The notes beneath the pieces are model-generated. The model did no database searches, was not told the origin of the DNA, and saw only the letters and a list, made by a program, of their open reading frames with translations. From an uncultured virus (IMG/VR IMGVR_UViG_3300042691_011955) (taxonomy: Duplodnaviria > Heunggongvirae > Uroviricota > Caudoviricetes): a stretch of 20,000 nt of DNA. This document shows positions 1 through 20,000 of this stretch, one piece after another; position 1 is the first letter of the stretch, and every line of letters begins with the position of its first letter. The translations under genes and the position numbers were made by a program. The stretch is taken from IMG/VR virus record IMGVR_UViG_3300042691_011955. One strand, given 5' to 3'.

Positions 1-42
1 CTAGAAAATAACGGCAGAACACTAGTTCTCGAACGTTTATAA
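1..42 (+). CDS. 3' end of an upstream gene (partial, ...LENNGRTLVLERL*)
   Basis: Frame 1 is open from base 1 to TAA at 40-42, directly before the endolysin RBS (TAAGGA). Confidence 0.5.
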   Translation, partial: LENNGRTLVLERL

Positions 43-56
43 AATAAGGAACTACA

Positions 57-686
57 ATGAGTTTTACATTTGAATTTAAAAAAGAATATTTGTCAGAAAT
101 AATTGGCAAGAACCCATATACAGATTACTGGTACAGTGCATTATGCGAAATCCTTCCAGTATACGAAATACATACTCCTGAGCGTGTGGCAGCATTTGTT
201 GCACAGTGCGCTCACGAATCAGGTGGCTTTAAATTCCTTAAAGAAAATTTAAACTATAAAGCAGAAAGTTTGACAAAGACTTTTTCTAAGTATTTTAAAA
301 CTTTAGATGAAGCTAGGGCCTACGAGAAAAAGCCAGAAAAGATTGCCAATAAAGTATATGCGAATCGTATGGGCAACGGAGACGAAGCTAGTGGTGACGG
401 TTTCCGTTATCTAGGTCGAGGACTTATTCAGTTGACAGGTAAAAATAATTACACATTATTTGCGGCTGCTATTGATACTCCATTAGAAGAAATTCCAGAG
501 TACCTACAAACGTTTGAAGGTGCTGTACAATCAGCTTGCTGGTTCTGGGAGCAGAACAATCTTAATCAATGGGCTGATAAGAAAGACATCCTTACACTAA
601 CTAAGCGTATCAACGGTGGTACTATTGGTTTAGAAGACCGCATCAAGCATTACAATCACGCATTACACTTGTTTGTAGGACATTAA
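57..686 (+). CDS. Glycoside hydrolase family 19 (chitinase-like) endolysin
   Basis: GH19 motifs AQCAHESGGF, ENLNY, YANRMGNG, GRGLIQLTGKNNY, TKRINGGTIGLEDR; AAGGA RBS; first gene of a spanin/holin cluster. Confidence 0.93.
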   Translation: MSFTFEFKKEYLSEIIGKNPYTDYWYSALCEILPVYEIHTPERVAAFVAQCAHESGGFKFLKENLNYKAESLTKTFSKYFKTLDEARAYEKKPEKIANKVYANRMGNGDEASGDGFRYLGRGLIQLTGKNNYTLFAAAIDTPLEEIPEYLQTFEGAVQSACWFWEQNNLNQWADKKDILTLTKRINGGTIGLEDRIKHYNHALHLFVGH

Positions 687-687
687 T

Positions 688-1152
688 ATGTGGATGCTAT
701 CCTTTGTGCCAGATAGTTTTTTACTTTGGGTAGTTAACACTATCCTTATCGCTGGCGCAATTGGTACTTTCTTTACATTTTTTATACTACACAGAGTAGT
801 TCGTTGGCTTCCAGCAATAGCTCCATATCATTTAATTTTACAAATAGTCAGTATTGTATTATTGATTGTAGGTGTATATTTCAAAGGTGGTGTAGGTGTT
901 GAAATGGAATGGCGCGAAAAACTTCGTGTTGCTGAAGAACGTGCTAGAATCGCTGAAGAACAGGGAAAACAAGTAAACAAAGAAATTGTTACTGTTTACA
1001 AAGACCGTGTTAAAGTTGTAAAAGAAAATGTAGTTATCTATCAAGATAAGATTAAAGAAATAGAAAAAATAATCAATCAAGAGTGTAAAGTAGCACCCGA
1101 AGCTATTGATATTCTTAACGAAGCAGCGAAACCACCAGGGAGCAAGAAATGA
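688..1152 (+). CDS. Putative inner-membrane spanin (Rz-like, i-spanin)
   Basis: N-terminal hydrophobic segments, then a charged coiled-coil region and a C-terminal Cys; follows the endolysin and overlaps a lipoprotein gene (ATGA). Confidence 0.7.
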   Translation: MWMLSFVPDSFLLWVVNTILIAGAIGTFFTFFILHRVVRWLPAIAPYHLILQIVSIVLLIVGVYFKGGVGVEMEWREKLRVAEERARIAEEQGKQVNKEIVTVYKDRVKVVKENVVIYQDKIKEIEKIINQECKVAPEAIDILNEAAKPPGSKK

Positions 1153-1415
1153 AAAAACTTCTAATGTTGCTTCCTGCGGTTTTATTAACAGGATGTTTGT
1201 CCATAACAAAGCCGCCAACATTTCCTGAACTACCGCAAGAAATTGCAGATCCTTGCCCAGAACTTAAACAAGCAGAAAAGTCGCCTGAATTAAGTAAACT
1301 TCTTGACAGTGTAGTTCAAAACTACGGAACTTATTACGAATGCCGTGTAAAAATTGAAGCTATGGTTGAATGGCACAAACGTCAAAAAGAAATTTACGAC
1401 AAGGCAGTAAAATAA
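1149..1415 (+). CDS. Putative outer-membrane spanin lipoprotein (Rz1-like, o-spanin)
   Basis: Signal peptide with lipobox LLTG-C; Pro-rich start of the mature protein (KPPTFPELP); two further Cys; 4-bp overlap with the i-spanin. Confidence 0.75.
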   Translation: MKKLLMLLPAVLLTGCLSITKPPTFPELPQEIADPCPELKQAEKSPELSKLLDSVVQNYGTYYECRVKIEAMVEWHKRQKEIYDKAVK

Positions 1416-1416
1416 A

Positions 1417-1755
1417 ATGTCAGGATCAACTGTACACGAAGATTGGATGAATAGAAAATGGCGTCCTGCTATGGGCTGGACCTACATGTTTATTTGTATT
1501 CTAGACTTTGCTGTGTTTCCTATACTATGGTCAATTACGCAGGCAGCATATTCAGGCACGGTATCTACACAATGGGATCCTATTACTCTTAAAGGCGCTG
1601 GCCTGTTCCACATGGCCATGGGTGCTATACTAGGCATTGCTGCTTGGAGTAGAGGACAAGAAAAAATAATGAATGCTACGACAGTACCAGCTCAGACTGT
1701 AGTAACACCAACAGGGCTACGTAAGCCTGTGCAACCAACTGAGCCAGAATTATAA
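1417..1755 (+). CDS. Putative holin (resembles the GTA-type '3TM holin' family)
   Basis: WRPAMGW motif, hydrophobic helices, GAILGIAAWSRGQEK ending; position in the lysis cassette. Confidence 0.7.
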   Translation: MSGSTVHEDWMNRKWRPAMGWTYMFICILDFAVFPILWSITQAAYSGTVSTQWDPITLKGAGLFHMAMGAILGIAAWSRGQEKIMNATTVPAQTVVTPTGLRKPVQPTEPEL

Positions 1756-1767
1756 AGGAGATTTTAC

Positions 1768-1890
1768 ATGTTAGATATATTATTATGGGTAGCAGTAGGT
1801 GCATTTGTAGGATGGAATTTTCCACAACCTTTCTGGGCAAAAGCCGTACAAGAAAAAGTTCAAGCCATGTTAGCTAAAAAGGAAAAATAA
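1768..1890 (+). CDS. 40-aa single-TM membrane peptide (MLDILLWVAVGAFVGWNFPQPFWAKAVQEKVQAMLAKKEK), absent from the ORF track
   Basis: Strong RBS AAGGAG at 1755-1760, ATG 1768, TAA 1888-1890; fills the gap between the holin and the next gene. Confidence 0.8.
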   Translation: MLDILLWVAVGAFVGWNFPQPFWAKAVQEKVQAMLAKKEK

Positions 1891-1891
1891 A

Positions 1892-2203
1892 ATGAAATTA
1901 TTAACAACAGCAATTTTTGCAGGTATGATGGTTATTGGTACAGCAGCCTGCGCCAAAGAAGAACCAAAAAAAGCAACACAAGCAACACCAGCAGCCACAG
2001 CAAACGCAACTGCTCCGGCTGCTCCAGCGGATACTAATAAAGAAGCTCCAAAAACTAAACAAGTTTGCTTAGATGTACAAGGTAAAGACGGAAAACCTGT
2101 AATGGATCCTAAAACTAATAAACCAAAACAAACTTGTACTACAGTCAAAGTTCGTGAAAAGTTCGAAGGAACTAAGATCGAAGACGCTAAGAAGAGCAAG
2201 TAA
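1892..2203 (+). CDS. Exported protein or possible lipoprotein with Ala/Pro/Thr-rich linker
   Basis: Signal peptide MKLLTTAIFAGMMVIGTAAC/A; low-complexity linker; C-terminal region with two Cys. Confidence 0.75.
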   Translation: MKLLTTAIFAGMMVIGTAACAKEEPKKATQATPAATANATAPAAPADTNKEAPKTKQVCLDVQGKDGKPVMDPKTNKPKQTCTTVKVREKFEGTKIEDAKKSK

Positions 2204-2592
2204 TGAGAATCTTAGCTGCCGCAGTTCTTGCTTTATCATTAACAGGCTGTGCTACTGTACAGAATTGGATACCCAGCTTCTGGGATGATAATCAAAGCCG
2301 CGCAATCGTTGATGTACGTCAATCAGTAGCACAGTTAGATTGCAATATAGATCATGCTCCACAAGTAAAACGCATTAAAGATCATCTAGAATGGTTTGAT
2401 CTTTATAGTGAAAGCAAGGGATCACGTCAACAGGATGTTCGTAAGTTGATCGGACCGATGAAAGAAACTGTTGACGATTTTTATAAACGCAGTATTGACA
2501 AACAGGGCACCAAAGCCTACTGTGAAATTAAAAAGAAAATAATGATACTTCAGTCTGAAAAGTCTGCAAGTGCAGTATTAGGGAGATTCTAA
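2203..2592 (+). CDS. Lipoprotein of unknown function
   Basis: Lipobox LTG-C after a hydrophobic signal; TAATG coupling to the previous gene. Confidence 0.8.
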   Translation: MRILAAAVLALSLTGCATVQNWIPSFWDDNQSRAIVDVRQSVAQLDCNIDHAPQVKRIKDHLEWFDLYSESKGSRQQDVRKLIGPMKETVDDFYKRSIDKQGTKAYCEIKKKIMILQSEKSASAVLGRF

Positions 2593-2823
2593 ATGCAAGA
2601 ACTAAGAGCACTAATTGGTTGTGGTCGTCCATGGGCAGAACAAAGAGCTCAAATGGCATTGCAACTATCAGAAGCGTATTCCGCTGGACAAATTAGTCCT
2701 GATGAATATAAAGAATTACTACAAGACTTAGTCAGAACAGATATACTAGACAATGAAGCAGACGATATGGCTGTAAAAGCCATGCTGGTTACAGGTGTGT
2801 ATGGTCTACTTCAAGTTGTTTAA
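2593..2823 (+). CDS. Hypothetical protein (small, acidic, helical)
   Basis: Abuts the upstream stop (TAAATG); GGGAG RBS-like sequence upstream. Confidence 0.7.
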   Translation: MQELRALIGCGRPWAEQRAQMALQLSEAYSAGQISPDEYKELLQDLVRTDILDNEADDMAVKAMLVTGVYGLLQVV

Positions 2824-2835
2824 CAAAGGAAAATT

Positions 2836-3282
2836 ATGAAAAGTTTATTTGTATTTTTATTAGCAACAGTATTATCTGTTCCGGCTTTTGCACAAGGCAA
2901 AATGCCTACTAAGTCAGCAACATATGATGCACAAATTATTAGAGTGAGTGATGGCGATACTATTGTAATCGCCGCCCCCTTTCTACCAGCCCCGCTCAAA
3001 CCTGAACTTGCTGTTAGAATCTACGGCGTTGACACCCCAGAAAAAGGACACAGAGCTCAATGTCCACAAGAAGACCAGCGAGCGCAACTGGCGAGTAAAT
3101 TTACAACTCAAGCCATACAATCCCACCCAAAGCACCAGGTTATTATCTATGGATGGGATAAGTTTGGTGGCCGTATATTGGGAGACATCTTGGTAAATGG
3201 ACAAAGTATTCGACAAGGATTAATTGCCAACGGTTTAGCTAGAGAGTATTACGGCGATGCTAAACAAAGTTGGTGTAACTAA
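2836..3282 (+). CDS. Thermonuclease (staphylococcal nuclease, SNase-like) with Sec signal peptide
   Basis: RVSDGDT, VRIYGVDTPE, DKFGGRILG and GLAREY motifs; signal peptide ending AFA-Q; AAGGA RBS. Confidence 0.9.
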   Translation: MKSLFVFLLATVLSVPAFAQGKMPTKSATYDAQIIRVSDGDTIVIAAPFLPAPLKPELAVRIYGVDTPEKGHRAQCPQEDQRAQLASKFTTQAIQSHPKHQVIIYGWDKFGGRILGDILVNGQSIRQGLIANGLAREYYGDAKQSWCN

Positions 3283-3374
3283 CACACCTTAGGACCGGTA
3301 TTAAGTTACCGAAAGTGTGCGCCGGCTGCTGGCGCGGAGAAAGCGATTCGCTACCGTAGACTTCGAAAGTGAGC
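3283..3374 (+). ncRNA. Candidate structured non-coding RNA or cis-regulatory element
   Basis: 51/92 G+C by hand count in an AT-rich genome. Stems: CACAC/GTGTG enclosing CGGTA/TACCG; GCGCCGG/CTGGCGC; AGCG/CGCT; ACTT/AAGT. Strand assumed from flanking genes. Confidence 0.55.
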
Positions 3375-3390
3375 TTTATAAAGATTAAAG

Positions 3391-4020
3391 TTGAAAAAGA
3401 TAGCATTATTTTTGCATCAACCCATCTGTGCCGTGGACTCTGCTAACGGCATCATCAAAGCTCTTTCATCCCACTACAGTTTTAAATTATTTTCTAGAGA
3501 CGAAGTTGAACCTACCTTCTTTGATGATGTAGACTGCGTATGTTTTCCCGGAGGCTACGGTGACAGCGATAGATATGATACTCTAATGAAATGGAACTGT
3601 GACGCTGTTAGAAACTTTGTAAAGAGTGGAGGCAAATTTCTTGGAATATGCATGGGAGCATACTGGGCAGATCGAGACTACCTTAATGTCTTAGATGGTG
3701 TTAGAGCAGTACAGTACATCAAACAACCTAACACTGACACAAGACGCCCCCATCCTAAAGCTATGCCAGTGAATTGGTTAGGTGTTAACGAAAGGATGTA
3801 TTTCTATGACGGCTGTGCATTTGTTGGTAATAATATGGATGTTGTGGCTACCTATAGCAACGGTGATCCTATGGCTATTATACAAGGACGCATTGGTGTA
3901 ATAGGATGCCATCCAGAAAGTGAACAGTGGTGGTACGACAAAAAATATCTACAGCCTCACTGGCACGAGAATCGACATCACCAATTATTATTAAATTTTG
4001 TTAATAGACTATTAAGCTAA
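3391..4020 (+). CDS. Class I glutamine amidotransferase-like protein (BPL_N-like)
   Basis: FPGG, nucleophile elbow GICMGAY, and C-terminal HPE complete a Cys-His-Glu triad; TTG start. Confidence 0.8.
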   Translation: MKKIALFLHQPICAVDSANGIIKALSSHYSFKLFSRDEVEPTFFDDVDCVCFPGGYGDSDRYDTLMKWNCDAVRNFVKSGGKFLGICMGAYWADRDYLNVLDGVRAVQYIKQPNTDTRRPHPKAMPVNWLGVNERMYFYDGCAFVGNNMDVVATYSNGDPMAIIQGRIGVIGCHPESEQWWYDKKYLQPHWHENRHHQLLLNFVNRLLS

Positions 4021-4593
4021 AACAAGTTCGTAAATCTCTTTCCAATTTTTAACAATATTATATTCACAAACGTGGTGCATGTTATGTCCATGCTCAATAA
4101 GAATACTTTTTAATCCCAACGCATGTCCAACATCTGCGTTTTGCGGCTTGTCTTCAATCCACCACATACCACTATCCTTGTACGGAGCCAATGCACTGTC
4201 TTTATCTGCGCCTGTGTCTAAGCAAATAACTGATTCAATAGCATTGCCAAAGATCTTGCGTAAATTCATTTCACGCAGTTTCTGTGCATTTTTATCTAGA
4301 CTCAAACTTGTAATAACACGGAATTGATATCCGTGTTCTTCGTGCAGTCGTTTAACATAGAAAGCACTGTCACGAAGTGCAGGAAGAAAGCCAATGGCTG
4401 CAGATTCATTAAAAGTCTTAACAACTTTCTTAGCATCTTTTTCTTCTAATTCATTGTAGTGATGATGCAGATAATAGCTTTTCTTATTATCCGCTGTTAG
4501 TGTATAACCTCGTTCTTGCATCCAAACTGAGAATGCCCATTCCCAATCTAGTAGAACTCCGTCTGCGTCTGTGAGTATAAGTTTACGTTTCAT
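4012..4593 (-). CDS. HAD-superfamily phosphatase (5'-nucleotidase/deoxyribonucleotidase-like)
   Basis: Motif I DADGVL, motif II ITS, motif IV IEDKPQN. Start placed at ATG 4593 (MKRKLIL) because the promoter lies directly upstream. Confidence 0.85.
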   Translation of the reverse strand: MKRKLILTDADGVLLDWEWAFSVWMQERGYTLTADNKKSYYLHHHYNELEEKDAKKVVKTFNESAAIGFLPALRDSAFYVKRLHEEHGYQFRVITSLSLDKNAQKLREMNLRKIFGNAIESVICLDTGADKDSALAPYKDSGMWWIEDKPQNADVGHALGLKSILIEHGHNMHHVCEYNIVKNWKEIYELVLA

Positions 4594-4599
4594 AATGCT

Positions 4600-4628
4600 A
4601 TTATACAATATTCTTGCTCACCTGTCAA
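4600..4628 (-). promoter_or_regulatory. Consensus sigma70 promoter TTGACA-N17-TATAAT driving the HAD gene
   Basis: Plus strand reads tgtcaa at 4623-4628 and attata at 4600-4605, with an exact 17-bp spacer. Confidence 0.88.
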
Positions 4629-4632
4629 CAGG

Positions 4633-4638
4633 TAAATA
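4633..4638 (+). promoter_or_regulatory. TAAATA late-promoter-like motif upstream of the desaturase
   Basis: Same hexamer recurs just upstream of genes at 5390, 10189, 15163, 15227 and 18803; resembles the T4 late promoter TATAAATA. Confidence 0.6.
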
Positions 4639-4675
4639 TACTATTACACAGACACAACATCTTTTGGAGAATATT

Positions 4676-5380
4676 TTGGAAATTATCTTAGCAATCCTAA
4701 TAATGACGCACATTACTATAGTGTGTGTTACGCTGTATTTGCATAGAAGTCAGGCACATAGAGGAATTGAGTTTCATCCAATTCTAAGTCATTTTATGAG
4801 ATTTTGGTTATGGATGACCACAGGAATGACTACTAAAGCATGGGTAGCAGTGCATCGCAAGCATCATCAATCAACTGATGTAGAAGGCGATCCACACAGT
4901 CCTCACATCTTTGGTATTAAACGATTACTACTAGGTGGATGGAGTTTATATCACGAAGCTACTAAAGATCCACAAATGGTTATTAAGTATGGTGCAGGTA
5001 CTCCGAAAGATCGTATTGAAGTTTTCTATACTAGATATCACCGCCATGGCATTCTCTTAATGTTAGTCATAGACTTGTTATTATTTGGGCTATGGGGTTT
5101 TCTAGTATGGGGCGTACAGATGATCTGGATTCCATTCTGGGCCGCAGGATTTATTAATGGCATTGGTCACTGGTGGGGATATCGTAACGGTGAAACCAAA
5201 GACCATAGTCGTAATGTTGGGCCTTGGGGCATACTAATTGGTGGTGAAGAACTACACAATAATCATCACTTGGATCCTGCTAACCCTAAACTAAGTCGTC
5301 GTTGGTTTGAGTTTGATATTGGCTGGATGTGGTTTAAGTTATTTGAATTATTTGGATTAGCCAAGTTGAGAAACAGTTAA
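4676..5380 (+). CDS. Membrane fatty acid (acyl-CoA/acyl-lipid, delta-9-type) desaturase
   Basis: Three His boxes HRSQAH, HRKHH, HNNHH, plus DPHSP and FDIGW. Likely start is the in-frame TTG at 4676 after RBS GGAGA (4666-4670). Confidence 0.92.
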   Translation: MEIILAILIMTHITIVCVTLYLHRSQAHRGIEFHPILSHFMRFWLWMTTGMTTKAWVAVHRKHHQSTDVEGDPHSPHIFGIKRLLLGGWSLYHEATKDPQMVIKYGAGTPKDRIEVFYTRYHRHGILLMLVIDLLLFGLWGFLVWGVQMIWIPFWAAGFINGIGHWWGYRNGETKDHSRNVGPWGILIGGEELHNNHHLDPANPKLSRRWFEFDIGWMWFKLFELFGLAKLRNS

Positions 5381-5389
5381 TAACCTGAG

Positions 5390-5395
5390 TAAATA
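5390..5395 (+). promoter_or_regulatory. TAAATA late-promoter-like motif 4 nt before ATG 5400
   Basis: gagTAAATActaaATG. Confidence 0.6.
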
Positions 5396-5399
5396 CTAA

Positions 5400-5975
5400 A
5401 TGAAAATAACAGAATTAGTCGGCGTAAAGCAAGATTTGGCAACAGCATCCTATACAGATGTTCTACAACAAAAAGGCTTTGCTGCTTTAGGCAGTGGTTC
5501 TTTCGCTACTGTGTGGGGGCACCCCGACTTTGATTATGTATTAAAAACATTCAAAGCCAGCGACACTTCTTATTTGGAATGGTTAGCTGCTTGTCGATCT
5601 AATCAACAGAATCTTTTCATTCCACAGTTTATTAGCCCAAAGCCTGTAAAAGTTGTTCCTGGCATACTTGCAATACGTATGGAAAAACTCACGCCTGCCT
5701 CAGCCGCGGTCAAACCTATTTTGGATAAGTTAGAGGATGTAATAAATGAAGTTACTATTGAAGCTGACCGGCCCACTAGTAGTGCTAGAACCATCTCAAG
5801 AATAATAAAAGAAAGTTATCCTGGACTAGCTGCCTATGCAGCGGCTAACAAAGGGTTGATCCCGGCTATCTCCCTTATTGCCAATATCATCAATAATGGT
5901 AGTGGAGTAAATGATTTAAGCGTTAGTAATATTATGATGCGTGGCGAGCAAATGGTATTTACTGACCCAGTATAA
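5400..5975 (+). CDS. Minimal protein kinase-like fold protein
   Basis: Gly-rich loop LGSGSFATVW, VLK lysine, hinge RMEKL, catalytic-loop-like DLSVSN, metal-binding-like TDP at the C-terminus. Confidence 0.7.
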   Translation: MKITELVGVKQDLATASYTDVLQQKGFAALGSGSFATVWGHPDFDYVLKTFKASDTSYLEWLAACRSNQQNLFIPQFISPKPVKVVPGILAIRMEKLTPASAAVKPILDKLEDVINEVTIEADRPTSSARTISRIIKESYPGLAAYAAANKGLIPAISLIANIINNGSGVNDLSVSNIMMRGEQMVFTDPV

Positions 5976-6019
5976 TCCAAGCTACGCTCTTAATATAATT
6001 TATTGCGATATATAATAGT

Positions 6020-6814
6020 ATGGATTATTACTCTGTACTAGGCATTGCCAAATCTGCTAATCAAGATGACATTAAGCGAGCATATCGAAAACTTGCAATG
6101 CAACATCACCCTGACAAAGGCGGTGACGAAGCTAAGTTTAAAGAGATTAACGAAGCCTATTCTGTATTAGGCGATCCAGCTCAACGAGCGCAATACGACA
6201 ATCCTCAACCACAGGTTAGATTTAGAGCCGGTGACTTTAATAACGATCCATTCTCTGACATGATGTCACAGATGTTTGGTGGTCGAACAAGACGTAACCC
6301 AGACATTACTATTGCAGCAAAAATAGATCTAGTAGATTCAATTGTTGGTAAAAAATTAATAGCAGCCTATAGATTAAGATCAGGTAGGGAAGAAACTGTA
6401 AATATTGATATACCACCCGGTGCTAGACACGGAGACACTATTCGATTCAGCGGGCTAGGCGATGATATTATGCCGGGACAACGCGGCAATCTTTTTGTAA
6501 AAATACAAATACTAGCACATCCTGTTTGGCGTAGAGAAGATGATGACTTGTATGCTAAACAGAATGTCAACGCTCTTGACTTAATCTTAGGATGTAGTAT
6601 AATAGTAAATACTGTAGAAGGTCGTCAATTAGAATTAAAAATTCCTAAAGCATCAAGAAACGGAATAACATTTAGTATCAGCGACTATGGCGCACCAAAT
6701 GTACACACAGGCAGACGTGGAAAAATTTTCCTAACAGTCGAAGCAGAAATTCCTAAAATAGACGACGAAGATATGCTAAACAAAATTAGAGAGATAAGAA
6801 ATGCAATTAGTTAA
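6020..6814 (+). CDS. dnaJ: DnaJ/CbpA-like co-chaperone (J domain plus C-terminal domains, no Zn finger)
   Basis: DYYSVLG, HHPDKGG (HPD), [12 protein letters not shown]-terminal IPPG...GNL...[11 protein letters not shown]. Confidence 0.93.
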
Positions 6815-7310
6815 ATCACCGGATCCTTGGCTAGATAAAGCAGTATCTGCTTTTGATTTTGAAACACTGGATGCTAAACAAATAGAAAAAGAAATGATTG
6901 AGCTAATGATTGCCGAAGGCGGTATAGGCCTTAGTGCTAATCAAGTTGCACTAGATGCTCAAATATTTGTTATAAAACCGTATCTGCTAGAAAATAAAGA
7001 ACCGTTCGCTGTTATTAATCCTGTTATACTTAGAGTAACAGAAGATACAGATGCTAGTCCAGAAGGATGTCTGAGTCATCCGTTGCTGTTCTTGAATGTA
7101 AAAAGACCTAGGGGGTTGGTGGCCAAGTACCTTGACACAGACGCAAAAGAGTGTACAATAGAACTATACGATATTGATGCTCGTTGCTTCCTACATGAAT
7201 ATGATCATCTTCAAGGGATTGAGTTCGTTGATAGAGTATCGAAACTAAAATTAGATTTAGCACGTAAAAAACAAATTAAAATAGAAAAAAGGATTGCACA
7301 ACATGGTTGA
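6801..7310 (+). CDS. def: Peptide deformylase
   Basis: Signature motifs [21 protein letters not shown]. Confidence 0.95.
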
Positions 7311-9540
7311 ACCATCAGAAGAACTACAACTTGTCTTTGATAAAGCTGTTAAAGATGCTAAGGCACTCAAGCACGAATATGTTACCCTTGAGCATCTGCT
7401 TTTTGCAATGTTGTGCTCTGAAAACTTTTACAATCTAGTAAAAGGTGCTAGTGCTGATGTTGATTATATCAAAACTAATCTAGAATATTATCTTAAAAAT
7501 AATCTAGAAGAAATTAAAACAGAAGCAGAAAAGTATAAGCCAAAGAAAACACAGTCAGTTGAACGCTGTTTGAATAGAGCATTTACACAAGTATTGTTTG
7601 CTGGACGATCTGAGATTCAACTGAGCGATGTATTGCTTAGTATACTGTCTGAAAAGAAAAGTCATGCCGCATACTATGCAGAAAAAGCAGGTATTGAAAA
7701 AGAAAAGTTTGCTGATTATATCAACAATGAATTAGAAGTTGAAACACAAGATGAAGAAGTGTCAGGTGTTGCTCAAAAGGCACTGAGACAATTTACGACT
7801 AACCTTAACGACGAAGTTAAAAAGAAACGCATTGATCCATTGATTGGTCGTGCAGACGAACTTGAAAGTATTGCTCTTGCTTTGGGTAGACGCAGTAAGA
7901 ACAACGTACTGTTAGTTGGTGAGCCCGGTGTTGGTAAGACTGCTATTGCAGAAGGTCTTGCATACAATATCGTTGAAGGTACTGTGCCAGCGTTTTTAAA
8001 AGATTACTCTGTGTACATGCTGGACATTGGTAGTATGCTTGCAGGTTCTAAGTATCGCGGTGACTTTGAAGAACGTTTTAAACTTGTACTGTCAGGATTA
8101 AAGAGCAAAGGTAAAACTATTATGTTTATCGACGAAGCTCACATGATGAACGGTGCAGGTGCAGGTGGCGGCAACAGTGCTAATGACCTTGCTAATATGT
8201 TAAAGCCTGCACTGAGCAAAGGTAACATCAAAGTTGTAGCAAGTACTACTTGGGAAGAATATCGCAAGTACTTTGAAAAGGATCGTGCGTTGATGCGCAG
8301 ATTCCAACGTGTTACTGTTGACGAGCCTACTCCAGAAGTAACCAAAGACATCTTACGTGGTATTAAGAAGTACTACGAAGATCATCACAAAGTAACTATC
8401 ACAGACGAAGCGATTGAAGTTGCTGTTAAGCTCAGTGTCAAGTATCAAGCAGATAAGAAGTTACCAGATAAGGCTATTGACTTGATCGATCTTGCGTGTT
8501 CTAGATTTAATCTAAAAGATGTCAAAGAAAAAATCGTAGGCGAACAAGAAGTACAGTTTGAACTTGCTAAGGTAGTAAATCTTCCTCCAGAACAGGTTAT
8601 GGAGAAAGAAACTTCTAATCTAGAAAATCTAGAAAAGAATTTAAAAGCAGAAGTATACGGCCAAGATAACGCGATTGAAAATATTGTTGATAAGATTCTT
8701 GTTGCACAAGCTGGACTAAAACCAGAAAACAAACCAATTGGTAGCTTTGTATTCATGGGTCCAACTGGTACAGGTAAAACAGAAACTGCTAAACAACTTG
8801 CTGGACAGCTTGGTGTAAAATTAGTACGCTTTGACATGAGTGAATATCAGGAAAAGCACAGCGTTAGTAAACTGATTGGTTCACCTCCAGGCTATGTAGG
8901 CTTTGAAGAAAACGCAGGTATTCTAATTACTAAATTACAAGAACACCCTAACTGTGTGCTGTTGCTGGATGAGATTGAAAAAGCACATCCTGATGTAGCC
9001 ACAATCCTATTACAGATTATGGACAACGGTCGTATAACTGGATCAAATGGTAAAGAAGCTGATGCACGTAACTGTGTATTAATCTTAACTACTAACTTGG
9101 GCGCACAGGATGCTGAAAAGAATAATATAGGATTCGGTGACAGTCAAGACAAGGAATACGAAGACAAAGAGCTTAAGAAATTCTTTAGTCCAGAGTTCCG
9201 CAATCGATTAGATGGTATTATTACATTTGGTAAACTGACTAAAGAAGTAATGATGAAGGTTGTTGGCAAGTTCTTAGTTGAACTTAAGGCTCAAGTAGCT
9301 GATAAAAATGTTGAAATTTCAATCACAAACGAATCACTTGATGCACTAGTAGATCGTGGATTTGATAAAAAGATGGGTGCTCGTCCTCTACAACGTGTGA
9401 TTGACAAAGATATTAAACGTCCTTTGGCTCGCAAGCTGTTGTTTGGCGAGTTGAAGAATGGTGGAAAAGTAAACATCGACTTCAGAAACAACGAGTTTGT
9501 ACTCGAATGTGTCACGGAGCAAGTAGTTGAAAAAGTGTGA
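7303..9540 (+). CDS. clpA: ATP-dependent Clp protease ATP-binding subunit, ClpA-type
   Basis: Clp N domain (HEYVTLEHLL); two AAA+ modules (GEPGVGKT/FIDEAH and GPTGTGKT/LLDEIEKAH); IGF loop; no ClpB/C middle domain. Probable start ATG 7303 after AAGGA. Confidence 0.93.
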   Translation: MVEPSEELQLVFDKAVKDAKALKHEYVTLEHLLFAMLCSENFYNLVKGASADVDYIKTNLEYYLKNNLEEIKTEAEKYKPKKTQSVERCLNRAFTQVLFAGRSEIQLSDVLLSILSEKKSHAAYYAEKAGIEKEKFADYINNELEVETQDEEVSGVAQKALRQFTTNLNDEVKKKRIDPLIGRADELESIALALGRRSKNNVLLVGEPGVGKTAIAEGLAYNIVEGTVPAFLKDYSVYMLDIGSMLAGSKYRGDFEERFKLVLSGLKSKGKTIMFIDEAHMMNGAGAGGGNSANDLANMLKPALSKGNIKVVASTTWEEYRKYFEKDRALMRRFQRVTVDEPTPEVTKDILRGIKKYYEDHHKVTITDEAIEVAVKLSVKYQADKKLPDKAIDLIDLACSRFNLKDVKEKIVGEQEVQFELAKVVNLPPEQVMEKETSNLENLEKNLKAEVYGQDNAIENIVDKILVAQAGLKPENKPIGSFVFMGPTGTGKTETAKQLAGQLGVKLVRFDMSEYQEKHSVSKLIGSPPGYVGFEENAGILITKLQEHPNCVLLLDEIEKAHPDVATILLQIMDNGRITGSNGKEADARNCVLILTTNLGAQDAEKNNIGFGDSQDKEYEDKELKKFFSPEFRNRLDGIITFGKLTKEVMMKVVGKFLVELKAQVADKNVEISITNESLDALVDRGFDKKMGARPLQRVIDKDIKRPLARKLLFGELKNGGKVNIDFRNNEFVLECVTEQVVEKV

Positions 9541-10195
9541 AACACACAAACTTTTTTGGAATAAATACTTCTACAAGTTGGTCATAAACAACCGACTTGC
9601 AGGAGCATTTAGGAATAAGAATCTAAGAATGGCCAAATCATTCTTAGATTCACTTGACATAGAGTATAAGGCTGGTAGACCTTTGATGCTTACTAAAACA
9701 CTACGTCAAGATGTAATAACAGAAAGTCATTATCGTGATGCAAAAAAGATACATAAGTATCTTAACAATGTTGATGACTATATGCTTAGAGTTGAAAGTT
9801 CTAATCTATGCATTTACAGCAACGATCGAAAATGGTTAACTAATCTAAAAGCAGATATAAGCGCATATAACTTAGAAGAATTTTGGGAACCAAGTCCTGA
9901 AGCACTTAATATTCTTAATGCCAACACCATCATTGTAGAACAAGAAATACCATTCCAGTTCCGCGTTACCCTTGGTCGTAAGCGTGGAAATGAAAACTTT
10001 GCATTATGGGCTGAGAAAAATCCCAAGCAAATAAAACTGGGCCCCGTGCTTAAAGAAGTAATGATAGAAAATGGGTACGTTGACGGCATGTATTTTTATG
10101 CCCGAGACGATCGTACTCTCCAGCTATGTAACTTAATGCTGGACAATATTCGCAGAGTTGATCGTATAGTGTCAAAGCGTAATATTGATAAATAG
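9527..10195 (+). CDS. Hypothetical protein
   Basis: 222-aa ORF overlapping the clpA end (TTG start, GGAG upstream); no recognisable motif. Confidence 0.75.
   Translation: MKKCETHKLFWNKYFYKLVINNRLAGAFRNKNLRMAKSFLDSLDIEYKAGRPLMLTKTLRQDVITESHYRDAKKIHKYLNNVDDYMLRVESSNLCIYSNDRKWLTNLKADISAYNLEEFWEPSPEALNILNANTIIVEQEIPFQFRVTLGRKRGNENFALWAEKNPKQIKLGPVLKEVMIENGYVDGMYFYARDDRTLQLCNLMLDNIRRVDRIVSKRNIDK
10189..10194 (+). promoter_or_regulatory. TAAATA late-promoter-like motif 5 nt before ATG 10200
   Basis: gaTAAATAgttacATG; overlaps the end of the upstream gene. Confidence 0.6.
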
Positions 10196-10199
10196 TTAC

Positions 10200-10607
10200 A
10201 TGAGCACAAATTCAGAAACCATTTTATCCCAACAAACACACATAGGCGACAGTTCGTTACAGTCGCTTATCAGCAATCCGTTCAAGGGCGACGGCTTTTA
10301 TAGCCGATCAGACGGCTTGCACACTATCCAAGTATCTATAGCAGGATTTATTGGTAAGATATCTATTCAAGGTACTCTTGCAGTAAATCCTGTAGAATCA
10401 GATTGGTTCACTGTAGAACTAGGCACAGGTGCTATGAGTGTTGACACTACCGGACTACTTACAGAACAAAATATTACATCTGTAGAATACACAAGTCCTA
10501 CAACAAATTCAAAATCTTACAATTTTATTGGTAATTATGTTTGGGTACGTGCTCGAGTATTTGACTGGACCGATGGTACAATTAATACTATTAAATTAAA
10601 TCATTAA
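10200..10607 (+). CDS. Hypothetical, probably virion structural protein (beta-rich)
   Basis: Ser/Thr-rich beta-strand pattern ending NYVWVRAR; precedes the tail fibre. Start re-assigned from TTG 10185 to ATG 10200. Confidence 0.7.
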   Translation: MSTNSETILSQQTHIGDSSLQSLISNPFKGDGFYSRSDGLHTIQVSIAGFIGKISIQGTLAVNPVESDWFTVELGTGAMSVDTTGLLTEQNITSVEYTSPTTNSKSYNFIGNYVWVRARVFDWTDGTINTIKLNH

Positions 10608-10616
10608 GGGTAGAGC

Positions 10617-13600
10617 ATGGCTAAGAAAACTATTAATTTGGGCTCAGGAGAATTAACAGGAGACGGCGAAAGTATACGCTCTGCTTTTTCAAAAGTAAAT
10701 GAAAACTTTACTGAAATATATAATGGCGGGATTGGTGGAAATATCGATCTGTCAGCTGTTGCGCAAAATATTGTACCGTCAGTAGACAGCGACGGTACTA
10801 CAGGATATACGCTAGGTAGTCCAGATTTTAAATGGAAAGAATTATTTGTTTCTAACGGTTCTATCTACATTGGTGATATTAAACTAACTAACGTTGGCGG
10901 TAAGTTTGTTGCTACAAAAGTCGTTAATCCTGGCACAGAAGAAGAAGAGGATGATCCAGAAGACAGCGATGCTACAAGTGACATTAGTGGCAATGCTAAC
11001 ACTGGAAACTTTACGTTCAACGCAGATACAATCGCAAACAATAACGACGCATCGATTGAAGTAGTTGGTGGTTCATTAGGAAACATCGAGGTAGCTACAG
11101 TAGATGAACTTGTGCCGCCAGGCGGCATTTGGAGATTGTTTATTGGTGATGAAGCATATCCTACTTTAGGTACAACTGTTCAGATAGGCGACACTGTAAC
11201 CACATCCTGGGGAACTCCCATAACTGCCACTATTACAGATATCCAACAAGATAACGGCTATTGGCAAATCCACGTTGATCAAGATATTACTGCGGGACAT
11301 GATTATTATGACACAGTTACATTTAGTACAGTAGTAACAACTAAGACTTGGACATTTGGCCAAGATGGTAGTTTACAGATTCCAGGTGGTATTACCGGCG
11401 ACAACGACATCAACATCACTATTGACAATGACGACAGTAGTACATACACTTGGAACTTTGATCGGACTGGTGATCTAACTGCTCCTGGAGATATTACCAC
11501 AGGCCTCGACGGTATTGGTGGTAGATTTATTCAAGACTGTGCTGACGGAGCTACTAGTATGCGTTGGATCAATGTCAATCAAGGCAGCAGTAACACACAA
11601 CTTATCCGTGCTTACACAGGTGATCCTAAACTAAACACAGAAGTTGAACGAGCACAGATCAAACTAAACTGGGATCAAACTGAAGACAAGAGTGGTTTGA
11701 CTATTAGAACATTTGATCAATCCAATCCAAACAACGAAGTAGATCACGATTGGCTATTTAAGGGCGACGGTGTACTACAACTACCTGTGGGTGGAGACAT
11801 TGTAGACAGCACTGGTGCGTCAGTATTAGGCGGTGGGTCAAGCGGTGATGCCAACATCTGGGTACAGACATTTGAATCTGAGGACGGTGCCCCAACAGAC
11901 ATTGTGTCAATAGCATCCAGCGTGGAATATGATAGTGCGGGCAATGTTATTGCCTTGTTCAGTCATTTTAACGACAATGACAACAGTCGTTACTATTCAG
12001 TGGGCAAGTATACCACCACAGGTACCAAGATATGGACAGCAAGATTTGAGGATGGTTTTCAAACAGACGGCTGGGGCTTGGCTGTGGACAATGACAGCAA
12101 CTCAATATATGTGGCAGGTAAAACACTGGTATCAAACGAATCGGGATATGATGTATCCACACTGACCAAACTTGACGCCGCTGATGGCACCTTTGAGTGG
12201 AGCAAGGTCTATGACTTTGGCTTCGTCAGTGACAGTCCTGTAGTTGATGTGGCCTCAGACGGCAATCCAGTCATGGTGGGATATGCCAGCAACGGCACTG
12301 ACAATTATATCACCACTACCAAAGTTGATCCGGCAGACGGCACAATAATATGGTCAAGAGCACTGGATGGACAAGGCAATGAAGAAGCCTTTGGTATGGC
12401 AGTGGGTCCTACAGGAGAAGTAGTGGCTGTTGGTTATATGACTCAGTTAGGTGTACTGTATGCGGCCGAGACATTGTCAGTTGATCCAGCGAGCAATCCA
12501 CTATGGACTGTAGGCGGTTCAATAAATTTTGTGAATGGCATCACAGCAAATTACTCTTTCACTGACGGTGTTCCCACATTTACCAATGTGGTTGATACTA
12601 CGGGTGGCAGATCAGTGGACGATGTAATTGTCACTGTGTTGGGTGAGGACCTTGGCGGCGTTACTGGTGTAGATGATATGATCGTCAAAGTGGCCACCTT
12701 GGCTGCTAACGACACTGACGACCGTATGCTTGTGGTCAAGTACAACAGTTCAGGAGTAATACAGTGGCAAAAAGCCATACAGTTTGATGCGGGCTTTGAC
12801 TGCCGTGGAGCAGATGCTGACATTGACAGCGACGGTAACATCTATGTTACTGGCAGTTATCAATATAGTTTTGAAAGCGGAACAACCAGTGCTCTCAGCA
12901 TACTGAAACTGGACAGCGCGGGTGTGAAACAGTGGAGTAGACGAGTAACAGGCAACTGTGAAACATTTGGCGTCAGTGTGGTGGTTGGCGCTGATGATAA
13001 ACTGTACTTGTCAGCTATGACTGGCAACAACAATGATGTGAACAACGCTTTTACCTGGGTCGCAGCCAAATATGGCATTAATGGCACCGTGGAATGGCAA
13101 AGACTCATAGACAATACCACAGGTTGGTCATTTACTGGCGACATCTTTTCAGGCGAGGGCGGCGGCAGTAACATAGCAGTCAAACAGGACTATGTGGTAC
13201 TTGCGGGCGGGTTTGGTCTTCTAATAGAAGAGCCTCCTCGGGCCACAGTGGTTCAGGTCGCGGCCACTGGAGATGTGTTCTCTGTAGGCGACTGGGCGTT
13301 CACAGCGGCTTCATTCAGCGGTGTACTCAACAGTTCAGCCAGTGACATCACAGTGGTTGACGCACAAAAATTTGACGCAGACAACGGTGAAGGCGAAGTC
13401 ACAGTCACAACAGCAGAATTAACAACAGAGGTCAGCGGTTTCTTGATAGGCACGCTGTACACAGTGGGTGGTGACAACAGTTTAATCAACGGTGCCTACA
13501 CAGTTACTTTGGAAAATACTGGCACTTTAACATTGCCAGCAGGTGGTACTATCACTGAAGGCTATGTTACCAGCAATCCCACAATCCAACTTACTCCAGC

Positions 13601-15155
13601 AAGCCCGGATGTGGCCAGCCAGAAGTTGGTGATCAAGGGCGGTGCTCTCTATAATTTTACCGACAACGGTATAAGCATAAATTACAGTAATAACACCGCC
13701 CTAGTTGGTGATACTCTTACTTTCTATATATCTTCAAACACCTACGCTGATCAAACGCTCTACTGGTGGATCTACCCAGAGGATGCTAACATATCAGATC
13801 CAGGATCAGGCACAGTGGCTGTTAATGAGTTTGGCAATGGCGATTTTAGTTTTACACTAGACAGTGATGACAATGAGTTTACTATTCGTGTGTCACCTGA
13901 AGAGGACAACTACGGTCCGGGAGTTATAGGTGTTCAATCAGGATTGATTAACCCTGACGCACCTACATTTGATTTTGAGCATCACCTACACTTGACCACA
14001 GGCGACTTGGCTGAAACCAGCATCTTCCTGGGCACTGATGATCACAATGTGCGAACAACTGTTAACGGTGACATACAAATTACCACTCCTAACACGGGCA
14101 ACAATGTTTGGACCTTTGACAATGAAGGCGGGTTAACATTACCGGCAGGTGGCGACATTCTTGATAGTAATGGCACAAGCGTGTTGGGCGGAGCAAATAC
14201 TGGCGATATTACTTTTAGCGGTAGAACTATAGGAGCATCAACTGGTACTGGTTCCGATGCTATCACTATTGATGACGATTTAACAATAACCGGAAATGAT
14301 TTAAACTTAGATGCAACTACAGGGTCTCCTAGAATATATTTCTATGAAGGCGGACAAAGTGGCGGCCCAGTTTTAACTATTCAAACTTATGATGTTGTAT
14401 CCGGAGAGACGGGAGCAATGGTTTGGGCAGACAACAGAGGTTCTGGAGTTAGGAATTTATTATTAGGAACAGATGGCGGGGCTGTAAAAATTAGAAGTAC
14501 TGGAGATAACGCTTCTACACACGATTGGACATTTGGCCAAGATGGTAAAACAACATTGCCAGGTGCTGTAGTTAACAGCACAGTGGCCAAGACTGGGATT
14601 GCCTATAACACTGGAACAGCAACTTCTCTATCAGATAGTGGATATATAGGTGCTATTGTAGATGGCAACTACGGACCATTTACTCGAGGACCGGTCACAT
14701 TTACAGTAGTGGTCACTGGTGGCGCGGCCGCATATACTGTTACTAACACAACTGGTAATACCGCAGTGAATGACGTTATTGGAACATTAGATACCGGTGA
14801 TCTAGGCGGAACTTTAGGAAGCACCGCAAATATATCAGTTGCGGATGTTATTCAAGCAGTTACAGCACTGGATCTAACTAAAACTGTCAACAAACTAACA
14901 GACGGTATATATTCTTTAGCAGACGGTGTTGAAGGACAGATCATGTACTTGGTACCACAGAACGGAGCAACACCCGCAAACGTAAGTGTTACTGTAGCTA
15001 CTTACAGAATAGGTGGTGGTACAGGAACTAACGGACTGCTATTACCATTTAGAATATTCAATGATGCCATCGCTTCATATGTTGATAGTAGTGCTTTCTG
15101 TACACTGATATTCACAGACGGTGCTTGGCAACAAACGGGCGGAGCGTGGGATTAA
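10617..15155 (+). CDS. Large tail fibre/baseplate-associated protein with beta-propeller-like region
   Basis: N-terminus INLG...GDGESIRSAFSKVNENFTEIY resembles the T4 gp9/gp10-type anchor. Gly/Thr/Asp-rich. Repeated W-x-F-x-x-D/E-G-x-L linkers and propeller-like blades (KYxxxGxxxW, D-S-x-GN-x-Y). Confidence 0.8.
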   Translation: MAKKTINLGSGELTGDGESIRSAFSKVNENFTEIYNGGIGGNIDLSAVAQNIVPSVDSDGTTGYTLGSPDFKWKELFVSNGSIYIGDIKLTNVGGKFVATKVVNPGTEEEEDDPEDSDATSDISGNANTGNFTFNADTIANNNDASIEVVGGSLGNIEVATVDELVPPGGIWRLFIGDEAYPTLGTTVQIGDTVTTSWGTPITATITDIQQDNGYWQIHVDQDITAGHDYYDTVTFSTVVTTKTWTFGQDGSLQIPGGITGDNDINITIDNDDSSTYTWNFDRTGDLTAPGDITTGLDGIGGRFIQDCADGATSMRWINVNQGSSNTQLIRAYTGDPKLNTEVERAQIKLNWDQTEDKSGLTIRTFDQSNPNNEVDHDWLFKGDGVLQLPVGGDIVDSTGASVLGGGSSGDANIWVQTFESEDGAPTDIVSIASSVEYDSAGNVIALFSHFNDNDNSRYYSVGKYTTTGTKIWTARFEDGFQTDGWGLAVDNDSNSIYVAGKTLVSNESGYDVSTLTKLDAADGTFEWSKVYDFGFVSDSPVVDVASDGNPVMVGYASNGTDNYITTTKVDPADGTIIWSRALDGQGNEEAFGMAVGPTGEVVAVGYMTQLGVLYAAETLSVDPASNPLWTVGGSINFVNGITANYSFTDGVPTFTNVVDTTGGRSVDDVIVTVLGEDLGGVTGVDDMIVKVATLAANDTDDRMLVVKYNSSGVIQWQKAIQFDAGFDCRGADADIDSDGNIYVTGSYQYSFESGTTSALSILKLDSAGVKQWSRRVTGNCETFGVSVVVGADDKLYLSAMTGNNNDVNNAFTWVAAKYGINGTVEWQRLIDNTTGWSFTGDIFSGEGGGSNIAVKQDYVVLAGGFGLLIEEPPRATVVQVAATGDVFSVGDWAFTAASFSGVLNSSASDITVVDAQKFDADNGEGEVTVTTAELTTEVSGFLIGTLYTVGGDNSLINGAYTVTLENTGTLTLPAGGTITEGYVTSNPTIQLTPASPDVASQKLVIKGGALYNFTDNGISINYSNNTALVGDTLTFYISSNTYADQTLYWWIYPEDANISDPGSGTVAVNEFGNGDFSFTLDSDDNEFTIRVSPEEDNYGPGVIGVQSGLINPDAPTFDFEHHLHLTTGDLAETSIFLGTDDHNVRTTVNGDIQITTPNTGNNVWTFDNEGGLTLPAGGDILDSNGTSVLGGANTGDITFSGRTIGASTGTGSDAITIDDDLTITGNDLNLDATTGSPRIYFYEGGQSGGPVLTIQTYDVVSGETGAMVWADNRGSGVRNLLLGTDGGAVKIRSTGDNASTHDWTFGQDGKTTLPGAVVNSTVAKTGIAYNTGTATSLSDSGYIGAIVDGNYGPFTRGPVTFTVVVTGGAAAYTVTNTTGNTAVNDVIGTLDTGDLGGTLGSTANISVADVIQAVTALDLTKTVNKLTDGIYSLADGVEGQIMYLVPQNGATPANVSVTVATYRIGGGTGTNGLLLPFRIFNDAIASYVDSSAFCTLIFTDGAWQQTGGAWD
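11348..14547 (+). repeat. Exact 23-bp direct repeat TTGGACATTTGGCCAAGATGGTA (11348-11370 and 14525-14547) inside the tail fibre gene
   Basis: Both copies read directly from the sequence; they encode WTFGQDG in the same frame. Confidence 0.9.
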
Positions 15156-15162
15156 AGAACGG

Positions 15163-15232
15163 TAAATAGTACTAAAGAGATAATCTATGCTAGTCTACAC
15201 TAAGAACTTGAGATTAAGTAAAAAAGTAAATA
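15163..15232 (+). promoter_or_regulatory. Two TAAATA late-promoter-like motifs (15163-15168, 15227-15232)
   Basis: Both lie in the ~100-bp intergenic gap before the modular-protein cluster. Confidence 0.55.
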
Positions 15233-15256
15233 CATGATAAATTTAAGGTTTGATAT

Positions 15257-15823
15257 ATGGAACATTTTGTAAGAGTAATATTTGAAAAGAGCGATAGTCT
15301 AACTGAAAGTTTAGACGAATCTGTCTTTCCAGGTAACGAACTATTTGAAACTGCGCAGGGCGCACATGTGTTTCAAATACCTCTACCAAGAGCACTTACA
15401 GAACAAGAATCAGACGAATATGCACAACGCCTAAGCAACTACATGTTTGAGCAAGGATTTGACGATTTTGATATTGAAATAAGCTCAGATATAGATGAGA
15501 ACATTATTGAAGAAACCTACGAAGGTGACGACTTCTTTATAGAGTACGGTGTAATGTGGTTCAACGAAGATCAGCTAGACGAAGCAGAATATCAAGGTCG
15601 TAAAGTTTCGTTGGGCAAGCCCATGCAGGGCGATGTTAAAAAGTTTAAGGTATATGTTAAAGATCCAGGCACAGGTAACATTAAAAAAGTTAACTTTGGT
15701 GATCCTAACATGACCATTAAGAAATCTAATCCAGCTAGACGTAGAAGCTTTAGAGCAAGACATAATTGTGATAATCCAGGACCGCGTACTAAGGCACGCT
15801 ATTGGTCTTGCAGAAAATGGTAA
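15257..15823 (+). CDS. Two-part hypothetical protein: acidic N-terminal half and basic C-terminal module (KKVNFGDP...RRRSFRARHNC...YWSC)
   Basis: Sharp charge switch at LDE-AEYQG; basic module of a type common in large phage genomes. Confidence 0.8.
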   Translation: MEHFVRVIFEKSDSLTESLDESVFPGNELFETAQGAHVFQIPLPRALTEQESDEYAQRLSNYMFEQGFDDFDIEISSDIDENIIEETYEGDDFFIEYGVMWFNEDQLDEAEYQGRKVSLGKPMQGDVKKFKVYVKDPGTGNIKKVNFGDPNMTIKKSNPARRRSFRARHNCDNPGPRTKARYWSCRKW

Positions 15824-15827
15824 TAAT

Positions 15828-16163
15828 ATGAGAATAGTTGAATTTACACACCCAGATAATAAAGAACTACCTTTTGATGTAGTTGAAGACGCAATAGTAT
15901 TCATGCGTAACGATCCCATGTTCTATCGCAAACAATACTATCCTACTGTAACTAAACTTGCAGACATGAGTCGCGCAGGTAAATCTTGCAACAAAATGGA
16001 AATGTTTTCTTCTATGGTTGAAGAAGGTATTACTCAATACTGCCGAAAATTTAAGCTAGCCGATCAAGCTGATGAAATTTTTAACAATGACGATCGCTCT
16101 GCTATTATAGATAAACTATTTTCCGAAGAAATGGATCTTATTAAAAAGGGCGATTACAAATGA
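15828..16163 (+). CDS. Hypothetical protein (MRIVEF...)
   Basis: In-frame ATG at 15828 directly after the previous stop; ATGA overlap with the next gene. Confidence 0.75.
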   Translation: MRIVEFTHPDNKELPFDVVEDAIVFMRNDPMFYRKQYYPTVTKLADMSRAGKSCNKMEMFSSMVEEGITQYCRKFKLADQADEIFNNDDRSAIIDKLFSEEMDLIKKGDYK

Positions 16164-17047
16164 AAGTCTATCAAATTGTTGAAGCTAAAAGTGCAGCCGT
16201 AATAGCATTTGGTAGGATGAATCCCCCTACTATAGGGCACAAAAAACTAGTTGACAAAATTAAAAGTTTACCCGGTGACCCTTATATCTTTTTAAGTCAA
16301 TCGCAGAAACCTAAGACTGACCCACTAGACTTTCAAACAAAATTGCGCTACGCAAAGTTTTTCTTTCCAGAGCTAACCATTGGTAATCCAGAAGTAAAAA
16401 CAATCATTCAAGCATTACAAAAGATTAATCAACTTGGGTATACTGAGCTAATTTATGTAGCAGGATCTGATCGTGTAGAATCATTTCAAGAACTAATTAA
16501 CAAATACAACGGTGTTGAATACAATTTTAACAACATACAAGTAGTTAGTGCAGGCGAGCGTGATCCAGATGCAGATGGTGCTGAAGGTATGAGTGCAAGT
16601 AAAATGCGAGCTGCTGCGGCCAGCGGTGACTTTGATGCATTTGCACAAGGTGTGCCTAATCAAGAACTAGCACATGAAATGTTTGCGGCTGTACGCAAGG
16701 GTATGGGAATCAAAGACAAAGAAGCTGTGCCTGCAGAAAGTATGGAAGAACAAACAGTTGATCCTAACAAACTAATGGCATCTATGTTAATGGGTGGTGA
16801 ATATAAAGAATTTGATTTAACACCAACTATGGAAAAAAATAATTGGGTTGGAACACCAAGACAAGTTATCGAGCAAGCTGATAAATGGTTGTCAGATTTT
16901 TTAAGACAACGTGGCGCCATGTATTCTAATTTAAAATTAAGATACAAGGGCACGACTATGAACTCTAGTAAAACAGGTGATGTTGATGCAAGCGACCCAG
17001 AGTTAGACGATATGCTTAATCAAGCAAGACAACGATTAAAAAAATAA
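16160..17047 (+). CDS. HIGH-superfamily nucleotidyltransferase (phage 'cytidyltransferase'-like) with extra C-terminal module
   Basis: FGRMNPPTIGH (HxGH-like), VAGSDR, SAGERDPD, MSASKMR (KMSKS-like). Confidence 0.85.
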   Translation: MKVYQIVEAKSAAVIAFGRMNPPTIGHKKLVDKIKSLPGDPYIFLSQSQKPKTDPLDFQTKLRYAKFFFPELTIGNPEVKTIIQALQKINQLGYTELIYVAGSDRVESFQELINKYNGVEYNFNNIQVVSAGERDPDADGAEGMSASKMRAAAASGDFDAFAQGVPNQELAHEMFAAVRKGMGIKDKEAVPAESMEEQTVDPNKLMASMLMGGEYKEFDLTPTMEKNNWVGTPRQVIEQADKWLSDFLRQRGAMYSNLKLRYKGTTMNSSKTGDVDASDPELDDMLNQARQRLKK

Positions 17048-17274
17048 TGGACGAAATCCAACAGCTCAAACGCCTAGCGGGTATCAACGAATTTAAAGGA
17101 TACACTGCATACGAAGGCTCAAACATTTCAGTTACAGGTACTGAAAAGAAACGGATTGAGCGTGAACGTAATATACAACCTGGTACAGAAGAATGGTTTC
17201 AACTTTGGTTTACTATTCCTGGGCTTACTGGCCCCTTGAGTCAACAGCCAGGATTTAGAGGACGCAAGCGATGA
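17047..17274 (+). CDS. Small hypothetical protein (MDEIQQLKRLAGI...)
   Basis: TAATG coupling upstream and ATGA overlap downstream. Confidence 0.75.
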   Translation: MDEIQQLKRLAGINEFKGYTAYEGSNISVTGTEKKRIERERNIQPGTEEWFQLWFTIPGLTGPLSQQPGFRGRKR

Positions 17275-18344
17275 AGTTACGAGAAATTTTTGAAAACGGA
17301 GGTCGCATTGTAAAGGGCGTCAATACAACAGTTGATGTTGGTCCTGATGAAATTAAAATACAAGCTGCAAAGTTTGGCAATACAGTAGACAAAGATGGTT
17401 ACCCACCTACACACAAAAGACGTGTTAAAGGTTCTTCAACTAATGTTTTATCTAATCTAGGTGAAGGCAAAAATAAAGTAAGTATGGAAGATCGACATCC
17501 AAATGATCGTCCATATGGTCCAGAAACTAAACCAACTATGCCAGCTGGCACTGTTAAAGTAGATGTAAGCGATGTATATGATTGGTACAAACTAGGCATG
17601 CACATCAGCGATCTTGAAGGCATGGGCAAACATGATTTTGGTAAAGGTCCTCCCAGCGCCATATTGTCATTTGGAAGTGAAGATTTGGAACACGAATATA
17701 TTCAAAATTTAAAAAAGTTAGGGTTAACAACTACTGATCTCGATCCTGCTGCACATAAGAAAAAGAAAGGTCAAAAAACAGATCCTACTTATAATGTAGA
17801 AAGTGTAGTTGAAGGCAAGTTTAGAACTAACGATGTTGAAGAATTTAAGCCTAATAATGATTCCTTAGACGATATGAAAACAAAGTATCTTCCAGACTGG
17901 GAGATGTTGGATCATAAAACACTTCAAGCAAAGTATGTAGCACAAGATCATAGAGAAGCTGAAGCATTTGTAAGAATAATTAATAAGCTAAGTGAAAAGA
18001 TGGATCACTTCTGTGAAGTAACACAGGACGTTGCAGAAGTTGCTGTAAAGACAACTACCTTTGATGTTAAGGGATTAACTATACTGGACTTTCAAATAGC
18101 AATGGTCATTGATAAGTTTGCCAATGATGTTGGAATAAAACAAGTACGTATGACTGGAAACTTTGGCATGCACGAAAACTTTGCAGATGGAAAGAATCCA
18201 GGGCGCAAAGGACTTGCTAAACGCAGTGGTGTGAATACTAAGGCTAGTGTAAGCAGTCTAAGAAAAACAGCAAAGAATAGCTCAGGTGAAAAACAGCGCA
18301 TGGCACATTGGCTAGCTAATATGAAATCAGGAAAAAAGAAATGA
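17271..18344 (+). CDS. Modular protein containing a degenerate pterin-4a-carbinolamine dehydratase (PCD)-like domain
   Basis: About 17890-18120: PDWE..., AEAFVRIINKLSEKMDHF, TTTFDVKGLTILDFQIAMVID follows the PCD pattern (AExxxHHP...THDxxGLTxxDxxLA). Confidence 0.7.
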   Translation: MKLREIFENGGRIVKGVNTTVDVGPDEIKIQAAKFGNTVDKDGYPPTHKRRVKGSSTNVLSNLGEGKNKVSMEDRHPNDRPYGPETKPTMPAGTVKVDVSDVYDWYKLGMHISDLEGMGKHDFGKGPPSAILSFGSEDLEHEYIQNLKKLGLTTTDLDPAAHKKKKGQKTDPTYNVESVVEGKFRTNDVEEFKPNNDSLDDMKTKYLPDWEMLDHKTLQAKYVAQDHREAEAFVRIINKLSEKMDHFCEVTQDVAEVAVKTTTFDVKGLTILDFQIAMVIDKFANDVGIKQVRMTGNFGMHENFADGKNPGRKGLAKRSGVNTKASVSSLRKTAKNSSGEKQRMAHWLANMKSGKKK

Positions 18345-18805
18345 AAGTACATGATCTAGTAAACGAAGCTCCTATTGAAATGGATCCTAGTGAACCAAAC
18401 AATCCAAGAATCTACGGGCATGAAAAAGCTAACCCTATGACACTTAAAGGTCGTATCATGCAGGCCAGAGCACAGTTAAAAGAACTTGCAAAGATGGCAG
18501 ACAGCGACGAACTCGAAGTATGGGAAAGAATTACAAAGCTATCTAAAGGCGGCATGTTTATGGGCCTAGAACAAAACTTTGAACAAATACGCCACGGTAT
18601 AGGAGAACTTGCCAAGAAGCGTAAAAAGGGCGGAACAGGTAGCAGAGGTATCAATCGAGGCATAGGAGAAACTACTACAGCAGGTGCTGTAGCCGCTGTA
18701 GTTAATCCAGGTGCTAACACAAAGCCTAAAAAGACAAATAAAGTTGCTAAAAATGCATTAGACACCAATGATAATTTGCTTGGTGGCAAACCTGTCAAAA
18801 GATAA
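18341..18805 (+). CDS. Hypothetical modular protein (MKVHDLVNE...)
   Basis: ATGA overlap; basic C-terminal tail after IGE-TTTAGAVA. Confidence 0.75.
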   Translation: MKVHDLVNEAPIEMDPSEPNNPRIYGHEKANPMTLKGRIMQARAQLKELAKMADSDELEVWERITKLSKGGMFMGLEQNFEQIRHGIGELAKKRKKGGTGSRGINRGIGETTTAGAVAAVVNPGANTKPKKTNKVAKNALDTNDNLLGGKPVKR

Positions 18806-18808
18806 ATA
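18803..18808 (+). promoter_or_regulatory. TAAATA late-promoter-like motif overlapping the upstream stop
   Basis: gaTAAATAc; RBS GGAG at 18826-18829 and ATG at 18836. Confidence 0.6.
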
Positions 18809-18835
18809 CTATAATAACGAATATCGGAGTGTTTT

Positions 18836-20000
18836 ATGCGCGAAAAAGATTTAAAATCTGTCAAAGAAGGCCTAGGTGATTTAGCTGCACAAGCAGAAAT
18901 GGATCACGAAATTCAAATGGCTCGTTCTGAGCTGTACAAAATTGCCAAGTATGCAATCAAACTGCACGAAATGCTTAAAGGTCGTTCTGAAGAACAGGGC
19001 CTAGAAGCATGGCAGCAGAGCAAAATTACCAAGGCAGCTGACTACATTGGTTCAGTTTTTCATAACTTAGAGTATGAAATGAAGTTTGGCGCTCAAATGG
19101 CCGAAAGTGAAAAACAAAAAGGCGTTGACGGCAAAGCATGCTGGGACGGTTACAAGCGCATGGGTACTAAGCAAAAAGGCGGCAAGACTGTAGATAATTG
19201 TGTTAAAGAAGATGAATACAAGTTACGTCTAGCTCAACAACTAGAAGAAAAAGCTAAGTCAAAAGCGCAACAAAAATTTATGGGCATGGTCTATGCTACA
19301 AAGAAAGGCGAAAAAGCTGCAAGTCCAGAAGTAGCCAAGGCTGCTAAAGGCATGAGCAAATCAGCTGCTAAAGACTATGCAAGTACAAAGCACAAAGGCA
19401 AGCCCGAACACGTAGGCGAAAGCAGACTGGTTGAGTCTAACGAAGTTAATGACTATATTGATCGTGTAATAGCAAAGCGTGGTGTTCCTACAACTATTGA
19501 AGAAGTTGAACAAGACATGAACGACACAGTAAAAGGAATACGCGATTTCTTACAGTCACGAGACGACGACAGTTTCCTTCAAGGCTTTAGCCGCGGATTT
19601 AAAAGATTCGCAATGAGTCCAGACTATATTAAAAGACAATTCTTAGGAAGAGTTGCAGAGCGATTAGATCTTCCTGGATTGTATTCAATGCCAAATGGCG
19701 ACAGCTATGTATATGTTGATAAAGACCAATCAGGAAATTATAAATCTGCAAGATATGCAAATATAGAAGATGCTGTTATAATTTATAAATCTGGATTTAT
19801 TACTAGAAAGAAAGCTATAGAGTTACGAGATAATAATGTAAACACTGCATTGAGAAATCCAAAACACCCATCTAGTGCGCTGTATGGCGATCCAGGTCCA
19901 GCCGCTGGTTGGGCTAAAACAAATCCGCTAGTAAAACCGGACGGATCAACTACAACTAGTGGCGGTGCACAAGTAACCCCTGTAAAACCGGACGGATCAA
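18836..20000 (+). CDS. Large modular protein, 3'-truncated and absent from the ORF track; includes a DUF3008-like module
   Basis: GGAG RBS, ATG 18836, open to the window end. Modules DHEIQMARSELYK...KITKAADY, CWDGYKRMGTKQKGGKTVDNCV and AKSKAQQKFMG...ASTKHKGKPEHV (DUF3008-like from memory). Confidence 0.85.
   Translation, partial: MREKDLKSVKEGLGDLAAQAEMDHEIQMARSELYKIAKYAIKLHEMLKGRSEEQGLEAWQQSKITKAADYIGSVFHNLEYEMKFGAQMAESEKQKGVDGKACWDGYKRMGTKQKGGKTVDNCVKEDEYKLRLAQQLEEKAKSKAQQKFMGMVYATKKGEKAASPEVAKAAKGMSKSAAKDYASTKHKGKPEHVGESRLVESNEVNDYIDRVIAKRGVPTTIEEVEQDMNDTVKGIRDFLQSRDDDSFLQGFSRGFKRFAMSPDYIKRQFLGRVAERLDLPGLYSMPNGDSYVYVDKDQSGNYKSARYANIEDAVIIYKSGFITRKKAIELRDNNVNTALRNPKHPSSALYGDPGPAAGWAKTNPLVKPDGSTTTSGGAQVTPVKPDGS
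19931..20000 (+). repeat. 19-bp direct repeat GTAAAACCGGACGGATCAA with 51-bp period (VKPDGS)
   Basis: Copies at 19931-19949 and 19982-20000; the second is cut by the window edge. Confidence 0.85.

Follow-up and report, generated by a model that had tools for sequence, protein, structure and literature searches.

The window analysed here is a stretch of 20,000 nucleotides from an uncultured virus of the Caudoviricetes (IMG/VR record IMGVR_UViG_3300042691_011955), in which a gap at positions 3283–3390 separates a staphylococcal-nuclease-like (SNase-like) ORF from a BPL_N/class-I glutamine-amidotransferase-like (GATase-like) ORF (see the table below). The TAA stop codon of the SNase-like ORF (3280–3282) directly adjoins the 5' end of a 92-nt element on the plus strand (3283–3374), which has a GC content of 55% (51/92) compared with 40% for the whole window. 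The GATase-like ORF starts with a TTG codon 16 nt 3' of the tail of the element and has no SD-like motif. An earlier note on this DNA had given the coordinates of the element, the GC content and the TTG start without an SD motif, all of which we could verify in the sequence. Its description of the gap as the only sizeable one in the first 4.5 kb is roughly right; in the other candidate, 1756–1891, we found a 40-aa ORF that has an SD-like motif and takes up the space.

Features of the element and its flanking genes (window coordinates)
Feature	Position	Strand	Remarks
Upstream ORF, staphylococcal-nuclease-like (SNase)	2836..3282	+	Pfam SNase, E 1.8e-9; PHROG endonuclease
P1, 5' strand CACAC	3283..3287	+	pairs with 3315–3319; all 6 helix 1 pairs changed on both sides (100 members)
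rRNA-complementary segment 1, ACCTTAGGACCG	3286..3297	+	exact complement of E. coli 23S 1920–1931
P1a hairpin, CGGTA-ttaagt-TACCG	3296..3311	+	all 5 helix 2 pairs changed on both sides
P1, 3' strand GTGTG	3315..3319	+	sequence and covariation
P2 hairpin, CGCCGG-ctg-CTGGCG	3320..3334	+	invariant G.U pair 3324–3330
P3	3335..3365	+	outer stem 3335–3339/3361–3365, inner stem 3343–3345/3355–3357, 9-nt loop ATTCGCTAC (3346–3354)
Single-stranded 3' tail AAAGTGAGC, invariant	3366..3374	+	AGTGAGC in 130/130 listed set 1 members (set 1 search pattern did not include AGTGAGC)
Downstream ORF, BPL_N/class-I glutamine-amidotransferase-like (GATase-like)	3391..4020	+	Pfam BPL_N, E 5.3e-9

The near-complete pairing that had first drawn attention to the gap carries no signal in the single sequence. 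The minimum free energy of the 92 nt is −24.8 compared with a shuffle mean of −24.6 (z = −0.07; 97 of 200 shuffles are equally good), and folding with flanks gives a z of −0.72, with no extra stability on either strand. A repeat search located no second copy of the element within the window, and ARAGORN reports no tRNA gene there. As the earlier note had said, the element has no poly-U tail and is not a simple terminator: we find no U-tract after it and no plus-strand terminator-like site at 3283–3390.

Two pattern scans of the IMG/VR viral_contigs (sets 1 and 2) returned at least 130 and at least 109 distinct versions of the element, respectively. Among the 109 listed set 2 versions, 66 are new relative to set 1, and the family thus exceeds 200 distinct versions. 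It is carried by freshwater jumbo phages, usually in single copy. The covariance model R1 has exactly one match in each of 100/100 loci, and one strong match (58–92 bits) is present in 5/5 jumbo-phage records examined, of which three are complete and whose genomes are roughly 350 kb in size. Blastn of the element against the loci recovers only identical copies and two partial ones; collecting the family required patterns and covariance models. In GenBank phages the element has no blastn match. A scan of the whole window with Rfam 15 (4227 models, including riboswitches, ribozymes, tRNA, tmRNA and phage RNAs) gave no match at the gathering score, and searches of window positions 3230–3440 and of a second member (L009, 1440–1640) at E up to 10 gave chance-level matches only. 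The best of these, CRISPR-DR47, reaches 18.6 bits where the gathering score is 39 (E 0.32), and it aligns to a stretch that the family does not conserve. We found no account of such an RNA in the literature, where one listed only in the supplements of the 224-motif paper (PMC5737381) could be missed; a term search of that paper's main text found neither 'freshwater' nor 'lake'. Judged by sequence comparison, window positions 3283–3374 are one member of an undescribed family of structured RNAs of ∼90–105 nt; the earlier note, too, had read the element as a structured RNA and could match it to no family.

In the R1 alignment of 100 members, paired cells amount to 90.2% compared with 68.6% in shuffles, double-change cells number 457 compared with 146 (0/500 shuffles are as high), and the covariation score is 0.418 compared with 0.127 in shuffles and 0.02–0.07 in slid controls. 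Compensatory changes occur at 20 of the 24 pairs and show that three hairpins (P1 with the inserted P1a, P2 and P3) are preserved through compensation in the stems. At internal pairs G.U is far more frequent than A.C (for example 14:1, 9:1, 11:2 and 9:0), which favours the plus strand, and the functional unit spans about 3280–3380. The first two stems had been read correctly from the single sequence: the CACAC/GTGTG stem with its CTTAGGAC/AAA loop, the CGGTA-ttaagt-TACCG hairpin and GCGCCGG-ctg-CTGGCGC (3319–3335) are all present, and stems 1 and 2 are kept by relatives. The letters of a third stem (CGG..AGCG-att-CGCT..CCG) and a fourth (ACTT-cga-AAGT) are present as well, but relatives keep neither of them; in the region of P3 it is helices 4 and 5 that covary, with all 8 pairs changed on both sides. 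P1a is a variable insertion and is absent from the minimal members L233 and L274. The outer pair of P2 swaps between CG (54) and GC (44) across the alignment.

The duplicated motif CGAAAGTG(T/A)GC does occur at both sites reported for it, 3310–3320 and 3364–3374 (2 matches compared with 0.01 expected; 0/200 shuffles reached 2), but the second TACCG does not directly precede the second copy. The two related sub-domains that it had suggested are not a property of the family: GAAAGTG is found twice in only 3 of the 130 listed members, and the duplication belongs to the lineage of the window. Invariance across the family is instead concentrated in the unpaired parts, namely the P1 internal loop (CTTAGGAC, 3288–3295, opposite AAA), the P2 apex, the P3 loop and the AAAGUGAGC tail. 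Within the P1 loop, CTTAGG is invariant in 130/130 listed set 1 members, of whose search pattern it was itself a part, and CTTAGGA is exact in 94/109 listed set 2 members, whose pattern did not contain P1. Several local resemblances were considered and set aside. For the type B P3 loop, a pseudoknot with the tail can be drawn with six pairs; its linker of 3 nt seems insufficient, the pairing is missing from other P3 types, and the invariance of the tail means that covariation cannot probe it. GGA in loops recalls a CsrA sponge, for which there are too few sites, and none in type B. Resemblances to the sarcin-ricin loop, Cas9 tracrRNA, twister, the HDV ribozyme and lambda boxB did not survive family comparison or the Rfam scan. 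ARAGORN finds no tRNA or tmRNA gene in the window or in 60 family loci, none of which has a tRNA within 1.2 kb, so that membership of a tRNA cluster was discarded. The anticodon-loop-like format of the P1 loop is a resemblance only.

Comparison with rRNA revealed a property that the earlier note had not seen and that we regard as the main lead: three of the conserved segments are complementary to functional centers of both ribosomal subunits. The reference used was E. coli rrsH and rrlH, a stand-in that may differ from the rRNA of the host. Segment 1 in P1 (3286–3297) is complementary to the 3' strand of 23S helix 69 and the adjoining linker; 3323–3333 (CGGCTGCTGGC, in P2) is an exact complement of 16S 517–527 in the 530 loop, and 3347–3355 (TTCGCTACC, in P3) is an exact complement of 23S 1929–1937. 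Together the three segments address E. coli 23S 1919–1937 and 16S 517–528. All 130 listed set 1 members contain exact complements of 9–15 nt to 23S 1919–1933 and of 10–11 nt to 16S 517–528. Together, the 130 listed members contain 203 complementary stretches of 11 nt or more compared with 0 in reversed, 5 in sense and 4 in shuffled controls, a statistic that rests on few motifs common by descent and thus represents effectively two or three events, not 130. P1-domain complements of at least 11 nt are found in 127/130 listed set 1 members and in 92/109 listed set 2 members, where P1 was outside the search pattern; 12 nt are reached by the P1 domains of 93/130 listed real members and of 0/130 shuffles. 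The P3 loop match extends over 9 nt in 33 of the 130 listed members and over 8 nt in another 6.

Variant P2 stems of the GCGG/CUGC type (GCGGCUGCUG) retain a 10-nt complement to 16S 519–528, the copy in G004 retains all three rRNA matches, and in the paralogue in G002 the loop UCGCUACCUU matches 23S 1927–1936; divergent members keep complementarity in shifted registers. Of the three kinds of change observed in the P1 loop, two replace A by G where the target has U, so that a wobble pair remains; CCCUAGG variants make up 7 of the 109 listed set 2 members. An unpaired UAC insert in 69/130 listed members lengthens the match to 23S 1931–1933. Other comparisons gave no such signal. P3 as a whole has no rRNA complementarity above shuffles, and the invariant tail matches rRNA over only 7 nt (23S 1099–1105), which is not significant alone. 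For the window sequence by itself, 5/300 shuffles also reach an 11-nt match to 16S, full-length RNAduplex against 16S was uninformative, and blastn against E. coli genomes gave no match, its sensitivity in a 28-Gb collection being too low to show the complementarity. The matches were noticed after several other comparisons, which carries a multiple-testing cost. The P2 complement is mostly buried in P2's own stem, and on the target side mature ribosomes have 23S 1919–1924 base-paired within helix 69 (PMC2602781).

Across the family, the element lies mostly between co-oriented genes. We counted 142 distinct contexts among the matches listed. Among these, the upstream ORF is on the strand of the element in 106/132 contexts and its stop lies within 13 nt of the element in 81/106; the next plus-strand ORF starts within 40 nt in 70/98, and an abutting stop and a near start occur together in only 42/142. 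An SD-like motif accompanies 6 of those 70 near starts compared with 222/516 baseline ORFs (starts called mechanically) or, counted by gene family, 3 of the 21 near downstream families. A further 11 downstream families are far, and elsewhere the element is followed by terminators, or by promoter-like motifs that precede the next gene. The neighbours of the element belong to at least 30 different families, and no conserved promoter motif is found within 80 nt upstream of it. Strong intrinsic terminators within 80 nt downstream, starting 9–27 nt after the tail, are present in 6/142 contexts and absent from 136/142, and a run of six or more T begins within 2 nt of the tail in 11/142 contexts among the matches listed. 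The element is conserved upstream of GATase homologues whose own upstream genes differ; more distant homologues (at most about 65% identity) have no element upstream. As for transcripts, six public RNA runs contain 7–15% of the words of window positions 2900–3900. Contigs assembled from four of the runs have low depth and cover the nuclease gene and nothing on 3308–3900, so that the bulk of the element is uncovered, which speaks neither for nor against its expression; contig X15 (151 nt) stops at 3304, and X19, from a relative, continues from 3297 into unlike sequence.

In the reading that we prefer, the RNA would work by base-pairing with rRNA and so be a ribosome-binding RNA; we put the chances of this reading, whether in cis or in trans, at about even. 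The RNA would have no promoter of its own and would be co-transcribed with the upstream gene. In the variant that we favour, it would act in cis, holding or recruiting ribosomes or subunits as they finish at the adjoining stop codon; these would then initiate at the nearby start, mostly without an SD motif. The small number of contexts having both stop and start, the six terminators and the intervening promoter-like motifs count against action in cis. Nearly as likely, the RNA would be cut from the transcript and act in trans, with host ribosomes or their assembly as its target. A more specific proposal, which we offer tentatively and hold to be possible rather than probable, is that these giant phages of fresh water possess an RNA dedicated to seizing ribosomes. 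Its three segments would pair with the 530 loop of 16S and with the helix 69/helix 70 linker of 23S, and host ribosomes would thereby be captured or re-programmed. The RNA might direct ribosomes that are terminating to phage genes without an SD motif, which would make it the bacterial equivalent of viral reinitiation or IRES-like elements, or alternatively block subunit joining or recycling on host messages. The 530 loop (16S 517–528) is, we presume, universal in sequence and hardly varies, and together with the helix 69/helix 70 linker it presumably lines the A site and bridge B2a. As sequences of the 530 loop and helix 69 hardly vary, the RNA would work in any host, which would suit phages with diverse hosts. 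Helix 69 (1906–1924) and 23S 1915–1938 are described as universally conserved, as forming bridge B2a and contacting tRNAs, and as acting in recycling (PMC2602781).

A rival reading is a stable, trans-acting small RNA that is freed from polycistronic transcripts like phage tRNAs and binds a protein or some RNA other than rRNA, with the rRNA complementarity as a relic (for instance of a captured antisense rDNA fragment) or a coincidence. Its single, gene-like copy beside at least 30 different neighbour families, the conserved loops on covarying stems, which are typical of binding surfaces, the terminators that several members have 9–27 nt downstream and the invariant tail without a convincing rRNA partner all agree with such an RNA. 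The exactly complementary segments are, however, the invariant parts while the rest drifts, and divergent members and the paralogue keep complementarity in shifted registers, which a relic would not. We regard this explanation as rather unlikely.

The position directly after a stop codon would also suit an element acting on transcription in cis, either a put/nut-like antitermination site or an unusual terminator ending the upstream unit; the six strong terminators 9–27 nt downstream, the 11 T runs at the tail and the 15-nt hairpin format of P2 point the same way. We consider it improbable, because 136/142 contexts among the matches listed, and the window itself, have no nearby terminator, there is one copy per roughly 350-kb genome, and the rRNA complementarity would be left unexplained. 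The arrangement is not that of an intrinsic terminator either, the 9 conserved tail nucleotides parting P3 from any U run.

Still less probable is a functional minus strand, whose loops carry the rRNA sequences themselves and could present sense copies of the helix 69 region and the 530 loop as a mimic or decoy to a ribosome-directed protein (a toxin, a modification enzyme or a factor). Read on this strand, the flanks are AT-rich before the RNA and U-rich after the last hairpin. Yet G.U is in large excess over A.C at internal pairs, P2 would have an invariant A.C mismatch, the element is co-oriented with its neighbours, and P1a does not fold in the helix 69 register given in PMC2602781. We give just as little credence to a self-cleaving ribozyme or RNase processing module that parts the upstream and downstream cistrons, an idea already raised in the earlier note. 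The site between cistrons directly after a stop codon, the conserved unpaired nucleotides and a conserved 3' tail with which a pseudoknot might form would be in keeping with it. Against it, no Rfam ribozyme model (among them hammerhead, twister, twister-sister, pistol, hatchet, HDV-like) matched two members at E up to 10, the element is single copy, its conserved nucleotides lie in loops and not at a multi-helix junction, and cleavage would not account for the rRNA complementarity.

Finally, a riboswitch or ligand-sensing leader of the GATase-like gene, the cis-regulatory role that the earlier note had entertained, can be rejected since the element is not tied to that gene: the gene follows, at a median of 16 nt and with a start lacking an SD-like motif, in only 29 of the 142 contexts among the matches listed, with at least 21 other families elsewhere and distant homologues lacking the element, while the upstream ORF abuts without an upstream promoter, no riboswitch model matched, and the downstream terminators (9–27 nt after the tail) share on inspection no conserved alternative pairing.

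Whatever its mechanism, the element defines an RNA family that is widespread, covaries strongly, had not been filed before and merits an Rfam entry. If the pairing with rRNA is functional, this would be the first known phage or bacterial RNA to address the ribosome via long complements to 16S and 23S and not via Shine-Dalgarno pairing, and natural pairing with large-subunit rRNA as a means of controlling translation would be a novelty in bacteria and phages. It would offer a handle on the translation of SD-less and leaderless phage genes, on translation takeover by jumbo phages and on the accessibility of rRNA segments in vivo.

Among phage RNAs, the closest parallels in gene organization are species 1 and 2 of T4 (rnaC/rnaD) and phage tRNA genes, which are single-copy, promoter-less and co-transcribed with their neighbours in large phages. 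The present family differs in having no tRNA nearby (within 1.2 kb in 60 loci, or in the window) and no blastn match in GenBank phages. Archaeal and eukaryotic box C/D and H/ACA guides are likewise small structured RNAs with 10–13-nt antisense elements to central rRNA segments, and the phage element resembles them in size, structure and its 10–13-nt antisense to conserved rRNA. To our knowledge, bacteria do not employ guide RNAs. A guide of either class was rejected here: positions 3283–3374 contain neither UGAUGA nor CUGA, there is no ACA tail at the 3' end, and the 3' side of the P1 loop consists of 2–4 variable nucleotides and so offers no two-sided pseudouridylation pocket. We also found no partner-enzyme gene near the element.

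In the cis variant of the ribosome-binding reading, the nearest functional analogues would be the TURBS-type elements of caliciviruses and influenza B, which tether the post-termination ribosome via complementarity to an rRNA loop and allow reinitiation at a signal-less start. The phage element likewise has a conserved unpaired motif complementary to an rRNA loop, and in some of its contexts (42/142) it lies near a stop and a start. TURBS belong to eukaryotic systems, have 18S as their sole partner and precede an overlapping stop/start, whereas the phage element sits inside the junction, between stop and start, complements both 16S and 23S, folds into three covarying hairpins and often has no close downstream gene. 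Complementarity to 16S outside the SD interaction is also a property of the leader enhancer of phage T7 gene 10; we know of no case in which the 530 loop or the helix 69 region serves as an mRNA docking site. Initiation is promoted, too, by mRNA pairing with 16S outside the anti-SD at C-rich sites (PMC3310771). Such non-SD sites are short, unstructured, located directly before the start codon and directed at 16S only, whereas the phage element is ∼100 nt long, has a fold of its own and is complementary over 10–13 nt to both the 530 loop and the helix 69 region of 23S.

The window comes from a jumbo phage whose relatives are contigs of 300–367 kb. Over the 501 nt tested, it is identical to a viral record of 98 kb with an estimated completeness of 27%. 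The element, a candidate structured RNA on the + strand, lies in a gap between two ORFs (3283–3390). A lysis cassette upstream (57–1755) comprises a GH19-type endolysin, an Rz1/LysC-like ORF and a GTA-type 3-TM holin, a series of host-like auxiliary genes occupies 4012–9540, and a 1512-amino acid ORF (10617–15155) has no PHROG match at E 1e-5. All strings listed in an earlier note on this sequence are present, with a G+C count of 51/92. The note took the almost full pairing of the element as a signal, but shuffled versions of this one sequence fold about as well (z is −0.07 for 3283–3374 and −0.72 with flanks). ARAGORN and the Rfam scan that the note had proposed returned no match for the element. 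The observation from the window sequence alone would not exceed chance.

Features of the element and of neighboring genes, in window coordinates
Feature	Coordinates	Remarks
Staphylococcal-nuclease-like (SNase) ORF	2836–3282	Upstream of the gap
P1 stem	3283–3287 with 3315–3319	
P1 internal loop	3288–3295	Invariant; CTTAGGAC
P1a, inserted hairpin	3296–3311	Missing in minimal members
P2	3320–3334	Apex GGCUGCU; invariant G·U pair
P3 outer stem	3335–3339/3361–3365	
P3 inner stem	3343–3345/3355–3357	
P3 9-nt loop		ATTCGCTAC
Tail	3366–3374	Invariant; AAAGTGAGC
BPL_N/GATase-like ORF	3391–4020	Downstream of the gap; TTG start, no SD-like motif
5'-Nucleotidase-like gene	within 4012–9540	Minus strand
Fatty-acid desaturase, DnaJ and peptide deformylase genes	within 4012–9540	
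748-amino acid protein	within 4012–9540	Matches PHROG family named ATP-dependent protease
(G)ATAAATA(C)T motif, examples	5385–5399, 15240–15256	Also loci L165, L169, L189, L194, L209, L246, L283

Comparing the DNA around homologues of both flanking proteins, we found in ∼25 distinct relatives a conserved ∼100-nt element ahead of the GATase-like gene, despite differing upstream genes. Two pattern searches of the viral collection yielded, among the matches listed, at least 130 distinct versions (set 1, from which L236, L238 and L266, chance matches within ORFs, were removed) and at least 109 (set 2, 66 of them new). A covariance model built from 22 window-like members on a hand-drawn structure finds exactly one match per locus in 100 of 100 loci. 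In the 100-locus alignment, 90.2% of the cells are paired compared with 68.6% in shuffles, 457 cells are changed on both sides compared with 146 (0 of 500 shuffles reach 457), the covariation score is 0.418 (shuffles, 0.127; slid partners, 0.02–0.07), and the compensatory changes that the earlier note had named as a check occur in 20 of 24 pairs, figures that are flattered because the alignment was fitted to the covariance model. Base-pair swaps are directly visible in the raw sequences and the differences from shuffles are large; structure and family are solid. Of the structures drawn in the note, the first two stems and the small hairpin hold, whereas stems 3 and 4 are not conserved; triplets flanking the P3 loop covary in relatives (CCG/CGG, UGA/UCA, CUA/UAG and others). 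The window does carry the CGAAAGTG motif in duplicate, but this is not general: GAAAGTG is present twice in only 3 of 130 set-1 members. P3 has several apical types in the family, the window being type B. The string GGTGT-aactaa-CACACC (3271–3288) could form a hairpin from the nuclease ORF end and the P1 5' strand, which would compete with P1; a terminator scan lists it as a minus-strand terminator-like site, and it is seen only in the window's lineage.

A second covariance model (R2) finds one strong copy in each of five jumbo-phage records, three of them complete. One complete 353-kb genome also carries a weak paralogue (G002:C1:76932–77018, locus L294; 26.3 bits), which retains a P2 variant and the tail and has lost the P1 loop motif. 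Among 185,579 prokaryote species, represented by one genome each, the single match (L286) is a 14.6-kb contig (CAZHPL010000057.1) in a MAG titled uncultured Lishizhenia sp.; it may be a phage contig assigned to the wrong bin, or it may hint weakly at the host. The family appears to be new: it has no Rfam match, blastn does not find it in GenBank phage records, and literature searches, which for the large motif surveys covered the main text, turned up no similar RNA. A metatranscriptome contig (RNA run X19) from a relative that is 90–95% alike matches window 3193–3297 and, beyond the P1 loop, reads into a version of the element whose P2 sequence differs; the search patterns may therefore not capture the whole family. 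We detected no tRNA within 1.2 kb of the element in 60 loci. In more distant phages (L053 and L054), the GATase-like gene is preceded not by the element but by what resembles a tRNA gene's 3' end, with CCA as its last letters.

The element is a covarying three-hairpin RNA, and its invariant loops are exact complements of conserved rRNA. Compared with the E. coli K-12 rrnH operon, which may not represent the host, window 3286–3297 is the exact complement of 23S 1920–1931, 3347–3355 of 23S 1929–1937, and 3323–3333 of 16S 517–527, although for the window alone an 11-nt match to 16S is reached by 5 of 300 shuffles. The P2 core resembles the complement of a site in 16S rRNA used for universal primers, and to our knowledge the 16S 530 loop, where the 16S match lies, is universal. 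The 130 set-1 members together contain 203 complementary stretches of 11 nt or more (controls: reversed, 0; sense-orientation, 5; shuffled, 4), which, the members being related, amount to a few conserved motifs and not to 130 independent events. In the P1 domain the match is 11 nt or longer in 127 of 130 set-1 members and 12 nt or longer, a length that no shuffle reached, in 93 of them; in set 2, whose search pattern excluded P1, 92 of 109 members have a match of 11 nt or more (maximum 15 nt). An unpaired UAC in 69 of 130 members lengthens the P1 match to 23S 1931–1933, and of the three kinds of substitution observed in the P1 loop, two replace A by G where the target has a U. Divergent members keep the complementarity in other registers: GCGG/CUGC-type P2 stems match 16S 519–528, and the P3 loop of the weak paralogue is complementary to 23S 1927–1936 though its P1 loop is lost. 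The copy in jumbo-phage record G004 retains all three matches. P1a retains some resemblance to the antisense of the 5' half of helix 69; in 23 members, for instance, matches of 8–15 nt start at 23S 1900–1919. The 23S target is the 3' strand of helix 69 and the following linker, a region described as universally conserved, forming bridge B2a, touching A- and P-site tRNAs and having a role in recycling (PMC2602781).

This complementarity is a strong and unexpected observation, made after several other resemblances had failed. The P2 complement lies mostly inside P2's own stem, 23S 1919–1924 is paired within mature helix 69, and the complementarity of whole P3 to rRNA is not above shuffles. With regard to mechanism, we infer from these matches that the RNA may bind ribosomal RNA; that it does so, in cis or in trans, has about an even chance of being correct.

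A partner other than rRNA, with the complementarity a relic, is unlikely: the tail has no convincing rRNA partner, which favors another partner, but the shifted registers of divergent members argue against a relic. Action at the level of transcription appears quite improbable; it is favored by six of the 142 distinct contexts compared, in which an intrinsic terminator follows within 80 nt, and by eleven with a T run directly after the tail. We give little more than a slight chance to a minus-strand mimic, since G·U pairs far outnumber A·C pairs at internal helix positions, P2 read on the minus strand has an A·C mismatch in every member, and the upstream ORF is co-oriented with the element in 106 of 132 contexts; we conclude from these features that the RNA is the + strand. 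A ribozyme or processing module, which would have no counterpart in Rfam, has a similarly slight chance. The riboswitch dedicated to the GATase-like gene that the earlier note considered is scarcely credible and effectively ruled out, because the neighbors are diverse auxiliary genes, the GATase-like gene follows in only 29 of 142 contexts and more distant homologues have no element upstream. In 81 of 106 contexts the upstream + strand ORF stops no more than 13 nt from the element; together with this diversity and no promoter-like conservation seen upstream, this indicates that the RNA and the gene upstream normally share a transcript.

If the element pairs with rRNA in trans, it would be processed out of the transcript and act on ribosomes or their assembly. 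In cis, it would be a tether passing terminating ribosomes to the next start or, alternatively, would recruit ribosomes to that start without an SD. Either cis mode would fit because the stop abuts the element, the next + strand start is near (within 40 nt in 70 of 98 contexts) and the SD is mostly missing, an SD-like motif preceding 6 of 70 near starts (3 of 21 near gene families) compared with 222 of 516 baseline ORFs and 14 of 23 window genes. Against the cis variant, abutting stop and near start coincide in only 42 of 142 contexts, and terminators or promoter-like motifs follow the element in some. Leaderless transcripts from a (G)ATAAATA(C)T motif may instead explain the missing SD; this motif recurs in many contexts 3–10 nt ahead of the next start codon, itself without an SD-like motif. 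We take this motif to resemble a T4-late-type promoter box; if it is one, these phages would express many of their genes with little or no leader. As a tether, the element would be analogous to viral termination-reinitiation signals. A further possible analogue of the cis variant is the non-SD 16S complementarity in E. coli (PMC3310771).
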